From the IMG/VR virus record IMGVR_UViG_3300010965_000002, positions 1 through 64,000 of that record: a stretch of DNA of 64,000 bases. The stretch is one strand, 5' to 3'. Shown here piece after piece: positions 1 to 64,000 of this stretch. This stretch comes from a virus. Both the position numbers and the translations under genes were made by a program. Each line of letters starts with the position of its first letter. Within the stretch, counting starts at the first letter, position 1. The notes under the pieces are model-generated. The model was given only the letters and a program-made list of their open reading frames with translations, searched no databases and was not told the DNA's origin.

Positions 1-177
1 AAGCAAATCCTTGAGTTGTTGCGCAACGAGTTCTTGCGGCTGATTCCTACAGAAGCTGAGATTGAAGAACTTGATCTTGAGGCTGGTGTGGCACAGAAGG
101 TGAAGATGGCACTCAAGTACGCCAAGACCCACAAGCAGAACGCCGCACGTAGTAAATCACTGTGGGCCCAGCTATGA
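1..177 (+). CDS. Partial hypothetical protein (3' end)
   Basis: Open frame from base 1 to TGA 175-177, ATGA overlap with next gene. Confidence 0.6.
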   Translation, partial: KQILELLRNEFLRLIPTEAEIEELDLEAGVAQKVKMALKYAKTHKQNAARSKSLWAQL

Positions 178-788
178 GCTTGTTCGATACTTTGAAATCT
201 AGCTGGGACACTCTGGTTGGAAATAACCGTGGGCGTGCCCTGGCTCAACTATACTCGCTCAATCCTTTTGTCCAAAACGACACCATGATTGAGAGCATCG
301 TAGACAACAAGCTGTCGGATGCTGAATGGAGGATTACCTTGGCTATCGAGCGCAAGCTACGCGACCGAGGTATTTCCGACATGCAGACCCGTGTGTCAAA
401 CCGAATGCAAGATCAGGTTGACGATGCTGTGTCGGCTTGGCTGGATGGTGTACCTGGATTGGACTTAGACCAGTACAACGTTGGGCTGAATCCCAAAGTG
501 CTGGCACGCATCACAGAACGGCTAGCCTTCTTTGAGCTTGGTTTGGTGCAACGCATTATGAGTCGTTTCGTTCCTCAAAAGAACTACATGGAGCAACTCA
601 TAGGTAGCAATGCCCAGAACATCGACAGCATGATTGCAAACGCCATCAACAAAAAGCTCAGTTCCCGTAATGCTTCACTAGCTGTGCGGGAAGCCATTGA
701 AGCGCAGGTAGATGCACTGATCGAACCCGTGGTTGATCGGATTGTCGCACAGATCGACGCACTACCTGAAATACGAACACCATTATGA
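174..788 (+). CDS. Hypothetical protein
   Basis: ORF in a tightly packed operon; ATG 174 overlaps upstream stop. Confidence 0.7.
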   Translation: MSLFDTLKSSWDTLVGNNRGRALAQLYSLNPFVQNDTMIESIVDNKLSDAEWRITLAIERKLRDRGISDMQTRVSNRMQDQVDDAVSAWLDGVPGLDLDQYNVGLNPKVLARITERLAFFELGLVQRIMSRFVPQKNYMEQLIGSNAQNIDSMIANAINKKLSSRNASLAVREAIEAQVDALIEPVVDRIVAQIDALPEIRTPL

Positions 789-1045
789 AAATACTCAGTG
801 CTAAACCTCCGTTTGACGTGAAGAAAGTAAAGCCTACCAAGTTGATGCTCGATCATTGGGCGTACCGCGCTTCTAAGAAGTTGTCTGTCATGCCAATCTT
901 CGCGGTCATCCATATTGAAGGCTCTATTCAACCACCCGGCTATATCCAAGCCTGGTCAATCAACAAAGCTACGGCGAAAAGCCAGGCTAAAGAAATCGGT
1001 GGCAAGACTGTCATAGTAACATTCAAGCCTCCTAAAAATCTGTGA
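785..1045 (+). CDS. Hypothetical protein (MKILSA N-terminus)
   Basis: ORF coupled to upstream stop. Confidence 0.65.
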   Translation: MKILSAKPPFDVKKVKPTKLMLDHWAYRASKKLSVMPIFAVIHIEGSIQPPGYIQAWSINKATAKSQAKEIGGKTVIVTFKPPKNL

Positions 1046-1055
1046 AGAAAAGGCT

Positions 1056-1259
1056 ATGAAAATCTTGGCAACAAAAATTACAGCGCAAGACGGTACCTAC
1101 GCAGGACTGCAAAGTGGCTACATCGTGAAGTTCCAAGCGCCTGATGTAAATACTGGTAAGCTGACTGACTACGAACACAAGAGTGAAGTAGGCTACAGAG
1201 GCTTCAACATCAAAGTCCACGTAACCGTAAATCGAGGCATCACAAAGAGTTGTCTATGA
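1056..1259 (+). CDS. Hypothetical protein (MKILAT N-terminus)
   Basis: ORF in operon, ATGA-coupled to next gene. Confidence 0.65.
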   Translation: MKILATKITAQDGTYAGLQSGYIVKFQAPDVNTGKLTDYEHKSEVGYRGFNIKVHVTVNRGITKSCL

Positions 1260-1804
1260 AAATACTAACCTCGAAGCCTGTGCAAGCAGCAACTGCTAGA
1301 ACGGTAGTCACAAAAATCACATCCAAGGCTGCGGCTGCTTGGTATGCTGAAAACAAGCTCAAGAATATGTCGTGGCAATTCAACAAGGGTGACACCTTTA
1401 GTTTTTACGCTGTAATGCTTGGCGACACCATTGTAGCCTGTATGGCGTACACCAATGGCATGTTCACCTCACGCTGCAAGTTTGACAAGACGTCCTGGCC
1501 AGGTATTCTCGATTTGTTCGACCGACCCGAGAATCAAAAGCTGGGTGTATCTACTGGCATACCGCACAGACTGCCGTATATCACGGGGGTACAAACGGCG
1601 TTGGAGCACAGAGGTAAAGGCTACGCCAAGCGACTCTTGAAAGTTGCCATAAAACTTACCAAGGACAACGGTAAGAAATTCTTGTTCCTCAGTAGTGCCT
1701 TTCAGTCTACAGCGTATCAGCTTTACGAAAAGCTAGGATTTGTTGATATTGCCAAATCAGACCTGGGTCGTACCGAACGCATCATGTTAAAACAAATCAA
1801 ATAA
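1256..1804 (+). CDS. GNAT-family acetyltransferase
   Basis: Motif A (VQTALEHRGKGYAKRLL) and motif B (AYQLYEKLGF). Confidence 0.8.
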   Translation: MKILTSKPVQAATARTVVTKITSKAAAAWYAENKLKNMSWQFNKGDTFSFYAVMLGDTIVACMAYTNGMFTSRCKFDKTSWPGILDLFDRPENQKLGVSTGIPHRLPYITGVQTALEHRGKGYAKRLLKVAIKLTKDNGKKFLFLSSAFQSTAYQLYEKLGFVDIAKSDLGRTERIMLKQIK

Positions 1805-1806
1805 CC

Positions 1807-3726
1807 ATGAAAATCCTTGCCGCAATCAATCCTGAAATCAGCATGTTAGTAAAGCTGCTGAAACGCGCCCGTGACGTTTACTACAACACAGGTGAGTTCT
1901 ATAAAGCTGAACCCGGTGAATTGGTTGCCGGCCCCACACGTAGCATCTTGCGTCCAACAAAAGGCGTGGTGACTGATGCGGCCTACGACCAGCTTGAAGA
2001 TCGTTTGCGTGAATTAGACCCTGAACATCCTCTGCTCAAAGCCGTTGGTGTGGCTCCGAAAAAGCGCAAGATCAAATTGCCTTTCCGTATGCCGTCGCTG
2101 GACAAGATCAAGGGTGCTGCTGTTAGCCGTTGGCTGGACACTCACGAAGGTCCTTACGTTATCAGTGACAAAGTGGACGGTGTAAGTCTGGGTGTGGAGT
2201 ACAACGGCAAATCCCGACTGGCGTTTACCCGTGGTGACGGCATTTCAGGCGGCGATATTTCGTTCATGGCAGCCGACCTTGGACTGCCTGACATCAAAAC
2301 TAATTTGAAAGTACGTGGCGAGATAGTAATGCCTGTAGCAAAGTTCAATGCCTTATGGTCTGAGCACTTTGCCAATCCACGTAACATGGTGTCAGGCATT
2401 ACCAACCGCAACAGCTTGCACGAGGCACTTGCTCACTGCAAGGTCTACATGTACGAGTTGGTCGAGCCTCGAATGAAACCATCGGCTGCTTTCGCCAAAA
2501 TGAAGCAGTTGGGTTTCACCGTAGTTCCCAACAAGTTGGTGCAAACCTTGGATGTGGATAAGCTGTCCAAGATTCTGGATACCCGACGTGCCACTGCAAA
2601 GTACGAAATGGACGGTCTGGTTGTTACGCAGGACATCAAGAATGTTGCTGCAACAACCAATCCTGATTGGAGCGTGGCATTCAAGAACGAAGCCAAGGAC
2701 GACAGTGCTGTTGCCAAGGTGGTTGAAGTTGAATGGCGTACTACGCGAACTGGTGCCTTGTTTCCGCGTGTGATTATTGAGCCAGTGCGATTGAAGGGTG
2801 TGACCGTAACCTACTGTAGCGGTAAGAGCGGCATGACCATCAAGAACCTCGGCATTGGCCCTGGTGCCAAGATCAAGATTGCACGATCGGGTGACGTGAT
2901 TCCAGACATCCGTGAGGTCTTGGTTGCAGTCAAACCTCAGCTTCCAAGTAAGACGGATTTTGGAGCATGGGAATGGCGCGGTGAGAATATCATGCTCACT
3001 GACCATACCAGCAACGAGGGTACAAGCAACGATGTAGCTGTGCAGCAGATGTCCTTCTTCTTTACCACAATCGGTGTGGAACGTTTCAAGGGCGCGACAT
3101 TGCAGAAGTTCATTGATGCGGGTCACCAAGACGTTGCAAGCGTGTTGAGGATGACTGAGCAACAGTTCCTTCGTGTACCCGGTACAAGCGCCAAGGTGCT
3201 GTCCGGTGTGTGGACGCAATTGCAGAACGCGATCACGAATACAGAACTGCATGTGCTGATGTATGCCTCAGGTATCTTCGGTCGCAACTTTGGCAGCAAG
3301 CGATTTGCAGCAATACTAAAGGCGTTGCCTGATGTGTTGAAGTGGAGCGGCAGTCGTAGTGCGCTAGTCGAGGCTGTTGACGACGTAGAAGGTTTTGACT
3401 TGGTGACTGCAAAGCAATTTGCAGCACAACTACCTGTGTTTCTGCGGTGGTTGAAAACCGTGCCTTCCGTTACGTACACAGGTCCAAAGAAGATTCGTGC
3501 CAAAGGCGCAAAATGTTCCAACCACCGTGTTGTCATGACGGGCTTCCGAGACAAAATCTTGGAGACTGAGATTGTGCAACAGGGCGGTGAAGTTATCGAC
3601 AGCATCAAGAAGGCCACAGTGCTGTTGGCAAAAGACCCAAGTGGTTCAAGCACGAAGCTGGACACAGCCCGTCAGCTTCGTATCCCCATCATGACTGCGG
3701 AGCAATACCGCAAAAAATTCTTATAG
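1807..3726 (+). CDS. ligA: NAD-dependent DNA ligase
   Basis: Domain Ia (YY..TDAAYDQLEDRL), KxDG motif (SDKVDG), TRGDG.GGDI, RGE, HhH repeats, C-terminal BRCT; Cys4 zinc finger not seen. Confidence 0.95.
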   Translation: MKILAAINPEISMLVKLLKRARDVYYNTGEFYKAEPGELVAGPTRSILRPTKGVVTDAAYDQLEDRLRELDPEHPLLKAVGVAPKKRKIKLPFRMPSLDKIKGAAVSRWLDTHEGPYVISDKVDGVSLGVEYNGKSRLAFTRGDGISGGDISFMAADLGLPDIKTNLKVRGEIVMPVAKFNALWSEHFANPRNMVSGITNRNSLHEALAHCKVYMYELVEPRMKPSAAFAKMKQLGFTVVPNKLVQTLDVDKLSKILDTRRATAKYEMDGLVVTQDIKNVAATTNPDWSVAFKNEAKDDSAVAKVVEVEWRTTRTGALFPRVIIEPVRLKGVTVTYCSGKSGMTIKNLGIGPGAKIKIARSGDVIPDIREVLVAVKPQLPSKTDFGAWEWRGENIMLTDHTSNEGTSNDVAVQQMSFFFTTIGVERFKGATLQKFIDAGHQDVASVLRMTEQQFLRVPGTSAKVLSGVWTQLQNAITNTELHVLMYASGIFGRNFGSKRFAAILKALPDVLKWSGSRSALVEAVDDVEGFDLVTAKQFAAQLPVFLRWLKTVPSVTYTGPKKIRAKGAKCSNHRVVMTGFRDKILETEIVQQGGEVIDSIKKATVLLAKDPSGSSTKLDTARQLRIPIMTAEQYRKKFL

Positions 3727-3736
3727 GAGAGTTTCA

Positions 3737-4018
3737 ATGTTTACTGTAGACAACGTTACCTTCAACAGAGCTACAGACGGCAGTACCGCTGTAGGCGTCT
3801 GCAATGCCCTGAATGAAGCAACACGAGAGGCCACCGTAGTGTTCAGCCAAAACGGTTTGAACTGGACACTACCTTACCGTGAAGTGTTTGCTCCAACCAG
3901 CAACTCAAGTGGGGAACGTCCAGAGTTCATGCCCTTGAACGACGATGGCGCACCGTTCGCATTCAGCGACGGCGACCGCGTGTGGGACCCGGCAACCGAC
4001 CTGGGGATGACGACATGA
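3737..4018 (+). CDS. Hypothetical protein
   Basis: ORF with GGAG SD. Confidence 0.7.
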   Translation: MFTVDNVTFNRATDGSTAVGVCNALNEATREATVVFSQNGLNWTLPYREVFAPTSNSSGERPEFMPLNDDGAPFAFSDGDRVWDPATDLGMTT

Positions 4019-4521
4019 AAACCTCCGCAGTATTCAACAGCTTACGCGCGTTCCTTGAAGCGTGCCGCGAAGCAAACAAACGCATGGTGATATGCTATGC
4101 CGATCGGGCTGGTCATACCATTATGATCTGGCGTGAAACAGGTGCATGGCTTGGTAGTCTTGAGATTGCGCAGTCCAAGGCTTGGACAGCGATTGCATTT
4201 TCTGGCCCCACCGAAGAAGGTGCGTTGACCACTGAAAAGATTGCTACCATGACACAGCCGGGACAGCCGCTGTACGGTTTGCAAAATACCAACCAAGGCA
4301 AAGTGGTGATCTTTGGTGGCGGTATCCCGATCTACGTCAAGGGTAAGTTGCACGGCAGCGTTGGTGTCTCAGGCTCCACCGTTGACGACGACATCGAGTT
4401 TGCACAGAAGGCCGTTGACGCTTATCTGGCCGCATACGACGAAGTACCGGACGATGAACCCAAGCCGAAGCCAAAGGACGATGTACCCGCCGCCGATTCC
4501 GAAGAACAAGAAACAGAGTGA
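4015..4521 (+). CDS. GlcG/HbpS-family heme-binding protein
   Basis: SLEIAQSKAWTA, PGQPLYGL, FGGGIPI..G...GSVGVSG.TVDDD motifs; acidic tail. Confidence 0.85.
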   Translation: MKTSAVFNSLRAFLEACREANKRMVICYADRAGHTIMIWRETGAWLGSLEIAQSKAWTAIAFSGPTEEGALTTEKIATMTQPGQPLYGLQNTNQGKVVIFGGGIPIYVKGKLHGSVGVSGSTVDDDIEFAQKAVDAYLAAYDEVPDDEPKPKPKDDVPAADSEEQETE

Positions 4522-4530
4522 GCGTAAATT

Positions 4531-5034
4531 ATGGCACACGCCAATTCCTCACCTCGGATGCGCACCGCACGATTGTTAAACAGTCTGAGCAGTGTGCTAG
4601 CTGTTTCAAGAAGCCACAAGGTTTCTGCCAGCATCGCCTACGTAGACGTTGAAGGCCGAACACGCTTCTTATGGCGGGAGCACGACGCAATGGTCGGCTC
4701 TCTGCTACAAGCTGAGGCAATGGCTTGGACGGCAATCGCCCGAGCTATGCCCGACAAATCGCTAACTGAACTTCTCCGCGAACGTGTTACCTCGTTAACG
4801 CAACATGGATTTTGTGAAGGCAAACATATGCCGTCACTCGACCCTGTGGAAGGTGGCGCACTGTTGACTGTTGATACCAAGATTGTAGGTGCTGTTGGAA
4901 TTGCTGGCGACTTCTCAATTGGGATTCGCGCCCAGCTATGTCAAGCGGCGCTGGCAGGTTACTTGGAGATTGACACTCGCATTCCATCTTTGCAGGCTTG
5001 CCATTTCGCGGAAACCCAAAAGGGAGAACTATGA
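4531..5034 (+). CDS. Divergent GlcG/HbpS-like paralog
   Basis: IAYVDVEGR..LWRE..A..GSL..A...AWTAIA and GG....KIVGAVGIAG align with upstream gene. Confidence 0.65.
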   Translation: MAHANSSPRMRTARLLNSLSSVLAVSRSHKVSASIAYVDVEGRTRFLWREHDAMVGSLLQAEAMAWTAIARAMPDKSLTELLRERVTSLTQHGFCEGKHMPSLDPVEGGALLTVDTKIVGAVGIAGDFSIGIRAQLCQAALAGYLEIDTRIPSLQACHFAETQKGEL

Positions 5035-5444
5035 CAGTAATTGCCGCCACGCATAAGTCAATGAGCGCAGACACCTTCTCACACACCAAAGTGTCAGGGT
5101 TCTATGTCCACAAGATTGTGCGTGTGGGTAAGTCATTAGTTGGCTGTGCAGGGCCAAGCGAGCTATGCCAAAGATTCATAAACTGGCGCACGAAGGGCTC
5201 AAAACGCCCTGTTTGGGGGCAAAACGACCAGTTTGAGGCCCTCGTGCTGGACAAAACGGGCTTGTATGTGTACTACACTAGCTGCACGCCAGATAGGGTG
5301 AATTTGCCGTATTTCGCCATAGGGAGTGGACGCCAATATGCCATGGGTGCATTGGCACAACAAGCCACTTCTGAGCAGGCTGTCGATACAGCATGTTTGT
5401 TTGACCCGTATTCAAAAGCACCTGTCGAAACACTGACGCTGTAA
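5031..5444 (+). CDS. Ntn-hydrolase / HslV (proteasome beta)-like peptidase
   Basis: N-terminal M-T-V-I-A, ..ADT.., HK, VGCAG, FAIGSGRQYAMGAL, DPYS. Confidence 0.7.
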   Translation: MTVIAATHKSMSADTFSHTKVSGFYVHKIVRVGKSLVGCAGPSELCQRFINWRTKGSKRPVWGQNDQFEALVLDKTGLYVYYTSCTPDRVNLPYFAIGSGRQYAMGALAQQATSEQAVDTACLFDPYSKAPVETLTL

Positions 5445-5462
5445 CTTCAAGAGAACCTTTCC

Positions 5463-5933
5463 ATGCGAGAACTAGCTTTCAAACAAACTCCCAAATCTGG
5501 CGACTGGTATGTGCTGGGCTTGGTGAAGTATCCAGTGCTAGGATTTGCACCAGACACAAAAAGTCTGATGTACGCAAAGACCTATGCTGACCGACGTGAC
5601 CCGTTGGAAACACCACTGGCTGAACTCGTTGTCCTCGATGCTGATTGGTCGCCCACTTGGTGGGTTGCGAAGTCACGGATAACCAAACCCAACAAGCTCT
5701 GGTTTGAAGTGTACTTCCCTTGGTATGGCGGTGAGCGTCACTTTGCAACTCGCGCAGTCAGTATGCGCAAGGCACGGCAGAATGTGATGCACCGCATAGG
5801 CGTTGAACTTTGCAATGTAGCTGCTGATCTTCGAGGCGCACCAGAGCGTGCTGCCAAGGATGCACTGGCCGCTGTTGTTGGCAAAGCCTTTGTTCCCGAA
5901 CTTCTCAATGTGCAACTCAGTCTGAAAAACTGA
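5463..5933 (+). CDS. Hypothetical protein
   Basis: Last ORF before terminator. Confidence 0.65.
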   Translation: MRELAFKQTPKSGDWYVLGLVKYPVLGFAPDTKSLMYAKTYADRRDPLETPLAELVVLDADWSPTWWVAKSRITKPNKLWFEVYFPWYGGERHFATRAVSMRKARQNVMHRIGVELCNVAADLRGAPERAAKDALAAVVGKAFVPELLNVQLSLKN

Positions 5934-5946
5934 GGAGTACAGACGT

Positions 5947-5987
5947 AAAAAAAGCCGCGCAGAAATCAATCTGCGCGGCTTTTTTTT
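5947..5987. terminator. Bidirectional rho-independent terminator
   Basis: 10-bp stem AGCCGCGCAG/CTGCGCGGCT flanked by an A-run and a T-run between convergent operons. Confidence 0.9.
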
Positions 5988-6005
5988 GTTTCTACTTCCT
6001 GGCGG

Positions 6006-6341
6006 TCAGTGAGCGTGACCACAGCTTTCAGAGTGGACGTGTTCGCCACCATCTTCGGCTGACAACATGCCTGACAACGAATCAGTGATGTCTGACAGGA
6101 TGCTGTCTGCCATTTCAAGCTCTTGCTCAGGCGTGCCTTCAAACGCCAATGCGTTCGTGATGTCCACTTCATCGAAGGACTGACGCACCAGTGCAGGTGC
6201 ACCGTCGATCATGAACGACGCGCTGCCAACGAGGATTGGCTTTTCGTTGTCATCGGTTTCGACAACCATCAAAACCTGTTGACCATTTGTGGCGCGAAGC
6301 ACACGGCAGAAATCTGCACCTGGGGTGATTGAGTGACTCAT
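6006..6341 (-). CDS. Hypothetical acidic protein
   Basis: ORF coupled to upstream gene. Confidence 0.65.
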   Translation of the reverse strand: MSHSITPGADFCRVLRATNGQQVLMVVETDDNEKPILVGSASFMIDGAPALVRQSFDEVDITNALAFEGTPEQELEMADSILSDITDSLSGMLSAEDGGEHVHSESCGHAH

Positions 6342-6574
6342 TGTTTACTTTCTGGAAGTTTGTATTTACCATCGTACCTTGGTCCCAGTACGCTCAAGTC
6401 TTTGATCTGCTCTGCAATGCGGTCGGTCACAGGTTTGTTCCATTCGACCACCACACATTCTCTTGGGTCAACCCCATACAACTGCATGAGATTGCCCGCA
6501 CCGACATGATGCCTGTCGCCATCTGTTCGGCTACGCACTGGCCCTGGATAGACCGCGTACTTGATTGTCGTCAT
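6338..6574 (-). CDS. Hypothetical protein
   Basis: ORF with phage-like motif PGPVRSRTDGDRH. Confidence 0.65.
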   Translation of the reverse strand: MTTIKYAVYPGPVRSRTDGDRHHVGAGNLMQLYGVDPRECVVVEWNKPVTDRIAEQIKDLSVLGPRYDGKYKLPESKQ

Positions 6575-6583
6575 GATGACCTC

Positions 6584-7627
6584 TCACGCTGCGTTCACAG
6601 AGTATGGTGCAAACTGCGCACGCAACTCTTTGAGGAATGCTTGGCCTGATTTGATACTGACGTTCAAGTGTTGTAGTGCCAACGCCATGTAGTCTTTGCT
6701 TGGCAACTTGTCCAGCAATTCCTCGTTGGTGTCCAATTTGTATCCAGTCTCAGCCAGGAACGTTGTGAACTCTGGACAGTAGGCACCACAGATCAATTCA
6801 ATGAACCGTCTGCGCTTGCCACTGTACTTCGTCAAAGCACGACCCAACTCAATCTTCAGGTCATTGCTTGTCTCTGGTGCAACTATGGTGTTCAACTGGG
6901 CTTCGTCCAGCGAAATCACCTTGCTGTGAAACGCACCAGCACCGTCCACTTGCAACCGTCCAACCTTCTGGGTGGTGTAGTGGTGAATCATATTGATACC
7001 TTGGTTGTGTATCACACGCTTGACCACGTTCGTTGCGTGCAAGTAGGTCTGCACACATGGATACATCATCAACAAACCTTGGATGCCTTTGAACACCAGT
7101 TCGTGCTCAATATCGTTTCGGTGCAGCCCTTGGCTTTGAATGACAAAGCGCAATTTGCGGCTGACGAACTTACCCATCCAGGTCTTAGTGTCAGACATGA
7201 TGCTGACGATGTTGCCATCCAGCTTTTCCAAGGTCAACGCGTTGAACTGCCTGGCTAACTTTCGCAAGTGCGCCAACACAGTCCTATGTACGCGACCAAA
7301 GGCACGGACATCACGCAAGCTAACATCCCACTTGCGTGCTAGCTTCAAGCTGGCCTTGTAATCCAGCTTGTGCTTCACCACATAGAACACCCAGACTTTC
7401 AAGTTCTTGACAATCGAACCTGACCGACTCATGGCATCCGTAATCGCTCTCACATTTGGTTTGACCTCAGTGAGTTTGGCTATACGGGCACCATACGTCC
7501 GATAGTTGAAACCTCGGAACAGGTACATGAGCGTTGCATTATACAACGCCACCTCGTCACTTGCTTTTAGCAGTGGGTCGGCTTGCTTTACCAGCTCGGT
7601 TAGTGTGTCCTTGGAGATTGAATCCAT
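6584..7627 (-). CDS. Possible divergent sigma70-family factor
   Basis: Region-2-like segment (NDIEHELVFKGIQGLL..HATNVVKRVIHNQGINMI), SLD, and region-4-like ALTKYSGKRRRFIEL; similarity judged by eye. Confidence 0.45.
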   Translation of the reverse strand: MDSISKDTLTELVKQADPLLKASDEVALYNATLMYLFRGFNYRTYGARIAKLTEVKPNVRAITDAMSRSGSIVKNLKVWVFYVVKHKLDYKASLKLARKWDVSLRDVRAFGRVHRTVLAHLRKLARQFNALTLEKLDGNIVSIMSDTKTWMGKFVSRKLRFVIQSQGLHRNDIEHELVFKGIQGLLMMYPCVQTYLHATNVVKRVIHNQGINMIHHYTTQKVGRLQVDGAGAFHSKVISLDEAQLNTIVAPETSNDLKIELGRALTKYSGKRRRFIELICGAYCPEFTTFLAETGYKLDTNEELLDKLPSKDYMALALQHLNVSIKSGQAFLKELRAQFAPYSVNAA

Positions 7628-8399
7628 CTTTAGTGCCCCGTCCGATTGTTTTCGCTGCTGGTGTTGGTTTCTTGGCTTTGCTGCCCTTGCTTTCAATAAC
7701 GCGATCAAGCATACGGCTGTCAAGCCAATTGCTAGGCACGGTATCCAGACTGGGCGGTGTGTACTCGTCAGGCTTCGTTGCCAAAGTCTGTCGATACACG
7801 GCACGTTCGGCGGGCGTCATCTTCAAACATTGCAGAGTCGTTCGCTTGCGGCTTGCAGCCTCAAACTTAGGCTCTGCAATGCGTCCTTCAAGAATCAGCG
7901 ACTTACGTTTCTTCGTAAACTGGGTCATGTTCATTACTGATGGGCGCAGCAATGTCAGAAAGCATCCTTGACCATTCAGACCTTCAAAGTCACTGGACAA
8001 GTACACTTGGGTGGCAGCACGGTCAGCACCGATCACATAGCCTCGAACATAGCATTCAAGATAATCGCCACCGATGGTGAACGCTACCTCTTCGCCAAAT
8101 TCGTAACCTGACTTCTTAATCAAGTCGATGTTGCGGAACTCGTAGGCCAACAACATGATCTGGCTTCGGGTCAAATCGCGCACGATGTCGCGCAATCCAA
8201 TCAGATGGCCTTTCTTCACGATGCTGATCTTGATCAGGTCTGGCGTAAAGCTGGGACAGGCTTCCGCAAAACTCGTCTTACCAAGTTGCATACAGGGCTT
8301 CTCAAATGCTGCCGGCCCTGTAAGGTGAGTGCAGTCTCCACATTTCAATGCAAGCGATACGCGGTTGCTTGAATCTGTCGCGTCTTTCACAATCGTCAT
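7557..8399 (-). CDS. Hypothetical protein with N-terminal Cys cluster
   Basis: CGDC..C..C motif; long ORF. Confidence 0.7.
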   Translation of the reverse strand: MTIVKDATDSSNRVSLALKCGDCTHLTGPAAFEKPCMQLGKTSFAEACPSFTPDLIKISIVKKGHLIGLRDIVRDLTRSQIMLLAYEFRNIDLIKKSGYEFGEEVAFTIGGDYLECYVRGYVIGADRAATQVYLSSDFEGLNGQGCFLTLLRPSVMNMTQFTKKRKSLILEGRIAEPKFEAASRKRTTLQCLKMTPAERAVYRQTLATKPDEYTPPSLDTVPSNWLDSRMLDRVIESKGSKAKKPTPAAKTIGRGTKDGFNLQGHTNRAGKASRPTAKSK

Positions 8400-8836
8400 C
8401 AAATTTTCCTTTGAGTTTTTAGTTGGGTACTTTGCTCATGTAGTAAATCTATGCAGGCATCTAGTGTGTCAGCTATAGACTTTCTACCCAGGATGTATTT
8501 CAAGTCCTTAAGTTTTCTGCTCCTTTCTTTATTGAACTTGTGTTGAACCAACATAGGCTTCTCCATACCTTTGGTGGCTGCTCGGGCTTTAGCAATCAGT
8601 TCGACCAATGTGCTAAGTTTGTTCTGTCGTTCAGGTTTGTTTGTGTGCTGGAGCACAAGATGTTCGCGTTCAACCTTTGGCTTGAGGGCCACGGCATGAA
8701 TGAACGTGTGATGTGTAGCGCATAACGTAACTTGAGGACCATCTACTCCGCCGTAGGCTTGTGGTATAACATGGTGGTCGTTTTTACCATCCTTGCCACC
8801 ACACACCCAACAGTGAGGTAAGATTATTGATTGCAT
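8399..8836 (-). CDS. HNH-type endonuclease-like protein
   Basis: CWVC..DHHVIPQAYGG..TLCATHHTFIH; GGAG SD. Confidence 0.75.
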   Translation of the reverse strand: MQSIILPHCWVCGGKDGKNDHHVIPQAYGGVDGPQVTLCATHHTFIHAVALKPKVEREHLVLQHTNKPERQNKLSTLVELIAKARAATKGMEKPMLVQHKFNKERSRKLKDLKYILGRKSIADTLDACIDLLHEQSTQLKTQRKI

Positions 8837-9037
8837 GGAACACTCCTTGATATGCAGTAGATTGATGCTTGGAAAAGAAGCGGGGAAAGACGTGCCCACC
8901 ATTAACCACGAACCGATTGCGCCCAACAACAGGTACGCCAAGCACCAAACTACTGCACACCATACTAGCAGGCATCCTAATCAGGACCAACACTCGATGT
9001 GTTGACAAACTCTTTGGTGAGTTTAGCGCCAGCTAGT

Positions 9038-9066
9038 ATTGTACCACACATCATCCGGCTGGTCAA
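9038..9066 (-). promoter_or_regulatory. sigma70-type promoter
   Basis: TTGACC-17 bp-TACAAT with TGTGG extended -10. Confidence 0.7.
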
Positions 9067-9083
9067 CTACCGGAAAGTTGAAA

Positions 9084-10070
9084 TTAGAACGCCAATCCCC
9101 ACTCGCGCAAGGCATTTCCCTTGGATGCAGCGGTCATAGCATTCAGGGTCTTTTCAGGCATAATCCAGAAGAAGAACAAGGCATGCTTGGCATTCGACAT
9201 GCCTGTATCCGAAACCAGCGTCCAGTTCTGTGGGCTGTGTTCTTCGATACGGGCGATCAAACGCTTGAGGTAGACATCACGCTCAATGTTCATATTGTCG
9301 GCCAACTCTGTGCGCAAGGCGATCAAGCGTTGACGCAACAGCACTGGGTATCCGTCCATGCGTTCGACTGGCAAGCCAGCCTGCTGCAACATTTCAGGTG
9401 TAACCATGCCATCAAAGATTGGCACCACAGGCAACTCGATCATGAACGCAGGCTTGTCACGCTTGTTCTGCGCTTCACGTCCCAGCTTGATACTGCTTTG
9501 TGCGAAGTGGGTGATAGCGTCACCGCTGATGCTCTCAATGGAAGGCATCGGTGTGGATTTCTGTCCCAGCTTTGTCAAATCAGCTTTCAGTTCGCGCAAG
9601 TAACCTTGCATCTGGGTGCTGACTTCTGGCAAGTGACTGGCCTCAACGTCAGCAGTCTTCAACGCACCACGCACCGTGCCCAGATAGTTGATGACTGTCT
9701 CTGCGCTGCGACGGGCCGCAACCACTTCACGGTTGCCACGACTCTCAGCCACACAGGCTTCATGCACTTTGCGCACCAAGGTCTCGATGTCTTGCAAACG
9801 CTCTTTGAGTTCAGGATTGACAACAGAACCCAACACTTTGATCGCATTAGCACTGCGACCTGCGTTGTTGACATTGGACAACTGCTTTTGATGCCAAGGC
9901 ACTTCTGGTGTAGCAGGCTGCTTCACTTCGACATTGGCTTTCACACCAGCCTTGCCACCAGCTTTCTTTGGTGCAGGCTTACCACCAACACGCTTGACAA
10001 CCTTCTGCGTCGGCTTGATGTTCAGTTCTGTCGCCACAACTTTGAGGCGGTCTTTCCAGTCTTTGCTCAT
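9084..10070 (-). CDS. Hypothetical protein
   Basis: 328-aa ORF downstream of topoisomerase A gene. Confidence 0.75.
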   Translation of the reverse strand: MSKDWKDRLKVVATELNIKPTQKVVKRVGGKPAPKKAGGKAGVKANVEVKQPATPEVPWHQKQLSNVNNAGRSANAIKVLGSVVNPELKERLQDIETLVRKVHEACVAESRGNREVVAARRSAETVINYLGTVRGALKTADVEASHLPEVSTQMQGYLRELKADLTKLGQKSTPMPSIESISGDAITHFAQSSIKLGREAQNKRDKPAFMIELPVVPIFDGMVTPEMLQQAGLPVERMDGYPVLLRQRLIALRTELADNMNIERDVYLKRLIARIEEHSPQNWTLVSDTGMSNAKHALFFFWIMPEKTLNAMTAASKGNALREWGLAF

Positions 10071-10072
10071 GA

Positions 10073-11533
10073 TTACTCCTTAGGCTGCAACTTTGCAACC
10101 AGACTTTGGATGTTCTTGATGACCCACGGTGCCGGGTCTTTGGCACGACCATGCAGCGTACTGCGTTGGTCGGTTTGTTCCTTCAACAACTTCGCCAGGC
10201 CGGTGTCTTCCAACTTCTTGAGTTGGCGAACACGCAAGTCAAAGATCACCTTGGCTTCTTGCGGCGTAATCTTCAAACGCTTTGCCAACTCTGCTTCCAT
10301 GCCCACGTCATCGAGGTCGCTGTCCAGCAACTTGATAATCAAGGAACGGTTTGCCACGGCCAACCGCAACAACTCAGTGTGCCGAATCTTCTTGTCCATC
10401 ACCCCGATCTGGTACTGCGTAGCACGTACCTCAATCGCCACACGCCACGTAACCCAGTCAGTGAGCAACTCTGGAATCGTTGTGCTGCGATTCACAATGT
10501 CACGCTTGCCTTCAACCAGGATACGCTCAGTGATGTTGGTCTTGAAGTTCTCTTTCGAGGAGAACGCTGCCGCAACCTTGCGCTTTGCCGCCGTCAACAA
10601 CTTGTTGTCCAGGCGCTTCATGACCACCACGAACTCAAAGCCGTTTTCGATACTGCTCAGGTCAATGATTTCCACGACCTCTGTGTATGCCGAAACCAGT
10701 TCCAACTTCTTGTTGATGTCGATTGGTGCGAAGCCCTTGAAGGCCATGCCATGCAGCTTTGCATTCCAAGTCCATTTGGAATTGAACACCACACTGCCTT
10801 CACCAGTCTTCATGTATTCAAGAATCTCGGCCTCGTAGTGCTCTTGGTCAACACGCCCGCCGCTTTCGCAAACGAACTTCAATGTTGTCGCACAAGTCTT
10901 GGGACTGATCTTCTTGCCTGAGCCATGCAGTTGCAACGCTTTGATCGTCACCTTGGCAACGCTCTGCACATCGAATGATGGAATGTAGCAAGTCGTACCC
11001 ACACCGATACCGTAGCTGCCATTGACCAACACGTTAGGCAGCGGCGTGTACAACACCAACGGCTCCTGATCTGTGTCGTCGTAGTTGGGCAGCAAATCCA
11101 TGACTGGCGTGTAGTACGGGTCAAAGATAGCGTCGCCGTAGGCAGTGAGCTTTGCGTTGGTGTATCGCATAGCCGCTGCCGTGTCTTTGAGAATGTTGCC
11201 CCAGTTACCTTCACCATAAACGGCAGGCACCATCTGGTTGACCATCGTGACCATCGCACCGTAGCAGGCTGTGTCGCCGTGAGGGTGATACTTACCAAGT
11301 ACGTCACCGACAATACGTGCGCTCTTGACTGGCTTGGGCATCTTGCTCCACAAACCGAGCTTGAACATGCCCCACAAGATTTTGCGGTGAACTGGCTTCA
11401 TGCCATCACGATAGTCAGGCAGCGCCCGATCTTCGTTAACTGCTTTGCCGTAGCGGGTCATCGCCATTTGACTGTATTCAGTCAGACCAAGGTTCTTGAT
11501 CTTTTCTTTCACTGGTTCTGTTGCGGTTGCCAT
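10073..11533 (-). CDS. gyrA: Type IIA topoisomerase subunit A (GyrA/ParC-like, no C-terminal pinwheel)
   Basis: RALPDYRDGMKPVHR, KSARIVGDVLGKYHPHGD, AAMRYT catalytic Tyr. Confidence 0.95.
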   Translation of the reverse strand: MATATEPVKEKIKNLGLTEYSQMAMTRYGKAVNEDRALPDYRDGMKPVHRKILWGMFKLGLWSKMPKPVKSARIVGDVLGKYHPHGDTACYGAMVTMVNQMVPAVYGEGNWGNILKDTAAAMRYTNAKLTAYGDAIFDPYYTPVMDLLPNYDDTDQEPLVLYTPLPNVLVNGSYGIGVGTTCYIPSFDVQSVAKVTIKALQLHGSGKKISPKTCATTLKFVCESGGRVDQEHYEAEILEYMKTGEGSVVFNSKWTWNAKLHGMAFKGFAPIDINKKLELVSAYTEVVEIIDLSSIENGFEFVVVMKRLDNKLLTAAKRKVAAAFSSKENFKTNITERILVEGKRDIVNRSTTIPELLTDWVTWRVAIEVRATQYQIGVMDKKIRHTELLRLAVANRSLIIKLLDSDLDDVGMEAELAKRLKITPQEAKVIFDLRVRQLKKLEDTGLAKLLKEQTDQRSTLHGRAKDPAPWVIKNIQSLVAKLQPKE

Positions 11534-11742
11534 TATTGGTTCTTTCCTGGTTTGATGTAGGCGTCACCATCTACCGAGATAGTGTGTTTGCACAAAGGAC
11601 ACTCAACCATGACGTATTCCTCATTGCGGTGAGTCTCGCACTTGGCTTCACCACGTTTGAAACGCACCTCGGTTTTGCAATGGTTGCATGTGGCTTCGTA
11701 CACACGTTCGCTGGGCAGACTTCCTTTTTTGATAATGTCCAT
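11533..11742 (-). CDS. Small zinc-ribbon protein
   Basis: CNHC..CPLC motifs. Confidence 0.7.
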   Translation of the reverse strand: MDIIKKGSLPSERVYEATCNHCKTEVRFKRGEAKCETHRNEEYVMVECPLCKHTISVDGDAYIKPGKNQ

Positions 11743-11743
11743 A

Positions 11744-12028
11744 TCAGTCTAAGCCTCTAACGTTGAAAAACTTTTTCAGTAGCCAGCGTTGAAACTGCGT
11801 CTCGGCCTTGACCAAGCGCCAACCTTCTTCGCGTGCTTTCCATGATGGAGTGAACACGCCTTTGCTTGTGTCCAACACCGCAGGCTCGGTGTCTGAGTAA
11901 ACACAGCAAGGCATGTTGTGATTGAAACCCATGCCGTAGTCGAAGTATGTAGGCTTCAACAACGGCGTGCGTTCCAATTCGGCAAGAGCAGCCCTTTGTT
12001 CTTCTTGAAAGGCTTCGTAGCTTTGCAT
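11744..12028 (-). CDS. Hypothetical protein
   Basis: ORF between the topoisomerase genes. Confidence 0.6.
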   Translation of the reverse strand: MQSYEAFQEEQRAALAELERTPLLKPTYFDYGMGFNHNMPCCVYSDTEPAVLDTSKGVFTPSWKAREEGWRLVKAETQFQRWLLKKFFNVRGLD

Positions 12029-12029
12029 G

Positions 12030-13883
12030 TTAGACACCGAGCATTTTCTTGCGGTACGTCGGGTCATCAGACATGATGAATCGGAACACCTTACCACCAT
12101 CGGTGGGCGGCATCACACGATACATGCGTCGAGTGTTCGGGTCAAACGCCAACTCACGCAACGTATCTGGATTTACTTCACCCCAACCCTTGATGTGCAG
12201 CGTTGTGTTCGGCACTTTACCACCGTTCAACTTTGCAATCGCTTCAAGGCTGTTGCCATAAACACGCTTGCCACCAACCTTCGCTGTGTACTCACTTGCC
12301 GCAACAATGAAGACTTTGCCCAAGTCAAACAGACGAGGCAAGTATTTGTACAGCAACGTCAAACCCAACGTGTTGATGTGGTATCCATCATCGTCAGGGT
12401 CACTCAGCCAGATGATGCGACCAACACGCAGATTCGACATCGGGTCTTTGTGCGAAGGGTCAAAGCCAATCGCTTTCAGGATGCCGATAACTTCTTCCGA
12501 AGCAAACACTTGCGAGTCTTTACTGCGCATGGAGTTCAGAATCTTGCCACGCAAGTAGAACACCTCTTGGTAGTCTTTGTTGCGGGCCAGCTTTGCAGTA
12601 CCGCCAGCCGAATCTCCTTCGACCAAGAACAGTTCACGCTTTTCAGGCTTGCACTTTGGACAGCCAGTTAGCTTGCCAGGCAGCAGCATCTTGCTCTTGC
12701 TACTAGGCTTGAGTTCACGCATCAACTTCTTGTTCTGTTGGAAGTCGAACGTTGCCTTGCGCAGTTCAGCCGCACGCTGTGTCAGGGCTTTCGCCATTGA
12801 CTTGTTCTTGTCCCAAAACTTCTTGAGCACGTCTTCGCACTCAGCAAGACAGGGCTTCGCAACCCGTTCGTCAACCAGTTTCTCTTTGGTCTGCGAATCG
12901 AAACGCGGGCTGGCAATCTTGTAGTTCAAGACGCCGATCATGCCTTCACGCAAGTCTGTCGGTGTGAAGTCACACTTAGGACCCTTGTAGTCTTTGAGAC
13001 TTCGGAACAAGGCATCGTAGAACGCCACCAAGTGCGTACCACCTTCCAAGTTGAACACCGTGTTGGTGTAAGCATTCATGGAAACGCCTTCGGCATCCGT
13101 GAAGGCAATTGCCAAGTCCATCTGCTTGCTGCTATGCACAAACATCTTGCCGACGAGGTTGGCTTTGCTTTCCGTTACCCGCTTCTCAATCAACTCAGTG
13201 ATACCACGCTTGCTCAACCAGGTCTTGGTCTTGCCATTCATGGTTGCACTGATCGTCAAACCCGGATTCATGTAGGCTGTCATTTCAGCCCAGTTGATAA
13301 CGTCTTTCGGCACCAGCTTGTGTTTGCCAAAGATCGTCGGGTCTGGAATGAAGCGAATGATCGTCCCAGTTTTTGGCGTCTTGCCATTCGGTAGCTTGGG
13401 CGCTTTGGCTTTAGTAACAGGCTTCTTCTCGTTGCCTGCTTCAAAGCGTGTGTGCCACCATTCGTTCTTTCGGCAAGTCCAAACGTCAAAAGCGCGGGAC
13501 AAAGCATTTGTTGCCTTGAGCCCCACGCCGTGCGTACCAATCGAAGTTGCATACGCACCACCTCCGGTTGCATCCATCTTGCCAGATGATTGCAGTGAGG
13601 TCAGTGCCACTGTCAGTGTGGACTTTTTCGCAACGGGGTGTTTCTCAACCGGGATGCCGCGTCCGGTGTCAACCACCCAGAGTTCGTCAGCGCCCAAGAA
13701 AATCTCTACCGACTTGTTGTTGCCTGCTTGGTATTCGTCAACCGCGTTGTCCATTGCTTCACGCAGAATCGTGAACACGCCTGTGTTGTCTACCGCCCCG
13801 ATATACATCTGGGGTTTGGCACGTACCTTGTGTAAGTCACTTTCAAAGTACGTGATGTTACTCGCGTCGTAAGTCTTAGCCAT
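12030..13883 (-). CDS. gyrB: Type IIA topoisomerase subunit B (GyrB/ParE-like)
   Basis: GHKL (EAMDNAVDE, DTGRGIP, GTHGVG), TOPRIM (LVEGDSAGG, LRGKILN, DPDDDG.HI). Confidence 0.95.
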   Translation of the reverse strand: MAKTYDASNITYFESDLHKVRAKPQMYIGAVDNTGVFTILREAMDNAVDEYQAGNNKSVEIFLGADELWVVDTGRGIPVEKHPVAKKSTLTVALTSLQSSGKMDATGGGAYATSIGTHGVGLKATNALSRAFDVWTCRKNEWWHTRFEAGNEKKPVTKAKAPKLPNGKTPKTGTIIRFIPDPTIFGKHKLVPKDVINWAEMTAYMNPGLTISATMNGKTKTWLSKRGITELIEKRVTESKANLVGKMFVHSSKQMDLAIAFTDAEGVSMNAYTNTVFNLEGGTHLVAFYDALFRSLKDYKGPKCDFTPTDLREGMIGVLNYKIASPRFDSQTKEKLVDERVAKPCLAECEDVLKKFWDKNKSMAKALTQRAAELRKATFDFQQNKKLMRELKPSSKSKMLLPGKLTGCPKCKPEKRELFLVEGDSAGGTAKLARNKDYQEVFYLRGKILNSMRSKDSQVFASEEVIGILKAIGFDPSHKDPMSNLRVGRIIWLSDPDDDGYHINTLGLTLLYKYLPRLFDLGKVFIVAASEYTAKVGGKRVYGNSLEAIAKLNGGKVPNTTLHIKGWGEVNPDTLRELAFDPNTRRMYRVMPPTDGGKVFRFIMSDDPTYRKKMLGV

Positions 13884-13931
13884 AAGAGCCCTCGTTATTG
13901 TTCACAAGTTATTTACAGTGTTGTAAAACGC

Positions 13932-14279
13932 CTACGCAGCCACCAGAACGCCTGCACTGTAGGGCAACGTCTGCAACTGCAACTCAGCAAGGCTGTGCTC
14001 GAACACATAACCATCACTACGCTTAACCAAGACAGGCGCTTCGTTACCAGGCACGACACCAAAACTCGTGGAGTGGTTGTAACCAGTCACTTCACCAGTC
14101 ATACCCTTAATGAGTTTGAAGTCAACTTTGGCACCAATGACAAAGCCTGCTGCTCGGGCAGCTTCATGTGCAGCCGCAACCTCAGTAGGTGTATTCGTAG
14201 TTGTCTTGGAACCAAGCAGCCTGCGCAGACTTTGCAGTTCTTCGTTAGGAAGAGAATCAAGTTTCAGACCAGCAATCAT
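13932..14279 (-). CDS. Hypothetical protein, paralog of 14276-14563
   Basis: Shared GF.IG.KV.F..G.V.G.N..AP..V..SDG..EHS..EL. Confidence 0.7.
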   Translation of the reverse strand: MIAGLKLDSLPNEELQSLRRLLGSKTTTNTPTEVAAAHEAARAAGFVIGAKVDFKLIKGMTGEVTGYNHSTSFGVVPGNEAPVLVKRSDGYVFEHSLAELQLQTLPYSAGVLVAA

Positions 14280-14563
14280 TTTGCAATCTCCAGTTCGCCT
14301 GTAGAGTGCTCCCGTTCTGCGCCATCGCTATGACGAACAATCAGAGGAGCGCGTTCACCTGTCATACGCAGGCCTTCGTGACGAATGGTATTGAAACCAA
14401 TCACGATGCCCGTATTGTCGCTGTTTCGGAACTTGACTTTAACACCAATGTCAAAGCCCATATTTTTAGCAGCTTGATGCGCACGGGTAATCGTTGCCAT
14501 AGGCTGTACGCTATCTTCGCGGGCATTGGTCAACAGACCAAGGTTGGTATTTATTTGTGTCAT
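14276..14563 (-). CDS. Hypothetical protein, paralog of 13932-14279
   Basis: Same shared motif; ATGA coupling. Confidence 0.7.
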   Translation of the reverse strand: MTQINTNLGLLTNAREDSVQPMATITRAHQAAKNMGFDIGVKVKFRNSDNTGIVIGFNTIRHEGLRMTGERAPLIVRHSDGAEREHSTGELEIAK

Positions 14564-14865
14564 GGTGAATCTATCCAATCAGGGTTAAACAAATCTATTG
14601 GTTCGCCTTTCCAGCGACCCTTCAACTTAATCCAGTTGCCAGGTGGATGGTCAGTTGTACCGTCCCACGCTGCCAGTGCTCGACTAGCCTCAGCGCGATT
14701 TTGGTAGCAGTAACGGCGCTCATAGGACGCTTCCGTCAAGCCAACAACGATTCCTCGTGTTGTCACGTAGTCATGCAAGCCGCATACATCGTCCTTGACC
14801 AGCTTCAAGTCAAAGTAGCCATTCAGGGCCATGCACTCTTGCAGTTCTTCGGTGATCGTTGTCAT
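14560..14865 (-). CDS. Hypothetical protein
   Basis: ORF in coupled operon. Confidence 0.7.
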   Translation of the reverse strand: MTTITEELQECMALNGYFDLKLVKDDVCGLHDYVTTRGIVVGLTEASYERRYCYQNRAEASRALAAWDGTTDHPPGNWIKLKGRWKGEPIDLFNPDWIDSP

Positions 14866-15464
14866 CCTATTACTCCACAGCTTATGACTTCGCTGATACG
14901 CGCTTTGAAGCCAGGCTTCTTCTCAAACATCACACCGCCTTTGTCCACCCAGTCGTTGACTGAGTAGATAGCATGATCGACAGCAAGTTCATCGGAATTG
15001 ATGTACAGGTTATTCGACGCCTTCACAGCGGCATACATCGGATGATCTTGCGGCACAACGAACAACCGAACCTTGTCAGGTATCTCGTTCCAGACAAGCA
15101 GGGTCTTTCGCGCTTTGCTTTCAGGTTCGTCAACAACGTCAATTGCCTGTTCAGCTTCTTTCACGAACGCTTTGTTGGCTTCCTGCTTGCACGCACCAAC
15201 AACACTGTCAAGGCAATCGTACACCTGCTGTGCTGAGTTGACCACCACACTGGCATCGTGGTACTCAGTGCATAAATGAACTTTGCCATTCTGCTCTGTT
15301 GCCCACCATTCCAGTTGCACCAACTTTCCAGCCAAGGTCTGTGCATACTCTGCACGATACATACCTTCAACTCGAACTTCGGAAACAGAAACGACTTTAA
15401 GCCTACGCTTGTCGGCACGCATTGTTTTTATCTTGCCTGCAAAGGCAGCCAACTTAGCACTCAT
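14862..15464 (-). CDS. Hypothetical protein
   Basis: ORF in coupled operon. Confidence 0.7.
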   Translation of the reverse strand: MSAKLAAFAGKIKTMRADKRRLKVVSVSEVRVEGMYRAEYAQTLAGKLVQLEWWATEQNGKVHLCTEYHDASVVVNSAQQVYDCLDSVVGACKQEANKAFVKEAEQAIDVVDEPESKARKTLLVWNEIPDKVRLFVVPQDHPMYAAVKASNNLYINSDELAVDHAIYSVNDWVDKGGVMFEKKPGFKARISEVISCGVIG

Positions 15465-16480
15465 TCTGAATTCTCCAATGAAAATTTCTTGTTTATCTTG
15501 CCAAGGTGTTTAGCTATTGCTATGGCACCAAGGTTCTTGTCTTTGCCTTCCCACATAATGTCAAAGCCGAAGGTTGCGGCATAGTCGATGCTGCGTGTGT
15601 GCCAAGGTGTTTGGCTATGTACTCTCAGTCCAGCGCGTGTGTTGCCTGCATCAATCAGCTTTGCTAAATGCAACTCTGATCGAGGCTTCGCGTTGCAAAG
15701 CTCGGGCGCAGACATTGCCAGATGCAGCTTGGGTTGCACGCCGCGCCACGTTGCTTTGATCGCCTTGACCAGTTTGTCTTTGGCGTCAAGCCGTTCGCCT
15801 TCATGTATCCAGTAATGATGCACATCGAGTACAAGAGGCACGATGTCACCAAAGGTTTCTACGATGCGTTCTGCACCCCAACTGAATTCGTCATTCTCCA
15901 ATGTCACGAAGTTGGCAATGGACTTGGAGGACTTCAACAACTTGCGCATTGCAGGCACAGCGGCGTCTTTCACACCAACATGGATGTTGACCGACAAGCC
16001 ATCAGGATGCCAACCAGTGTAACCCATACGTGTGAAGCAGTCGCAATGATACTGTAATTCCACACGACTGTTTTCTCGTATGCCAGGGTTCTGTGAACCA
16101 AGTACCACGAACTGACCGGGATGAAAACTCAGACGTACACCAAGTTCACGGGCTTTGTTGCCGCACCATAGCAAGCGTTTGTCGATCAGCGCCTCAACGT
16201 CAGTGTCATCATAGAACGCTTGCGTCACTGGGTGCGTTGCAACAGGTAGCAAGTCACTGCCGATACGCCACATGCGCAAAGGCGCTGGAAGCCGCCCAAC
16301 GTTTTCAATCTGAATGCGCAACGCCATCAGGTTGTGCTTCAAAATGTCAAGTAGCCAGGCGTGTTTTTCCGTAGAGGTCAGCGTCTGCAACTTGCGCACA
16401 GTCGTAACACGAAAATTAGACACGGGGACAGTTGTACCCTCCGTGTCTAACCACTTACACGCGCCACCTATGCGCATCAT
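15461..16480 (-). CDS. uvsE: UV-damage endonuclease UvsE/UvdE
   Basis: RIGSDLLP.ATHP, RLSFHPGQFVVL, NIHVG, LENDE, LVLDVHHY, PKLH, H. Confidence 0.92.
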   Translation of the reverse strand: MMRIGGACKWLDTEGTTVPVSNFRVTTVRKLQTLTSTEKHAWLLDILKHNLMALRIQIENVGRLPAPLRMWRIGSDLLPVATHPVTQAFYDDTDVEALIDKRLLWCGNKARELGVRLSFHPGQFVVLGSQNPGIRENSRVELQYHCDCFTRMGYTGWHPDGLSVNIHVGVKDAAVPAMRKLLKSSKSIANFVTLENDEFSWGAERIVETFGDIVPLVLDVHHYWIHEGERLDAKDKLVKAIKATWRGVQPKLHLAMSAPELCNAKPRSELHLAKLIDAGNTRAGLRVHSQTPWHTRSIDYAATFGFDIMWEGKDKNLGAIAIAKHLGKINKKFSLENSE

Positions 16481-17484
16481 CGTGGGTCTCGAAGAAATGT
16501 CAACACATCTTTCAGACTTTGATCGCGCACCTTCGAGTTACCACGGACAATTACGCTGCTCATTTTTTGGCAGCTTCGTACCGCTGCACCTTCGTCTGCA
16601 CCGCTCGTAATCGTCTTGCCCGTCTTGTAGTCGAAGCCTGTACCGTAACCGGCACCGGGCGTCAGCTTGATTTCAACATCGCAGTCAGCAAAAATTCCGT
16701 GATTGACACGATGATTGAAGTCTGTATCCCAGTCGTGGTAAGCGCCTTCATAGACTTTGTAAGAGACTTTGCCACCTGAAGTTGCAAGGCTTTTTGCGTA
16801 GGCAACGCAGTTCGCTGCTGGTGTATTGTCATCAAGCTCGGCAAGCATCATCAGCAACGGGGCAGGATTGGCTGCATTGTGGTCAACACGTCGGCGCATG
16901 TTGCAGCCACCGTACAGACCAATTGAACCAGCCCACTGCGCTTTGCTGTCAGCAAGTATTGGTTTTGAGAATGATGGAAAGGCCGCGTCCATCACAACCG
17001 TTCCGCCCAATGACCAACCCATGTGAAAGATTCGTTGACTGTCGATCTTGGGATGGGTCGCCAACAGTTTGAGCGCATGAATACTGTCGCTGATATTGCC
17101 TGTGATGTTGAACGCCAACTGTGCAGCACCTGTAGTAACGGTCATGGTACGCGGCTTGAAGCTATCAACAACAAACACGGCGATACCTTGAGCGTTTAAC
17201 TCTTTTGCCCAGAAGTCGTAGTAACGTGCCGCTGCGCCTTCGCTGCCGTGAGAGAAGACCACGGCGGGCACTTTACCCTCTGTCTTGACAGTAGGCATCA
17301 ACAGATCACCATAAACGGTGAGTGCCGGACCTAATTTTCCGTTTATCAGAGCATGACGATGATCAGGCGTTGAACTTTGAAACTCAATGCGACCTACTTG
17401 ACCTGCAGACAGATCAGACACAGGTGCAGCGTTGACGCTAACAACAGACAAGGCCAAGATAACAGATGCTACAAATTTTTTCAT
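16477..17484 (-). CDS. Secreted dienelactone-hydrolase-family alpha/beta hydrolase
   Basis: Signal peptide MKKFVASVILALSVVSVNA; HGSEG, GWSLGG nucleophile elbow, ELDD, GAYHDWD. Confidence 0.85.
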   Translation of the reverse strand: MKKFVASVILALSVVSVNAAPVSDLSAGQVGRIEFQSSTPDHRHALINGKLGPALTVYGDLLMPTVKTEGKVPAVVFSHGSEGAAARYYDFWAKELNAQGIAVFVVDSFKPRTMTVTTGAAQLAFNITGNISDSIHALKLLATHPKIDSQRIFHMGWSLGGTVVMDAAFPSFSKPILADSKAQWAGSIGLYGGCNMRRRVDHNAANPAPLLMMLAELDDNTPAANCVAYAKSLATSGGKVSYKVYEGAYHDWDTDFNHRVNHGIFADCDVEIKLTPGAGYGTGFDYKTGKTITSGADEGAAVRSCQKMSSVIVRGNSKVRDQSLKDVLTFLRDPR

Positions 17485-17537
17485 GATGATTTACTCCTGA
17501 TGATTTAAGAACAGGCCACCGAAGCGGCTCTGAATGA

Positions 17538-17882
17538 TTAACCGAAAATCGACGCTTGCTTTTCTTCATACGTTGAACCGACGTTGCCTTGATCGTAGCT
17601 CAGATCAGCACGGACGTTGGGGCCGAGGTCCCATTCGTACACGGTGTACGCAACGTAATTGTCTTCACACAATGCCCAGTCATGCTGACCAGCTTTCCAA
17701 GACTCCAACGCTTCCAGACTTGGGAAGAACTGGACGCTTGCTTCTTTGCCCCAGCCGCATGGCCAGGTGCTCATGTTGTACTTGACTGCGAAGACTGCAT
17801 CAGCAGGCCAGTCTTTGCCACCAGTCTGGTGAGACTCAATGTGCTTGACAAGGGCAGTGTTAACGGCGGGTGCGAGGGTCAT
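17538..17882 (-). CDS. Hypothetical protein
   Basis: GGAG SD; first gene after promoter. Confidence 0.7.
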   Translation of the reverse strand: MTLAPAVNTALVKHIESHQTGGKDWPADAVFAVKYNMSTWPCGWGKEASVQFFPSLEALESWKAGQHDWALCEDNYVAYTVYEWDLGPNVRADLSYDQGNVGSTYEEKQASIFG

Positions 17883-17936
17883 AGTTGGCTCCAGTTGGTA
17901 AGTTTATGAAATTTACGCATGTGCTGCGCATACTTC

Positions 17937-18056
17937 ATTATACCGCACTTTTCCGAAAATGTAAACCAAAAACCACAAAAAATGGCTGTTTTTCAGCCAT
18001 TTTGTGCTAAAAACCACGTTTTTCACGCTGTTTTTCGTGCATTTTCCGGTGTTTTC
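17937..18056 (-). promoter_or_regulatory. sigma70 promoter with upstream phased A-tracts
   Basis: TTTACA (17960-65)-17 bp-TATAAT (17937-42); about 9 A/T tracts at 10-11 bp spacing. Confidence 0.85.
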
Positions 18057-18259
18057 CAGCGTATAGCACAGCCCTGTGTGAACTCTGCTACCGCCAGGGT
18101 AGCATCTTTCTGGTTGTCTTTCACGACCAGTTTGGCAGGAATAACGTCAATGCTCATTGCGTCACACCAGGTGCGTAACTGGTTCGTGTTGCATTGCAAC
18201 CGCTTCCCATCATCACTGCTTTGTACGTAGTGCTCTCCAGCCCATAAAGAATACTTCAT
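18023..18259 (-). CDS. Hypothetical protein
   Basis: GGAG SD; C-terminus runs into the A-tract region. Confidence 0.5.
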   Translation of the reverse strand: MKYSLWAGEHYVQSSDDGKRLQCNTNQLRTWCDAMSIDVIPAKLVVKDNQKDATLAVAEFTQGCAIRWKTPENARKTA

Positions 18260-18285
18260 GATTTGACCATATCTCCAATGTGTTG

Positions 18286-18681
18286 TTATTGACCCAGCGG
18301 CTTGAATAGTTTGTCCGTATCATGTTGATACGGAAACTCCATGCCTGCTGGAAGTTCGATTGCTACACCTCGTGCGCTCAAGCCTTCACGAAACACACGG
18401 GTGATACGAATACCAAAGTTGACTGACAGCTTTTGTACGGTCAGAAAAACAACAGCGCCTTGTGACTTCCAGTGGTGTGGGTCACGCGGTTCTGCGTCAC
18501 CAACAGCCTGCTCGTCAACATCGCTGTACCAAACGTTTAACGTAGGATGCTTGCGTGCGCGAACAAAAGTGTCGGTGTTCTCAGGCTGAGCGTTGTCGAA
18601 CAGCATGATCGGAAAGTTTCCGCGATAAGGAAGAACAATATCACCTTCAACCAGCAGCGGTAGGGGTTTCGAGCTTTTCAT
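18286..18681 (-). CDS. Hypothetical protein
   Basis: ORF. Confidence 0.6.
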   Translation of the reverse strand: MKSSKPLPLLVEGDIVLPYRGNFPIMLFDNAQPENTDTFVRARKHPTLNVWYSDVDEQAVGDAEPRDPHHWKSQGAVVFLTVQKLSVNFGIRITRVFREGLSARGVAIELPAGMEFPYQHDTDKLFKPLGQ

Positions 18682-19189
18682 GTAGCACCGTAGTAGTGTC
18701 AAGAAGCGTGACTGCCCAACAGCCAAATGCGATGTTGCCCCAGTGGGACTGAGCACGCTTGATCGCATTGCTTTCGCCTTCTTCCAAATGGATGATATGG
18801 AGAGGCGTCTTGATCGTCCAGTCTTTGTTGACTAGACCCATGTGTGAGACAGGCACCGGAATGCCTGTAGTGTTTAGATGTGCGAACCATACACTGCGCA
18901 TGTGTTCATCCCAGTCAGGAAGATTCAACGCGGCTTTGTGTTTTGTATGCCAAACGTGACGAATGGGTGCGACGAGTACGGCCACAGCACCTTCGGTAGC
19001 AGGCATCCACCAGCATTGTGGCTTCTCAAGCGAGAGCACATCGTCTGGCCCAGGTTTTATCTTGCTGTTTAGAGTTGTCAACTGCCGCACAATCAAACCG
19101 TCAGCATGAATCTTCCCACGTAGGAAAAACGTTAGCTTTACGGCAGCAGCGTGCAGGTCGATCATTTGTTTTGGTTCACTGGATTCCAT
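18647..19189 (-). CDS. Hypothetical protein
   Basis: ORF. Confidence 0.6.
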   Translation of the reverse strand: MESSEPKQMIDLHAAAVKLTFFLRGKIHADGLIVRQLTTLNSKIKPGPDDVLSLEKPQCWWMPATEGAVAVLVAPIRHVWHTKHKAALNLPDWDEHMRSVWFAHLNTTGIPVPVSHMGLVNKDWTIKTPLHIIHLEEGESNAIKRAQSHWGNIAFGCWAVTLLDTTTVLHEKLETPTAAG

Positions 19190-19760
19190 AAGCACCCATT
19201 GGCATTAGTTGTGTTGACCATACTGTGCCTGTTTTAATCTTCTCTAGCAGCAGACCTCGCTTGCGCAAAGCAGCTAACGTAGCGAAACACCAAGCCTTGG
19301 AAAGATCAGGATTGTGTTGAAATGTGTCAATGACTTCATTGGGTACTGGTCTACCCATCATTGATGCTATGGTAACTTTGGTTTGGGAGAATGTTTCGTC
19401 GAAACCGACGTGACCCAGACAGATAACAGCTTCGCGGAAGCCACCACCTTTGGGTGTTAGATACCATTCCATAATGGCGTAGCGAGGAACATAACTTAAC
19501 TGAGCTTCCAACAGTGTTGCAAGCCCTGCTTTATCAACGTCAACGATACCCGTTACAGCTAACGCAGTTTCGTCTGACATGACGAGTAGTTGAGGTGCCA
19601 TTGGCGTTTCATGTGCACCTAGCACACGATAGCCGTTTAACTCCCCAACATTCTCAACCCAGCAGCAATGTGCAGATTTAAGCAAATTCCAAACACGCTC
19701 CCCATCAAAGTTCTTGAGTTCAGTTGAACACAGCAACTCTTTCAGAGGCGTGAGAATCAT
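19176..19760 (-). CDS. Hypothetical protein
   Basis: ORF coupled to hfq. Confidence 0.65.
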   Translation of the reverse strand: MILTPLKELLCSTELKNFDGERVWNLLKSAHCCWVENVGELNGYRVLGAHETPMAPQLLVMSDETALAVTGIVDVDKAGLATLLEAQLSYVPRYAIMEWYLTPKGGGFREAVICLGHVGFDETFSQTKVTIASMMGRPVPNEVIDTFQHNPDLSKAWCFATLAALRKRGLLLEKIKTGTVWSTQLMPMGAYGIQ

Positions 19761-19981
19761 TTGCCAACCTCAACAGCTTTTGGTCTTGCAATCGTAGAGA
19801 TTGCGTCCTTGAACACCAGGTTCTCAGCTTTAGCCCCGTCGAACACGATGGCTTGTTCGTCTTGTTCCAAGATAGCACCCGTCAACTTGACGCCATTACG
19901 CAGATACAGGCTTACCTGAGTCTTGTTGGCGATCAATTGGGCGATAAACTTTTGATTCATCGCATGATCTTGAGTGGTCAT
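19757..19981 (-). CDS. hfq: Hfq-like Sm protein
   Basis: VSLYLRNGVKLTG.I...D (Sm1) and LVFKDAISTI (Sm2). Confidence 0.88.
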   Translation of the reverse strand: MTTQDHAMNQKFIAQLIANKTQVSLYLRNGVKLTGAILEQDEQAIVFDGAKAENLVFKDAISTIARPKAVEVGK

Positions 19982-20039
19982 AGCATGTCCTTGCTTGGAT
20001 TGCTAGAGCAACCGTTTCCGATTACTCTAGCAGCCTTTG

Positions 20040-20621
20040 TTAACCACCAGGTGTGGCGTCATCATTCCATTCGTCGTCTTCGTCAGCCGCCGCTGCAGGT
20101 GCAGCCGCTACAGGCGCAGCAACGACGGGCGTAGAAGCGGCAACGTCTGTTGCATCGTCTTCACCTTCGTCATCAGCGTCATCAGCGTCATCACCTTCTT
20201 CGTCGCCGGTGCCTTCGATGTCGTCTTCGTCACCGTCTTGCAGACCTTCGTCGTCTTCGTCATCGCCTTCGTCGTCATCACCGAGGGCAACAACTTGGTC
20301 TTCGACTTCGATGCCATTCAACAGGGCATACTTGTTGAACACTGCTTCGAGGACTTGTTCCGTCTGGACAGGCTTGTAGCTTGCCAGCTTATTGACATGA
20401 CGCTGCAAGGCAACCACATCTTTGTTGAACAAGGCTTCTGCAATGGCTTGACTGGCTTTTTCGACGTTCACACCTACTCCAATTTGGAATGTTTTTGCTG
20501 GACAGGAATCATTGCCCTTGGTAAAGTGGCAGCCATCGTGAAAAGTCTTCGCGTGGGATACCAGATGACCGCAGGAATTACACTTGGTGTTAGCCAAGGG
20601 CACAAATTGAATTGTACTCAT
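20040..20621 (-). CDS. Cys-rich N-domain protein with acidic C-terminal tail
   Basis: CNSCGH..H..CH..CP; D/E-rich tail. Confidence 0.75.
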   Translation of the reverse strand: MSTIQFVPLANTKCNSCGHLVSHAKTFHDGCHFTKGNDSCPAKTFQIGVGVNVEKASQAIAEALFNKDVVALQRHVNKLASYKPVQTEQVLEAVFNKYALLNGIEVEDQVVALGDDDEGDDEDDEGLQDGDEDDIEGTGDEEGDDADDADDEGEDDATDVAASTPVVAAPVAAAPAAAADEDDEWNDDATPGG

Positions 20622-20642
20622 TTTGTTTTCTCCAATTAGACA

Positions 20643-20660
20643 AAGGGCCGAAGCCCTCTG
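20643..20660 (-). terminator. cUUCGg hairpin, putative terminator
   Basis: AGAGGGCTTCGGCCCTTT; same hairpin core recurs at 57184-57199. Confidence 0.55.
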
Positions 20661-20696
20661 TCAGTTCGTTACTGAATGGTGGTTACAGACCAGGAC

Positions 20697-21527
20697 TTAT
20701 TCCCACTCGTCGCCGTCTTCGTCGTCGCCGTCGTCATCACCTTCTTCGTCTTCGTCGTCGGCTTCTTCTTCATCATCGCCAACTTCTTCGTCTTCGTCGT
20801 CGGATTCTTCGTCGTCGCCGTCGTCATCACCTTCTTCGTCTTCGTCATCGCCTTCTTCGTCATCACCTTCTTCGTCTTCGTCGTCATCACCTTCTTCGTC
20901 GTCACCGTCTTCATCGGCTTCTTCGTCGTCGCCTTCGTCGTCGCCACCACCGCTGCTCACACCACCTTGAGTGGCTTCGATGCGGGTGTTTTCGTCCATC
21001 GTGAAGGTGGCAGTTGCGCCATCTTCAAACGTGACGGTCAGGCGGCCATCGGCTTCGGCAAATTCCACCACGTCATCGTAGTAGCGAACTTCGGCTTCGC
21101 CCTTGACCACGGCGCTGGATTCAGTGTGCAGGATGACTTGGCTGAACGGGAAGAAGTCGGTGCGCAGATGCTTGCTACGGGGCAGCTTGTGCTCGACAAC
21201 GATACCGGCGCTTTGCTCGGTAACGGATTCAACCTTTTGCAGTTCGCGTGCGCCCTTGACCAGGAAGCTGACTTGCCACAGAGACTTCGGTGCTTTCTTG
21301 ACGGTTTTCTTGGCAGGCGCAGCCGCTTTCTTCACAACCTTCTTGGCGACCGGAGCAGATTTCTTGGCAGTGGTTTTCTTGGCAGGCGCAGCAGGAGCTT
21401 TCTTCACAACTTTCTTGGCGGCAGGCGCTGGCTTCTTCGCAGCAGTGGTCTTCTTCACAGGTGCAGCCGCTTTCTTCACAACCTTCTTGGTTGCAGCAGA
21501 AGCACGCAGTTTGGTTTTGGTAGCCAT
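20697..21527 (-). CDS. Histone-H1-like Lys/Ala-rich N-terminus, small globular core, acidic tail
   Basis: AKKVVKKA/AKKT repeats; about 80-aa D/E/G tail. Confidence 0.85.
   Translation of the reverse strand: MATKTKLRASAATKKVVKKAAAPVKKTTAAKKPAPAAKKVVKKAPAAPAKKTTAKKSAPVAKKVVKKAAAPAKKTVKKAPKSLWQVSFLVKGARELQKVESVTEQSAGIVVEHKLPRSKHLRTDFFPFSQVILHTESSAVVKGEAEVRYYDDVVEFAEADGRLTVTFEDGATATFTMDENTRIEATQGGVSSGGGDDEGDDEEADEDGDDEEGDDDEDEEGDDEEGDDEDEEGDDDGDDEESDDEDEEVGDDEEEADDEDEEGDDDGDDEDGDEWE
20700..20945 (-). repeat. Low-complexity coding repeat (D/E/G codons)
   Basis: 39-bp direct repeat at 20718-20756 and 20808-20846, plus shorter units. Confidence 0.8.
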
Positions 21528-21623
21528 GTTGATTTTCCTTCAATGAGATTAAAAGCGCCCAGATGACAAGAGACACAATGATCGGGCCAACCAAAGTGTA
21601 GTATCCACGAATGGATGTTTCGT

Positions 21624-22166
21624 TTACAAAGCTATCACCCGCCACTTGCGTGGTACAGGTAACTTTAGAGCGTTAGACATGGGAGACAGTGTTTCTAGTG
21701 GACTATTTACATCCACACACTTGTACCAGCCTGCTCCGGTGGTGAAACCGTGACCTATCAGTAGGTTTCTGGTGAGCAAAGCATTGTGGTTGTGAGCCAC
21801 GCTGCCTTGCACACCATACGCTACAGGAACTATTACGTTACGCTTGTTATTTACAAGACGTGTGAGTATGCCTAGTTGACGTGGTTTTGTGCCACCCCAA
21901 CTCGACCAACCAGCACGCAAATCTACGGGCCAGTCATACTCAGAGAGTAAACCATCGTGTTCGCAGTTTTGCCGCATCCACTTTTCGTAGTTTACCACAG
22001 TTTTCTTACCTGACCAAATCGGTTCGATCACAGCATATTTACAGTGTCGCCTTTTCAGTTCAGAAAGTGCTGAATTTATCCCCACAAGCCCCGTGCTGAC
22101 GATAGCACCGAAGGGCGATGCGAAAGAAACCACTTGTTCAGCCACGTTAGTCCGTGAGTTTCGCAT
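21624..22166 (-). CDS. Hypothetical protein
   Basis: ORF; overlaps upstream gene. Confidence 0.5.
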   Translation of the reverse strand: MRNSRTNVAEQVVSFASPFGAIVSTGLVGINSALSELKRRHCKYAVIEPIWSGKKTVVNYEKWMRQNCEHDGLLSEYDWPVDLRAGWSSWGGTKPRQLGILTRLVNNKRNVIVPVAYGVQGSVAHNHNALLTRNLLIGHGFTTGAGWYKCVDVNSPLETLSPMSNALKLPVPRKWRVIAL

Positions 22167-22990
22167 ATTGCTTTCAGATCAGGTGAATACTTGCCAGGGA
22201 TTAGTCTGGGCAGAATGGTCTGCATTGCAGAATCCGTAATCACTGAGGTGTCCAGCTTGGTGAGTGAATAAAAGACCTTCAATTGCTTGCGCTGCTTTTC
22301 AACAGCCTTGTGCCAGCGTGGTGCCAGTTGCGCACGGTTTTCCACAATGCTACGCAACGAGCCCCATTCATGCAGCATTTCCAGCGCATTCTTAGGACCG
22401 CAGCCTTTCAAGCCAGGGATTCCGTCAACACCGTCACCGCACAGGGCCAGATAATCAGCCACTTGATTGGGTTCGAGTTGCCATGCTTCACGCAGCTTTG
22501 CAAGATTCCAAAGCTCAGGACCGTTGCCTAGATTGCGAATCTGGCTACAAGTCTCACTCACTTGCTGCAGGAAGTCTTTGTCATTGCTGCCGATCAGGAT
22601 GCTGCGGTTTGGCAGATTCGTGATGCACCCAATGGCATCGTCAGCGTCAACGCCAGGCTTTTGAAGCACACACAGTCCAGCAGCACGCAGAATATCACGG
22701 GTGATAATCATCTGGTGATGCAGACTTTCATCCATGCTTGAAGCACGTTGCGCTTTGTAGCCTGCGTAAATCTTCTGCTTGGATGCTCGGGCACCACTGC
22801 CATCGAATACAATTGCGCATTCATCAGGCTTGTACATCTGAATGTCAGTCAGCACGGCCTTGACCGTACCATGAATGGCACCCGTTGGCTTGCCTTTGAA
22901 CGTCAAGCGTGCTAAGCCTTTGTTTCCGGCACTGCGACGAAACAAATTGTTTCCGTCCCAGACCATTAGCTTGGTCAGTTTTTTAGCCAT
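22076..22990 (-). CDS. 5'-3' exonuclease / flap endonuclease (PolA N-domain-like)
   Basis: DGNNLF, VFDG, YKAQR, GVDADD, SNDKDF.Q, DYLALCGDGVDGIPG.KG.GPK.A. Confidence 0.93.
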   Translation of the reverse strand: MAKKLTKLMVWDGNNLFRRSAGNKGLARLTFKGKPTGAIHGTVKAVLTDIQMYKPDECAIVFDGSGARASKQKIYAGYKAQRASSMDESLHHQMIITRDILRAAGLCVLQKPGVDADDAIGCITNLPNRSILIGSNDKDFLQQVSETCSQIRNLGNGPELWNLAKLREAWQLEPNQVADYLALCGDGVDGIPGLKGCGPKNALEMLHEWGSLRSIVENRAQLAPRWHKAVEKQRKQLKVFYSLTKLDTSVITDSAMQTILPRLIPGKYSPDLKAICETHGLTWLNKWFLSHRPSVLSSARGLWG

Positions 22991-23000
22991 GCTGTTTCTC

Positions 23001-23579
23001 TTAACGGCCTGTAGGTACGAACATTCCAGGCATGTTGTTCATGTTGAGCCCTGCATTCTGGAACGCAGAGGTCATTGTCATGTGCGCCGACGATGCAGCA
23101 TCCATCACACAATTACGCAGCAACATTGCCACCATGCCCATAGCCATAGTGTTGAACAAGTCTTTGTTGGCGACGTTCAGATCGGGCTTGGCCTTTTCAG
23201 TCAGCCATTCTTGGAGACTGACACGCAGTTCAGAGCCTTCATCGTTGATGATCGCCAGCAACTGAGGTGCAAGCGCACTGTGCAAAGTCGTCCACACCAT
23301 TTGACGGAAAGGCGTCATCTTGCTGCCCAAGACCATAGCATCACGCTTGATTCGTTTGTCGTTGCCGTAGCCATAGCTACCTGCTTCGTACTTCGGGTTG
23401 TCCACTTCGATAGTGGTTTGGGTGACGGTCAACAGTTGTTCGGTTTCAAAGAAGGCTTTGATTTCGATTTCAACCAGTTCGTCGATTTTCTCTTTGGGGA
23501 TTAAGTCCATGAAGGCGGACAAGATTCGTTCGCGGATAACATCCTTGAACTGTGACGGAAGTGCAACATCATTGCTCAT
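23001..23579 (-). CDS. Hypothetical protein
   Basis: ORF with AAGGA SD. Confidence 0.7.
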   Translation of the reverse strand: MSNDVALPSQFKDVIRERILSAFMDLIPKEKIDELVEIEIKAFFETEQLLTVTQTTIEVDNPKYEAGSYGYGNDKRIKRDAMVLGSKMTPFRQMVWTTLHSALAPQLLAIINDEGSELRVSLQEWLTEKAKPDLNVANKDLFNTMAMGMVAMLLRNCVMDAASSAHMTMTSAFQNAGLNMNNMPGMFVPTGR

Positions 23580-23604
23580 AACATTCCTTTAACAAAACAA
23601 AACG

Positions 23605-23680
23605 TGGTGGGACGTGCGGGGGTCGAACCCACGACAAATGGATTAAAAGTCCACTGCTCTACCAACTGAGCTAACGTCCC
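23605..23680 (-). tRNA. tRNA-Lys(UUU)
   Basis: Cloverleaf GGGACGT..CTTTTAA..ACGTCCC-A-CCA. Confidence 0.97.
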
Positions 23681-23768
23681 AAAAATACTTACCATTACGG
23701 GTTGCCGAGCTTCCGTAGTTCATCGGCATGGTCAGATTATAAGCTACGGTGTTAGCCTGACAATTATC

Positions 23769-23844
23769 TGGTGCCGCTTGTCGGAATCGAACTGACGACC
23801 TACCGCTTACAAGGCGGTTGCTCTACCAACTGAGCTAAAGCGGC
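23769..23844 (-). tRNA. tRNA-Thr(UGU)
   Basis: Cloverleaf GCCGCTT..CTTGTAA..AAGCGGC-A-CCA. Confidence 0.97.
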
Positions 23845-23848
23845 GTGA

Positions 23849-23974
23849 TTACGTTGGAGGTGTGGTGTAAGCAAGGTCCATGCGTTGCACATGATGACCT
23901 TCTTCTTTGTAAACCAGTGCCTCAGTAACAGGCACGTCTTCAATCCAGCGATTGAGATACCAAACACGGTACAT
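23849..23974 (-). CDS. 41-aa small protein (MYRVWYLNRWIEDVPV...)
   Basis: GGAGG SD 4 nt before ATG; not in the ORF track. Confidence 0.6.
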   Translation of the reverse strand: MYRVWYLNRWIEDVPVTEALVYKEEGHHVQRMDLAYTTPPT

Positions 23975-24012
23975 AACACCTCCAAACATAACAAAACAGG
24001 TTAATACTCACT

Positions 24013-24226
24013 TGTGACTCCGGCAGGACTCGAACCTGCAACCGTCATGCGCTTTCAATGTGTTCGGATTCCAGTTTAACCGGGCAACGCTTCCCAGGAT
24101 TTCGCGGTCAAAAGGCGTTACTCTTTATACGCTACTGCCCTATTCGCCACATCTTCCACGCACACGTTCATTCTACCCACTGAGAGTTGTCTTTCGCAAC
24201 GTCAGTGATTTTTGAATTAAGGAGTC
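24013..24226 (-). ncRNA. tRNA-like structured RNA of about 214 nt
   Basis: GACTCC/GGAGTC acceptor-like stem, canonical T-arm GCAGG-TTCGAGT-CCTGC, long internal helices, pseudoknot. Confidence 0.7.
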
Positions 24227-24239
24227 GCAACTGAGCACT

Positions 24240-24329
24240 TGGTGCCCGGAGCCGGAATCGAACCAGCACGCCCGTTTCCGAAGCGACGGATTTTAAGTCC
24301 GTTGTGTCTACCGCTTTCACCATCCGGGG
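24240..24329 (-). tRNA. tRNA-Leu(UAA), C1:C72 mismatch
   Basis: Class II cloverleaf, anticodon loop CTTAAAA, long variable arm, CCA. Confidence 0.93.
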
Positions 24330-24379
24330 TGAGTACAGATGCGTGCTGCAAAACTTAATTGTAGCACACATTAAAAATG

Positions 24380-24820
24380 AGGGTGTCCAGTCAATCTGAT
24401 AACAGAGACTCCATCATGATCAGGAGGCTGGACTAAGCTAGAGTATTGCTACCCTAACCGCACTCTGCCGGTGGTCAGCTTTTAGGCTGCCATGCGGAAG
24501 CTACTTTCGTTTGCATTTACTTTGTTTGCATACGTGATTTTCGAGGGTACATGCTACCTCGTGTTGTAAACGCCACTATCTTACGCTGTCGAAACCAGGG
24601 CAGGCCCATCAGAAGAACACTACAACACCACACTAAAGCCCAAGAAGATATTGCTTATTTGCGGCAGTGCATCCCTTTCGGGTAGTCCGTTGATACAACT
24701 AGACTCAAGTGCGCTTCTGGTGGACCTGGCGGGAATTGAACCCGCGTCCAGCATACATTCGCTTTGTCTTTCAGAGCATGAACACGGTACGCAGGTCTTG
24801 CAACCTACTGCGTCATACTC
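24380..24820 (-). ncRNA. ssrA: Circularly permuted (two-piece) tmRNA
   Basis: Acceptor piece ending CAGGTCC-A-CCA at 24718, intervening segment 24608-24717, coding piece starting GGGCCTG at 24607 (G3.U70), pk1, tag ORF 24482-24514 ANESSFRMAA*; outer ends approximate. Confidence 0.92.
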
Positions 24821-24824
24821 ACAC

Positions 24825-25250
24825 AACAATTGACTTTTGCTTTCGCAAAATTCAGCACGGTTACTCGGCTCCCTTAGGGAACTGTTCCGGCGTCACCTTT
24901 TTCGTTGTGACAGCACTCACGGCAGGTCATTGTACTAATCAAGTCTCAGACCTTTATGGCGTCTTCATTCGGCCAACACCTTGATTCCGTGTTGCTAACA
25001 TCGTTTTATCTGGCCCACAATGTCACCGAAGATGTGATTAAACCGTCTGACGGGTCGCACACACGCACCTGCAATTGAACTTGACAGTCTTGCTGGGAAC
25101 AAGACATGATGTTGGCAGCTTCTGGATTGCGCTGCATTTGGGGCTCCGAAATCTAGGTCATAGTCTACGGAATCGAACCGTCAACCACCCCAACAGCCGA
25201 CCACCACACCCGGCTGGCTCTACCTAGACACGTTGGCGTATCAGACTACG
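24825..25250 (-). ncRNA. Large structured RNA with embedded tRNA-like module (GOLLD-like candidate)
   Basis: No ORF; many hairpins (GAAA, UUCG loops), long-range GCAGGT/ACCTGC pairing, tRNA-like unit at 25156-25249. Confidence 0.6.
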
Positions 25251-25262
25251 CATTCAACATCA

Positions 25263-25592
25263 TCAACCTACGACAGCGTAGGCTTGGCGATTAGAGCGAA
25301 GCTCCATCACCGTTGCGAGATTAAGAGTACGGTATTGGCCTGCTTTAGCATCGAAGATCGTCAAGTAGGGACGCGAATCCGCCACTGTCTTATTCTCTCC
25401 GCCTTTAGCATGGCAATGAACACCGAGGCGTCCATTAAGTGCGCGAACGCTACCGTCTTGCTTAACGAAGTCAACCCCAACGAAACGACCCTTCAATGAC
25501 ATCAGGTAATCTTTGAGATTCACACGATGCAATTCAGGACGCACATTGACTTCGATTGTGGGTACTGCTTCCGATACTGTTATTTCAAGCAT
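25263..25592 (-). CDS. Hypothetical protein, possible SH3-like beta barrel
   Basis: V.FVK.DGSVR.L.G.. and YRTL motifs; GGAG SD. Confidence 0.7.
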   Translation of the reverse strand: MLEITVSEAVPTIEVNVRPELHRVNLKDYLMSLKGRFVGVDFVKQDGSVRALNGRLGVHCHAKGGENKTVADSRPYLTIFDAKAGQYRTLNLATVMELRSNRQAYAVVG

Positions 25593-25599
25593 AAGACAC

Positions 25600-25925
25600 T
25601 CCGATTTAGGTTACTACACAGATCATGCGTTTTCACGCAAACAGGAATCGACGATTCCCGCGCCGGTTTTTTCCGTAGCAGCACTTCTAAACTGAGCCAG
25701 GACGAGCCACAATGTCTCGCGGTAATTACTTTACAGCAAACCATAAAGCACTTACCGTGAGGCACTGTTACGTTTCTCACAGGTTGGATTTCTACACCCA
25801 CTCCAACAGTGGTTTCACTTTTTGCCTCAAACGTGAATCACTACGTCAGAGTTCATTTGAGGCGATCATGCACATTCGTAGAATGAAGAGGTACACAACC
25901 CAGGAGGTTCAACTCTGACGGAACA
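25600..25925 (-). ncRNA. Candidate double-pseudoknot structured RNA
   Basis: 10-bp stem 25844-53/25911-20 crossed by 25824-31/25856-63; second crossing pair set at 25755-25811; GNRA hairpin. Confidence 0.55.
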
Positions 25926-25932
25926 CAAATCT

Positions 25933-26586
25933 TTAATCTTCGTCGTCTTCGCCTAGACTGAAATAGTCGATGTTTAGACTATCTTCGTCTATCTCTAGTA
26001 CCTTATCCGGCACTTTCAGTTTTGAAACCTTTGTAAGTACCGCCACTGCTTCAACGCGACTGCCTCTTACAGGTGTAACTAGCTCTTTATACGCTTCTGC
26101 AAGCATCGAGTTATCTTGTTGCCAATTATCTTTCATTCCAGGTTCTTCTGGAGCAAGGTGCATCAGTCGTTCGTAGACCTCGGTAACAATACTGTCATAC
26201 GAGGGAAAGCGCGTTGCCATTTGCAGATTACGTGTCCAGCAGTATCCACCATCTACACGTTCAGGTAGTATGCACCAGTAACCCGTACCATCACCACTTT
26301 TTAACACGTATTCACATGCAGACTTTACTAGATAGTAGCCTCGCTCATGAATGAACTCAAGCTCACCATCATCGTTGTCAGAGCAGTGTGGTGTTCTGTG
26401 TGTTACAGTGCCTTTAGGCATTCCATGAAAGTGTTGTCTGTTGCAGACAGGACAGAAGAACACCACCCTTCCAACAGAATGCTCAAAACATTCATATATA
26501 GGGATGTGTCTCTCAACTGCCGACTTCTGTTCTTTGGCAGACAACGCAGACAAAAGCGTGTCATGACCCGCAATGGTATCGCTCAT
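25933..26586 (-). CDS. Hypothetical protein with CPVC..H.HG..H.C motif
   Basis: ORF with AAGGA SD. Confidence 0.7.
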   Translation of the reverse strand: MSDTIAGHDTLLSALSAKEQKSAVERHIPIYECFEHSVGRVVFFCPVCNRQHFHGMPKGTVTHRTPHCSDNDDGELEFIHERGYYLVKSACEYVLKSGDGTGYWCILPERVDGGYCWTRNLQMATRFPSYDSIVTEVYERLMHLAPEEPGMKDNWQQDNSMLAEAYKELVTPVRGSRVEAVAVLTKVSKLKVPDKVLEIDEDSLNIDYFSLGEDDED

Positions 26587-26599
26587 ACAATTTCCTTAG

Positions 26600-26915
26600 G
26601 CTTTGTCGTAAGCACTTTACGCTAACAATTGGCACTATGTTAGTAAGTGTCCTAGTCACTACGACTAAGATAAGGTTCGCGTAAACACGCCGTGTTAGTG
26701 ATTGGTTCGGGATTTTACCGCTGGAAGATATATTGCGCCCCAATCAGCGCACAACCATGTTTCTGACTAATGCCAAAGGACTGACTGGTTTCAGTCAGAC
26801 TCCACCACTGCATCATTGTAAGGATGCAGACTTCTATGGCGCTTGGTTGGCCCTACACCAGCATATACTGAACCCTAATCGCGAGGGCCTTGCGCGACAT
26901 CCCGTTTTCAGTAAA
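26600..26915 (-). ncRNA. Candidate structured RNA
   Basis: 7-bp hairpins at 26781-98 and 26808-29; hairpin 26734-51 whose loop pairs with 26699-705. Confidence 0.45.
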
Positions 26916-26921
26916 CTGCCA

Positions 26922-27089
26922 TCAGGTTTGCTCCACGAGGTCTGTGAACAGAAGGCGCAGAGCCTTTTTCGCAATACGTTTCCACTGCTTCTTTGGCTTG
27001 CCAGGTGCTGGTGCGCAACATGCACACTTCCAACCTCCGGGGCCAATTCCACGGCTTGTGACTTTGCGATAATAACCTTTTTCCATCAT
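26922..27089 (-). CDS. 55-aa basic small protein (MMEKGYYRKVTSRGIGPGGWKCACC...)
   Basis: GGAG SD; not in the ORF track. Confidence 0.65.
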   Translation of the reverse strand: MMEKGYYRKVTSRGIGPGGWKCACCAPAPGKPKKQWKRIAKKALRLLFTDLVEQT

Positions 27090-27136
27090 GTGCTCCAAGT
27101 AGTTCTACATACTTAGCATGATAGTCCTTTCAATGT

Positions 27137-27213
27137 TGGTCGGTGTGGCAAGAATCGAACTTGCGACCCTCTGCTCCCAAAGCAGATGCGCTACCAGGCT
27201 GCGCTACACACCG
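27137..27213 (-). tRNA. tRNA-Pro(UGG)
   Basis: CGGTGTG..TTTGGGA..CACACCG-A-CCA. Confidence 0.97.
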
Positions 27214-27224
27214 GGAATTAGATG

Positions 27225-27720
27225 GTTCAGTTCTGTGTTGCACCGTTACCATCGGTGACTGAGACAAGCACAAAACTTCCTTGACATCCACGCAGCGTCA
27301 CGAACTTGCTGGTTAGGCAGAGGTCAATAACGACTGACGCGCTTCATACCATTACTTTACACGACTACACCAAAAGGTCATCGTGTTGTCTTACGCAACC
27401 GCCGGGTCAGCGGTATTTACTGCCGTATCTCTTGCCTCAAGTGATGATCTACGGGCTGCGTTTCGTTGCATTTATCGTCGGCAACTCGTCAGAGACTACG
27501 ACTAGGCCAAAGGCCATCCACTGCAACGCGGATAATCTATAGGGTGTTTGCTTTTGGGCGGGGTAACACCAGCACTCCGTCAAGTGCGATCAAGCCCGAA
27601 CTTGTATATTCGCACCCACGGCTTTTCAGCCACACGTTCAGGCTGTCTGCGCACAACAACATTCCAAGCACTCAATGACGGTTGATACTGCTCGGGTTGA
27701 TGTGCTACAGTCAGCAATTG
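27225..27720 (-). ncRNA. Ornate structured RNA candidate of about 480 nt
   Basis: Ends closed by TGACTG/CAGTCA and AGCACA/TGTGCT (27256-72 with 27701-13); more than 10 internal hairpins; no credible ORF. Confidence 0.6.
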
Positions 27721-27741
27721 AATTAGGAATAGCAACATACG

Positions 27742-28314
27742 TTATGTTGTAAACGATTTAGGCAAGCTAGCCATCCACTTGTAGTAGGCAGCAGCAACCT
27801 GCAAGTTCCACTTCGCATCTTCATACGCCTTGTGAGCTACTTGGCTCAAGTCAGTGGCGTGGTGAACATGCACGTTCGTTTCCCGAATGGTACGCACATC
27901 ACGTTCCCGTCGGAATTTCCACAGAGGCTTTTCGTAGCCAATATCCAGTGCCATAGTCAACAGGATGCTGCAATCAAAGCTGAGGCCGTTAATCCACAGT
28001 TCATCAGAAGCAGCAACCTCTTTGGCGATGATGTCAAGACCAGTACGGGCGTCAACATCAACGTATTCGCTTTCACCGTACAGGCTCTTACGCAAGCCAT
28101 CAGGTGTACGCAGTCGTTCGTGAAACTCAATGGTGCCTGTACTAACAGTACGTTGCAACGCCATTTGCTCAAGGAAGTCAAAGCGAAACTTTGTACCGCC
28201 CGTTTCAACCACGTTGAATTCTTCGTCAAGTGTAGCCAGCACAATGGCGACTTCAAACACTTGGGAGCGCACTGAGGTGTCCAGTGTCTCAATATCCAAA
28301 CCAGCAAGTTTCAT
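27742..28314 (-). CDS. DEDDh 3'-5' exonuclease (DnaQ-like)
   Basis: GLDIETL, WINGLSFDCSIL, RDVRTI, HKAYEDA. Confidence 0.85.
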   Translation of the reverse strand: MKLAGLDIETLDTSVRSQVFEVAIVLATLDEEFNVVETGGTKFRFDFLEQMALQRTVSTGTIEFHERLRTPDGLRKSLYGESEYVDVDARTGLDIIAKEVAASDELWINGLSFDCSILLTMALDIGYEKPLWKFRRERDVRTIRETNVHVHHATDLSQVAHKAYEDAKWNLQVAAAYYKWMASLPKSFTT

Positions 28315-28416
28315 TTGAACCTTTCAGTGCTTGGCTTATAAAATTGGCGTTCACAAATTAGGTCGGTTGCATAGTAGGTTGCAGCTTGTAACCACAGCCC
28401 ACCATGCAAAGAACCA

Positions 28417-28911
28417 TTAGGCCGACAGCACTGTGTCTTTGAAGCCCTTCAACGCTCGAATCCGCAAACGCATACGGGCAGGCTTCACGTAAGCCGCTTT
28501 GCCAGGAGAGATAACGGTAGTACCACCGAAGCCCTTGACTTCTGTACCCTTCTTGACAGCGCCCATCTTCTGCTCTGGAATGTGAGTTACCGCAAAAGTC
28601 AGGCCGAGTGCTTTTACTTTACCTATGCCACGCTTCATCAAAGATGCCATCAACAAGTCTTGTAGCTTGTTAAGCATGGCCTTGGCTTGCTTAACTTCAC
28701 AGCCACCTGCTTCTGCTAGCATGACATTGAGTTCAGTTTGAGTGAAAGAACGTTTGCAAGGCTTCAAAGCAGGTGCTGCAGGAGCGGCGCGACGAACGAC
28801 TTTCTTCGTCACGACTTTCTTGGCAGATGCCGACTTCGAGGATTTTGCGACTGGTTTCGAGGACTTCGTGGACTTGGCTACTGCCTTCACCACTTTCTTG
28901 GTTGTTGCCAT
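28417..28911 (-). CDS. HU/IHF-like DNA-binding protein with Lys-rich N-terminal tail
   Basis: HU-like helices, G.GKVKALG.TF, PARMRLRIRALKGFKDTV. Confidence 0.8.
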   Translation of the reverse strand: MATTKKVVKAVAKSTKSSKPVAKSSKSASAKKVVTKKVVRRAAPAAPALKPCKRSFTQTELNVMLAEAGGCEVKQAKAMLNKLQDLLMASLMKRGIGKVKALGLTFAVTHIPEQKMGAVKKGTEVKGFGGTTVISPGKAAYVKPARMRLRIRALKGFKDTVLSA

Positions 28912-29053
28912 TTTTGGCTCCTTAGTTAAGCGGCTACAGCGTAGCCAGAGGATTACTGAATAACGGCAAAAGCAAACCATGCCGTAATAGGTGTTTGTTG
29001 GGTAACTTGCGCTACCCTTCTGCCAGCGTGCTAATTCGCTGTTGTTGCAACAA

Positions 29054-29737
29054 TTACTTTACAGTCTTTGCAGCAGCGGGTGCAGCAGGAGCTTTCTTGG
29101 CAGTCATTGCAGGCACGCTTTTGCCACTGGCAGCAGGCACATCAAGTGCGCCAGGACCAGTGGGGAACGGCCAGCCAGCAGTACCAGCAGCCTTTGTTTC
29201 CAATTTGGCTTTGGCTTTTTCTGCTTTGGCAGACAGCTTTGCAACTTTTGCATGTACCTTACGCACAGCTTTGGGCACGACAACGCCGTTGACCGTGTTC
29301 TTTGCCAGGCGTTTGGCTTCACGTTCTACCTCTTTGGCAGTTGGTGGGGTACGCAAGAATTCCGATACGCCCATCACATCCGTTTGTGCATCCAGAGGAG
29401 TCACATGCAGTTCTTTGCCAGCGGTTTGATGCTTGAGGGTTTCAATCGTCACATAACCACGGGCGCTGACCTTTTGGTGAGCACGCTTTTCAACCAAGAA
29501 AGTTGCCAGCAAAGGTAACAACTTGAAGTTTACACGTTCACGCTTTGGCAGTTCTTGCGTAGGCATCTTGCCAAACGACTGCAGGACAAAGTATTTGCCC
29601 TTCTCGCCAGCCACTTCATTCGTGTGGTTAACTGGAGAGCCGGGCACTGGCTTTACGATTGCAACTTTTCCAACTGTGACCTTTGCAAGTGCAAAGGTAG
29701 TTTTGATTGCAGGCTTTGTTGCTTTGGACTTCGACAT
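29054..29737 (-). CDS. Basic hypothetical protein
   Basis: Lys/Ala-rich ORF with GGA SD. Confidence 0.7.
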   Translation of the reverse strand: MSKSKATKPAIKTTFALAKVTVGKVAIVKPVPGSPVNHTNEVAGEKGKYFVLQSFGKMPTQELPKRERVNFKLLPLLATFLVEKRAHQKVSARGYVTIETLKHQTAGKELHVTPLDAQTDVMGVSEFLRTPPTAKEVEREAKRLAKNTVNGVVVPKAVRKVHAKVAKLSAKAEKAKAKLETKAAGTAGWPFPTGPGALDVPAASGKSVPAMTAKKAPAAPAAAKTVK

Positions 29738-29851
29738 GGTGATTCCTTTCGGTACGCTGAGTACCTACTTGCGGTTGAGGAGACTAGAACATCAACCAGA
29801 TTGATAAAAGCGTCTAGTACGCAAAATTGGTGGCAAATAGTCGATAGCTCT

Positions 29852-29945
29852 ATTGTACCACACTTTTTTGCACTGTAAACCAGTATTTTCGTGCTTTTTT
29901 TTCGCTATTTTAGCGGTTTTTTCACGTTTTTGGCAGTTTTTCGAT
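29852..29945 (-). promoter_or_regulatory. sigma70 promoter with upstream phased A-tracts
   Basis: TTTACA (29874-79)-16 bp-TACAAT (29852-57). Confidence 0.8.
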
Positions 29946-30164
29946 GTATTCCACGACTTGGGACATGGTTTTCAGTCCCTCAGCCGTATCATCAGCGATT
30001 TCAATGCCAAATTCATCTTCAAGGGCCATAACCAGTTCGATGGTGTCCAGAGAGTCAGCGCCGAGGTCAGAAATGAAGTTGCTTTCCATTGTGACCGTTT
30101 GTGGGTCAATGCCAAGTTGTTCGCCTACGATCTTGGCAACACGTTGTTGGAGTTCGATAGTCAT
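29922..30164 (-). CDS. acpP: Acyl carrier protein
   Basis: [24 protein letters not shown] with phosphopantetheine Ser. Confidence 0.93.
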
Positions 30165-30172
30165 AGTCGTCC

Positions 30173-31144
30173 TTACTTCTTCTTGGCAACGGCTGCAACA
30201 GGCAATTCGTACCAAGGCCACTTGCCCTTGTTGTCGCTTTGCACAGCTTGCCACTTCTTGTGCGTACCTGTGGTTTCTTTGAGTTCGTCAATGGCCGACA
30301 AAGCGCATGAACGGAAGGCGGCCAGTGCTGCAACCATCTTAGGTGTCTTGTACTCGCGGGTCACCAAGTTTGCTTCGGTAGCCATACTCTTGATACCTGC
30401 GGCATTCATCTTGCCGTAGTTCAAAGTAGCGGGACGGTAGATGTCTTTGAGCGTAGTAACCAAAGCAGGTGAGAAACCAAGCAGCTTGTAGCGACCGTCC
30501 AAAGCAGACACCGACGGCAGAGGCGCACCACCAACATAGACGATTGCTTGCACTTCGCCTGCATCCAGTGCCGCACGCAGCTTGTCACCGTTTTCAAACA
30601 ACACGACTTCGTAGTTGACGTTACCTTCTGCACGAATCAGACGGGCCGTAACCATGCTGCCACTATTTCCAACCACACCCACACGGTAGCCAGCCAACTG
30701 GTCAACTTGTGTGAAGGTCACAGCTTCTTGCTTGATGCGAATGGTGCCTACGCCGATACCACCAGCTTTCACGCCAGAGTCAGCAGGTGCGACAAAATGG
30801 ATTTCTTCGGGATGCAATGCAACCAGCGTCTTGACAGCGTTCAAGTCCTCAGTACGCTTGCGCCAGAACAACACATCGGTTTGAACGATGCCTGCATTGA
30901 TTTCGTTGTTTAACAGACGGTCAACGCTTTCGACCGAGCCTTTGCTTTGTACTTCGGTCAGCGTCAGGTCACCAGTGCAACGTGCCTTGAGTTCACGGAA
31001 CATGGTCACGTAGGTGCTGCAACTGTCTTTGACACACTCGCCCGTGGCGACTTTGAGTTCGGCCTGTTGGGCTTGCGCACCACCATAAGCCATTGCAAAC
31101 GCCAGGGACATACCGGCAATACGGATTGAGTTAGAAACTTTCAT
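30173..31144 (-). CDS. TAXI-family TRAP solute receptor-like protein
   Basis: Signal peptide; [21 protein letters not shown]. Confidence 0.8.
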
Positions 31145-31185
31145 TTGAATACCTATTTGGTTGAAAAAAAAACAACGTAGGAAGA

Positions 31186-31347
31186 TCAGTTGATCTTCAT
31201 ACCCTTCATGGAAGAATCTTCTTCCGATTGCACAGGGCGCACGTTCTTGCCTTTGTTAGGCTCAACATCGCTCTCTGCAATGAACAACACCAGTACCAGC
31301 ATAATCAGTACCAGCAAAGACCCGATAAGACGAAAAATCCAGTTCAT
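31186..31347 (-). CDS. 53-aa single-TM protein
   Basis: MNWIFRLIGSLLVLIMLVLVLFIAE..; coupled to upstream stop. Confidence 0.65.
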   Translation of the reverse strand: MNWIFRLIGSLLVLIMLVLVLFIAESDVEPNKGKNVRPVQSEEDSSMKGMKIN

Positions 31348-32099
31348 CGTGCATACTCCTTTTGACGAACGTTAATGTCAACCACCATTGATTCATCACC
31401 GTCCGGTGGAGGTAACGATGGAGGCATGTACTCACCTGGGTTATCCATGAGTTCAGTTTGCATTTCGGCGAATGCCTTGTTAAGACTGTGCTGCACACTT
31501 TCGATAGCAGTCTCAGTCTTGATCTTGGCGTAAACGTCTTCGCCTTCCATGCCAGCAGCTTCGTTTAATGCTTGTGCAGCCAGGCTCATTTGCCAGATAG
31601 CATCAGCACGTCTAATCTCAGCCTCGAACTGTTCAAGTTCACCTTTGACTTGCTTGTACTTAGCTTCACGCCGGGCAAGCAGCATTTCCATACCTTGGAG
31701 TTGTCGAATAAATTTCTCAACATCTTTGGGGAACTGCACTTTGAACATTTCTACCTTGTCAGCAAAGCCGGAGACTTCGGTACGAAAGGCAGTAATACGC
31801 TCCTTGAAAGCCGCCTTGTCAGCCATACGCGCTTGAAACACATTCTGCAATGTCTCAATAGGATTGCGATTAGCCTCCGCTTTGATTGCCTTGAGCTTCC
31901 AGTTGGCAAACTTCATACTGACGGCAGGCGCAAAGTTGACCACGGCCAATCCGATCACCGCAGCCACCACCAGACCAATGGCACCCTTGACCACCAAGAA
32001 GATGATAGGTGACACAATCAGAGCCGCAATGAATGCAAGGCTCCACTTAGCGATAGACGCTATACGTTGCTTTTTTACAGCAAATTCTTTCAAGTTCAT
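31344..32099 (-). CDS. Membrane-anchored coiled-coil protein (PspA-like, tentative)
   Basis: Two N-terminal TM helices then a long coiled coil. Confidence 0.6.
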   Translation of the reverse strand: MNLKEFAVKKQRIASIAKWSLAFIAALIVSPIIFLVVKGAIGLVVAAVIGLAVVNFAPAVSMKFANWKLKAIKAEANRNPIETLQNVFQARMADKAAFKERITAFRTEVSGFADKVEMFKVQFPKDVEKFIRQLQGMEMLLARREAKYKQVKGELEQFEAEIRRADAIWQMSLAAQALNEAAGMEGEDVYAKIKTETAIESVQHSLNKAFAEMQTELMDNPGEYMPPSLPPPDGDESMVVDINVRQKEYAR

Positions 32100-32106
32100 A
32101 CTGGCC

Positions 32107-32805
32107 TCACTTCTTTGTGTCTTCACGAGGAGACGTTTCAACCACGATCTTCGCAGCGCCCGCTTTTGCGATTGCTAGACGTTGACCAAAATCCAGCAAG
32201 CCTTTTGCCTTATAGACGTTGACCGCTGTAGCAGCATCAATAGCCATACGAGTTTGTTCGTCTGGGATAGTAATGAACGTAATGCTGTTCAAATGCACAC
32301 CACGCGATTCGAGGACTTTGTTCGCCTGAGCAAACAACTGATCTTCAAATGTCGAAGGATTGAAGTCCACAATGTCATGCTTCAAAGTGGCCTCGGTCAC
32401 GATGTCGCGCAGGCGCACATCAATCACAACGTTCTCAGCCGTTTCAAAGGCCGACATCTTTGTGTTAGCCGCCGCGTCAGCCGCCGAACCAGACTTGCCG
32501 AGGAACTTGGCTTCCTTGATGAACTTCAAGCCATCGACAATTTCGTAGTCATAGGCGATCTTGATCTTGACCAATACGTTGCCAGCGAACTGAGCTTGAA
32601 ACTCCGTGTCACCTTGCATCGGATAGTCAGGCAACACAGTTTTGTACTCACACGTTCCAACAGAGGTTGGTACACGTTGACCTGCGGCCACCACAGTCCA
32701 CGATACACCGCAGTCTGTAGTCACGAGGGTTTTGACATTGGAAGGCGCTCGATCACACGCCGCCAACAGAGCGATAACGCCCAAGAGAAGAATTTTCTTA
32801 ATCAC
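32107..32805 (-). CDS. SPFH/band-7-like lipoprotein
   Basis: Lipobox LLAAC; SPFH-like core; GTG start. Confidence 0.6.
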   Translation of the reverse strand: MIKKILLLGVIALLAACDRAPSNVKTLVTTDCGVSWTVVAAGQRVPTSVGTCEYKTVLPDYPMQGDTEFQAQFAGNVLVKIKIAYDYEIVDGLKFIKEAKFLGKSGSAADAAANTKMSAFETAENVVIDVRLRDIVTEATLKHDIVDFNPSTFEDQLFAQANKVLESRGVHLNSITFITIPDEQTRMAIDAATAVNVYKAKGLLDFGQRLAIAKAGAAKIVVETSPREDTKK

Positions 32806-33017
32806 GATGGAACCTTTCCAGAAAAGATTGAATAACCGAACTTGCCAAGCCAAAGGGCCAGCATCACACCTACAAAGACAGCCAGCGCCAGCAGCATAAT
32901 GCTGATAATGCTAGACCCGTACAAACCGCCGTGCAGCACATAGGAACCAGCTTCGGTACCTATGTACACAACCAGCATCAACGCGATGAACATCACGATT
33001 GCGCCTATGAATTTCAT
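32802..33017 (-). CDS. Small two-TM membrane protein
   Basis: Hydrophobic ORF with GGAG SD. Confidence 0.65.
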   Translation of the reverse strand: MKFIGAIVMFIALMLVVYIGTEAGSYVLHGGLYGSSIISIMLLALAVFVGVMLALWLGKFGYSIFSGKVPS

Positions 33018-33038
33018 TATGTGCTCCAAAGAAATGAG

Positions 33039-33084
33039 TGGTAGGCCGTGTTGGATTTGAACCAACGACCAAAGGATTATGAGT
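33039..33084 (-). pseudogene. 3' half (positions 31-76) of interrupted tRNA(CAU), probably Ile2
   Basis: ACTCATAATCCTTTGGTCGTTGGTTCAAATCCAACACGGCCTACCA complements the 5' half at 33574-33604. Confidence 0.92.
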
Positions 33085-33161
33085 TGGTAGGCTAGGTCGG
33101 ATTCTAACCGACGATCAACGGCTTATGAGGCCGCTGCTTTAGGACTCTAAGCTACTAGCCC
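33085..33161 (-). tRNA. Nested intact tRNA(CAU), probably Ile2
   Basis: 77-nt cloverleaf, loop CTCATAA, C4-G69, A73, CCA; no initiator features. Confidence 0.9.
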
Positions 33162-33568
33162 TCACGGAAAATGTTACCTACTTGCCATCTTGACAGTTTC
33201 AAGAGCTTGGCAATATCTACAAAAGTGTTGCCTTGGTTACGCAACTTAGTAATACGTCTGTGCAAGTGCCTTGGTCTAGCATGTCCAGACTCCACTACTG
33301 CCTTTCTTCGATTTTTAATAGGTGTTAGTATTTGGAGATTGTCTATAGCGTCATTCGACTTGTCACCGTCAATATGGTCAGCTTCCTCGTGTTTGCCAAG
33401 GATGCGACCGTGTTTAACAGAGAGTTTGTACTTAGCCATCGTTATGGTTGTACGCCTTAGCGTGTAGCCAGCAAGGGGCACCAAACACACGTACCACCTG
33501 CATTCTTTCTTGTGCCATACTCGATAGCCTTTGTAACCGACAAATGGGTGTTTAAGAATCTTTGCCAT
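33155..33568 (-). CDS. HNH homing endonuclease with C-terminal HTH
   Basis: ADHIDGDKSNDAIDNLQILT..N (HNH motif); TFVDIAKLLKLSRWQVGNI HTH. Confidence 0.9.
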   Translation of the reverse strand: MAKILKHPFVGYKGYRVWHKKECRWYVCLVPLAGYTLRRTTITMAKYKLSVKHGRILGKHEEADHIDGDKSNDAIDNLQILTPIKNRRKAVVESGHARPRHLHRRITKLRNQGNTFVDIAKLLKLSRWQVGNIFREG

Positions 33569-33573
33569 ACTAA

Positions 33574-33604
33574 CCTCTGCTCTAACCAACTGAGCTAACG
33601 GCCC
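33574..33604 (-). pseudogene. 5' half (positions 1-30) of interrupted tRNA(CAU)
   Basis: GGGCCGTTAGCTCAGTTGGTTAGAGCAGAGG. Confidence 0.92.
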
Positions 33605-33610
33605 TACGTG

Positions 33611-34084
33611 TTATCGCTTCAACGGATAGAAGATACCTTCGTGCTTTATCCGTGTCTTACATACGTCGCGTTGCAGTTTAACGTATTCGTGCAAAGGCAC
33701 CAGCGTTTCATTGTGCTGCACCAGATCATCGTAGTATGCCCACCAAGCGCCAGGCTCAAGCAGTTCAGCCGGAATGACTCCGGGACGAATACTACCTGTG
33801 ACATTCAGCTTGACTGACACCAACATCACTTCTTGGGTATGCCATTGCTTATGCGCATCAGGCTCCATATCCAGAATAGCTTGCTGGTGCATACCACAGC
33901 CTTCTGTGTTCGGCCCTTTAATCCAAGTGCTGTACCAACCACGCATCAAGTCGAACCCACGGCTGCTCTTGCATTCAGCTTCCGAGGATTCAATTCCAAC
34001 AATGATTTCTCTGTGAAGCTCTGGAACATCATCACTCCAGGGCGTCATACCCAAACCCTCAAAGAGGGCATCGAAACATAACAT
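33611..34084 (-). CDS. Hypothetical protein
   Basis: AGGAG SD. Confidence 0.7.
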   Translation of the reverse strand: MLCFDALFEGLGMTPWSDDVPELHREIIVGIESSEAECKSSRGFDLMRGWYSTWIKGPNTEGCGMHQQAILDMEPDAHKQWHTQEVMLVSVKLNVTGSIRPGVIPAELLEPGAWWAYYDDLVQHNETLVPLHEYVKLQRDVCKTRIKHEGIFYPLKR

Positions 34085-34099
34085 AACTTCTCCTTTTAG

Positions 34100-34546
34100 C
34101 TATTCAACGTCTTTCCACTTTTTGTTTTTCCGATTAGCCAAACGTTTTTGCTTGACAACCGTGCCCTGGTCAATCTTGACCTTGAACAGTGCATAGCCAT
34201 CAGGCGGCGCTTTGCTACGGCCTTCTTCTTCCGTCAAGTAAAGGCGTGTCTTGTGGAAGATTGCATCCTCCGCCGTCTTGCCAATAACGAAACGCACACC
34301 TTCCGGCGTGTCCACTACGCGACGAGGCAGTTCTTTGCCGTGCTTTTGGCACCCGGCCATGAACAACTCAAAGAGTTCTTGAGGAATGCTCAGTCCATTT
34401 TTGGTGGGCTTGAACTCTTTGCTGCCGCCGAATTGTTTGTACTCACGAATGTCAAGGCGCGTCACATTCTGGTACTCAGATGCCTGAATACGAATTTGTG
34501 TGTGCGGTGCCTTGGTGATGATTGTCGGTGATTTGAAATCAGCCAT
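34100..34546 (-). CDS. PC4/YdbC-like ssDNA-binding domain protein
   Basis: IQASEYQNVTRLDIREY..KPTKNGLSIP. Confidence 0.75.
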   Translation of the reverse strand: MADFKSPTIITKAPHTQIRIQASEYQNVTRLDIREYKQFGGSKEFKPTKNGLSIPQELFELFMAGCQKHGKELPRRVVDTPEGVRFVIGKTAEDAIFHKTRLYLTEEEGRSKAPPDGYALFKVKIDQGTVVKQKRLANRKNKKWKDVE

Positions 34547-35027
34547 TGCTATCTCCAGGTTGTTGAACGCTTTGTGCGTGTTCAGTATTTACAGTCCAGA
34601 CTTCGCCACGGTCAAGGCCGTTGCCAGCAGGTGCACCGTCTTGCTTTTGCAAGTCCCAAACACGGCTGCATTCTTCTTCGGTTGGCACGCCCATTGGAAA
34701 GGCCATCGTCCAATCGTTGATTACGACCATGCGTTTGTCCTGCGCCAGCCACATTTCGCGCAGTGTCCACGCCCACTGCACAATGCTGCCAGGGCTGCCG
34801 TTGGACAACACCACGCACCACAGGGCCAGAAACAGACTGATCTTGACTTCACCAAGATCAAGGCGACTCAGCAAGACTTTACCGAGGAAACCAATCTCTT
34901 GAGCTTTATCAGGTGTGAACGGCTGTACGTTGCCTTGCATTTCACCCATAAGCAAACGAATGAACATTTCGGACTGTTCTTTGTCCATTGGCTGGGTCTT
35001 AGTTTTCAACAGCGACGGGAATGACAT
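34539..35027 (-). CDS. Hypothetical protein
   Basis: ORF. Confidence 0.65.
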   Translation of the reverse strand: MSFPSLLKTKTQPMDKEQSEMFIRLLMGEMQGNVQPFTPDKAQEIGFLGKVLLSRLDLGEVKISLFLALWCVVLSNGSPGSIVQWAWTLREMWLAQDKRMVVINDWTMAFPMGVPTEEECSRVWDLQKQDGAPAGNGLDRGEVWTVNTEHAQSVQQPGDSNG

Positions 35028-35673
35028 GCTTGCTCCAGATAGTTGTGTAAGGGACGTTTTGTTCACCACCATCTTTACGACGGACGCGAACGTGGGTTTC
35101 GTAGATGCCTTTTACTTGCGCTTCCCAAGTGCGGTCAGCGTGTTCAAACGTGATGTCATCGAACATCGACAACGAACTAGGGTCAACGCCTAGCTTGATT
35201 GTGACTTCGGCAAAGACGCGATGTGCAAGGTCTTCCAGAACAGTCCAGAATACAGGTTGCTTGCCAATCGACAGCCAGCCTGTGATCTTGTTGTGATGCT
35301 CACACAGGTTACGACTCAGCCAGTATTCCATGTAGGTTGATTCGCGTGTGTCGTACAGGTCAGTACCGCTGCCATAGATGGCATCGAACAGATGATCTTC
35401 GGGCATGTCTGCTGGTGCGATAACCCAGAACGGTTTTTCCAACCGTGACTTGAAAGGCGTTTCACGTAGCACCAACTTACTTGCAGCACCTTGCTCACGT
35501 AACTGCTTCCATGCTTTTGCCAAGGCACCGAACTCAAACTCTGCGCTACCCATGTAGTCGAAAGACAAGATGCGATCAATGCCTTTCTTCATGGTTGCAT
35601 GTGCCGCCTGACGAACACCACACCGTTGAATGTTGTGCCAGTCTTTGTACTCAGGGAACCCTTTGTAGTTCAT
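34999..35673 (-). CDS. Hypothetical protein
   Basis: ORF containing phage-like FDYMGSAEFEFGAL motif. Confidence 0.75.
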   Translation of the reverse strand: MNYKGFPEYKDWHNIQRCGVRQAAHATMKKGIDRILSFDYMGSAEFEFGALAKAWKQLREQGAASKLVLRETPFKSRLEKPFWVIAPADMPEDHLFDAIYGSGTDLYDTRESTYMEYWLSRNLCEHHNKITGWLSIGKQPVFWTVLEDLAHRVFAEVTIKLGVDPSSLSMFDDITFEHADRTWEAQVKGIYETHVRVRRKDGGEQNVPYTTIWSKHVIPVAVEN

Positions 35674-35991
35674 TTACTTTACTCCTGTAATTCGTTTATA
35701 GCGTGCAATACGCTGTGCCACGCGACAACCTGAAATTTCAAATTTCGCGCCTATACTGTCATACGTCATACCAGACAAGTACGCTTCCAACATTGCCTTA
35801 TCTTTGACCAGGTGCTCACCCTGAGTACGTTGCAGCTTACGCTTTTCTGCAAGCGCCAACCGCTTCACACCTGAAGCTGCTTCAATACACGTCTGTGCTG
35901 CCTTTTGAGAAGTATGCACATGCTTTTGATTGTTACACAGCCAGCATTGTACAGACTTGGTCCCTAAGTAAGTGGACGTTAGTAACGCCAT
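35674..35991 (-). CDS. Hypothetical protein with C-terminal HTH
   Basis: GMTYDSIGAKFEISGCRVAQRI. Confidence 0.65.
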   Translation of the reverse strand: MALLTSTYLGTKSVQCWLCNNQKHVHTSQKAAQTCIEAASGVKRLALAEKRKLQRTQGEHLVKDKAMLEAYLSGMTYDSIGAKFEISGCRVAQRIARYKRITGVK

Positions 35992-35992
35992 A

Positions 35993-36349
35993 CTAACTCT
36001 CCTTAACGTCAACAGAACTACGCAACGCAATGATTGCGAACAGAATCCAGTCCCAGACAGAACTGTGTACGTCGAACACCAGGCTGATTACATCGGTTGC
36101 AGCCCACGCAAGCAAGATAGCAACTTGCCACCTTGGTTTGCATAGCCATAGCACCAACAGCCAGTTGACTGTTAGTCCCATGAACATTTGCATGGCATCA
36201 ACGGATTGCCAACACAACAAGCCCATGCTCCAATAAGCAAGGTTAGCATACACCAAACTCGCCTTTGGATAAACTGCTAACATGCAGCGCGGGAAGAAAC
36301 CAGTGGCAAACCAGAATGGATATAGACCCATCATAGTTAGCTGAAACAT
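35993..36349 (-). CDS. Membrane protein
   Basis: Hydrophobic ORF with TAATG coupling. Confidence 0.55.
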   Translation of the reverse strand: MFQLTMMGLYPFWFATGFFPRCMLAVYPKASLVYANLAYWSMGLLCWQSVDAMQMFMGLTVNWLLVLWLCKPRWQVAILLAWAATDVISLVFDVHSSVWDWILFAIIALRSSVDVKES

Positions 36350-36642
36350 TACCAGCTTACCTCCGTGTACGCATGGCTGCATGGATGACCAGGGTCAGGG
36401 TCTGGATGGTCAAACACTTTGTAGCCGTTGGCACGCAAACGGGTGGTGAGAGCCTCTTGTTCTTCGCGTGAAGCGTAGTCAAGGCGACTGCCTCCAATGT
36501 CGCTCCAAGGGTTGATAAGAGACTTGTGGCCTTTCTCTGCTTGAACACGAATACGTGCGCAGAGATTCTCCCACATGGTGTCGATCTTTTTGCTGTCAAC
36601 GAAGGACTCGCTGATCTTACGGGCGTCTGATGCTTTCATCAT
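36349..36642 (-). CDS. Hypothetical protein
   Basis: ORF. Confidence 0.7.
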   Translation of the reverse strand: MMKASDARKISESFVDSKKIDTMWENLCARIRVQAEKGHKSLINPWSDIGGSRLDYASREEQEALTTRLRANGYKVFDHPDPDPGHPCSHAYTEVSW

Positions 36643-37061
36643 TCACCTGCCGTTTCTTGTTCAGAGGTGAAGCGCAGTTCACACGGTGCGTTAGGGTTGC
36701 GGCCATTCTGACCACCGCCTTCGTTCGTGATCTTCGCCATTGCTTGCTCGACCTTGGTTTCGGCAACTTCACGGCTGTAGATTGCAACCACTGCCTTGCC
36801 ACTGGTGTGGGCTGCCATCATGATCTGCCGCGCACGCTCACCTTCCATAGCAAACACTTCACGCAGTACGTCAACCACGAACATGAATGAGGTGCTGTCA
36901 TCATTGTGCAGCAAGACTGCAAACATCGGAGGCTTGGCAGTCTTTTCGTCATTGACGGGTGCCAGTTCTGGAGGCCGCTCGATAACGGCAGTGCCGCCTG
37001 CATCACCATCTTGTTGCTCTGGTGTGTTGTTGCCGAAAATGCGTTTGAGGATGTCGCTCAT
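36639..37061 (-). CDS. clpS: ClpS N-end-rule adaptor
   Basis: PPMFAVLLHNDDST..FVV.VL..VF..A..IMM.AH..G.AVV..Y.REVAETKV. Confidence 0.92.
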   Translation of the reverse strand: MSDILKRIFGNNTPEQQDGDAGGTAVIERPPELAPVNDEKTAKPPMFAVLLHNDDSTSFMFVVDVLREVFAMEGERARQIMMAAHTSGKAVVAIYSREVAETKVEQAMAKITNEGGGQNGRNPNAPCELRFTSEQETAGE

Positions 37062-37074
37062 GATTTACTCCTGG

Positions 37075-37377
37075 TTAATTGAAAATGTTTCGCATGTCGC
37101 CTGCTTTATCGTCCATGACGAACCCTGCGGCGAGTAGGATTTCTTTGAATCGCGCTGCTGACTCAGCGGTGTAGGCAGCGCCGTGGTATTCTTCTTCAAA
37201 CTTACCACTATGGGTCTTAATCACTACTGACCCATCAACTTGGAACTGAAACAATGCCCAGAACTTCCATTCGTCATTGCTGCTGAACCATTCCACTTTG
37301 TCAGTGAGCGGGCCGCTTGGCACACGATCACCGAACAAAGGCCCTGACTTGATTGCTGTCCACTTGCTCATGGTCAT
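37075..37377 (-). CDS. Hypothetical protein
   Basis: ORF. Confidence 0.65.
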   Translation of the reverse strand: MTMSKWTAIKSGPLFGDRVPSGPLTDKVEWFSSNDEWKFWALFQFQVDGSVVIKTHSGKFEEEYHGAAYTAESAARFKEILLAAGFVMDDKAGDMRNIFN

Positions 37378-37853
37378 GCTTCGATGTGTGTCCAGAAGCC
37401 ACTTGCTTTGACTGGGCCAGACTTGGTACCTACTTTACCGCCGTAAGTAGTTTTGTTCTTGATGCTTACTGACTTGGGCGCTGCTTTAGCAATCAGTACC
37501 CAGCTTGTCTTGCGCATCGGGAACACCAACCGCACGGTTGCTTGACGTTCAATCTCAGAACTGTTCGGGTACAGCACGCCCCACATTTTGCCGTTCGTGC
37601 TGCGCAACACCAGGGCAACATGCTTATGAAAGACAAGTTGCATAACTCCATACACTTGCCAGCCCGTTGTCGTTGCCTTCTCAGCGATCTTCAACTGGCT
37701 TTCGCTCAGACGATTCACTTGAGGAATCCACTTCATCGTGGGCCGTGTCAAGTCGTCCAGCTTGGCGACCGCCTCACGTTTGTTGCTGTCTTCAATCCAC
37801 TTGAGACTCAGTGGGGATTTCAGAGAGTTGCGAAGGTCTGTGTAGAATGGCAT
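37374..37853 (-). CDS. Hypothetical protein
   Basis: AGGAG SD. Confidence 0.7.
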   Translation of the reverse strand: MPFYTDLRNSLKSPLSLKWIEDSNKREAVAKLDDLTRPTMKWIPQVNRLSESQLKIAEKATTTGWQVYGVMQLVFHKHVALVLRSTNGKMWGVLYPNSSEIERQATVRLVFPMRKTSWVLIAKAAPKSVSIKNKTTYGGKVGTKSGPVKASGFWTHIEA

Positions 37854-37880
37854 GGTAAGCTCCTTGTGGTTGCGGGTTGA

Positions 37881-38570
37881 TTACTTGGTTTTAACAGGTT
37901 TCGCTTGCAGCGAGAAACACTTTGCATCAGCATTCATTACGCCTGCTGGTTTCTCAGCAGAGAAGGTACGCTTGATCTTCTTGTTGAAGAACCAGGAACC
38001 ATCGAACCGAGGCCAGTGCTCTTGCTTCGTTGTCGTACCGTCTTCAAACAGTACGATATGCTTGTTACCTTCACGTATGTACAGGGCGGTAGCTCCAGTA
38101 TCTTTGCGACGCACAGACATCAAGATTTTTCCATATTTCTTGACCTCAGTCAAGAGGACGTCTTCAATGTATGCACGCTGGGCGTTTGTCAAAACGATTT
38201 CGTGTGTGAAGTCCAAGCTGGACAGGACTCGGCAATACTGATTCATCTGCATCACGGCGCTGCGACCGTAAGGTACAAGACGTTCTTTATTGACACTGAC
38301 GTGTTTCACAACACGGTCGCCTGAGGCGTCATATTTCGCAGTACGTTTTACTACTTTCACAGGGCCAACTACTGAGGCTTCAACAGTTACTGAGGTCTCA
38401 CGAACTGCGTGAGTTTCCAACTGCTCAGTATGAGTCTTGTAACCTTTTTCCATACGCGCTTGTGCTGCACGTTGACCCCAACCGCACCAATCTGCCTTTT
38501 CTTTAGCGGCTGCGGCCTTCGCTTCTGGAAGCTGCTGGACTGCGCGGAGGATTGTTTCCCAAGTTTTCAT
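37881..38570 (-). CDS. Hypothetical protein
   Basis: First gene after promoter. Confidence 0.7.
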   Translation of the reverse strand: MKTWETILRAVQQLPEAKAAAAKEKADWCGWGQRAAQARMEKGYKTHTEQLETHAVRETSVTVEASVVGPVKVVKRTAKYDASGDRVVKHVSVNKERLVPYGRSAVMQMNQYCRVLSSLDFTHEIVLTNAQRAYIEDVLLTEVKKYGKILMSVRRKDTGATALYIREGNKHIVLFEDGTTTKQEHWPRFDGSWFFNKKIKRTFSAEKPAGVMNADAKCFSLQAKPVKTK

Positions 38571-38646
38571 GATTTGCCTTTCAGAGGGTAGCCGCCGAAG
38601 CTGCTACTGGTGGATTTTGAATTTTCGGCATTATTGCCATAATTCT

Positions 38647-38760
38647 ATTGTACCACACTTTTTTCACTCTGTAAACCATAAAACCAAGAAAAATGGCTTA
38701 TTTTTAGCGTTTTTGACCGGAAAACCACTAAAAACAGCCATTTTTACGTCATTTTCACGA
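38647..38760 (-). promoter_or_regulatory. sigma70 promoter with upstream phased A-tracts
   Basis: TTTACA (38670-75)-17 bp-TACAAT (38647-52). Confidence 0.85.
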
Positions 38761-39762
38761 CTTTTCTGCGCCCCATCCAGCTTCAAACAGACCACGTACA
38801 AAGCCCTCCAAAACACCAATATCCTGCACTGCAATATCGAAGTTAGGCCGTGCTTTAGCCATTGCCATGAACTCACCCAAGGGCTTGCCACTGAGCCCTG
38901 TCCACAGCTTGACGTTATCGCCATTCCAGCGAGTCTTCGTATCAAGGTGCTTGGCATGAACCGCCACCTGTACGTCTATGCGTTCTGCAAACGCAGGCCA
39001 GCGTTCGCGTGCTCTGGCAAGATGTTGTACCTTTTCGTCGTCACGCATATCGGCATCGGTATGCCAAGGGTACTGATTCAGACCTGTAGTGTGTTCACAC
39101 CATTTCAGAAAGTCAGTGTATGTCTTGCGCTTGGCATCCCGGATACGACTGACTGCATTGCGATTGTGCAGCAAGTAAATGTCAGGGTTGAAATACTGCG
39201 ACGAGGCCGTGAACTGGAAGATTTCTTCCAGCGTTGCAAAGCCTTGTTGCCACAGCGCATAGTCGTAGCCAAGGAAGTCAAATACGTCGGCAACGTCCTC
39301 GGTTGTGTCGATGGTTGCGTAGGTGTGGTCGCCATCACGTAGGACGCGCTGGAAGCCTAGATGACCGTACTTGAAGCCCATTTTGTGAGCTACACGACCC
39401 ATCAAGTTTCCAAGATCGTTGAAAGCAAAGTACACGTAGGCAAAGTCACGCGCTTTACGAGGTACGCTGATAAAGTCGAACTGCACGTTCTCTATTTCCA
39501 TAGAGGTCACGTCACCGTTGACCAACCAGCCTCTGCTAGCTGATGCAGCGGCCAAACCTTCACGCCAAAGCTCAGGCAACTCGGCTGACGTAACGATCAT
39601 GTCACAATCACCGAAGTCAGGCTTCTGTGCGTATGACGGCACGATGTCAGGACGTTGGCCGAACAACGTAGTGAAACGTTGCTGCACCCGTGCTGACAGT
39701 TCTTGATAGCGTTCAGCAGGTACACGCTGTACGTCAAGATGCTTTAGAGCTAGTCCGCCCAT
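38755..39762 (-). CDS. Pol-beta-superfamily nucleotidyltransferase-like protein
   Basis: SY..KPDFGDCDMIV and later VQFDFI acidic residue. Confidence 0.7.
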   Translation of the reverse strand: MGGLALKHLDVQRVPAERYQELSARVQQRFTTLFGQRPDIVPSYAQKPDFGDCDMIVTSAELPELWREGLAAASASRGWLVNGDVTSMEIENVQFDFISVPRKARDFAYVYFAFNDLGNLMGRVAHKMGFKYGHLGFQRVLRDGDHTYATIDTTEDVADVFDFLGYDYALWQQGFATLEEIFQFTASSQYFNPDIYLLHNRNAVSRIRDAKRKTYTDFLKWCEHTTGLNQYPWHTDADMRDDEKVQHLARARERWPAFAERIDVQVAVHAKHLDTKTRWNGDNVKLWTGLSGKPLGEFMAMAKARPNFDIAVQDIGVLEGFVRGLFEAGWGAEKS

Positions 39763-40084
39763 TGCTTTCTCCTAGAGTGTGATGCGCGACAAAATCAGTA
39801 GGCCACGCAAACACTGTTTCTTTGTCTTTCTCCAACACAAGGGCTGGAGGTCTTGGAACCTTGCAAGTGTTGCGACGATATATCGCCATGCCTGCACACT
39901 GCTGATTCTTTATTGCATGGCAAGGATACGGAAAATCCGTCCGAGCAATTGCAACAAACTCCTCTGCCGTGTGTCCACCAAGCCAACCCTTTAGACTGTC
40001 ACGACGCCAAGGACAATCACTGCAGGGCGTTGTATGTTGGCACTCTGATACGACTGCTTCATCCTTGCTTATGAGTTTTGACAT
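39734..40084 (-). CDS. Cys-rich hypothetical protein
   Basis: PCSDCPWR..CH..CAG. Confidence 0.7.
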   Translation of the reverse strand: MSKLISKDEAVVSECQHTTPCSDCPWRRDSLKGWLGGHTAEEFVAIARTDFPYPCHAIKNQQCAGMAIYRRNTCKVPRPPALVLEKDKETVFAWPTDFVAHHTLGESNGRTSSKAS

Positions 40085-40502
40085 CTTTGTCTCCTTTGGA
40101 CAGATTAGCGAAAGCAAAGCCTATGGCGTCAAACAAGTCGTGCGACATATTGAAGACCTTTGGCTGGCTGACGACTTGGAACTTCGTATCCTTATTGGAG
40201 CGTTTGTCCCAACGCTTCTGCACTTTCTTGTGATAGGCCTCAGTCTGATTACGGCGACGCTTATGCTGACGCACTGTAATCTCTACGGCATTTACAGGTA
40301 CACGCTTTTTGAGCATGGTCATCTTCAACGTGTGCCCATCATCGAAGTCACCGTGTTGAATCAATGGCATCTTCATCAAGGCGTCAAGACGTTCTTTGGC
40401 AAAGAAGGACGTACCAGAGCCACGGCTGCCACCTAGGATAACAAGTTCGCCTTTACGAAAGCCACCATTGAAGTCCAACTTTGTTAGATAGTCTGCAACC
40501 AT
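40059..40502 (-). CDS. Hypothetical protein with DnaB-like N-terminal P-loop remnant
   Basis: GGFRKGELVILGGSRGSGTSFFA. Confidence 0.55.
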   Translation of the reverse strand: MVADYLTKLDFNGGFRKGELVILGGSRGSGTSFFAKERLDALMKMPLIQHGDFDDGHTLKMTMLKKRVPVNAVEITVRQHKRRRNQTEAYHKKVQKRWDKRSNKDTKFQVVSQPKVFNMSHDLFDAIGFAFANLSKGDKDVKTHKQG

Positions 40503-40503
40503 G

Positions 40504-40728
40504 TTAACTGTCCTCCATAACGATCAGCTTGTTGGGAATGTCACCATTGGTGAGTTTGTTACGCAGGATGCGCAGGTCTGTCTTGGCTGTCGCCAGATTC
40601 TTGCGGCCATTAGGCGAACAATCGGCAAACACGCTCTCACCTTCAAAGCGTTCATCTTCTACGGGCACAGATGAAATGTACAAACGGTTAACGCCGTTGT
40701 CCTCAAGCACACCAATATAGATCGGCAT
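40504..40728 (-). CDS. Hypothetical protein
   Basis: ORF. Confidence 0.65.
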   Translation of the reverse strand: MPIYIGVLEDNGVNRLYISSVPVEDERFEGESVFADCSPNGRKNLATAKTDLRILRNKLTNGDIPNKLIVMEDS

Positions 40729-40729
40729 A

Positions 40730-41371
40730 TCAAGCCTTTGGAAGTGTTACGCCCGTTTGGCCTTGGTATTTTCCACCACGGTCACGATAACTGGTTTCAC
40801 AAACGTCATCACGATCAGCCTGCAAGAACAACAGTTGTGCACAGCCTTCGTTGGCATAGATACGCGCAGGCAGCGGCGTGGTGTTGGAGAACTCCAGTGT
40901 GATGTGTCCTTCCCACTCTGGTTCCAGAGGTGTCACGTTGACGATGATGCCACAACGTGCATACGTGCTCTTGCCCAAGCAGATAACCAGAATGTCACGC
41001 GGGATGCGGAAGAACTCAACCGACCGTGCCAGAGCAAAGCTGTTAGGTGGAATCACGCAGGAATCACCCGTCATGTCAACAAAGCTCTTGTCGTCAAAAT
41101 TCTTCGGGTCAACCACAGTGCTGTGAATGTTGGTGAACACCTTGAATTCTGGTGCGCAACGAATATCGTAGCCATAGCTTGAGGTGCCGTAGCTAATGAT
41201 CTTGGTGAACCGGACGTTGACTTCATCAAGGTCTGTGTGCTCACCGTAATGCTGAGGGTGGCTGGACTCTCGAACTTGACGAGGCTCAAAGCCTTCGATC
41301 ATTGGTTTGCGCCCATCCAAGGTGAATCGGCACTGTTCTCGAATCCAGTTATCGCTTTTGATTCCACTCAT
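40730..41371 (-). CDS. dcd: dCTP deaminase
   Basis: [39 protein letters not shown]. Confidence 0.95.
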
Positions 41372-41865
41372 GATTTTTTACTCTTTTCATAGTTAGCCCA
41401 AAATACAAGGGCAGCGTTGATACTCTTTGGCTTCTTAGGCCAGCGGCGCAACAGTGACGCACGCAAAGCCTTCACTGTTTGAATGTTGTGCTCTCGGGCT
41501 GTGTTTACGGCACAACGCAGGATGTCAAATTGCAGAGGCGTTAGCTCTGGTAGTTTCTTAGGCATATGCAAATCGTCCAATATCTCCAAGGCTTCTTCGC
41601 CCCACAAGCTCGGTTTGATAGTCACCTCAGTAGACCAACAATCACGACTGTCGATAAAGATGAAACCTTGGTTGTATAGCTTTTCAGCAACTGGGCTAGC
41701 CTTGGTACGCTTGATGCACTGGTGTTCAACAGCCTCAGCTAATAACCGAATGCAGTGACCGCCAAGGCTGTGCAAGTCGTTCGCCGCCTGCCAGCGTTCT
41801 ATGTCTGTTTCAAACCAGCTATGTGGCCTGCTTGGCCGCGCAGCAACTTCGCTTTGTCTTCGCAT
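41368..41865 (-). CDS. Hypothetical protein
   Basis: ORF. Confidence 0.6.
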
Positions 41866-42236
41866 AACTTGGCCTCTTTACGTTCGTGCTCAGTAGGTCG
41901 GCTGCGACTGTTTATCAGTCGGGCATACGTCTGTTCAAAGTCTTGTGCAGTACCAGTCAGGTACGCGACTGCCGCTGCAAGCCCAGCATTGAAGGCGTGT
42001 TCACCGATCTTGTCTGCAAGCTCACGCAGATTGAAGTCTTCATCGGTTGATGATACCTCAGCCATCCAGGCGTCCAACTGTTTCTTTGTTGGCTTGGTAC
42101 TAACAGGACGACTGTTAAGCTGTGCAATCGTTGACGCGGCCAATGCCATAGACATATGGGACTTGAAACCACCGCCTCGGTTAGGCACCGGAATGTGTCC
42201 GATAGTACCCACCATGATTTTGTTGCGTTCGGTCAT
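41799..42236 (-). CDS. Hypothetical protein
   Basis: AGGAG SD. Confidence 0.65.
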   Translation of the reverse strand: MTERNKIMVGTIGHIPVPNRGGGFKSHMSMALAASTIAQLNSRPVSTKPTKKQLDAWMAEVSSTDEDFNLRELADKIGEHAFNAGLAAAVAYLTGTAQDFEQTYARLINSRSRPTEHERKEAKLCEDKAKLLRGQAGHIAGLKQT

Positions 42237-42391
42237 GCCAGTAACTCCTTGACTGCGGCCAGGATTGCTGTGCGCAGATTCTTGATTGTACCCAAACGGG
42301 TAATTTCAGCGTGTTTGTAGAAAGCGTCTTCGGCCTTCTTCCAACGGGCTGCGGTGATTGTTCGGACGATGGTGAGAACGCTGTCGCTCAT
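42233..42391 (-). CDS. 52-aa small protein (MSDSVLTIVR...)
   Basis: ATGA-coupled at both ends; not in the ORF track. Confidence 0.6.
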   Translation of the reverse strand: MSDSVLTIVRTITAARWKKAEDAFYKHAEITRLGTIKNLRTAILAAVKELLA

Positions 42392-42915
42392 ACTGTCTTT
42401 CGGGTGCGGTTACGCCGCGTAGGTTGTTTTGCTACTACTGGTGGGCGTATCCAGTACATCTTTTCACCCTCTTCACCAAACGTTCCGACTTGACGCTGTG
42501 TACGCAATCCTTCCAGATCACGCATGTAGTTGCGGCTTAAACCCACGTACCAACCATGTGAATGAGAGGCACGTGCTTTGTGCAGTACATCAGTTGCCCA
42601 GCCACCGTGGTCAGGACGACAGATGATAGGCCACCGTGTTGGACTCCACTCCAGTTGGGTAGCATCCAATTTTTCAACCAGCGGTGACTGACCTCGGCGG
42701 CTAGCCAAGTCCACGCCACGCAAGCGCAGACCTCGTCGAGCGGCTTCTTCCAACACGTAGCCTGTACCGCTACCGCATTCAATCAGTTCGACCTTCTGGT
42801 GATGTACGCCAATGAAATGCCAGAAGGCATCTGTCGGCGTGAAGAAACGCTGGGCTGGCAATTCCGTCTGCATCAAAGCAAGGCGGCGCATAGTTTGCAA
42901 TTGATCTACTACCAC
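42388..42915 (-). CDS. Class I SAM-dependent methyltransferase-like protein
   Basis: LIECGSGTG motif I, GVD, LDA; start codon uncertain. Confidence 0.6.
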   Translation of the reverse strand: MVVDQLQTMRRLALMQTELPAQRFFTPTDAFWHFIGVHHQKVELIECGSGTGYVLEEAARRGLRLRGVDLASRRGQSPLVEKLDATQLEWSPTRWPIICRPDHGGWATDVLHKARASHSHGWYVGLSRNYMRDLEGLRTQRQVGTFGEEGEKMYWIRPPVVAKQPTRRNRTRKTV

Positions 42916-43439
42916 TGAGTTCTCCGTTCGTCGGCCACCAAGCCTGCCATGCTGAGGCACCGCTTGACGGTCGTATCGCAATAGTCCGTTGCAACCTCTG
43001 AGGTCTGTTTTAGACCCATAATCTTGAACACAATATGCAACGCAATCATCTGTTCAGGAGTAGCGGCTGCTTTTGGCAAATCAACCGATGGTGGGCCAAG
43101 CAATCGTGCAGGACACACACGAATGACATTTAGCTTCCCGTGAACGTGGTGCTCAAACTTTTGGAATTGAAACACGTTCAATTCATCTGGGTCATCTGGC
43201 AGTTCCAGCACAGTACCAGTACCAGGCACAGGCTTGTTATCGTCATCAGTCTCCATGTCAAGACGGAATTCAGCAAGCAACTGCGGATACAGGATTGCCA
43301 GCACAGCCCCGTGCCACCACTGACGAATCAACGTGTACACAGTACCGTCCTCAGCAATGATGTAGCCGTGTGGACTGTACATTGGCTCCACTGGAAACTT
43401 GGTAACCTCAGCGGCGCGTTCAATAGTGATTGCCATCAT
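42909..43439 (-). CDS. Hypothetical protein
   Basis: ORF. Confidence 0.7.
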   Translation of the reverse strand: MMAITIERAAEVTKFPVEPMYSPHGYIIAEDGTVYTLIRQWWHGAVLAILYPQLLAEFRLDMETDDDNKPVPGTGTVLELPDDPDELNVFQFQKFEHHVHGKLNVIRVCPARLLGPPSVDLPKAAATPEQMIALHIVFKIMGLKQTSEVATDYCDTTVKRCLSMAGLVADERRTQW

Positions 43440-44071
43440 TTAGCTCCGTAGGTCTTTGCAAATCGCACGATGTTGTCCTTCGCATTCAATTCGTACAGGA
43501 AACGTCCACGATTGGTATGGAACAGATACGGGCGACGTGCAGCAAACCCCGTCAACCAAGCACTTGACGTTGCCAAACCTTCTGCTGTAGGCGGCATACC
43601 AGTTTGTTCTCGGATGATGTTCTTTTGGTTCTGCACAAAGGTGCGGTACACAGCACCCATACTTGAAATGTCGGCATCAAGCAATGTGGCAATAGCACCT
43701 TTAACCAAGCTACGGGACTGGTGCATGTCCATAGACGTAAGACGAACCAGTGTATCAGCCTCTTGCACAAGGGCGATTTGCTTGGGCGTCAGCGCCAAAT
43801 TGCGTGCAGCCAATTTCAAGGCCGCTGCACTTGCATCTTCATTGACGTTAATGGCTGCGCCTGGAATGTACACCGCGTCATGCCAACGTGCGGCCAGCAT
43901 AAGTGCAGGGCTAGCTCCACCCATTGCAAACAATGCCGTTGCAACTTCGTTTGCGTGTGACAGAGTGTGGTAGTGGCGCTTAGGCATACGATACCAAACT
44001 GCGGCTGCGTCCCACAGCGTTTCCAAACCGTCTTGAGCCAACCACGCGCGGGCTGGATGATCGTGAAGCAT
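43436..44071 (-). CDS. HD-superfamily phosphohydrolase
   Basis: RHYHTLSH, WHDAVY..NEDASA, LLDADI. Confidence 0.85.
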   Translation of the reverse strand: MLHDHPARAWLAQDGLETLWDAAAVWYRMPKRHYHTLSHANEVATALFAMGGASPALMLAARWHDAVYIPGAAINVNEDASAAALKLAARNLALTPKQIALVQEADTLVRLTSMDMHQSRSLVKGAIATLLDADISSMGAVYRTFVQNQKNIIREQTGMPPTAEGLATSSAWLTGFAARRPYLFHTNRGRFLYELNAKDNIVRFAKTYGAK

Positions 44072-44073
44072 GT

Positions 44074-44412
44074 CTATCTCCTCATTGCGGCTACGTCTTT
44101 TGCAGCCTCTGTGTTAAAAATCGGGACGATGTTGGACTTATGCATTGTAGCCAAGCCAACGATTTCGGTGCCTGTGTAAACGTTCACAGGTACTGGAGCC
44201 GTACTACCACCAGGTGTGGAGAACGACTTTATTACGCGCTGTGCTTCGGGCGTATGTAGTTTAAGAGTTTGTATTTGAGGCTCAGACTGTGTAATGCGAC
44301 CTGTCGGTGATGGCGTGCGTGCAAACTTTGGTACGTTAGCCCATCGGTCTTGCACGGCAGCCCAATCAGCCGCCAGATCACGTTGCGCCTTGGTTGGTTT
44401 ACGCTTTTTCAT
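44074..44412 (-). CDS. Conserved phage-type hypothetical protein
   Basis: VYTGT.IVG.ATMHKSNIVPIF motif. Confidence 0.75.
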   Translation of the reverse strand: MKKRKPTKAQRDLAADWAAVQDRWANVPKFARTPSPTGRITQSEPQIQTLKLHTPEAQRVIKSFSTPGGSTAPVPVNVYTGTEIVGLATMHKSNIVPIFNTEAAKDVAAMRR

Positions 44413-45437
44413 GAGAACGATAACATCCTGTATATTGGACTAACTGTAGTTAGCCACTTTTGATACTCAGCCGTGGGCTTGCTGTTAACCAACACAATAT
44501 GATGCAGTGGACTTACATAAAGACCTGAACTCTTTCCTGATGAAGTATGTAGAGCTACTACGTTGCTGACACGCACTAAGCTATTTACATATTCATCCCA
44601 AGAAACTTCACGGGGGAGCTTCACAGTTTTAACTCGACTCTCAATTACCCATTTGGCAGCTTGTTCGTAGAAACTACGCTCCATACTGCTATGTGGGTCG
44701 GTGTCTAAAAAACTCAGTGTTGCACTGTCTTTTGCTTCGTCTAACCACTTATACATCGCAATGCTAAGAGCCTTAGCTTGTTTGATGATAGGTGCGTTGC
44801 GTCGTTTGTCGTACAGATGCAAACCAACTTCGGTTCCTGAAAAACAACGTGTAAGACCTTCGTCGAGTACGTCGAGTTGACCTCGAAAGTCGCCTAACGA
44901 TCTGCATTTGAACTTTCGTAGCTGGTCAACTCTACCGGCAAAAAGTATTAGGTCTTCATCTACACTCTTGCTGGCACGGGCGTCGTTAGCCAAATCAACT
45001 AATGTTGAGAAGGCCACAACCAAGTCTACAGGTACTGTAGTGAATACCAGTGCCCAAGGCAGCGATTGACGTGTGTAAGCACCTGTCATATGATGTTGAT
45101 TGCACAATCCCTTGTCTGCGTCCTCAGACAGATTTAATAGACTGTCAATCAATGGCATGTACCAATCATACTCTGGATTGGCGTACCGTGTGGACCTAAC
45201 AATCTTTTTAGCCACATCTGATACCAGAGAGACTGCAGGAGCTTGCTTTGACCCACACCAAGTGTGGTAGTCAGCATCAATAGCACTTAGCGCAGCCCCA
45301 TACGTATGATTGTCTTTTTCAAGCTGTTGAATAAGCGTAGGCACTTGTTCTCGCACGTTGACCCAGTTAGTAACTAGACCGTTCGTGCGATTTTGAAATC
45401 GAGGAAAACTTTTTTCCACTGTTTCATAGAAAGTCAT
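44409..45437 (-). CDS. Hypothetical protein, paralog of 45446-46540
   Basis: Shared C-terminus AA.WVI..LPR..W.EYVN.L..KWL...SPIYR.L.FS. Confidence 0.8.
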   Translation of the reverse strand: MTFYETVEKSFPRFQNRTNGLVTNWVNVREQVPTLIQQLEKDNHTYGAALSAIDADYHTWCGSKQAPAVSLVSDVAKKIVRSTRYANPEYDWYMPLIDSLLNLSEDADKGLCNQHHMTGAYTRQSLPWALVFTTVPVDLVVAFSTLVDLANDARASKSVDEDLILFAGRVDQLRKFKCRSLGDFRGQLDVLDEGLTRCFSGTEVGLHLYDKRRNAPIIKQAKALSIAMYKWLDEAKDSATLSFLDTDPHSSMERSFYEQAAKWVIESRVKTVKLPREVSWDEYVNSLVRVSNVVALHTSSGKSSGLYVSPLHHIVLVNSKPTAEYQKWLTTVSPIYRMLSFS

Positions 45438-45445
45438 GTTGCATC

Positions 45446-46540
45446 CTAAGAGAATGCTAGCAATCTGTATATAGGGCTACTTGTTTGCAGCCACTTCCAG
45501 AATGCAGCGTTAGGTACGCTGTGACAAAACACAGCATGTTGAAAGGCATCGGCCAAGCAATCTGCCTTACGTTGTTCTCTGTTGGCAAGAATCGCGTTCT
45601 GAACTGTAGTCAAACAGTTCACGTATTCTTTCCATTCGGGAAGTCTAGGCAGACTGGTAGTAGTCAAACCGTTGGTGATAACCCATTGGGCGGCCACTTC
45701 ATGTAGTGAATGGCATACTTTATTGCGACTGTCGCCATGCTCTAAGCTGAAAGTGTGCTCTGATGCAGGCGCTGTAGAAATCCAGTCATACAGATCGCTA
45801 ACCAGGGTTAGCAAAGCTCGTTGGATTCTTACTGGAACTTTCTTATCTTCCACGAAGACGCCCAAACTTGAGTAGCTAAATAACTGACCTAGCTTTTCAC
45901 TATCAGCTTTCAACGTATTTGTCAAGTCCTCGGAAGAGGAAATGTGCTTCATCCATTTTGTAAGACTAAAGTCCTTTAGCTTTGCAACGACATTTAATAG
46001 TGTCACCTTGTTATCCCAATCGTTTTCTTGTGCTGACCGTTCAGCTTGAAATCTCATTGGCGCAATCTCAAGTAAATCCGTCTTTATATTTGACAGATCA
46101 TAAATGAGTGTTTCAGGAATTTGGCTAAATGCTACAGCCCAGACTTCACTAACGGTGGTTCCTGGGCCGTCAATCAAGTTAGCACAAAAGCCGTCATTGA
46201 TGGCGGCACGGCGACCCTCTTTGTTCAAGAGCGCGTTTGCAGGATAGTCAGCCCATGTGTAGTCTGGATAACTACGTCCACGTATTGGGAACGCTAACCA
46301 GTGATGTGTTAGCTTAACGTCTATGGGGATGAAATCTTCTTGGCTTTTACTCCACAACAAATAGTCCTGTTCCATGGATTTAGTGTCTATTTGTCGATGG
46401 CCTTCTGGTACAAGTCGGCTAGACTCCGCGAACGACGGAAAGATTTTTTCCATTTTGTCCCAGTCAACATCCAGCTTATGCTCAGACTTGTAAAAACTGG
46501 GCACTGGGAATAACTGATGCAAGTTTCTGTCGAATTTCAT
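45446..46540 (-). CDS. Hypothetical protein, paralog of 44409-45437
   Basis: Same shared C-terminal motif. Confidence 0.8.
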   Translation of the reverse strand: MKFDRNLHQLFPVPSFYKSEHKLDVDWDKMEKIFPSFAESSRLVPEGHRQIDTKSMEQDYLLWSKSQEDFIPIDVKLTHHWLAFPIRGRSYPDYTWADYPANALLNKEGRRAAINDGFCANLIDGPGTTVSEVWAVAFSQIPETLIYDLSNIKTDLLEIAPMRFQAERSAQENDWDNKVTLLNVVAKLKDFSLTKWMKHISSSEDLTNTLKADSEKLGQLFSYSSLGVFVEDKKVPVRIQRALLTLVSDLYDWISTAPASEHTFSLEHGDSRNKVCHSLHEVAAQWVITNGLTTTSLPRLPEWKEYVNCLTTVQNAILANREQRKADCLADAFQHAVFCHSVPNAAFWKWLQTSSPIYRLLAFS

Positions 46541-46542
46541 TT

Positions 46543-47688
46543 TTAGATTCCTCTGAAAAAACCAGGAGCACGAATACGTGCGATTTTTGCGTCTTCTACT
46601 TTATGCACATAGAGTTCAAGACGCATGGCCTCAACGATTGAGTCACGCTCAACAACACCTTGTGTAGTGAGTAGTCGCGCATTCTCCATAATGGCTACAG
46701 GGTCCTCTGTAAGTATGTTACCATGAAGCATGTAGTTGCCAACGTGGTCAATAACTGAACAGTCAATGTCAGGTCTTAACCCTCGACCAATCATCTGCTT
46801 GTACAGCGCCCGACTGTGTGCTGGTCGCACCATGATAATGGCACCTACGTTTCCAATGTCCGTACCCTCAGTAAAGACTTCGCAGTTAATCAACGCTTTC
46901 AATGAACCTTTCTCAAAGGCTCGTATAGCATTACTGCGGTCTTTTGTTGCAGTCCTGGATGTTACGGATTTGACCATAACATTGCTTTCCAGGAGCTCAC
47001 GTTCCACAAGTTCGCAATGTTCCTGATTGCAGCAATAGATAATTGCTTTACGGCCAGGTGCGTATTTCTGCCAAGCACGTAGTATGTCACCCGCTTGTAC
47101 GACAACACGTACTTTACGGAAGGCTTCATCGGCAGCAAATTCTTCTTGCACAGTCCGACGTACCTCGTTGAAGTCAACATCGGTTGATGCTATGTACTTG
47201 ATACGCGCTAAATAACCTTGTGATACCAATTCAGTTATTGAGGGTGCTGTAACAATAGCATCAAAGTCTTTTTGCAGACTGACTCCATCCTGTCGATAAG
47301 GTGTTGCTGTAGCACCTAGCACAAGTTGGTCTATAGAACGTGCTGCTATCAGAGCCTTCTGATAAGTTCTAGCGGCAGCATGGTGAGCTTCGTCAATGAA
47401 GAAGCCTGTACTCTTTTCGAGAGCTTGATACATTGACTTGCTACCTATAGTAGCCACAACGCTATTAACGCCTAAGCGATCAAACGATTTTTTGAGTTGT
47501 TTTTTAATCTCGACTCTGTGGGCAACAGCAGTGAGATTGAGGCGCAATCTACGTGCGGCTTCACCGATCATTAGAGTCTTACCTGAGCCAGTAGCACTGA
47601 CTAGCAGTATGCTACGAGCGCCTGCTCTAGCTAATGACACGATTTCACTGATACACGTTTCTTGGTATGGGTGTGGATGAAAAGACAT
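46543..47688 (-). CDS. SF2 DExH helicase
   Basis: ATGSGKT, DEAHH, TATP, FTEGTD, QMIGRGLR. Confidence 0.93.
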   Translation of the reverse strand: MSFHPHPYQETCISEIVSLARAGARSILLVSATGSGKTLMIGEAARRLRLNLTAVAHRVEIKKQLKKSFDRLGVNSVVATIGSKSMYQALEKSTGFFIDEAHHAAARTYQKALIAARSIDQLVLGATATPYRQDGVSLQKDFDAIVTAPSITELVSQGYLARIKYIASTDVDFNEVRRTVQEEFAADEAFRKVRVVVQAGDILRAWQKYAPGRKAIIYCCNQEHCELVERELLESNVMVKSVTSRTATKDRSNAIRAFEKGSLKALINCEVFTEGTDIGNVGAIIMVRPAHSRALYKQMIGRGLRPDIDCSVIDHVGNYMLHGNILTEDPVAIMENARLLTTQGVVERDSIVEAMRLELYVHKVEDAKIARIRAPGFFRGI

Positions 47689-47728
47689 GGTAGTCCTATA
47701 ACAAAACAAAACAGAACGGGTGCGACAA

Positions 47729-48166
47729 CTAAGCCGCTAACTTCTCAGCTACTGCTGAGGTGTTGACACTGATATAAGGCATGCCACCGGGCAGCGCACG
47801 CCACAAGTCACGTTCCATGAGAAACGTGCAGAAGCCAGCCGCCATACCTAGCGCCAGCAATTCGTCGCAACTGCGATGTTCGCCCCATTGCTCACCATCA
47901 CGGGTAACACACAATTGCAAGAAAGACATACCACCGCCACCGCCTTGGTCAACTGGAAAGAAGTCCAGTGAGAGTTCGTTCAACATCGCCTTGATGTTTT
48001 CGGTCTGTGTCTTGACTTTGACGCTGTTGAAGCCTGCGTTCAACATTACGCTGTGAACTTTGATAGGCTCAGGTGCACCATCACGCAGTTTGCCATCAAC
48101 TACGTCGGTATCGTCGTACAGACAGGCCATGATTGTTGCTTTGACATTTGTTGCTGTGAGTTTCAT
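47729..48166 (-). CDS. Hypothetical protein
   Basis: AGGAG SD. Confidence 0.75.
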   Translation of the reverse strand: MKLTATNVKATIMACLYDDTDVVDGKLRDGAPEPIKVHSVMLNAGFNSVKVKTQTENIKAMLNELSLDFFPVDQGGGGGMSFLQLCVTRDGEQWGEHRSCDELLALGMAAGFCTFLMERDLWRALPGGMPYISVNTSAVAEKLAA

Positions 48167-48231
48167 GAATATCTCCTAAACGAAAAATGGATAGCACGTC
48201 AATGTGCTATCCGGGGTTTATATATCTAGTG

Positions 48232-48525
48232 TCAGAGGTCAGTGACGTTGACAGTAACCAGTTGCCAATTCAGCTTGGGCAAGTCCATGCCGAGAACAAC
48301 CTGATCGACTTCATCAATGTGGCTAATATGCAAAACGCGCATGGCACAATCAAAATCAGAGGTGAACTTAACTGTCTTCACCTTTGAATCGGCATCGGCT
48401 TGGTCGAGTTCGTGTATGTACGCATTGCCTAGCCGAGCCACGTAGTATTCGGTGAACGGGCGAGCATTGATGTCTTTGGCCTTAGCACCGCGTGCTTGCT
48501 TTGGGGCTGCATTTTTCTTGGTCAT
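48232..48525 (-). CDS. Hypothetical protein
   Basis: First gene after promoter; GGAG SD. Confidence 0.65.
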   Translation of the reverse strand: MTKKNAAPKQARGAKAKDINARPFTEYYVARLGNAYIHELDQADADSKVKTVKFTSDFDCAMRVLHISHIDEVDQVVLGMDLPKLNWQLVTVNVTDL

Positions 48526-48564
48526 CGTGGATTCTCCAGTTTTCGGCAAAATAGCCGTAATTTG

Positions 48565-48656
48565 ATTATACCACACTTTTTTGACGCTGTAAACCACGAA
48601 AAACAAGCCATTTTGCTCAATTTTTAAGCAAAACCACTGTTTTTAGCGGTTTTTCA
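48565..48656 (-). promoter_or_regulatory. sigma70 promoter with upstream phased A-tracts
   Basis: TTTACA (48588-93)-17 bp-TATAAT (48565-70). Confidence 0.85.
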
Positions 48657-48825
48657 TGCGTGCCAAGTATGGCTTTGGTACAGGCTTCGCATTCCACTGG
48701 ACGCCTGTGCTTTCTCGTTTCCACTGGGCGCGGCGATCTCTTGGTTCACTGTCGTCTGACTGACAAGGGTCTGGGCCAAAGTCATCATCAGGTTCAAGGT
48801 CTGCAACATCATTTTGATTGCTCAT
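48643..48825 (-). CDS. Small hypothetical protein
   Basis: ORF. Confidence 0.5.
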   Translation of the reverse strand: MSNQNDVADLEPDDDFGPDPCQSDDSEPRDRRAQWKRESTGVQWNAKPVPKPYLARMKNR

Positions 48826-48826
48826 T

Positions 48827-49063
48827 TCAGTCTTTCGTTGTTTTGTATGGTACTTCTTGATCAGGTCCATTCAGACCTAACAGTAGCAAAGGTACAAACG
48901 CGAGTAACAACCAGCAGCCAGTGAATGCCCAATAGTTTGGAGACAGCAACCACGCAGGTGCAGCCGACCAATGAGAGAACAGCCAACACCAAACGAGAAA
49001 GCCTACAAACGTAAAGGCTAGAAATGCGCAGACAATTGCTGCAATAGTTATCAGTGTTTTCAT
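48827..49063 (-). CDS. Two-TM membrane protein
   Basis: Hydrophobic ORF. Confidence 0.6.
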   Translation of the reverse strand: MKTLITIAAIVCAFLAFTFVGFLVWCWLFSHWSAAPAWLLSPNYWAFTGCWLLLAFVPLLLLGLNGPDQEVPYKTTKD

Positions 49064-49620
49064 GCCTCGCTCTCGCTACATTTGATTGGTTCACCGCCAG
49101 TAGATACAAGGCTAACACCAAAAGCCTCGATGGAGTCAATCTTTCGATATTGAAGACCATGCGCTTCACGACCTGCGTCCACAATGTCACGCAGTTCCAA
49201 CCAGAAGGTATGGTAGCGTTGCGTGCGCTCAAAGTCTTTCTGGGTGATACCCTTCAAGCGTCGAATGTCACTGTTGTCACGCAGGTCTTCCATCTTGACC
49301 AGAATACTATCCCAGTTGCTTTTAACTTTCGCTTTGTATTCTTCGTAGCTTTCGCCAGCAATCTTTGTCAAGCAACGGATACCGTTAATAACACGCTCTG
49401 GCATACCAGCCTCACGAAGTTGTTGATAGGTGAAGCCGCAGTCTTCAACAAGATCGTGACCCAATGCGATACATTGCAAAAACTCGTCCTTAGTACGAAG
49501 TCTGTGCATGATACGCAATGGATGCAGAATGTAAGGATTACCACCCTTATCAAACTGACCATCGTGACCATTGACTGTGAGCACCAGCATCGTACTCAGC
49601 ATACTACCTTTCTTGACCAT
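49060..49620 (-). CDS. SpoT/Mesh1-like HD-domain hydrolase (small alarmone hydrolase candidate)
   Basis: HDGQFDKGGNPYILHP, ALGHDLVEDC, LTK, LVKMEDLRDN. Confidence 0.85.
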   Translation of the reverse strand: MVKKGSMLSTMLVLTVNGHDGQFDKGGNPYILHPLRIMHRLRTKDEFLQCIALGHDLVEDCGFTYQQLREAGMPERVINGIRCLTKIAGESYEEYKAKVKSNWDSILVKMEDLRDNSDIRRLKGITQKDFERTQRYHTFWLELRDIVDAGREAHGLQYRKIDSIEAFGVSLVSTGGEPIKCSESEA

Positions 49621-49870
49621 CTTGATTCTCCTTGATGTATTGAACATCGAAATTGCAGCGGGATAAGTAAGCTCTGTCACCAGACAACTGTAAGTCTAAA
49701 CGTTCAAGGGCTTCATAAAACGGCTTTGGTTCATGCCGTGTGTGGTAGGCTCTACGATGGAAAGCTGCTGAGGCTTTGACAACCTCAATGGCAAACTGTG
49801 TTGCGTCCATAGCTTCTTGGGCAAGAGCGGCCTCGTTTACCGCACGCATTAGCTCAAGACGGATACTCAT
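49604..49870 (-). CDS. Hypothetical protein
   Basis: ORF. Confidence 0.55.
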   Translation of the reverse strand: MSIRLELMRAVNEAALAQEAMDATQFAIEVVKASAAFHRRAYHTRHEPKPFYEALERLDLQLSGDRAYLSRCNFDVQYIKENQDGQER

Positions 49871-50255
49871 TTGGAAAGCCTGTGAACAAAATGCGGATAC
49901 GTTCGCGCCATGTGAATGGCTTTGGTGCAGGCACATGCGTTATGGTGTAAACACGAGGCGGCTCCGGCGGAAGACCCAAACGTTCGCGCAGCAACTCTGG
50001 ATTGGGCTTCAAATGCTCGGGCACACGACAAGTCAAAGGATTGACGTAAACTCGATGCCAGAACTTATCCAAGTAAATGATGTGCGCTTTTTCAACGTGA
50101 ATGCCTTTAGGTGTCTTACCACTATGTTGGTTCAGTATCCAAGTTTCTGCAAGGCGGCGTGTGGCCGCACAGTGCAATTCTTCGCGTCGAGGCCACGTAC
50201 CTTGTGTCACTAACCATGTTGGCGTTGTACCAGCAGGCCAGAAATCCTTTTTCAT
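49854..50255 (-). CDS. Hypothetical protein
   Basis: ORF. Confidence 0.6.
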   Translation of the reverse strand: MKKDFWPAGTTPTWLVTQGTWPRREELHCAATRRLAETWILNQHSGKTPKGIHVEKAHIIYLDKFWHRVYVNPLTCRVPEHLKPNPELLRERLGLPPEPPRVYTITHVPAPKPFTWRERIRILFTGFPNEYPS

Positions 50256-50758
50256 GCTTTACCTCGTAGTGATTTTTCTTTCGGCATCTTTGCCAAAATC
50301 TTTTTGTGGGTGGCTGCGTCCAACTCTTTAACGTCAACCAACTTTGCCACAATCAACGTCCAGCCTTCTTTCCAGGTACGCTTGGCAAGGCGCACACTAC
50401 TGCTGTGCTGCTTACCATTGTCACTGACATTCAACCAGAAGGCTTCAACATCGTAGCCTTGGCTATCTTTACCAACACGATAACCAATGCCTTTGATGCC
50501 AGTATTGGTGTTGCTACCGAATGGGTCAAACACTCGCTTGACAGCAGAAGCCTTTTGCAGTGCTTCGTATTTCTTGTCAAGGTCTTCTGCCTGACGCCAT
50601 AGTTCTTTGCGTTCGGCCTCAGTAGCATCACGCCATGCAGTCACACCTTTACGTGTGACTGGTTTACGAAAAGAGAAATGCGTTTGTTTGGGTTTACCGT
50701 CGATTGTTCGTTGTACTCGAAGGCCCTTAAATTTACCGTTTAACTCGCGTACACTCAT
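50252..50758 (-). CDS. Basic protein with AP2-like DNA-binding segment (tentative)
   Basis: NTNTGIKGI.Y..W...V..NGKQHS pattern. Confidence 0.5.
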   Translation of the reverse strand: MSVRELNGKFKGLRVQRTIDGKPKQTHFSFRKPVTRKGVTAWRDATEAERKELWRQAEDLDKKYEALQKASAVKRVFDPFGSNTNTGIKGIGYRVGKDSQGYDVEAFWLNVSDNGKQHSSSVRLAKRTWKEGWTLIVAKLVDVKELDAATHKKILAKMPKEKSLRGKA

Positions 50759-50822
50759 TGTGTACTCCTTTGGAAATCAGCTTATGGCTGTGTAGCAAAT
50801 GCCGCACCTAAGCACGGCATAG

Positions 50823-51080
50823 TTAGTTTGTTGGCATGTGTTGACCTTCGGTGCAAAGTGGGTCAGGGTCACCAGAGTTAATCAAATACGCGCATTTCTG
50901 GCAGTAGTATTTGTATGTTCCCTTGTTGTACCAAGTTGCATTTGGTTGCTGACATGCCTGTCGATTGCAGTTACCTTCAAAGACACCTTTGAGTGTTGGG
51001 TCTTTGTTGCACACGCAACGATCAGGTTTGTATTGGTGGCAAACGTCACAGCGCAACTGTGCGCCGAACATGAGGCTCAT
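50823..51080 (-). CDS. Cys-rich hypothetical protein
   Basis: Several CxxC motifs. Confidence 0.65.
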   Translation of the reverse strand: MSLMFGAQLRCDVCHQYKPDRCVCNKDPTLKGVFEGNCNRQACQQPNATWYNKGTYKYYCQKCAYLINSGDPDPLCTEGQHMPTN

Positions 51081-51307
51081 GTGGTTAACCCTTCTTCAAG
51101 GTTTGTGTTGCGAACATCAGCTTGCATAGGCTCTACGTAGCGACGTTCAATAACGCGCTCCGCCTCTGTGCCAGATAGCTGCTCTAGTTCTGGGTCGCTT
51201 GTTTGGAAACAGTCAGCCAAGAACAAAGCACCAAGGTTAGATGCGTTCTTGTTCTTAGCCAACCATTGTTTCCACGCGTCCCGGGTGAGACGACGTTGGA
51301 TGGTCAT
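51077..51307 (-). CDS. Hypothetical protein
   Basis: Coupled ORF. Confidence 0.6.
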   Translation of the reverse strand: MTIQRRLTRDAWKQWLAKNKNASNLGALFLADCFQTSDPELEQLSGTEAERVIERRYVEPMQADVRNTNLEEGLTT

Positions 51308-51534
51308 AGTGACAGTTCCAGTTGCTTGACCTCTTTAGGTGTCAGCAAGTTGAGCGTGGAGGCCCGAATGAGCAAATACTGCATCACCGCTTTGAACTTG
51401 GGATGCTTATTATTGCGCGCGGCCAAATTGTGCAGCAACCACTTCACTGTATCGGGACGTGAAGCGTCGCGGCGGTTGATAGGCAGGTCCATCTTTGACA
51501 GATCGTTGTTAATCTGCTCAACCGGGTTTTCCAT
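51304..51534 (-). CDS. Hypothetical protein
   Basis: AAGGA SD. Confidence 0.6.
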   Translation of the reverse strand: MENPVEQINNDLSKMDLPINRRDASRPDTVKWLLHNLAARNNKHPKFKAVMQYLLIRASTLNLLTPKEVKQLELSL

Positions 51535-51548
51535 TTTCAATTCCTTTG

Positions 51549-52496
51549 TTACTGGATAGTCCACATATCGTCAACCAGACGACGTGGGTCATTGAACCAA
51601 GCAAACGGCATTTTGAAGTAGCCGTTGATACCCCAGTTGGCACCCCAACTGTTACGAACCCAAACAAACTTCTTCTTGAGGTCGTATCCCACAGCTACCA
51701 CAGCGTGACCGCCGAGGATAACTTCGTTTTTCTTTGGCAGCGCCAGCAGAGCACTGGCAGGCAAGTTTTCAAAACTGGCAGGCACCGAGAAGCCGAAGGT
51801 CACAGTGTTGCCGTTTGCCAAAGAGTTCAGCAAAGCGTCGAGTGTCAGGACACGGTAGTAACCCAACTTGCGCTTGGCGATTTCAGCCAGCAAACCAGTC
51901 TTGGCCTGATTGAAAGCCGCATTGCTGGGCTTGAGTGCAAACTTCTTGACATCGTAAGGCCACAGAGTTTCAACGCTGGTACCTGTCTTGGTCAGCCCTT
52001 TGATAACGCTGCGAATCTGTGCGCCATCATCTGTGCCCACAGTACCGTCGATCACGCGACCGTTGTAGTAGGCCATCAAACGGCTCAGAGCTTGAGTCAT
52101 GCCCAACTTGATTTCCAGCATGGAAGTCGAACTGTTGCCAGTGCAGCTACCGAGGTTGCCTTGATCTTCAATCACGTTGTCAAAGCCGATGCGGTCAACA
52201 ACCGCAGGCAGACCAGCTTTCAACTTCTTGACGGTGTACACGCGGTCACGGTGATCGGGTACATCAGGACGCCAAGAGAACGTGCGAACCAACTTTGCGC
52301 CAGTGCGATGCGGCTTTGCCTTGGCAGCCACTGGAGCAGCAGGCTTGGCGTGCGCGGCGACTTTCTTGATTGCCTTGACCATAGCTTTTGCCATAGTGGT
52401 GGGCTTTGCCTTGGCAGCCACTGCTGGCTTGGTTGCCTTAACTGCGTTCTTTGGTGCAGCAGCTTTTTTGCTTGCAGCGGGTTTCTTTGTTGCCAT
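51549..52496 (-). CDS. Papain-family (C1) cysteine protease with Lys/Ala-rich N-terminal tail
   Basis: DQGNLGSCTG, GGHAVVAVGY, VRNSWG..WG..GYF. Confidence 0.93.
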   Translation of the reverse strand: MATKKPAASKKAAAPKNAVKATKPAVAAKAKPTTMAKAMVKAIKKVAAHAKPAAPVAAKAKPHRTGAKLVRTFSWRPDVPDHRDRVYTVKKLKAGLPAVVDRIGFDNVIEDQGNLGSCTGNSSTSMLEIKLGMTQALSRLMAYYNGRVIDGTVGTDDGAQIRSVIKGLTKTGTSVETLWPYDVKKFALKPSNAAFNQAKTGLLAEIAKRKLGYYRVLTLDALLNSLANGNTVTFGFSVPASFENLPASALLALPKKNEVILGGHAVVAVGYDLKKKFVWVRNSWGANWGINGYFKMPFAWFNDPRRLVDDMWTIQ

Positions 52497-52602
52497 TTGG
52501 ATTTCCTTAGTAAGTCAGATCAGTTTAACGCCTTGACCATTTAGGGCGACATGCTCTCAAAAGTCCGAGAAGCGTATGACAGTTATTTACAAGAGCGGTT
52601 TT

Positions 52603-53292
52603 TCATCCTCGGTTCTTGTCCAACCACGTCATAAGGTTAGTACGCGCAGTCATTACCTTCGTGCTGTAAGAGTTACCAGGCAGGTGCAGTGAGCCATTGT
52701 ATTGCAACAAGGCCTTGCGCATGTCGCCGTTGTACCAGCTAAGATACTCAGCCATGACCTCAGTGCCAACACGAATGTTGTTCTTCGGGTCATATACATG
52801 CGCAGTGTTAGGCATCTTGTCCATGTGCCACTTTGGTATGACCTGAGTCAAACCAATTGCACCTGCCGTACTTCGAGCGGTGTAATCGAATTCGCTTTCC
52901 ACCTTCATGATAGCAAGCATCACAAAAGGGTCAACGTCTGCTTTGGCCGCGTTGTTAAACGTTTCCTCAACAACCAACTTTGCGAACTCGGCACTCACAG
53001 GCTTCTTGGCATTCTTCTGCACCCATGCAACTGTCTGCTTGAACAGCACACTGTCGTTAGGTGCAGCCACCGATACCGTCTGCTTTCCTGTGTGTACAGG
53101 TTTCCATCGTGCGTCAAACCATTCTTGGAATACGCCGTAGGCATGAACACTGCTTACCAACATAAAGGCCAAGATCAGAAAGGCAAGCACGACTTTGCGC
53201 TTTGAATGGGTGGTCATACCAATATGAACACGCACACCTTTCTTAGTTGGAATCACACGCGGCACACCGCTGCAAAGGTGGTTAGCAATCAT
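52603..53292 (-). CDS. Soluble lytic transglycosylase (SLT) with N-terminal hydrophobic segment
   Basis: IMKVESEF catalytic Glu, A.GLTQV, YNG; start uncertain. Confidence 0.88.
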   Translation of the reverse strand: MIANHLCSGVPRVIPTKKGVRVHIGMTTHSKRKVVLAFLILAFMLVSSVHAYGVFQEWFDARWKPVHTGKQTVSVAAPNDSVLFKQTVAWVQKNAKKPVSAEFAKLVVEETFNNAAKADVDPFVMLAIMKVESEFDYTARSTAGAIGLTQVIPKWHMDKMPNTAHVYDPKNNIRVGTEVMAEYLSWYNGDMRKALLQYNGSLHLPGNSYSTKVMTARTNLMTWLDKNRG

Positions 53293-53633
53293 AGTCGTTC
53301 TCCTTGAAAAGAAACCGTTTTACGATCATTAGAAATCACAGGCCAGTAACCGAACGCCGTGATAGAGCCTTCGCGTGTCATGGTCGTGGTCAAGGCGTTA
53401 ATCCAGTCCTTGTACTGGTTGACCGTGTTGAGGTGATGCTCTGTCAAATCAGGGTCGGTCAGGTCGGTAACTTCACGATCAAAAATGTACTGACGTGGAA
53501 ACGTATCTTCCACTTCAACACAGTTCAATTCGATGTAGGTCCGCACTTGAATGGCGGCGATACACAGGCTAGTCATTTGCAACATTTCAGTTTCCTTAAG
53601 GTTAGTATTCATCATATTCATTTTGCTACCCAT
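53289..53633 (-). CDS. Hypothetical protein
   Basis: ORF. Confidence 0.55.
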   Translation of the reverse strand: MGSKMNMMNTNLKETEMLQMTSLCIAAIQVRTYIELNCVEVEDTFPRQYIFDREVTDLTDPDLTEHHLNTVNQYKDWINALTTTMTREGSITAFGYWPVISNDRKTVSFQGERL

Positions 53634-53827
53634 ACACGTTCGTACTTACCTTTCAATGCTTCTTTGCATGTCATAGGCGGCCGGTTGTTAGGAACTGTCA
53701 CACGTACACATTGTTGTGTGACAGCGGATATTTCTACCTGAGGTAGATCAAGATACTCGGCCAGCATTGCGTAGCCTGCCACCAGACACAGCATTACTAC
53801 AGCTAACCAAAGAAGGGCTGCTTTCAT
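53618..53827 (-). CDS. Small exported or membrane protein
   Basis: N-terminal TM helix, Cys pair; GAGG SD. Confidence 0.6.
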   Translation of the reverse strand: MKAALLWLAVVMLCLVAGYAMLAEYLDLPQVEISAVTQQCVRVTVPNNRPPMTCKEALKGKYERVWVAK

Positions 53828-54107
53828 TTTCAATCTCCTCAAGCCAATTGTTGATAAGTCGCTTCACGGCACTGACGCTACCTGTTGTTCTGCGATAAGC
53901 CGAACCCATACACCGTATGGCTGCACCGTCCGTGCTATGACGCATGAAGCTGGTCATACCTACGACCAGATCGCTGCCACGCAGCTTGCTTTCGATGTTA
54001 CGCTGTGCATAGGTCACGCACACCAGATCAAGCTGAGGGAAGCTACGAACTAGCTCAGTGATCTGTGGTGGGAAAGGACCGAGCACAACAACTCGTTTAT
54101 TAGTCAT
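53748..54107 (-). CDS. DUF2325-like protein (tentative)
   Basis: DLVVGMTSFMRH..S.S.V motif. Confidence 0.5.
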   Translation of the reverse strand: MTNKRVVVLGPFPPQITELVRSFPQLDLVCVTYAQRNIESKLRGSDLVVGMTSFMRHSTDGAAIRCMGSAYRRTTGSVSAVKRLINNWLEEIENESSPSLVSCSNAVSGGRLRNAGRVS

Positions 54108-54555
54108 GGGGTTTTTGTCCGTTAGACCAGTCAATCATGTCAAACACTTTGGACGAGGCTTCTGCGCCTTGAGAGTCAGTAAGCACAAAATGGCCTGAAC
54201 GCATGTCAACACGAATGCCAATGTACTTGCATTCGATATGGGTCAGCCACTTCGTTTGCTTACTGGCTGCCTTAGCAACCAACTGCATCAAGCCTGGCAG
54301 ACTGCATTGGCCTGATGGATTCCACCACTTGTTGTGCGATTCAGTTATCAGGTGTGCCACCGTAGAGTCGGTTGCCATACTCGCGCACAGATGAACTGCC
54401 TCGGTTGAGGGCAATTCCAATGTTTGTGTTTGCACAGTGCCATCAGGCTTTGTGGTGTTGACATCAACATACCTGTGCTCAACTGTTTTGCGCAGTCTAG
54501 CAGCAGATGTGATACTCCAAGCGCAGACTTCGCGCAATGCGTAGGTGACGGTCAT
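54100..54555 (-). CDS. Hypothetical protein
   Basis: GAGG SD. Confidence 0.7.
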   Translation of the reverse strand: MTVTYALREVCAWSITSAARLRKTVEHRYVDVNTTKPDGTVQTQTLELPSTEAVHLCASMATDSTVAHLITESHNKWWNPSGQCSLPGLMQLVAKAASKQTKWLTHIECKYIGIRVDMRSGHFVLTDSQGAEASSKVFDMIDWSNGQKPHD

Positions 54556-54557
54556 GC

Positions 54558-54761
54558 TTATTCCTCAGTAGCTGTACGTTTGATTTGCGTGAGGCCGCAG
54601 CACTCACATTGACGTTGTTGGTCAAGGTACTGACCGATTACACGTTCACTGCCTTCAACTGGCTGGCCGCGCATACTTGACCTCCGGTGAATCTCGCCTT
54701 GCGCAACGATCTTCCATTTGCCCCACGTGTGAAAAACTTGCTTTGGTAATTGACAGAACAT
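54558..54761 (-). CDS. Hypothetical protein
   Basis: AAGGAG SD. Confidence 0.6.
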   Translation of the reverse strand: MFCQLPKQVFHTWGKWKIVAQGEIHRRSSMRGQPVEGSERVIGQYLDQQRQCECCGLTQIKRTATEE

Positions 54762-54771
54762 GAGAGACTCC

Positions 54772-55251
54772 TTATTCAGCGATATGGACATTGACACTTA
54801 CGCGCACTTGGTCGCCCACTTGCACAGCACGACGTATATAACCATTTACACGGCGACCCTCGAAGTCAACAACCACTTGCGTTCCTGACTGCCGCTGCTC
54901 GTACTGAGGCACTGCACGGCATGGCGCTGGCTGATACTGCTGAGGTTGATCGCGGTTGTCGAGCCTGTCGCCAACAATGGCACCTACTGCTGACATGATA
55001 ACCATTGCGGCAACACGACCATCGCCTTGGCCGATGCCATTGCCAATGCCTGCGCCGCCGATGCCACCGAGGATAGCACCAGTGTTACTGCGACCACCTT
55101 GTGGATAACCACCTTGCTGGTAGCCACCGTCTTGGCAAACAGAACCAACGTTGACGCGCTCGAATGTGGGCTGTGCTTGAACAACCGTACCCATTTGTTG
55201 GGCGTTTGCAACACCCGCGATCATGCAAAGAAAGAAGAGGACTGATTTCAT
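54772..55251 (-). CDS. Glycine-zipper 2TM exported protein
   Basis: Signal peptide; GAILGGIGGAGIGNGIGQGDG..GAIVG. Confidence 0.85.
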   Translation of the reverse strand: MKSVLFFLCMIAGVANAQQMGTVVQAQPTFERVNVGSVCQDGGYQQGGYPQGGRSNTGAILGGIGGAGIGNGIGQGDGRVAAMVIMSAVGAIVGDRLDNRDQPQQYQPAPCRAVPQYEQRQSGTQVVVDFEGRRVNGYIRRAVQVGDQVRVSVNVHIAE

Positions 55252-55252
55252 G

Positions 55253-55540
55253 TTAGCCACCTGTTGAGTTAGACATATCGGAAAGATAACCTTTAGCGCA
55301 CTCGATGTGTTCTTCGGCCAAGGCAATGTGACGGTGCATCGTAGCAAGTTCACTGTCAAGGATTTCGCTCAGTGTGAACGGGGTGCCACCATGTTCAGGC
55401 AGACCACCGTGAAACACTTTACCAAGTTTGTCGGCAAACGCACCTGCTGCGATACGCTGCTTGTAGTAAGAGGCACGCAGTTGGGACTGTTGTGCTTCCA
55501 TCATTGCCAAGTTGAATTTGTTTTGAAGTTGGGTTGTCAT
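55253..55540 (-). CDS. Hypothetical protein
   Basis: AAGGAG SD. Confidence 0.7.
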   Translation of the reverse strand: MTTQLQNKFNLAMMEAQQSQLRASYYKQRIAAGAFADKLGKVFHGGLPEHGGTPFTLSEILDSELATMHRHIALAEEHIECAKGYLSDMSNSTGG

Positions 55541-55543
55541 CGT

Positions 55544-56365
55544 TCACTCCTTATAGTGAGTAGTTTGTTGGTATGGACTTGAGCCTTGAGCAGCTAATAG
55601 GTCTATGTACTTTTCAGTCATAGGTGGCGCTGCTCTGCGTAGTTTACTATCGGCAGTAATAGTAGGCAAGGGTTTTGGTCGCTTGTACTTTAAGAAGGCA
55701 AGTTGCCTAGCAATTTCTCGCTTGTTAGCTGCTTCTAGTTCCCTAGCAGCTTTTGCCTCCTGTTTAGCAACCACAGCATCTTTTTCAGCTTGAAGCGTTC
55801 TTGCTTGACGGTCAATCTTAGCCTGTTGTTTTTGACGATCAACCAACTCCTTGGCTTGTCTAGCACGAACCTCAGCTTCATCGCGTTTTGCAGCCTCAGC
55901 AAGTCTAGCTTCTTCAACGACCTTAGCCAGGTGGAGTTGTCTTTCTCTCCAGTTAGCTTCCTCTAGTTTTTCGGCAGCAAGGCGCGTCGCTAACCAGGCA
56001 TTTCGTTTTTGCTCTCGGGCAGCGGCGTTGGTTGCTAACAAACGGTCTAACAAATGAAGCCACGTCATTTTATAGCCCGACCATGCGAACGGTTGTTCCC
56101 ATTCGCCATTAGTAAAGTCTCTTGTTTTAGACCAGGTTGTATTGGCATAAGCCATGATCGCTGCCCAGTCGGTGTTCTCATTACTTAGTAACTTGGACAC
56201 GCTGTACGTTAATAGAGCCTTAGCTGTGCAAGACTTCATTTCCTGCCATATAAACAAAACTTTGTCAATTTCTTGACGCACGTTTTTCTTATACACTCTA
56301 GTGTTAGGCCTATGTGTACTAAAAACTAGCAGTGAGTCTATTGATTTTTTGCTCCTAGCAGTCAT
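55544..56365 (-). CDS. Coiled-coil hypothetical protein
   Basis: ATGA-coupled ORF. Confidence 0.7.
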   Translation of the reverse strand: MTARSKKSIDSLLVFSTHRPNTRVYKKNVRQEIDKVLFIWQEMKSCTAKALLTYSVSKLLSNENTDWAAIMAYANTTWSKTRDFTNGEWEQPFAWSGYKMTWLHLLDRLLATNAAAREQKRNAWLATRLAAEKLEEANWRERQLHLAKVVEEARLAEAAKRDEAEVRARQAKELVDRQKQQAKIDRQARTLQAEKDAVVAKQEAKAARELEAANKREIARQLAFLKYKRPKPLPTITADSKLRRAAPPMTEKYIDLLAAQGSSPYQQTTHYKE

Positions 56366-56661
56366 TCTTTGCTCCGGGTGATCTTGGTGAGGCGACTGGT
56401 ACGGTACTCGTTTTCCGTCCAGCACTTGTTGTACGCTTCTGCGCCCATCAGGCGTTTAGCTTTGACGTAGTTGAAGGTCTTGTTCATGCTGTCGTACACG
56501 TTCAGCACAAAGTGAAGACCAAACCGCTTGCCCAACTTCTTACGCAAGCGCGTTTCCAACTTGTCATGTTCAGCCTGCAACGTTGCAAGCTCTGCCTTGA
56601 GCATACCGAGCCGTTCAACGTCGGCCATTTCCTTGCTCATTCTGAATGCTGCTTTAGCCAT
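56362..56661 (-). CDS. Hypothetical protein
   Basis: AAGGA SD. Confidence 0.7.
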   Translation of the reverse strand: MAKAAFRMSKEMADVERLGMLKAELATLQAEHDKLETRLRKKLGKRFGLHFVLNVYDSMNKTFNYVKAKRLMGAEAYNKCWTENEYRTSRLTKITRSKE

Positions 56662-57169
56662 GATGGTTTTCCTTTTCTACAGCCACTTTATGGGCGTCAA
56701 GTATTGACGTAATCAGTGGGACTAACCAATGAGCACTGTTGCGTAATGGCGTCACGCTTTTGTATCCGAGGTCTTCTAGCCTGTGTATGTTGTTGCTGAA
56801 AGGTCGAAGGCATCGTTTGATACGGCTGACAACACGTTTCATGAGGTGAGCGTCACACGCTGTAGTAGTACACGGCCAGACCTCCAACATTTGTAGGTTG
56901 AACAAGGCTTTTTTGATTGTCAGGTTGTTTTGCACCAGTTGCACAACAACTTCAAGAAAGGCTATGTCTTCTAGGTCCATCGGCAAATGAGTTTCAAACG
57001 GACTCATTTGCACAGGCCTCAACTTATCGAAAGTTTCCTTTACGGAAAGTACAGGTTCGTCCAACAACACGCCAACCAAGTTCTGCCAAGGTGCCCACTT
57101 GTCCATATAGAGTTGAAGTGCCAATGTTTGTACTTCGGGTGCTGTCTGTGCCAGTGTACTAGCATTCAT
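56654..57169 (-). CDS. Hypothetical protein
   Basis: GGAG SD. Confidence 0.7.
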   Translation of the reverse strand: MNASTLAQTAPEVQTLALQLYMDKWAPWQNLVGVLLDEPVLSVKETFDKLRPVQMSPFETHLPMDLEDIAFLEVVVQLVQNNLTIKKALFNLQMLEVWPCTTTACDAHLMKRVVSRIKRCLRPFSNNIHRLEDLGYKSVTPLRNSAHWLVPLITSILDAHKVAVEKENHHG

Positions 57170-57207
57170 AGTTTCTCCAGATAGAGGGCCGAAGCCCTCA
57201 TGGTTGA

Positions 57208-57663
57208 TTACAGAAGCGCGAACGGTGGGATTGCGTCACCACGTTCGGCGTGCATTGCGACATCTTCGTCCCAATCAGCGAGACTCACTTTGCTGTGAAT
57301 CTTGTATGGGATGCGTGAATACTGAATCACTGCAACCACTTGATGGGGCGTACACTGCAAGGCGAGAATCAACTCGCTGTCAGTGACCAAGCCTTGTTGG
57401 TGCTGCTTAACACACTCAAGCATATCAGCGAAGGTACGCAGTGGCTTGGAGGGTGGCAAGCCAAGCGCGTATGCACATTGTTTCAGAGCAGGCGCTGTAA
57501 CCTCTGCACCGTCATAACCGTGCTGCATGAAGAAGCCACGCACTGTATCAGGTACCAAGCAGGCTCGCAGTGCATCATGAAACTCCTCTTTGAGTGAAGT
57601 CTCATACATGGTATGCGCTACACATTGCATGAATGTGGCAAGAAAGCGGTTATCTGGGTTCAT
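57208..57663 (-). CDS. Hypothetical protein
   Basis: AGGAG SD. Confidence 0.7.
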   Translation of the reverse strand: MNPDNRFLATFMQCVAHTMYETSLKEEFHDALRACLVPDTVRGFFMQHGYDGAEVTAPALKQCAYALGLPPSKPLRTFADMLECVKQHQQGLVTDSELILALQCTPHQVVAVIQYSRIPYKIHSKVSLADWDEDVAMHAERGDAIPPFALL

Positions 57664-57713
57664 GACATTCTCCTGAAACGAAAACAAAAGTAAATTACCA
57701 CGAAGGTAGTGGT

Positions 57714-57799
57714 GTCGTTTTGAACTCGGGCAGCTTCCACTGCCACAAGTTGTGAGGGCGCTATTGCGCAGACAAGCCGGGTGAACCGGCTATCACGAC
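57714..57799 (-). promoter_or_regulatory. Multi-hairpin structured leader
   Basis: GTCGT/ACGAC closing helix around four short hairpins. Confidence 0.4.
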
Positions 57800-57805
57800 G
57801 TGCAA

Positions 57806-58099
57806 TCATGTGTTGAAAACCTCAAGAGAGAATGTTTTGAACACATACCCTCGTTGATGATGACCAAACATCTTTATTGCAATGCCCTTGGATTCGCATA
57901 CAAAGCCAAAGTATGTTTTGTTGTAAACGAACTCAGGGGCAAACATTTTGAATGCTCTGGATAACCGTATGAGCGACCAGTCACCTTCAACAGTAATACA
58001 GTCGGCACATTTAGTAATGGCACCCATGTTCGGTAGATTCAACCGTGGTAGGAGCTCTTTCATTTCAGCATGAACTTTATTCAGTGTGATCTTTTTCAT
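57806..58099 (-). CDS. Hypothetical protein
   Basis: GAGG SD. Confidence 0.7.
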   Translation of the reverse strand: MKKITLNKVHAEMKELLPRLNLPNMGAITKCADCITVEGDWSLIRLSRAFKMFAPEFVYNKTYFGFVCESKGIAIKMFGHHQRGYVFKTFSLEVFNT

Positions 58100-58108
58100 G
58101 TTGACCTC

Positions 58109-58429
58109 TCAATGATGCACCGTGAAGGACACGCTGTGCTCATAAAGCATTTTGAGTAGCTTCTTATGAGGTGCGCTGTCATCGTATCGAAACCAGTTGA
58201 AGTCTGCACTCAATTCGATTCGGCCCTGGTGTACTGTGTAGTCAAAGCTGACCACCAGGTCTTCTTGCTTTGACGATAGCCTGTAGAACGTAACCTCTGC
58301 GGTTGTGTCTATGCTGTTGCGACCACCGGGATTGTCTTCACCGTCGTTAAGCTCAGTGGTCAGGAGCTTGACATCCACGTTGGGGTTGGTGAGCAAGTCA
58401 ACCAGTGCTATGTTGATTCTGGAACCCAT
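58109..58429 (-). CDS. Hypothetical protein
   Basis: GGAG SD before MGSRIN. Confidence 0.7.
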   Translation of the reverse strand: MGSRINIALVDLLTNPNVDVKLLTTELNDGEDNPGGRNSIDTTAEVTFYRLSSKQEDLVVSFDYTVHQGRIELSADFNWFRYDDSAPHKKLLKMLYEHSVSFTVHH

Positions 58430-58481
58430 TTCATTCTCCAAGTTGTGTGGAGGGTAACAAACGCCCTCCACGTTATACGAA

Positions 58482-58820
58482 CTACTTAACCAAGTTTGCT
58501 GTGGGCGCATTGGCTTTGTACGCGACTTCAAGTTTGCCGTGAACTGCAACCACCTGGCCGTGAACTGCAACCACCTGGCCGTGAACTGCATGACTGTCCA
58601 CATGGCTCAGTGAACCAGTTACCGGGTCATCGGGATACCAGACACGCAAACTCACATCACCGCGTTCCCGTTCAGGCTTCTCCAAGAGAATGCCGACCGT
58701 GTTGGGACTGTCTTGCCACTTGACTTCGATCAGCGTGCCTGGCTTGATTGCCATCACTATTGCTTTAGTCAGAGGCCGCTGCTTTTGAAAGGCAGTCAGG
58801 TAATCGGCGCTAGTGCTCAT
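58482..58820 (-). CDS. Hypothetical protein with AVHGQVV repeats
   Basis: First gene after promoter; GGAG SD. Confidence 0.7.
   Translation of the reverse strand: MSTSADYLTAFQKQRPLTKAIVMAIKPGTLIEVKWQDSPNTVGILLEKPERERGDVSLRVWYPDDPVTGSLSHVDSHAVHGQVVAVHGQVVAVHGKLEVAYKANAPTANLVK
58536..58590. repeat. 21-bp perfect tandem repeat, 2.6 copies
   Basis: GCCGTGAACTGCAACCACCTG twice plus 13 nt. Confidence 0.95.
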
Positions 58821-58867
58821 ACGATTTTCTCCATTTTTACCACGCGACACAGTTACCGCGTAGCTCT

Positions 58868-58990
58868 ATTGTACCACACTTTTTTGGCACTGTAAACCGA
58901 TTTATTGTGCATTTTGTGGCTTTTTTACGTCATTTTTAGCTGTTTTTGGCCGTTTTTCTGGTGTTTTTGATGGTTTCCAGCCCTTTTTGG
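58868..58990 (-). promoter_or_regulatory. sigma70 promoter with upstream phased A-tracts
   Basis: TTTACA (58891-96)-17 bp-TACAAT (58868-73); 9 T-tracts at about 10.5-bp spacing. Confidence 0.88.
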
Positions 58991-59155
58991 CACCCTCTGG
59001 CAATGCCATACATTCAGCCACTGGCCTTGGTAAGCGGCACATACTGGCGGGATAAACGTCCAAGCAGCCCCTTAAAAGACCCAAAGTTTGTGAACGCCAA
59101 TTTAAGACTGGAACGCAGAATTGGTTTGTGTTCTCTAACCTATGTGAGGAAACAG

Positions 59156-60676
59156 ATGCGCCGGAAATATATCCAGGAACGTGCATCCGTACTCAACACT
59201 GCAAGTGCCAAATCTGGTAAGCCCTTTATTGTGAGCGCAGCAACCGCTGCTCTGCCCCAAGTCGAAACAGCCTCTTTTGGTTGCAAGTCTTGCGGTACAG
59301 AATTCGCAAGCACCAAAGGCTCGGAACCGTTTTGTGTCAATTGTGGCTCAGAGGACGTATCTCAGACTCAGGCCGTGGCTCAAGCCATGCCCGCGACTGA
59401 TAAGTCCCTGTGCGCAATTGCCTGCAAATCGTGTAGCACTCACAACGTGTTGTCGGATGTCACCGCGAGCCTGCTCGATGGGCACATGCATTGCGTCGAA
59501 TGCGGTAATCAATTGTCTTACGACGTTGACGACCTGCAAGACCCAGTGACTGATGCTGACGAGTCGGGAATTGAAACAACTCTCAACACTGAGGCTGCTG
59601 AAACAAACAGCGCCGAAGATCGAGGTGGCATGACTGACAGCGCGCCTATCACTGACGCAACAGAGACAGACATTGCTGATGCTCTGCCAACTACGGAGGC
59701 TAAGACCGAAGTGAAAGCCGAAGCACCTGAAAGCAATGACGTACCTGCCGCTCCCGCCGCTGGTACAGACACTCCTGCTGCACCAACAGTGCCGGTGGTT
59801 GACCCAATCGTGGACAAGATCGAAGACGAAACTCTGATCGAGCACGCGCAGTGGGAACAACTGCCTGAAAACGAGCAAGACGGTTGCGAGTACAGCGAAG
59901 CCTCTCTGGCTGCCGTTGTTCTGGCGTCCAATCCAAAGGCAGCTTTAACGCTGGCAACTTCCGAAGATGAAATCCTCGCGTTTGCCGACGGTGTTCCTGT
60001 TGCACGGCTGGAAAAAGCCAATGCAGGTGAACACGCCGCAGTCTTCCACACCCAGTCGTTCATGCAGTCGATTGCCCGCGTTGCTGAAACCAAAGGCATC
60101 CGTGCAGCCCTCGCCTCTTACAAGTTCTCTGCCATCCGTGTGAAATTCCCGGTGAGCGCAGCGGTTCGTGCTAAGGTCGCAGCTAAACTGGAAACGGAAA
60201 CAGCTTCGGTTAAGGAAATGGCTGACAGTCACCGCGATGACCTGATGCAATGCGTAAGCATCGCTTCGGCAGCACTGACGAAGAACCTGTTCCGTACCAA
60301 GGCCAACGCCCTCAAGCGCGGCTTTGTGGATATGCTGACCACTGCGGGTGTGAAGAACGCCTCGACAATGGTTGATCGTGTGTTTGCTACGCACGGTGAC
60401 ACCTACAACAAGCAAGTTTTCGAGCTTGCCCAGGAGTTGCAAAGCAAGTCTGTTGACTATCGCAATACACTTGCGGAGTCGATGGGTGATCTGAACACAA
60501 TGCCTTTGGACATGCCTAACGGCGACACCGAAGAAGTTGTGGTCGAACACGCAAGTGGTTCTGCCTTGGAGTCTCAGATGGAAAGTGCAGCCGTTCGCGG
60601 TGTGCGCAGCCCGGTGGTCGCTTCGGTTGGTTCTATTCGCAATCTTCAAGCCGCCGCTGGTGGCAAACTTTTCTAA
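59156..60676 (+). CDS. Prohead scaffold/core-like protein with N-terminal zinc ribbons
   Basis: GAGG SD; four CxxC pairs, acidic linker; lies upstream of the capsid genes. Confidence 0.65.
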   Translation: MRRKYIQERASVLNTASAKSGKPFIVSAATAALPQVETASFGCKSCGTEFASTKGSEPFCVNCGSEDVSQTQAVAQAMPATDKSLCAIACKSCSTHNVLSDVTASLLDGHMHCVECGNQLSYDVDDLQDPVTDADESGIETTLNTEAAETNSAEDRGGMTDSAPITDATETDIADALPTTEAKTEVKAEAPESNDVPAAPAAGTDTPAAPTVPVVDPIVDKIEDETLIEHAQWEQLPENEQDGCEYSEASLAAVVLASNPKAALTLATSEDEILAFADGVPVARLEKANAGEHAAVFHTQSFMQSIARVAETKGIRAALASYKFSAIRVKFPVSAAVRAKVAAKLETETASVKEMADSHRDDLMQCVSIASAALTKNLFRTKANALKRGFVDMLTTAGVKNASTMVDRVFATHGDTYNKQVFELAQELQSKSVDYRNTLAESMGDLNTMPLDMPNGDTEEVVVEHASGSALESQMESAAVRGVRSPVVASVGSIRNLQAAAGGKLF

Positions 60677-60685
60677 GGAGCTCTC

Positions 60686-61390
60686 ATGCTTTATTTTCCG
60701 CAAACCCGCATTGAATTGTCGGTCGAGCGTCCTGTAGCGCAGGGCTCTCAAATCACCGCCGAAGGCGCTGCTCTGGTCAGTAACCTGACTGGTGGCGTGT
60801 ACGGTGTCAAGCAATCCACTGGCGCTGCAGGCGAAGTTTTCGCTGGCGTGTCCATCAACTCTGTGACCTCGCTGACACAAGCACCAAAGATTGAAGAATC
60901 CGTTTTGGGTAACACCAACGCGATCTTCCTGGCTGCTGATCCTCTGCCCGGTACTGTTCTGGTTGTTCGCAAGGACACTGGCGCTGTGTTGACCGCTGCT
61001 GCTTCCGCTGATGCAACCCACTACGCTGTGTCCGGCACCAATGCCAAGCAGTTCCTGTTTGACGCTGCTCTGCAAGGCGTGGCAATCAAAGTCGTGTACG
61101 CATACGCTCCTACTCTGGTGCAAGCAATGGCTCTGCAAGGCAACGTGTTGCCCGGCGGCCCTGCTGGTCAGTACCTGGGTCAAGTTGGCGTGGTCACTCG
61201 CGGCGACGCCTACACCGATCAGTGGGATACTTCCGCTGACTGGTCCTCTGCTGTTGGTGTGGTTCTGTTGGCGAACGGTAAGTTCGGTCCTACAGCAGTC
61301 GCTGCCAATGCAATCCGTGGTATCCAAATCATCGAACTGCCCACCGCTGGCCGTTCGTACTTGGGTCTCAACATCAACGCTGCTGTCTAA
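60686..61390 (+). CDS. Virion structural protein (head decoration/minor capsid candidate)
   Basis: AAGGAG SD; Ala/Gly/Val-rich; directly before the MCP gene. Confidence 0.65.
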   Translation: MLYFPQTRIELSVERPVAQGSQITAEGAALVSNLTGGVYGVKQSTGAAGEVFAGVSINSVTSLTQAPKIEESVLGNTNAIFLAADPLPGTVLVVRKDTGAVLTAAASADATHYAVSGTNAKQFLFDAALQGVAIKVVYAYAPTLVQAMALQGNVLPGGPAGQYLGQVGVVTRGDAYTDQWDTSADWSSAVGVVLLANGKFGPTAVAANAIRGIQIIELPTAGRSYLGLNINAAV

Positions 61391-61401
61391 GGAGCACACA
61401 A

Positions 61402-62481
61402 ATGAGCAAGAAATTCCAAGGCATTCGCTTCTCTCAGCCAGTAGTTGCTGCAACTGAACTTCGTCGTGCAGGCGGTGAACGCTTCGTCGGCGCAAACGGT
61501 GAACTGAATGCGTCCTCGCGTTCTGACCTGTTCAAGCAAATGGCTGGCTTCCTGGAGCAAGCCGCTGCAACTGGTGCTGTTTCCGAAGAAAAAGCAACCA
61601 CCCTCGAAAAAGCCGCTGCCCGCCGCAATGCAATCACTGCTGCATTCACCGACCGCAACGCACACGCCGAACTGGGCGAAGTGCTGGCCGATGAACTGTA
61701 CCAGGCTGCAAACCGTGAAGGCTTCATGCGTCGTTTCCTCGCCAAGCAAGACTTGAAACAAGGCCAAATGCCTCACGTCAAGATGCGCATGAAGAACGTC
61801 GTTGCCACCGTGGTGACCTCTCCAGTGCAAGTGCAGGCTCAAGTCATTCGTGACAACACCTACACTCCGCCCGAGTTCAACATCGTGTCGCGTCCTTTCG
61901 TGGAAGACCGTGAAATTCAGCAATCGCTCGGCGACGTGCTGGAAGAAAAGTACCTGGAAGCGCAAGAAGGCATCATGGTTGCCGAAGACCGCTTGTGGCG
62001 TACCCTGGCCCTGCAAACAGTGAACATCAGCAACCCGCTGACCAACATTGTGGGCACTATGACTGCCGGTGGTCTGATGACCCTGCGCAACCAAGTGACT
62101 CGTTGGAACATTCCTGTGACCGCATGGCTGGTGGCGAACGACATCTGGAACGACATCGTTGGTGACTCCTCGTTCCAACAAGTGATCGACCCTGTGTCCA
62201 AGTACGAACTGCTGTTGACTGGTCAGTTGGGCGTGATCTACGGTATGACCATCCTGTCGGATGCTTACCGTCACCCTGAGCACAAAGTGCTCGACCAAGG
62301 TGAAATGTACGTGATTGGTGACCCGATCAACCACGGTCAGTACACTGATCGCGGCGGCGTTACTTCTCAGCCTATCGACATCACCACCGAGAAGGTGCCT
62401 GGTCGCGGTTGGGTGTTCTCCGAACTCATGTCTATGGTCATTGCTAACAGCCGCTCTGTGGCTCGTGCGATTCGTACCTAA
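61402..62481 (+). CDS. Major capsid protein (HK97-type, inferred)
   Basis: AAGGAG SD, strong codon bias, 359 aa, jumbo-phage MCP-like sequence and position. Confidence 0.8.
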   Translation: MSKKFQGIRFSQPVVAATELRRAGGERFVGANGELNASSRSDLFKQMAGFLEQAAATGAVSEEKATTLEKAAARRNAITAAFTDRNAHAELGEVLADELYQAANREGFMRRFLAKQDLKQGQMPHVKMRMKNVVATVVTSPVQVQAQVIRDNTYTPPEFNIVSRPFVEDREIQQSLGDVLEEKYLEAQEGIMVAEDRLWRTLALQTVNISNPLTNIVGTMTAGGLMTLRNQVTRWNIPVTAWLVANDIWNDIVGDSSFQQVIDPVSKYELLLTGQLGVIYGMTILSDAYRHPEHKVLDQGEMYVIGDPINHGQYTDRGGVTSQPIDITTEKVPGRGWVFSELMSMVIANSRSVARAIRT

Positions 62482-62535
62482 ACATCAACCTCAAGCGGCG
62501 GCCTAAAAACCGCTGCTTGTCACAGGAGAGCCAAT

Positions 62536-63057
62536 ATGAGTAAGAAACCCGTAAAGGCCAACACTGTCCAGCCAAAGTATTTTCGTGCTTTGGACTTGAT
62601 GTTGGCTGCGGTGGAGTATACCCGCAAAGGTATGCCAAACCGCGCTGCGAAGGCTCTTGCCGATGCTGCTCAAGATCAACAAATTGACGATGCAATCGGC
62701 CAATTGAGCGATCAACAGCAGACCCTGCAAGACGCTGACTTTGAACAGCAACAAGCGCCTCAACAGAGTCTCGACCTTCAGCAACAAACCAGCCGTGCTC
62801 TCGCCCGTCTTATCAAAGCCTCTCAGCAACAAGTTGCTGAAGGTCAAGATGACGGTGACGAAGACGAGGACGATGGTGCTGAATTCGACGAAGATGAAGT
62901 TGAAGACGATGCAGAAACCGCTGACCTGGCCGAAGACGATCTGAGCATTGACCTTGGTCAAGACGATCAGGAAGATGAAGCTGGTGAAATGGTTGTGCAA
63001 GCAAGCGTACAAGCCCGCTTGAGCCGCGCTGCTCGTAACAAGGCACGTCGCAGCTAA
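62536..63057 (+). CDS. Acidic head-module protein
   Basis: AGGAG SD; D/E-rich. Confidence 0.75.
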   Translation: MSKKPVKANTVQPKYFRALDLMLAAVEYTRKGMPNRAAKALADAAQDQQIDDAIGQLSDQQQTLQDADFEQQQAPQQSLDLQQQTSRALARLIKASQQQVAEGQDDGDEDEDDGAEFDEDEVEDDAETADLAEDDLSIDLGQDDQEDEAGEMVVQASVQARLSRAARNKARRS

Positions 63058-63070
63058 GACGTGCATTCTG

Positions 63071-63109
63071 GAGCCTCGTCGGTGTAATAACCCACGAGGC
63101 TCTTTTGCT
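63071..63109 (+). terminator. Rho-independent terminator
   Basis: GAGCCTCGT..ACGAGGCTC followed by TTTTGCTTT. Confidence 0.75.
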
Positions 63110-63128
63110 TTCTACGACTAATTTCATT

Positions 63129-63860
63129 ATGTTACAGACACAGACACCCGAAGCACCAAAATTGCCGCCAATTGAGCGCATGATTGTCAAAGGTGTGCAA
63201 GAAACGTTGGGTCAAACCTTTGGTTTAGCCCCAGAACGCATTGTGTTTTTTGCTTCCACGAACCGTATGAAAATTGCGGAACAGGTAGCTAAACTACATG
63301 AAGGTCTGGAAGGCAAGATTAAGTGGCCCTTGTTGCTCTTGCACCTGAACAGTCTGTCCCTTGGCTTTGTGGAAGGTATGCACGCATACAACACAAAAAG
63401 TTTAGCACGCCACGGCATGTACATGAAGGCAGCAGAGTCGCAAGACAGGTTGCTGAAATCGAATCTCGTTCCTATCGTCATGGACATCGAAGTGATCTAC
63501 ATGACAGATAGTTTTGAACAAGCCTTTGGTTACGCTACAGGCTGGTTAACTAATGCGGTACATAATCGCATGAACTTCACCGCAACCTACATGAATCTAG
63601 GGATTGATGTGCGTTGTGAAATGAGCCCTCAGATCAGTACGCCTGACAGAGAAGAAAGTATCGACCAACCAAATGTGTTTGAGTACACCAGCAACATTAA
63701 GGTTGCAGGCTACGCTAGCGATGCACACCCTGATGGTACGAGTTACGTGCAATTGCTGCACAAGCCCGTTATCAATGTGTCTATCGACGGACGGCCTGAT
63801 GAAGACCCTAACGTATGGAGTGGACGACATCAAATGCCAATTATGAAGGAAACCAAATGA
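63129..63860 (+). CDS. Putative virion (head-tail/tail completion) protein
   Basis: ORF in structural module; function from context only. Confidence 0.6.
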   Translation: MLQTQTPEAPKLPPIERMIVKGVQETLGQTFGLAPERIVFFASTNRMKIAEQVAKLHEGLEGKIKWPLLLLHLNSLSLGFVEGMHAYNTKSLARHGMYMKAAESQDRLLKSNLVPIVMDIEVIYMTDSFEQAFGYATGWLTNAVHNRMNFTATYMNLGIDVRCEMSPQISTPDREESIDQPNVFEYTSNIKVAGYASDAHPDGTSYVQLLHKPVINVSIDGRPDEDPNVWSGRHQMPIMKETK

Positions 63861-64000
63861 GTGGCGCTTCGCCCATGATTCCAGCTAGTGCTCAAACAGA
63901 TACGCCCAGTGGCTTTGTCTGTTCTGCGCCCTGGGCTACGGTTGACCGAACGCTCTATGTTGACGTTAAGTGCTATTTGGCTAGCGTCAAGTATAACCGA
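63857..64000 (+). CDS. Partial ORF (5' end)
   Basis: ATGA-coupled with AAGGA SD; open to window end. Confidence 0.55.
   Translation, partial: MSGASPMIPASAQTDTPSGFVCSAPWATVDRTLYVDVKCYLASVKYNR

What the first reader, a model, noticed from the sequence alone, without database searches (positions are those of the whole stretch)
24013..24226. 214-nt tRNA mimic with expanded D and anticodon domains
Seen: GACTCC (24226-21) pairs with GGAGTC (24021-16) next to a canonical T-arm (GCAGG-TTCGAGT-CCTGC), and the 3' end reads A-CA rather than A-CCA. The D-arm is replaced by a long hairpin (CACTGA..GTTG-C-GAAA-G-A-CAAC..TCAGTG). The anticodon arm is replaced by a tmRNA-like long helix (GTGCGT/GCGCAT, GATGTG/CACATT) enclosing an H-type pseudoknot (GGGCAG/TTGCCC crossed by TTGACCG/CGGTTAA). 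It starts 14 nt after tRNA-Leu. It lacks G3.U70, so it is not a normal tmRNA. Inference: a tRNA-mimic decoy (for tRNases, RelA or T-arm-binding enzymes) or a new tmRNA- or Y-RNA-like class.
Basis: partly seen in the sequence, partly recalled or inferred. Interest (0 to 1): 0.72.

Follow-up and report, generated by a model that had tools for sequence, protein, structure and literature searches.

The report
Anticodon-less tRNA-shaped phage RNA
An uncultivated T4-like phage carries, inside its tRNA/tmRNA gene cluster, a real 212-214-nt RNA gene that keeps the top half of a tRNA but has no anticodon, so it cannot read codons. It is a larger cousin of the still unexplained "stable RNAs" of phages T4 and T5.

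Summary
A second, diverged copy in a related phage contig (L308/L310) shows they are under selection. There are 16 substitutions. Eight of them form four compensatory double changes, two in the acceptor stem and two in the D-loop hairpin. Two keep wobble pairs and none breaks a pair.

The RNA keeps a near-complete tRNA core: a 6-bp acceptor stem, U8, a 4-bp D stem, A14, G18G19, A21, a canonical T arm and A73. A 30-nt hairpin is inserted in the D loop, so the D arm is expanded, not replaced. A 124-nt helical domain stands where the anticodon arm should be. No anticodon loop can be drawn. The proposed pseudoknot is not established, because a nested fold fits equally well.

It is not a tmRNA, a YrlA or an intron-bearing tRNA. 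Its architecture matches T4 RNAC (species 1 RNA) and resembles T5 RNA1, both long-known tRNA-cluster RNAs of unknown function. It has no detectable sequence homology to either. I found only two sequence variants, and the closest relative sampled (L122) lacks the whole block.

Function is inferred, not shown: a tRNA-processed, non-decoding "tRNA-chassis" RNA. This scan has reported the same kind of RNA on many other phage genomes.

The parts
24013..24226 (-). Whole tRNA-shaped RNA gene (element positions 1-214; position p = window 24227-p)
   Evidence: Single-sequence CM R1 finds an identical copy in L309 and a diverged copy in L308/L310.
24221..24226 (-). Acceptor stem, 5' strand (pos 1-6, GACUCC). 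U7 faces C205 as a mismatch.
   Evidence: Pairs 2:210 A-U>G-C and 3:209 C-G>U-A are compensatory in L308.
24016..24021 (-). Acceptor stem, 3' strand (pos 206-211, GGAGUC)
24013..24015 (-). Discriminator A212 followed by CA. No encoded CCA.
   Evidence: The four tRNAs of the island encode CCA. tRNA-Leu of relatives L121/L122 also ends A-CAAG.
24170..24219 (-). D arm: U8 A9, D stem AUUC (10-13)/GAAU (54-57), A14, and G50 G51 U52 A53 = G18 G19 U20 A21
   Evidence: Read directly from the sequence. All these positions are invariant between variants. D-stem pair probability is 0.5-0.66.
24178..24207 (-). 30-nt hairpin inserted in the D loop (pos 20-49; stems 20-25/44-49 and 27-30/38-41)
   Evidence: 22:47 C-G>U-A and 29:39 U-A>C-G are compensatory, and 27:41 goes G-C>G.U.
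24043..24166 (-). 124-nt domain in place of the anticodon arm (pos 61-184). It is closed by helices 61-69/175-184 and 74-79/165-170. The inner fold (80-164) is unresolved.
   Evidence: Closing helices have p 0.64-0.99 in both variants. Only 3 substitutions fall in positions 58-187 (130 nt). Pseudoknot versus nested fold is undecided.
24023..24039 (-). Canonical T arm GCAGG-UUCGAGU-CCUGC (pos 188-204)
   Evidence: The Rfam tRNA model hits only this 3' part (24015-24071, 20.8 bits, below the gathering score of 29).
24240..24329 (-). tRNA-Leu(UAA), 13 nt upstream on the same strand (context)
24391..24810 (-). Permuted two-piece tmRNA, same strand (context)
   Evidence: Rfam RF04321 scores 95 bits.
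23849..23974 (-). Conserved small ORF (MYRVWY..., 41 aa). Its start lies 38 nt after the element's 3' end.
23605..23844 (-). tRNA-Thr(UGU) and tRNA-Lys(UUU). Together with the element and the small ORF they form the ~640-nt block that is missing in relative L122.

Best explanation
The element is a genuine, selected gene for a non-decoding, tRNA-shaped RNA of about 212 nt. It lies in the phage's minus-strand tRNA/tmRNA cluster. It keeps the tRNA 'top half' and elbow. It carries two add-ons: a 30-nt hairpin in the D loop and a 124-nt helical domain in place of the anticodon stem-loop.

Most likely mechanism (inferred, not shown): it is co-transcribed with tmRNA, tRNA-Leu, tRNA-Thr and tRNA-Lys. 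RNase P cuts it out at G1. Its 3' end is trimmed and, since CCA is not encoded, completed by the host CCA-adding enzyme. It then accumulates as a stable RNA. In this reading the tRNA frame serves as a processing and stability chassis, and possibly a protein-docking one. The 124-nt domain would be the working part, binding a still unknown protein or RNA.

In architecture and genomic context it is a larger analogue of T4 RNAC (species 1 RNA) and T5 RNA1/RNA2.
For: Structure under selection: 4 compensatory double changes, 2 wobble-preserving changes and no broken pair among 16 substitutions between the window and L308. Chance is about 4e-5. The two 3'-strand acceptor changes lie 160 nt from the 5' patch in otherwise identical sequence, so one recombination patch cannot explain them.

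tRNA core nucleotides U8, A14, A15/U187 (the Levitt 15:48 pair), G18G19, A21, G26, G53, T-loop UUCGAGU, C61 and A73 are present and invariant.

No anticodon loop: ARAGORN does not call it, with or without intron mode. The Rfam tRNA model matches the 3' part only.

Same strand as tRNA-Leu and 13 nt behind it. Synteny tmRNA, tRNA-Leu, element, small ORF, tRNA-Thr, tRNA-Lys is kept in L308-L310.

T4 RNAC folds the same way: an acceptor-like stem, a D stem with a long hairpin inserted before GG, a non-anticodon hairpin and a canonical T arm. It shows covariation across four Tevenvirinae. T5 annotates RNA1 and RNA2 as 'tRNA-like stable RNA with unknown functions' in its tRNA region, and RNA1 folds with a tRNA frame plus an inserted domain. 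T4 RNAC and RNAD are expressed, and their roles are unknown (PMC3014915, PMC9697503).
Against: Only two sequence variants are known. The 124-nt domain is almost invariant, so its fold and importance are untested.

The closest sampled relative (L122, FEN 80% identical) lacks the element altogether, so it is dispensable for that lineage.

No homologue turned up in about 2.5 Mb of phage loci, 48 whole viral records or the pattern scans.

The covariance models do not link it to its precedents: the element model R1 does not hit T4 RNAC or T5 RNA1, and the RNAC model R2 does not hit the element.

The 'chassis plus cargo' reading rests on analogy. The acceptor and D-hairpin evolve faster (19%) than the domain (2.3%). 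That could also mean the frame itself is the interface that matters.
Confidence: 0.55

Rival explanations
1. tRNA-mimic decoy. The RNA offers an acceptor/T-arm/elbow surface that soaks up a host tRNA-binding factor, for example a defence nuclease or toxin that recognises the top half of tRNAs, or a modification or processing enzyme. It may act as part of a counter-defence block together with the adjacent tRNA-Lys(UUU) and tRNA-Thr(UGU).
For: The tRNA core is intact and conserved. The element sits in a ~640-nt block with tRNA-Thr and tRNA-Lys that is present or absent as a unit relative to L122. The acceptor top and D-loop hairpin diverge 19% against about 3% nearby, while keeping their pairing, as expected if a partner co-evolves with them. 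From my own knowledge, not tested here: phage tRNAs are known to counter tRNA-cleaving defences such as PrrC and PARIS.
Against: Without an anticodon loop it cannot decoy anticodon nucleases, the best-known tRNA-targeting defences. A decoy does not need a 124-nt conserved extra domain. No partner was identified. The lineage distribution is very narrow.
Confidence: 0.2
2. cis-acting processing or punctuation element. The tRNA-like fold exists to direct RNase P and 3'-end cleavage of the polycistronic transcript, so defining the 5' end, stability or translation of the downstream small-ORF mRNA. It would not act as a free RNA.
For: The element ends 38 nt before the small ORF start, with a GGAGG Shine-Dalgarno in between. 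Both lie in the same accessory block.
Against: L308/L310 carry a 163-nt insertion between the element and the ORF. Homologues of the small ORF in 24 IMG/VR loci, in L123/L124 and in L302-L307 have no such element upstream. An ordinary tRNA would do the same job, so the two conserved expansions remain unexplained.
Confidence: 0.1
3. Chargeable tmRNA-like or other translation-linked RNA. The RNA is aminoacylated (A73 is present and no anticodon is needed, as for LeuRS, SerRS or AlaRS) and enters ribosomes or another aminoacyl-transfer reaction.
For: It has an acceptor stem, A73, a T arm and an elbow. It sits next to a phage tmRNA. A long helix leaves the body where tmRNA helix 2 does. Positions 89-109 read GCA GUA GCG UAU AAA GAG UAA (AVAYKE-stop).
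Against: 3:70 is C-G or U-A, not G.U, and 2:71 and 3:70 both differ between variants, which argues against acceptor-based identity. ARAGORN and the Rfam tmRNA models do not hit it. The mini-frame lacks a tmRNA-type hydrophobic C-terminus, unlike the phage's own tag ANESSFRMAA. The record has no SmpB gene. CCA is not encoded.
Confidence: 0.05
4. Decaying tRNA gene disrupted by insertions, or a tRNA 3' fragment closed by chance.
For: The T arm and 3' acceptor resemble ordinary phage tRNAs, such as tRNA-Met in L205 and tRNA-Arg in L163. The RNAfold z-score is only -1.5.
Against: Compensatory changes keep both the acceptor and the inserted hairpin paired. The core tertiary nucleotides are intact. 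There is no ORF or repeat signature of an inserted mobile element inside it.
Confidence: 0.05
5. Intron-bearing tRNA that is spliced to a normal decoder.
For: Bacterial tRNA genes can carry group I introns (my own knowledge). The total length is tRNA plus about 138 nt.
Against: ARAGORN intron mode finds nothing here. No group I or II intron hit at E up to 10. No 5-bp stem with a U33/R37 loop can be formed from the flanks of the domain (sequence). There are two separate expansions, one of them in the D loop.
Confidence: 0.03

Closest known systems
Phage T4 RNAC (species 1 RNA, rnaC, 139 nt; NC_000866 70908-71046), with RNAD beside it
   Same: A T4-like phage, inside the tRNA gene cluster, on the same strand as the tRNAs. 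It has an acceptor-like closing stem, a canonical T arm, and a short D stem whose loop carries a long inserted hairpin just 5' of GG. A non-anticodon helix stands where the anticodon arm should be. CCA is not encoded. Function is unknown (PMC3014915; PMC9697503).
   Different: No detectable sequence homology: CM R1 does not hit rnaC and the RNAC model R2 does not hit the element. RNAC has a simple 10-bp hairpin with an invariant CGUCAA loop. The element has a 124-nt multi-helix domain and is 1.5 times longer. RNAC's acceptor has two U.U mismatches and position 8 is A.
Phage T5 RNA1 (144 nt) and RNA2 (125 nt), annotated 'tRNA-like stable RNA with unknown functions' (NC_005859)
   Same: Stable RNAs encoded among phage tRNA genes. 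RNA1 folds with an acceptor stem, a GGUAGA-type D loop and a T arm, and has a ~60-nt domain instead of an anticodon arm.
   Different: A different phage family (Demerecviridae). T5 RNA1 has a Leu-type (class II-like) frame with an extra arm and no D-loop hairpin. R1 does not hit it.
tmRNA tRNA-like domain (SsrA)
   Same: The acceptor plus T arm are closed by the 5' and 3' ends. A long helix leaves the body where the anticodon stem would be. Pseudoknot-type complementarity lies inside it.
   Different: tmRNA has G3:U70, no D stem, a tag reading frame and needs SmpB. None of these is met here.
YrlA (bacterial Y RNA-like, RF02553; PMC4201824)
   Same: A non-decoding RNA that mimics the T arm, D arm and acceptor of a tRNA.
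   Different: In YrlA the RNA ends form the Ro-binding helix and the acceptor-like stem is capped by a loop. Here the ends form the acceptor stem. The RF02553 model does not hit the element; its weak sub-threshold matches (17 and 16 bits against a gathering score of 69) lie elsewhere in the island. The record has no Ro60/TROVE gene.
Engineered 'tRNA scaffold' for expressing recombinant RNAs (my own knowledge; not checked in a paper here)
   Same: A cargo RNA replaces the anticodon stem-loop of a tRNA frame. The frame gives correct processing and nuclease resistance.
   Different: That design is artificial. Here it would be a natural design, with a second insert in the D loop.

Membership tests
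Canonical tRNA (Rfam RF00005) | Full cloverleaf scoring above the gathering score, called by tRNA finders | tested here: not met
   Only 24015-24071 matches, at 20.8 bits (GA 29, E 0.25). ARAGORN makes no call.
Canonical tRNA (Rfam RF00005) | Anticodon stem-loop (5-bp stem, 7-nt loop with U33 and R37) | tested here: not met
   Positions 58-187 form a 124-nt domain closed by 15 bp. No such loop can be drawn.
Canonical tRNA (Rfam RF00005) | Acceptor stem, T arm, D stem and conserved tertiary nucleotides (U8, A14, G18G19, A21, G53, T54-C56, A58, C61) | tested here: met
   Read from the sequence. Invariant in both variants. The acceptor is supported by 2 compensatory pairs.
Intron-containing tRNA | An intron in the anticodon loop detectable by ARAGORN intron mode, or a group I/II intron model | tested here: not met
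   (no intron family at E up to 10).
tmRNA (one-piece or permuted) | G3:U70 alanine identity pair | tested here: not met
   3:70 is C-G in the window and U-A in L308.
tmRNA (one-piece or permuted) | Match to tmRNA covariance models or the ARAGORN tmRNA search, with a tag reading frame | tested here: not met
   The tmRNA hits lie at 24391-24815, not on the element. The only mini-frame (AVAYKE-stop) is not tag-like.
YrlA / bacterial Y RNA | RF02553 match, RNA ends forming the Ro-binding stem, and a linked Ro60 (TROVE) gene | tested here: not met
   No RF02553 hit on the element. The topology is opposite. No TROVE gene in the record.
T4 RNAC (species 1 RNA) sequence family | Significant score with a covariance model built from RNAC homologues | tested here: not met
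   R2, built from T4, EcS1, UFV01 and NM4.3, gives no hit on the element in the window or L308 at E up to 10.
T4 RNAC (species 1 RNA) architecture and context | Lies in the tRNA cluster of a T4-like phage. Acceptor-like stem plus canonical T arm. Hairpin inserted in the D loop before GG. A non-anticodon helix in place of the anticodon arm. | tested here: met
   for RNAC. for the element.
T5 RNA1/RNA2 tRNA-like stable RNAs | Sequence or structure similarity detectable by a covariance model | tested here: not met
   R1 over the T5 tRNA region hits only tRNA-Lys and the cut end of RNA2 weakly (9.5 bits). No model was built from T5 RNA1, so the reverse test was not run.
Rfam tRNA-like RNA motifs (e.g. 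skipping-rope RF02924, DUF2693-FD RF02926) | A match to any of these models | tested here: not met
   cmscan of 23500-25000 against all 4227 Rfam families at E up to 10 lists none of them.
Stable, processed RNA species | A discrete transcript with a 5' end at G1 and a 3' end at or near A212 (+CCA) | not testable with these tools
The runs are held only as contigs.

The most novel reading that the evidence does not exclude
The acceptor top and D-loop hairpin are a fast-evolving recognition surface. They diverge 19% against about 3% nearby, always with compensation. The RNA would then be the phage's answer to a host factor that grips the upper body of tRNAs. It would travel with tRNA-Lys(UUU), tRNA-Thr(UGU) and a small protein as a mobile counter-defence cassette. 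If so, T4 RNAC and T5 RNA1/2 would be members of the same functional class, and a 50-year-old puzzle would gain a testable answer.
Probability: 0.12. Interest if true: 0.8.

Novelty: new variant of a known kind. Interest (0 to 1): 0.5.

Why it matters
Phage tRNA clusters have long been known to encode a few 'stable RNAs' that are not tRNAs: T4 RNAC and RNAD, and T5 RNA1 and RNA2. Nobody knows what they do. This element shows the same building plan in a distant, uncultivated T4-like phage, with two much larger add-ons and direct evidence of selection on its helices. That supports the view that tRNA frames are reused in phages as carriers or mimics, and are not simply decayed tRNA genes. It offers a second, independent design to test alongside RNAC. 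It also warns annotators that the 'empty' spacers in phage tRNA islands can hold real RNA genes that tRNA finders and Rfam miss.

Tried and rejected
- DNA similarity search of the island against 50,697 phage records hit ordinary tRNAs only.
- Exact or gapped pattern scans for the element gave nothing in viral contigs. One 20-base match (L311) proved to be chance, with no CM hit and no tRNA. Genome contigs gave nothing.
- The search for related loci with single proteins (FEN, topoisomerase subunit) found no close relatives in IMG/VR.
- The one metagenome scan, using the FEN alignment, was wasted. The peptide patterns chosen were generic, and only ~30-37% identical FENs came back. They had no element.
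- CM R1 found only ordinary tRNAs and tmRNA tRNA-like domains. It was run over 119 tmRNA-anchored loci, 67 tRNA-Leu-anchored loci, 24 small-ORF loci and 48 whole viral records.
- Derivation from tRNA-Cys, tRNA-Met or tRNA-Arg: only the T-arm region is shared. I judged this generic.
- A tRNA-Leu (class II) frame, as earlier notes of this scan describe for other phage RNAs, does not fit. Here the D stem has 4 bp, 'GGUA-GAAU' reads like a class I D arm, and the variable region is 3 nt.
- Loop-loop contacts between the D-loop hairpin and the 124-nt domain, as seen in RNAC: only an A/U-rich 5-6 bp possibility (32-36 with 113-117), which conflicts with both inner folds. Not claimed.
- No CCA-adding enzyme, SmpB or Ro60 gene in the 177-kb record, which is ~72% complete.

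Full report
**Setting**

The window is the first 64 kb of a 176,943-bp IMG/VR phage record, about 72% complete. It has T4-type replication genes: two-subunit topoisomerase II, NAD ligase, FEN and UvdE. The topoisomerase A subunit is only about 35% identical to cultured phages.

On the minus strand, 23600-27740 is an RNA island. It holds tRNA-Lys(UUU) at 23605-23680, tRNA-Thr(UGU) at 23769-23844 and a small ORF at 23849-23974. The element lies at 24013-24226, followed by tRNA-Leu(UAA) at 24240-24329. A permuted two-piece tmRNA lies at 24391-24810 (Rfam RF04321, 95 bits) and tRNA-Pro at 27137-27213.

**The observation**

- acceptor 1-6/206-211, with U7 facing C205
- T arm 188-192/200-204, with loop UUCGAGU
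- a hairpin at 20-49
- a long helix 61-69/175-184 continued by 74-79/165-170
- two crossing stems, 87-92/140-145 and 116-121/146-151

A212 is followed by CA, not CCA.

- The D arm is not replaced. U8-A9, a 4-bp D stem (AUUC 10-13 / GAAU 54-57), A14, G50G51 (= G18G19), U52 and A53 (= A21) are all there. The 30-nt hairpin is therefore an insertion in the D loop.
- A15 and U187 can form the 15:48 pair. G58 stands at position 26.
- The spacer to tRNA-Leu is 13 nt.
- RNAfold gives this cloverleaf-like outer fold as MFE and centroid, but the z-score is only -1.5. Energy alone proves nothing.

**Is it more than chance?**

Direct DNA searches found no homologue.

Relatives were reached through neighbouring proteins. 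FEN homologues of 50-99% identity exist in metagenome assemblies, but their contigs mostly break at the tRNAs.

The small ORF was the key. Its 90%-identity cluster contains members on Logan contigs L308, L309 and L310. A single-sequence covariance model of the element (R1) hits them as follows:
- L309:2968-3181 at 282.7 bits, identical to the window
- L308:2355-2568 and L310:327-540 at 260 bits

The gene order tmRNA, tRNA-Leu, element, small ORF, tRNA-Thr, tRNA-Lys is the same in these contigs.

Window and L308 differ at 16 of 214 positions.
- Compensatory double changes: 2:210 A-U to G-C, 3:209 C-G to U-A, 22:47 C-G to U-A, 29:39 U-A to C-G.
- Wobble-preserving changes: 27:41 G-C to G.U, and 116:151 U-A to U.G.
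- The other six (19, 26, 31, 43, 81, 131) are unpaired in the model.

None of 56 pairs is broken. Sliding the 3' partners by 1 to 3 columns gives zero compensatory pairs. Placing 16 substitutions at random hits both sides of four or more pairs with p about 4e-5.

Changes 209 and 210 lie in an otherwise identical 3' stretch, 160 nt from the diverged 5' region. The acceptor pairing was therefore restored by selection and not carried over in one recombination patch.

The acceptor stem and the D-loop hairpin are thus real RNA helices. The D stem, T arm and closing helices never vary, so they carry no covariation evidence. They are thermodynamically robust in both variants, with pair probabilities of 0.5-1.0.

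**The inner domain**

For positions 80-164 the evidence is open. RNAalifold prefers a nested fold: 106-116/134-143, containing the 7-bp GUAACGC/GCGUUGC, plus 144-148/152-156.

C81A and U131G break two helices of the window's own MFE. They break no helix of either the pseudoknot or the nested model. A151G fits both.

Six-bp crossing stems are expected by chance in 85 nt. The pseudoknot is therefore possible but unproven. The C31-G36 pair that would close a GAAA tetraloop is lost in L308.

**What it is not**

- **Not a decoding tRNA.** ARAGORN does not call it, with or without introns up to 400 nt. Rfam's tRNA model aligns only the 3' part, at 20.8 bits. No 5-bp stem with a 7-nt U33/R37 loop can be drawn.
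- **Not an intron-bearing tRNA.** No intron family hits it at E up to 10. There are also two separate expansions.
- **Not a tmRNA.** 3:70 is C-G or U-A. No tmRNA model or ARAGORN tmRNA call falls on it. The only mini-frame (positions 89-109, AVAYKE-stop) is unlike the phage's own tag ANESSFRMAA. The record has no smpB.
- **Not YrlA.** There is no RF02553 hit, the topology is reversed, and there is no Ro60 gene.
- **Not a decaying pseudogene.** Compensation argues strongly against that.

**What it resembles**

Phage T4's tRNA cluster ends with two annotated stable RNAs, rnaC (species 1, 139 nt) and rnaD. Their roles are still unknown (PMC3014915; PMC9697503, which also confirms RNAC by Northern blot).

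Folded, RNAC shows:
- an acceptor-like stem
- a short D stem whose loop is 'AA + long hairpin + GG'
- a 10-bp hairpin where the anticodon arm should be
- a canonical T arm, CCGGG-UUCGAAU-CCCGG

Aligning T4, EcS1, UFV01 and NM4.3 shows covariation in the acceptor, the T stem and both hairpins. This is the same building plan as the element, down to the site of the D-loop insertion.

Phage T5 likewise annotates RNA1 and RNA2 as 'tRNA-like stable RNA with unknown functions' among its tRNAs. RNA1 folds as a tRNA frame with a ~60-nt domain instead of an anticodon arm.

Homology is not detectable. R1 does not hit rnaC or T5 RNA1. A covariance model built from the RNAC alignment (R2) does not hit the element. 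I therefore file it as an architectural and contextual analogue, not as a member of the RNAC sequence family.

**Distribution**

The element is rare among the relatives I could sample.
- In L122 and L121 (FEN 80% identical), tRNA-Leu is followed directly by the 194-aa gene. The ~640-nt block of element, small ORF, tRNA-Thr and tRNA-Lys is absent.
- L123 and L124 keep the small ORF behind an unrelated ~330-nt leader with no T arm.
- The small ORF occurs in 24 IMG/VR loci and in L302-L307 without the element.
- R1 found nothing but ordinary tRNAs and tmRNA tRNA-like domains in about 2.5 Mb of phage loci and 48 whole viral records.

**Mechanism (inferred)**

The element shares a strand with tRNA-Leu and lies 13 nt behind it. 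It has a tRNA-type acceptor, T arm and elbow. It should therefore be released from a polycistronic precursor by RNase P at G1.

Its 3' end (A-CA-AG) would need trimming and CCA completion. The record encodes no CCA-adding enzyme. A predicted 3'-5' exoribonuclease gene lies at 27742-28314, at the edge of the island. tRNA-Leu of relatives L121 and L122 also ends A-CAAG, so incomplete CCA is not unusual in this lineage.

The mature RNA cannot decode. I consider it most likely a tRNA-chassis RNA. In that reading the frame gives processing, stability and perhaps docking, and the 124-nt domain does the specific work. Overall confidence is about 0.55: high for 'real non-decoding tRNA-shaped RNA', low for the functional part.

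The fast, compensated evolution of the acceptor top and D-loop hairpin is compatible with it: 11 of 57 positions differ, against 3 of 130 in the domain and 3-4% in the flanks. So is the company of tRNA-Lys and tRNA-Thr in a present-or-absent block. It is untested.

**Relation to earlier notes of this scan**

I reached RNAC independently. After that, the scan's notes showed that follow-up agents have reported non-decoding tRNA-shaped RNAs in many other phage genomes, mostly naming T4 RNAC/RNAD or T5 RNA1/RNA2 as closest known.

I checked the T5 lead myself and the Rfam tRNA-like motif lead. The 'tRNA-Leu frame' described in several of those notes does not fit this element. No look-alike of this sequence exists in the scan's index.

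**Verdict**

This is a real gene for an anticodon-less tRNA-shaped RNA. It is a new and unusually large variant of a known but unexplained kind. The pseudoknot and any function remain open.

Noticed in passing
L308:2585-2747 (and the same in L310), between the element and the small ORF: A 163-nt insertion bounded by long terminal inverted repeats (TGCCATTAGATTGCTTGACTT ... AAGTCAAGCATTCTAATGGCA). It folds into one long hairpin at -71 kcal/mol with flanks. It is absent from the window and L309, and the 177-kb record holds no copy. It could be a MITE-like insert or a further structured RNA.
   Followed up: partly
L154:1909-2047 (T4 rnaC) and alignment A8: In T4 RNAC the invariant loop UUGACG of the hairpin inserted in the D loop is the exact complement of the invariant loop CGUCAA of the anticodon-arm-like hairpin. 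Both stems covary across four Tevenvirinae. This suggests a 6-bp kissing contact inside RNAC. I did not find it mentioned in the papers I read.
   Followed up: partly
L061:7878-7983, L116:4632-4739, L021:8457-8566: Three tmRNA-bearing IMG/VR phages carry related ~103-107-nt tRNA-like RNAs. Each has a 5' GUGGCYGUGAGCAAAUAGG, a 7-bp acceptor stem, a T arm and A73. L061 and L116 end A-CCA; L021 ends A-CAU. ARAGORN does not call the one in L061 (the only one of the three scanned). Their fold z-scores are -2.6 to -3.1.
   Followed up: partly
L056:9671-9772 and L070:14087-14175: tRNA-Ile(UAU)-like genes with an unusually long variable arm (99 and 89 nt) in phage tRNA arrays. ARAGORN does not call the L056 one.
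   Followed up: partly
window 23600-24240 versus L122:964-1003: The block of element, small ORF, tRNA-Thr(UGU) and tRNA-Lys(UUU), about 640 nt, is missing as a unit in the closest sampled relative. There tRNA-Leu abuts the 194-aa gene. It behaves like an accessory cassette.
   Followed up: partly
window 23849-23974 (-): The small ORF (MYRVWYLNRWIEDVPVTEALVYKEEGHHVQRMDL...) belongs to a well-conserved small-protein family. It occurs in 24 IMG/VR loci and several metagenome contigs in varied contexts, sometimes beside HNH endonuclease genes and tRNAs. It has no Pfam family.
   Followed up: partly
window 27742-28314 (-): A predicted Rv2179c-like 3'-5' exoribonuclease gene sits at the edge of the RNA island. 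It is a candidate for 3' trimming of the island's RNAs.
   Followed up: no
L121:104-193 and L122:875-964: tRNA-Leu(UAA) of the 80%-FEN relatives ends GGGCA-CAAG, without an encoded CCA. The window's copy encodes CCA. The element's own trailer (A-CAAGUG) resembles the tRNA-Leu trailer (A-CCAAGUG).
   Followed up: no
L315 (T5, NC_005859 29000-33000): Besides RNA1 and RNA2, T5's tRNA region is annotated with four more 'stable RNA with unknown functions' genes: RNAI, RNAIII, RNAIV and RNA2H. So phage tRNA islands rich in non-tRNA RNAs have a cultured, tractable example.
   Followed up: no

Follow-up and report, generated by a model that had tools for sequence, protein, structure and literature searches.

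Circularly permuted, two-piece tmRNAs are an already known kind of phage gene. The two-piece tmRNA of the OM43 phage Melnitz was described by Buchholz et al. 2022 (PMC9004378), together with 17 more permuted tmRNAs in Melnitz-like contigs and a survey of 402 ssrA-carrying phage genomes in which 53 of the 133 unique tmRNAs were called permuted by ARAGORN. The permuted genes of their Table S1 come from Xanthomonas phage XacN1, the Stenotrophomonas phages Mendera and Moby, the Caulobacter phages CcrSC and Ccr29, Synechococcus phage S-CBWM1 and others (PMC9004378), and a 2025 tmRNA database holds 79 unique bacteriophage sequences (PMC11915505). One-piece tmRNAs are carried by the mycobacteriophage Bxz1 group and Bacillus phage G (PMC4131195), while the two-piece tmRNA of Betaproteobacteria is represented by the Rfam model RF01850 (Sharkady and Williams 2004, cited in PMC9004378).

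Here, we describe an ordinary new example of this kind of gene. It lies in a window that comprises the first 64 kb of a linear, 176,943-bp IMG/VR virus record with a CheckV completeness of 72%. The first-pass annotation of this DNA had implied that a permuted tmRNA in a phage might be novel, a suggestion that the published phage two-piece tmRNAs overturn (PMC9004378). Like Melnitz and the other listed phage permuted tmRNAs, the window gene belongs to a large lytic-type phage, adjoins tRNA genes and is not accompanied by a phage SmpB. The Melnitz gene, however, is reported to be alpha-type, its 3′ domain containing a glutamine riboswitch, and to have an early promoter of its own (PMC9004378), whereas the window gene is beta-type and has no promoter of its own; an Rfam search found no riboswitch match at the window gene. 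The one-piece ssrA genes of phages likewise come with no smpB of the phage's own and presumably help large phages to translate, as the window gene may do, but their order is unpermuted and they do not need the excision of a spacer (PMC4131195). The betaproteobacterial RNA shares both gene order and helix 2 layout with the window gene.

Results

Identification and anatomy of the gene

ARAGORN calls a permuted tmRNA (tmRNA*) at 24391-24810 on the minus strand with the tag ANESSFRMAA, the same tag as had been read by the first-pass annotation. The Rfam model RF04321 (tmRNA_permuted) matches the locus with 95.2 bits (E = 3.5e-17) and passes its gathering score of 47; thus both the program and the permuted-tmRNA covariance model that had been proposed as a check call the locus permuted, and the agreement of ARAGORN with Rfam is far beyond chance. 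Under permissive thresholds RF01850 (beta_tmRNA) aligns from end to end (1-331) with 81.6 bits (E ~4e-25); it is the top-scoring model of clan CL00001 for this gene, although the score falls 2.4 bits under the curated gathering threshold of 84. We therefore regard the window gene as beta-type by architecture and not as a curated RF01850 member, a subtype assignment whose sole basis is the Rfam model scores.

Judged from its sequence, the locus is a phage-encoded, circularly permuted two-piece tmRNA gene. The acceptor and T-arm segment (24749-24718) comes first, followed by the 110-nt spacer and then by the coding piece from 24607 onward. The tRNA-Ala-like domain has a 7-bp acceptor stem (GGGCCUG/CAGGUCC) with G3.U70, the discriminator A73, an encoded CCA and a T-arm (GCGGG-UUCAAUU-CCCGC) whose loop is of the GUUCRAnUC type, and the mRNA-like domain has an alanine resume codon that is preceded by an A-rich context containing UA and followed in frame by a short tag and a stop. 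On reading the sequence, the coordinates and sequence elements of the first-pass annotation were all present on the minus strand, and its identification of the gene as phage-encoded agrees both with the calls given above and with the myovirus genes found on the record. The features of the gene are as follows, in the order of the transcript.

24781..24815, minus strand: acceptor piece, 5′ region, with an uncertain 5′ end (the RF01850 alignment begins at 24815)
24808-24791, minus strand: GNRA hairpin GUAGGUU-GCAA-GACCUGC in the acceptor piece (MFE folds)
24786-24781, minus strand: candidate distal helix 2 strand CGUGUU of the acceptor piece (complementary to AACACG at 24565-24560)
24718..24780, minus strand: acceptor piece, core including the internal-loop region (RF04321 alignment, ARAGORN, covariation across 19 homologues)
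24755-24749, minus strand: proximal helix 2 strand UAUGCUG of the acceptor piece (covariation of P2a)
24749-24718, minus strand: tRNA-like 3′ segment GGACGCGGGTTCAATTCCCGCCAGGTCCACCA (sequence)
24745-24729, minus strand: T-arm, with T-stem GCGGG at 24745-24741, T-loop UUCAAUU at 24740-24734 and T-stem CCCGC at 24733-24729
24728-24718, minus strand: acceptor 3′ strand CAGGUCC at 24728-24722, A73 at 24721 and encoded CCA at 24720-24718
24608..24717, minus strand: intervening sequence (spacer), 110 nt (sequence)
24717-24708 with 24621-24612, minus strand: spacer-closing stem, GAAGCGCACU with AGUGUUCUUC (sequence, family pairing, covariation)
24611-24608, minus strand: 4-nt leader UGAU directly before G1
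24515..24607, minus strand: coding piece, 5′ part, GGGCCTG... from 24607 (sequence, Rfam alignment, family comparison)
24607-24601, minus strand: acceptor 5′ strand GGGCCUG, followed by the D-loop analogue CCCUGGUUUCGAC
24588-24582, minus strand: proximal helix 2 strand CAGCGUA of the coding piece
24565-24560, minus strand: distal helix 2 strand (A)ACAC(G) of the coding piece
24561-24528, minus strand: pk1, H-type, with stem 1 CGAGG/CCUCG and stem 2 GCAUGU/GUAUGC
End of the 5′ part of the coding piece, minus strand: A-rich resume context ...GUAAAU
24482..24514, minus strand: tag reading frame (ARAGORN, Rfam alignment, family table, fold)
24514-24512 and 24484-24482, minus strand: resume codon GCA and stop TAA, the ten codons giving ANESSFRMAA
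24489-24486 with 24479-24476, minus strand: stop-codon hairpin, CAGC with GCUG, the stop lying in the loop (fold)
24434..24481, minus strand: coding piece, 3′ part (the RF01850 match ends at 24434; ARAGORN extends the gene to 24391)
24458-24437, minus strand: terminal GNRA hairpin GUUAGGGUA-GCAA-UACUCUAGC (RF01850 terminal stem-loop alignment; MFE fold)
24240..24329, minus strand: tRNA-Leu(UAA), directly downstream of the tmRNA gene (ARAGORN, Rfam)

The 3′ end of the gene is bounded by the end of the RF01850 match at 24434 and the 5′ end of tRNA-Leu at 24329. A spacer with pairing ends had been claimed for this locus and is confirmed: the ends GAAGCGCACT/AGTGTTCTTC pair at nine of ten positions, including one G.U, with one C/U mismatch. 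Hairpins are present in the interior of the spacer, and no ORF was found in its 110 nt. Proximal helix 2 (CAGCGUA/UAUGCUG) amounts to 7 bp. The tag frame reads GCA AAC GAA AGU AGC UUC CGC AUG GCA GCC UAA directly after GUAAAU, and the encoded ANESSFRMAA has the canonical pattern of an AAN start, an aromatic residue at position 7 and a hydrophobic-Ala-Ala end. The tag of E. coli tmRNA is AANDENYALAA, to which (A)ANESSFRMAA corresponds in length and pattern.

Homologues in phages and bacteria

A blastn search against 50,697 phage records gave its best matches in the Xanthomonas phages BUDD (ON758385) and X1 (OQ427096), which extend over the tRNA-like segment only. A short sensitive query found near-identical segments in more cultured phages, and the six of these that were analysed are all called permuted by ARAGORN as well (Stenotrophomonas phages QDWS359 and Mendera, Xanthomonas phages JGB6, Rb1 and XacN1, and Bordetella phage PHB04), bringing the cultured carriers to eight. 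The 32-nt 3′ segment occurs in 27 IMG/VR contigs, 20 of which are ARAGORN-permuted, usually beside tRNA genes, and represent ~14 distinct sequences. The same segment is found at 23 loci among 185,579 bacterial species-representative genomes, and the five of these loci that were checked by ARAGORN are all standard one-piece tmRNAs (four Lachnospiraceae-type, one Bacteriovoracaceae). Within IMG/VR the tag frame of the window gene was found in no other contig, ANESSFRMAA being unique there, and its 5′ segment and helix 2 pattern gave no other match.

In all, ~20 homologues were collected. Each is ARAGORN-permuted, and every one tested scores best in the clan with RF01850 (48-147 bits). The genes of XacN1 and Mendera, like the window gene, combine these two properties with the same T-arm sequence and the G3.U70 acceptor design. 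BUDD and X1 have acceptor and T-arm stems identical to those of the window gene, a homologous spacer stem, the UGAU leader and a pk1 of the same architecture with compensatory changes. They differ in the tag, (V)AANDADYSVARYA, which has a non-canonical end, in a spacer of 126-127 nt as against 110 nt and in an RF01850 score of 55-56 bits as against 81.6; by topoisomerase II ranking these phages are not close to the window phage.

In the RF01850 model, as in the window gene, one pseudoknot precedes the tag, a terminal hairpin follows it, and pk2-pk4 are missing. The structure line of the model matches pk1 stem 1 and, at 24458-24437, the terminal hairpin, in agreement with the fold, and its consensus tag ANDEHFAMAA resembles ANESSFRMAA. 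The window gene departs from the consensus in its T-stem and acceptor sequences, its fully encoded CCA, its displaced distal helix 2 and its location in a phage genome.

Covariation and conservation

Unconstrained MFE folding of the two pieces did not recover helix 2 and gave a z-score of about −2.2. In view of this missing helix and the weak z-score we therefore relied on covariation, scoring five helices with 38 pairs in a 19-sequence alignment. The proportion of pairing cells is 92.4%, compared with 72% in column shuffles and 39-46% with slid partners, compensatory changes occur in 27 of the 38 pairs, and the observed covariation score was reached by none of 500 shuffles. The number of pairs with compensatory changes is six of seven in proximal helix 2, for which 97% of cells pair across the family, six of seven in distal helix 2 and three of seven in the acceptor stem. 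The G3.U70 pair that had been noted in the acceptor stem is itself invariant in all 19 sequences, while other acceptor pairs covary. The spacer-closing stem has compensatory changes in 12 of 12 pairs of the alignment and forms 10-14 of 14 pairs in each of 15 members, compared with 7.7 ± 1.4 in shuffles; between this stem and G1 lies a conserved U-N-A-U leader. The T-arm does not vary among the homologues, which is partly a consequence of the search having been made with that segment.

Covariation support is thus strong for helix 2, the acceptor stem and the spacer-closing stem, and it is weaker for pk1. The pseudoknot put forward in the first-pass annotation, CGAGG/CCTCG crossed by GCAT/ATGC, is present in the window, but its conservation is less clear: the family-wide automated score has a mean of 20.5 against 14.8 ± 8.0 in shuffled sequences, not a significant difference, and in most members the stems called have 3-4 bp. 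In a few relatives pk1 is kept with different sequences, most clearly in BUDD and in the relative L028, so that the argument for this element comes mainly from the pairing in the window itself and from those relatives. By the pattern that was applied, 14 of 15 members of the family conserve the resume context, UA-N-N-Y followed by GCA-AAY-GA. Tags are intact throughout the family and mostly end in xAA, although they are very diverse and include the non-canonical ends ...RKVA (L028), ...ARYA (BUDD and X1) and ...ETFAV (the relative L007).

The window copy deviates from its relatives chiefly in distal helix 2. The CGUGUU strand sits 6-9 nt further from the T-arm than in relatives and ends 31 nt before it, compared with 22-25 nt in most of them, and the window pairs at four of the seven positions in the alignment columns of the family's distal helix. 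The helix 2 that had been proposed between the pieces consisted of AGCGTA/TATGCT followed by AACACG/CGTGTT. The proximal part stands and covaries; the distal part does not stand as written, because AACACG (24565-24560) shares two bases with the pk1 stem strand CGAGG (24561-24557), so that this helix and pk1 stem 1 cannot both form in that way. In the window copy a distal helix forms only with the displaced strand, whereas the distal helix of the family covaries. Outside the tRNA-like domain the identity to any homologue found is 50-62%, and by this measure the window copy is a divergent new member of the phage two-piece tmRNAs. Divergence to this extent, with pairing kept by compensatory changes, indicates purifying selection within phages.

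The carrier phage and its RNA island

The window encodes an NAD-dependent ligase, both T4-type topoisomerase II subunits, a helicase and an endonuclease, and further along the record are genes for a tail sheath (E = 9e-85), the baseplate wedge and hub, a tail fibre, ribonucleotide reductase and an SbcC-like nuclease. The record is a fragment of an uncultured large myovirus with T4-like replication genes. Tail sheath, baseplate, tail fibre and T4-like replication genes flank the tmRNA locus on both sides, and GC content is even along the window. The statement that the window lacks smpB is true and extends to the whole 177-kb, 72% complete record, in which no match to PF01668 was found; the same search was negative in five other carrier phage records, three of which are complete genomes. 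No integrase scored above threshold in the record, where a single sub-threshold match of 18 bits was seen. By topoisomerase II, the nearest cultured phages are ~42% identical and infect Rhizobium, Xanthomonas/Erwinia, Vibrio, Ralstonia, Burkholderia and Pseudomonas. A search of the whole genomes of Rhizobium phage RHph_N28_1, Xanthomonas phage PhiXhv-12, Vibrio phage GR7B, Ralstonia phage phiRSL1 and Pseudomonas phage SKa-4 found no permuted tmRNA, and since these five nearest cultured phages do without it, the gene is accessory and dispensable for this phage group.

The tmRNA gene is located in an island of tRNA and structured-RNA genes. The record's tRNA genes (Lys, Thr, Leu, Pro, Met) all lie together with the tmRNA on the minus strand at 23.6-33.2 kb. 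A consensus scan found neither a promoter nor a terminator belonging to the window gene, and none was found between the tmRNA and tRNA-Leu; upstream on the minus strand, the first strong promoter-like sequence is reached at 29879-29852, with no convincing terminator between. One candidate promoter picked by eye, TTGCAA-17-CATGCT, was rejected: it falls in a hairpin loop and 3′ strand and would exclude the distal helix strand. Read by eye, many relatives have a sigma-70-like promoter close before the gene and an intrinsic terminator beyond it. Because the window gene has no such signals of its own and no convincing terminator lies between it and the site at 29879-29852, its tmRNA is probably cut from a long RNA-island transcript. 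tRNA-Leu is a likely co-transcribed neighbour, and its RNase P site could delimit the tmRNA precursor.

Discussion

We think it likely that the locus is a functional, circularly permuted beta-type ssrA gene which is carried as accessory cargo in the RNA island of a large myovirus. With no recognisable promoter or terminator of its own, the gene would be transcribed from the minus strand within a longer stable-RNA transcript, in which the spacer-closing stem would extend the acceptor stem to give a pre-tRNA-like substrate. Host RNase P would then cut after the UGAU leader to generate G1 of the coding piece, 3′ processing would free the encoded CCA of the acceptor piece, and the 110-nt spacer would be discarded, a scheme that matches the processing described for permuted tmRNA genes (PMC11915505). 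From the covariation of the spacer-closing stem and the conservation of the U-N-A-U leader, the mature RNA may be expected to consist of two separate pieces, which would be held together by the acceptor stem and helix 2. Charging with alanine by the host AlaRS is predicted from G3.U70 and A73, identity elements that can be read from the sequence, and host SmpB and EF-Tu would deliver the RNA to ribosomes stalled on broken mRNAs; the record being without SmpB, its function would depend on that of the host. Translation would resume at GCA and add (A)ANESSFRMAA, by which the product would be targeted to ClpXP-type proteolysis in the host. What the phage would probably gain is additional ribosome rescue at a time when host and phage nucleases make many truncated mRNAs.

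The dependence on host SmpB could also be read in another way, namely that the phage RNA, which must draw on the host pool, outcompetes the host tmRNA for SmpB and for ribosomes that have stalled; rescued products would then bear a tag specified by the phage and meet a different fate, or host trans-translation would be damped. The great diversity of the phage-family tags and the non-canonical ends in L028, BUDD, X1 and L007 would suit such a role, for which the inhibitory RNA of mycobacteriophage DS6A, consisting of a tRNA-like domain only, provides a precedent (PMC4131195), and a selective tagging of host proteins was also raised by Buchholz et al. (PMC9004378). The window tag, however, is canonical and close to the RF01850 consensus, and every element for full trans-translation is intact and covarying. 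Nothing in the sequence separates a helper from a competitor, and we consider competition an unlikely role for this gene.

A functional gene, in either role, has also to be weighed against a passenger or decaying relic that came from a bacterium or from another phage with a tRNA island, or against a tmRNA remnant left at an attachment site. A 3′ fragment of a tmRNA often serves temperate phages as attP, and several enterobacterial matches are of this sort; moreover, the patchy distribution of the gene, which is missing from the five nearest cultured relatives, its lack of a promoter and terminator of its own, its RF01850 score below the cut-off and its shifted distal helix 2 might all be taken as signs of decay. 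Yet the gene is complete and is not a 3′ fragment, its helices, G3.U70, CCA, resume codon, in-frame tag and stop are intact, the record has no integrase beyond the one sub-threshold match, and homologues at 50-62% identity keep their pairing by compensatory changes, which points to purifying selection. A relic is accordingly a very improbable explanation. It is scarcely credible that the contig is chimeric or misclassified and its tmRNA bacterial rather than phage-encoded: the record is indeed a linear metagenomic assembly of incomplete length, and the gene type is named after Betaproteobacteria, but phage structural and T4-like replication genes lie on both sides of it on the same contig, GC is even across the window, the exact 32-nt segment is permuted in ~20 IMG/VR contigs and one-piece in the five bacterial loci checked, and homologues occur in cultured, complete phage genomes.

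The relatives of the window gene allow a broader suggestion, which we make tentatively and with considerable doubt: the beta-type two-piece phage tmRNAs may belong to one lineage that phages keep and pass among themselves, instead of stemming from repeated capture from hosts, with the stem-closed spacer serving as a tolerant insertion slot. In favour of this are the ~20 very different phage contigs, with gene GC of 42-68% and genomes of 62-385 kb, which have one 32-nt tRNA-like segment and the permuted layout in common, together with the one-piece form of all five loci checked among the 23 bacterial ones. Such a lineage would extend, independently of the form of the host tmRNA, to phages like those of Xanthomonas and Stenotrophomonas, hosts that use an ordinary one-piece tmRNA. 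If the suggestion is correct, the window copy would represent a divergent branch within a family of RNA genes borne by viruses. Beta-type copies are in any case widespread: IMG/VR contains ~14 distinct ones, and eight cultured phages, which infect Xanthomonas, Stenotrophomonas or Bordetella, carry one. The window gene opens no new question, as the one that it poses, why phages carry a tmRNA without SmpB, is already in print.

The value of the gene and its relatives lies partly in better phage annotation. In the records inspected, homologues either lack annotation or lie beneath spurious ‘hypothetical protein’ calls, and the permuted tmRNAs of BUDD and X1 carry no GenBank annotation. The relatives also provide a comparative set that defines a conserved precursor design, made up of the spacer-closing stem, the U-N-A-U leader and the invariant G3.U70.

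Annotation and tags of the permuted tmRNAs

The permuted tmRNA is unannotated in the GenBank records of eight cultured phages that carry one, namely BUDD, X1, QDWS359, JGB6, Rb1, XacN1, PHB04 and Mendera, and in three of these eight records a CDS described as a 'hypothetical protein' overlies it. The loci concerned are:

L002:2830-3150, BUDD
L066:661-1239, QDWS359
L067:572-736, JGB6
L003 (X1) and L068-L071 (Rb1, XacN1, PHB04 and Mendera), listed without coordinates

The tags encoded within this family include several whose ends depart from the canonical hydrophobic-Ala-Ala, with ...EFRKVA found in the relative L028, ...SVARYA in BUDD and X1, and ...AETFAV in L007 and L014; these three tags may not be ClpXP degrons.

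Structures and reading frames at the tmRNA locus

Around the tmRNA of the window two further structures, either of which may form part of the mature tmRNA, and a promoter-like site are discernible, all on the minus strand:

24791-24808, minus, GNRA hairpin GUAGGUU-GCAA-GACCUGC directly upstream of the tmRNA
24383-24433, minus, additional domain with the closing strands GUCCAG/CUGGAC, located downstream, after the terminal hairpin of the tmRNA and before tRNA-Leu
23736-23763, minus, near-consensus sigma-70-like site TTGTCA-16-TATAAT (11 of 12 matches)

The promoter-like site lies inside the tRNA cluster, between tRNA-Thr and tRNA-Lys.

The spacer of the window tmRNA contains no ORF. That of the viral relative L029 (IMGVR_UViG_3300048583_000161) is 165 nt long, and within it begins a 63-codon ORF, preceded by AAAGGA, which extends into the tmRNA coding piece:

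L029:7577-7768, minus, 63-codon ORF starting in the spacer

Elsewhere in the full 177-kb record, the Phage_integrase domain is weakly matched by an ORF of unknown function, whose score of 18.3 bits stays below the cut-off of 27.1:

G000:C1:126849-128591, minus, 585-aa ORF (L072), phrog_23460

ARAGORN also calls tRNAs near the tmRNAs of relatives. Two tRNAs with a CUA anticodon, labelled 'Pyl' by the program, occur closely downstream of the permuted tmRNA in the viral contigs L004 and L018 and could be amber suppressors. Close to the tmRNA of L019, a GC-rich viral contig, the program reports a tRNA whose anticodon has four bases (gcgg):

L004:672-1059 and L018:11745-12132, CUA-anticodon tRNAs
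L019:5727-5803, four-base-anticodon tRNA

Follow-up and report, generated by a model that had tools for sequence, protein, structure and literature searches.

How does a phage come to carry a tRNA gene that is interrupted by a nuclease gene and by a second, complete tRNA with the same anticodon, and what might the two inserted genes do there? The locus that raises this question lies on the minus strand of the 64,000 nucleotides analysed here (the window), which form the initial 64 kb of a linear viral contig of 176,943 bp with an estimated completeness of 72%. The gene content of this contig includes a topoisomerase II, a helicase, and a ligase. We left the phage unclassified because its best cultured matches are only 42–43% identical.

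Layout of the locus and its components

Read along the minus strand, the 5' half of a tRNA gene is followed by 5 nt, an HNH open reading frame, a complete tRNA(CAU), and the 3' half of the first tRNA gene (Table 1). A preliminary description had placed the halves, the HNH gene, the nested tRNA, and a 489-bp insert at coordinates that all proved correct when we read the sequence again. It had also claimed that removing the insert restores a cloverleaf: ARAGORN indeed finds a 77-nt tRNA(CAU) in the rejoined sequence, with G1.U72, C4-G69, C5-G68, and the anticodon stem GAGGA/TCCTT. The joint is exact, with no base lost or duplicated, and the target tRNA is interrupted between standard positions 30 and 31. 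The split tRNA is not a chance resemblance, because 12 base pairs form between the halves across the insert and the rejoined 28–29-nt junction exactly matches intact tRNA genes in at least 118 viral and at least 120 prokaryotic stretches. Among the prokaryotic matches listed, most are from Betaproteobacteria and Pseudomonas, and 91 of the 115 listed chromosomal tRNAs with the same arm show the Ile2 signature G68-G69-C70-A73. Nor is the layout an assembly artefact, since a contig from another study (X2) spans 33151–33637 with five differences and unrelated phages share the arrangement. We thus regard as confirmed that a tRNA gene is split here by a nested HNH and tRNA cassette.

Table 1. Components of the split tRNA locus and its anchor gene, in window coordinates.
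Feature	Coordinates	Strand	Remarks
5' half of split Ile2-type tRNA(CAU) gene	33574..33604	-	31 nt, standard positions 1-30
Inserted cassette (5-nt spacer, HNH gene, cargo tRNA)	33085..33573	-	489 bp
HNH endonuclease gene	33155..33568	-	137 aa; Pfam HNH_3, PHROG 14913
Nested cargo tRNA(CAU), encoded CCA	33085..33161	-	ARAGORN; Rfam 65 bits
3' half of split tRNA gene	33039..33084	-	positions 31-76; adjoins cargo CCA
Upstream flanking gene, outside the element	33611..34084	-	157 aa; anchor for orthologous alleles

Apart from the 5 nt, the insert consists entirely of ORF or tRNA, and its GC content is 45% vs 50% for the window. ARAGORN run with its intron search did not call the split gene. Since tRNA finders and gene callers miss such halves, this layout is probably under-reported.

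The nested tRNA, hereafter the cargo, is the sole intact CAU tRNA of the 177-kb contig. The preliminary description had noted that it differs from the target at the insertion site, and two pairs of the anticodon arm are in fact changed: C31-G39 and C28-G42 stand in place of A31-U39 and A28-U42, the 31-39 pair adjoining the break. The 11-nt anticodon-arm core GA-CTCATAA-TC, present in the rejoined gene and in intact alleles, has no copy in the whole 177-kb contig. It is missing from 7 of the 8 intact cargo tRNAs. Five cargo variants keep 98% of the cloverleaf pairs and show two-sided changes in all four stems. Their covariation score was reached by none of 500 shuffles, which is indicative only because the sequences are few and related.

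The determinants of the lysidine-bearing tRNA-Ile2(CAU) for TilS and IleRS are the CAU anticodon, C4-G69, C5-G68, and A73. The split gene carries all of them. The cargo has C4-G69 and A73, with U5-A68 in place of C5-G68, and its best phage matches are annotated as Ile or Met; the variant in L121 has both C4-G69 and C5-G68, that in L146 neither. The cargo is therefore likely, but not certain, to be a true Ile2 substitute, as C4-G69 is present but pair 5-68 is changed. AUA makes up 12.7% of the phage's isoleucine codons. The D- and T-loops of the cargo (33161–33085) are unusual: the D-loop lacks the usual GG and the T-loop has A56. G18/U19 together with A56 may compensate for the G19-C56 elbow pair, and the T-loop change also abolishes the T-loop motif recognised by SegB.

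The HNH ORF matches its Pfam family above the cut-off and has a weak C-terminal helix-turn-helix match. The domain order is an N-terminal beta-sheet domain, a D64-H65...N72...N77 core, and a C-terminal helix-turn-helix, with D64, H65, N72, and N77 invariant in eight homologs. The predicted structure (pLDDT 82) has I-HmuI (1u3e) as its top Foldseek match, at a weak level (probability 0.98, E 0.034, TM 0.43), and I-HmuI is likewise the sole nuclease in a PDB profile search, again weakly (E 0.12). Compared with the homolog in L120 (DNA 86.5% identical), the gene shows 39 synonymous vs 11 non-synonymous codon differences, so the protein has evolved under purifying selection.

Both ends of this ORF are interlaced with tRNA sequence. 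The stop codon occupies nt 5–7 of the cargo. The sole Shine-Dalgarno-like motif before the ATG, 4–5 nt ahead of it, is GAGG-T, i.e. tRNA positions 27–30 plus the first inserted base. Given this position, and the 5' remnants that precede the ATG in L119, L120, L121, L125, and L205, the GAGG end of the broken 5' half likely doubles as the Shine-Dalgarno of the HNH gene. In the case of T4 segB, tRNA processing at a comparable overlap was suggested to restrain expression (PMC2330249), and the overlap of the stop codon with the cargo may similarly keep HNH expression low. The window also encodes a permuted two-piece tmRNA (24391–24810, tag ANESSFRMAA), found in L121 and L142 as well, which could tag a non-stop HNH message.

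Alleles of the orthologous site and related cassettes

We located orthologous alleles by anchoring on the upstream gene. Relatives show four states of the site: intact, split, cargo with a 3' scar, and cargo alone. In L142 the site holds one intact canonical tRNA(CAU), and a tRNA-Ile is its best match in E. coli. L146 has a cargo variant, 4 nt, then a 3' half, and no HNH. L143, L144, and L145 carry the cargo alone, 77/77 identical and exactly in the place of the split gene, between flanks that are 87–92% identical. This last allele could arise by recombination at the short identities between the 5' ends and between the 3' ends of the two tRNAs; it may also represent the origin of the cargo instead of an end state.

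Contigs from four other studies (X2, X6, X11, X13; X6 is an RNA run used for contigs only, with no bearing on splicing or expression) gave a view of the populations. In X6 and X11 both flanks are covered (depth ~85 and ~7) and the coverage over HNH is zero, while in X2 and X13 the HNH gene is at about one third of the flank depth. Empty alleles, which the preliminary description had suggested looking for, are thus found both in L142 and in population contigs. Phage contigs with a tRNA half diverge from the window sequence exactly at 33084 or 33574. Loose ends that enter the other tRNA half were counted only if the same contig holds a phage flank, because host tRNAs could be their source. An empty junction of exactly the window's type, which host tRNAs share, was not bridged by any contig with 31 nt on each side. 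A joined form in X13 (33084–33578) was set aside: it has four other letters between, one side is short, and it is probably the tRNA of another organism. Elsewhere in the tRNA region, L142 and L121 have a tRNA-Val(UAC) where the window (~26690–26600) has unrelated sequence and no tRNA.

The close homologs of the HNH protein form a clade of nine proteins (support 0.96, FastTree). A tRNA(CAU) directly follows the HNH gene in all nine close relatives with readable flanks (the window, L120, L121, L122, L125/126, L127, L141, L205, and the frameshifted L119; P0003 was left out of the counts). For P0026, a tRNA(CAU) after the HNH gene was predicted beforehand, and the locus fitted. This strict link to one anticodon holds across cargo tRNAs of five unrelated types, so cargoes have been exchanged.

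Parallel cassettes, the second thing that had been proposed for checking, are also present, e.g. in L125/126, L120, and L205. Target remnants flank the cassette in L119, L120, L121, L125/126, L127, and L205, in tRNA backgrounds and neighbourhoods that differ. Their 5' remnants end at or near position 30 and their 3' remnants start at 31–32; 3' halves starting at 31 or 32 after the cargo are also seen in L125/L126 and L146. Full nesting occurs a second time in L125/126, where the C-terminal domain, the cargo, and the target tRNA are all different and the 3' half again begins at position 31. In L120 the HNH protein is 92% identical and the cargo 76/77 identical, with eroded halves. This near-identical cassette lies in an unrelated neighbourhood, and the cassette has therefore moved horizontally.

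These loci also document decay. Halves are truncated, mismatched, or missing in L119, L120, L121, L127, L146, and L205, and in some homologs their spacing is off by 4–6 nt. L119 and L121 have 5' halves only; L122 and L141 have HNH and tRNA with no halves at all. The HNH gene is frameshifted in L119, whose cargo retains the 11-nt core, and in L205. The latter, a locus read to check a prediction, shows a 5' half, the frameshifted HNH, and a hybrid tRNA (546–622) in which the 5' part of the cargo and the 3' half of the target are joined in their shared loop, with mismatched stems, which is the expected outcome of a deletion in a nested locus.

Among 58 more distant HNH loci in IMG/VR, most have no nearby tRNA, and the exceptions are mostly among the closest. 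A generic pattern of T-arm, CCA, and 3' half gave nine matches in IMG/VR, all by chance; neither a pattern of the cargo D-arm nor the upstream gene had a match there, and a metagenome scan gave nothing beyond L127, already found. Runs of degenerate tRNA fragments lie beside the cassette in L127 (6529–6700) and L120 (2195–2250) and suggest repeated insertion and decay. At L150 (2318–2923), an Ile2-like 5' half and a broken HNH precede a tRNA whose anticodon is UAU and whose extra arm is long; this tRNA could decode AUA with no need for lysidine. The wider HNH family has further members next to or overlapping genes for tRNA-Ala, tRNA-Thr, or tRNA-Phe (L128 6001–6573, L154 2462–2925, L208, L212).

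A sister system at tRNA-Arg(UCU)

Distant HNH relatives, in a separate clade with 31–43% identity over the N-terminal domain, show the same pattern at tRNA-Arg(UCU). The tRNA-Arg is intact in five of the kuraviruses read (Bas88, SGF2, IME267, TH34, and Bas90; L213–L215, L218, L219). In five others (Bas91, O18-011, YF01, Bas93, and 1-6bf; L206, i.e. Bas91, PQ850614, 1464–1977, and L216, L217, L223, L224), the same site holds a 5' remnant, an HNH gene, and a different tRNA-Arg(UCU), the cargo being of two types. The 5' remnant ends at position 30 in O18-011 and YF01, and at ~27 or ~20 in the others. Each of these ends coincides with microhomology to the Shine-Dalgarno of the nuclease. The 5' junction need not mark the cut, because selection for the Shine-Dalgarno or microhomology may fix it. 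In L148, both Arg halves surround cargo and HNH.

In Aeromonas phage P19 (L207, OM339718, 1433–2024), a tRNA(CAU) is split in the loop, between C34 and A35, with no replacement. The interrupting gene encodes a related HNH of 167 aa, and its stop codon contributes to the loop. The two halves differ from the intact G2/AS-zj allele except in the anticodon arm, yet still pair together.

Beside some of these HNH genes lie tRNA-like RNAs that are not annotated; they combine the anticodon arm of an Arg(UCU) tRNA with a long extra arm and lack a normal D-arm: L217 976–1078 (Bas93), L224 1016–1125 (1-6bf), L148 2395–2473, and L209 ~1914–1997 (Pseudomonas phage Ty). In Bas93 and 1-6bf their acceptor stem is extended to ~19 bp, and in phage Ty the HNH stop codon falls within the anticodon loop. 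After the tRNA-Arg, many kuraviruses have a further conserved, unannotated RNA-like element with a T-arm and a CCA end (L206 ~1990–2105; L215, L219, L223).

Proposed mechanism, alternatives, and known systems

The reading that we favour, and judge probable, is that of a free-standing homing endonuclease of the HNH type, which would nick tRNA(CAU) genes in their anticodon arm while bringing along a substitute that resists it. The gene has the marks of such enzymes: an intact HNH domain in a stand-alone ORF outside any intron, patchy presence at an orthologous site, purifying selection, and later decay. From the sequence comparisons we infer its target, the immunity of the cargo, and homing as follows. 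The cassette would be transcribed along with the tRNA region and the HNH protein translated from the Shine-Dalgarno of the broken 5' half; processing of the cargo 5' end would remove the stop codon, and enzyme levels would stay low. In a mixed infection, the I-HmuI-like enzyme would nick an intact Ile2-type tRNA gene, with core GA-CTCATAA-TC and junction 30|31, and repair would insert a copy of the cassette, with homology provided by the flanking DNA or by the tRNA halves. The outcome seen in the window is a split target gene with the cargo as only intact CAU tRNA. The halves would then erode, the HNH gene would be frameshifted or deleted, and the cargo alone would remain, the site being still resistant once the nuclease is gone. 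The layout suggests that the enzyme may act where the cassette is inserted, which is also the case for intron-encoded enzymes. The shared junctions can also reflect inheritance from one ancestral insertion.

A broader version of this reading is possible, but we put it forward tentatively: these cassettes would be portable cut-and-rescue gene drives for RNA genes, in which each HNH clade reads the anticodon arm of one tRNA, jumps between unrelated phages with tRNA halves as the only homology, swaps its cargo, and leaves a resistant tRNA when lost. If so, much of the divergence of phage tRNAs would be an escape from phage-borne DNA nucleases, not from host anticodon nucleases, to which it is at present attributed.

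The alternative that survives best, although we find it unlikely, is that the cargo drives the spread. A diverged tRNA would escape host tRNA-cutting defences, the HNH would merely lie next to it and be directed at a different site, or at a generic tRNA motif as SegB is, and the split would have arisen once by microhomology recombination and then been inherited. That phage tRNAs can evade host tRNases is established for Septu and retron-Eco7 (PMC13096335). The persistence of the cargo without HNH in L143–L146, the coincidence of the 5' junctions with Shine-Dalgarno-like microhomology, and the lack of halves in L122 and L141 all agree with such a scenario. Yet it explains neither the purifying selection on the nuclease nor why one HNH clade is tied to CAU despite five unrelated cargo tRNAs and two C-terminal domains and another is tied to Arg(UCU). 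Cargo-driven spread and homing can both be partly true.

We give much less credit to a nuclease aimed mainly at the tRNA-Ile2 of the host or of a competing element, with the cargo rescuing AUA decoding and the split phage gene as collateral damage. The intact junction is an exact match in many chromosomal tRNAs of Betaproteobacteria and Pseudomonas, the Ile2 signature is frequent among the listed ones (91/115, above), and AUA accounts for 12.7% of the isoleucine codons of the phage. However, patchy presence, decay, and loss in close relatives fit a selfish element better, and we reason that the pool of a stable tRNA would shrink only slowly after one nick in a host gene.

Rejoining of the halves at the RNA level, with the insert behaving like an intron and both tRNAs being made, is very improbable. 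The halves are perfectly complementary and are predicted to pair again in the precursor (acceptor stem pair probabilities 0.36–1.0), and normal processing after the cargo CCA could release the 3' half exactly at position 31. Against this, neither the window nor any of 12 related loci matched an Rfam group I or group II intron model, the insert has just 5 nt that belong to neither ORF nor tRNA, the final base is G in the 5' exon and A in the insert instead of the expected U and G, and the halves in homologs are degraded or absent as described above. RtcB is also absent from the contig, which counts little in a genome that is 72% complete; at that same ~72% completeness, TilS had no match either. 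A search of the contig for T4-type RNA ligase gave no match, and neither did the control of that search. The proposal that the element compensates by substitution instead of splicing is thus supported: there is no intron RNA, the halves are eroded or missing in most homologs, and the cargo is structurally conserved.

Several readings were rejected. A group I intron in the tRNA gene would have a ribozyme core, a U before the 5' splice site, and a terminal G, all of which are missing here, and the halves of a rejoined split tRNA would be conserved and complementary across relatives, which they are not. Integrative elements insert into tRNA genes, but at this locus HNH is the only gene, the joint is exact without duplication, and there is no flanking repeat among the repeats listed. 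A passive tandem duplication is at odds with two tRNAs that differ in all stems and a cargo that has its own relatives. Finally, an assembly chimera of two tRNA-bearing genomes, conceivable in that tRNA genes are shared sequence that breaks assembly graphs, is effectively refuted by X2 record 18, which comes from an independent study and spans the upstream gene, the 5' half, HNH, and the start of the cargo, and by the repeated nesting in L125, L126, L120, L146, and L205 from other samples.

Read as a homing nuclease that brings a replacement for its target, the cassette can be set against several known systems. SegB of T4/T6 is a free-standing homing endonuclease of a phage tRNA region that cuts inside tRNA genes (PMC2330249; PMC13096335). 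Like the HNH described here it spreads along with neighbouring tRNA genes, and a cut of its mRNA by tRNA processing just before the stop codon was proposed. However, SegB is a GIY-YIG enzyme whose target is the generic T-loop motif found in many tRNA genes at their 3' end, whereas the HNH is tied to one anticodon. SegB also lies between tRNA genes in a phage (T4) that keeps sensitive sites, whereas the HNH lies inside its split target with a substitute of the same anticodon. The T4 genes segF, segG, and mobE share with the cassette a nuclease gene outside introns and a donor allele that replaces the cut recipient; Mob enzymes are nickases of the HNH type in which DNA binding resides in a separate C-terminal domain (PMC2988022). 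They differ in that hundreds to thousands of bp lie between cleavage site and nuclease gene and a homologous allele is converted in place, whereas here the insertion site is the presumed target, the resistant copy is a whole paralogous gene within the cassette, and the unit moves between non-orthologous sites. In Aeh1 nrdA (mobE) and T4 gene 60 (mobA), an HNH gene also interrupts a critical part of a gene without splicing (PMC2988022), but there the protein pieces reassemble and work, whereas here the pieces decay and the carried replacement would supply the function. I-HmuI has the same order of N-terminal sheet, HNH core, and C-terminal helical domain, but is 16% identical, and its gene lies within a group I intron that interrupts a DNA polymerase gene.

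HNH genes have been noted in phage tRNA clusters (PMC6409571). Those of T5, F-TflI, F-TflII as well as F-TflIV, are endonucleases of the tRNA gene cluster that vary between relatives (PMC10644984, PMC2330249), and the likeness is drawn here through these citing papers only. Group I introns in tRNA anticodon loops, as in Azoarcus tRNA-Ile (PMC13168695), resemble the cassette, as integrative elements do, in that the insertion is in a tRNA gene and tRNA function is preserved; the cassette differs from both in having no ribozyme, integrase, or att repeats, and the interrupted gene is restored neither through splicing nor by a fragment that the insert supplies.

In the literature covered, we found no published account of a tRNA gene split by an endonuclease gene with a nested replacement, but an earlier description may exist. 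Novelty would concern the layout only, because a nuclease with a resistant allele that replaces a sensitive one is known intronless homing. To the layout we add the four-state series at one orthologous site, the cargo-alone state, and a set of filled and empty alleles in cultured coliphages. The substitute gene would be a third way for a homing endonuclease to persist in an essential gene, besides splicing (introns, inteins) and reassembly of pieces (Aeh1 nrdA). The allele series displays the states of the whole proposed cycle at one site and suggests that it ends with a resistant tRNA of altered sequence and without any remnant of a nuclease. Nuclease genes of this kind may thereby alter phage tRNAs for good, which would explain, in addition to host defences that cut tRNAs, why phage tRNA genes turn over fast and differ in their anticodon arms. 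The sister system makes this testable, since the BASEL collection of cultured E. coli phages includes both filled and empty alleles.

Near the tRNA region, the window also encodes an acyl carrier protein-like protein (29922–30158), a solute-binding-like protein (30173–31144), a pair formed by a PspA-like coiled-coil protein and a band-7-like protein (31344–32853), and a ClpS-like protein (36639–37061).
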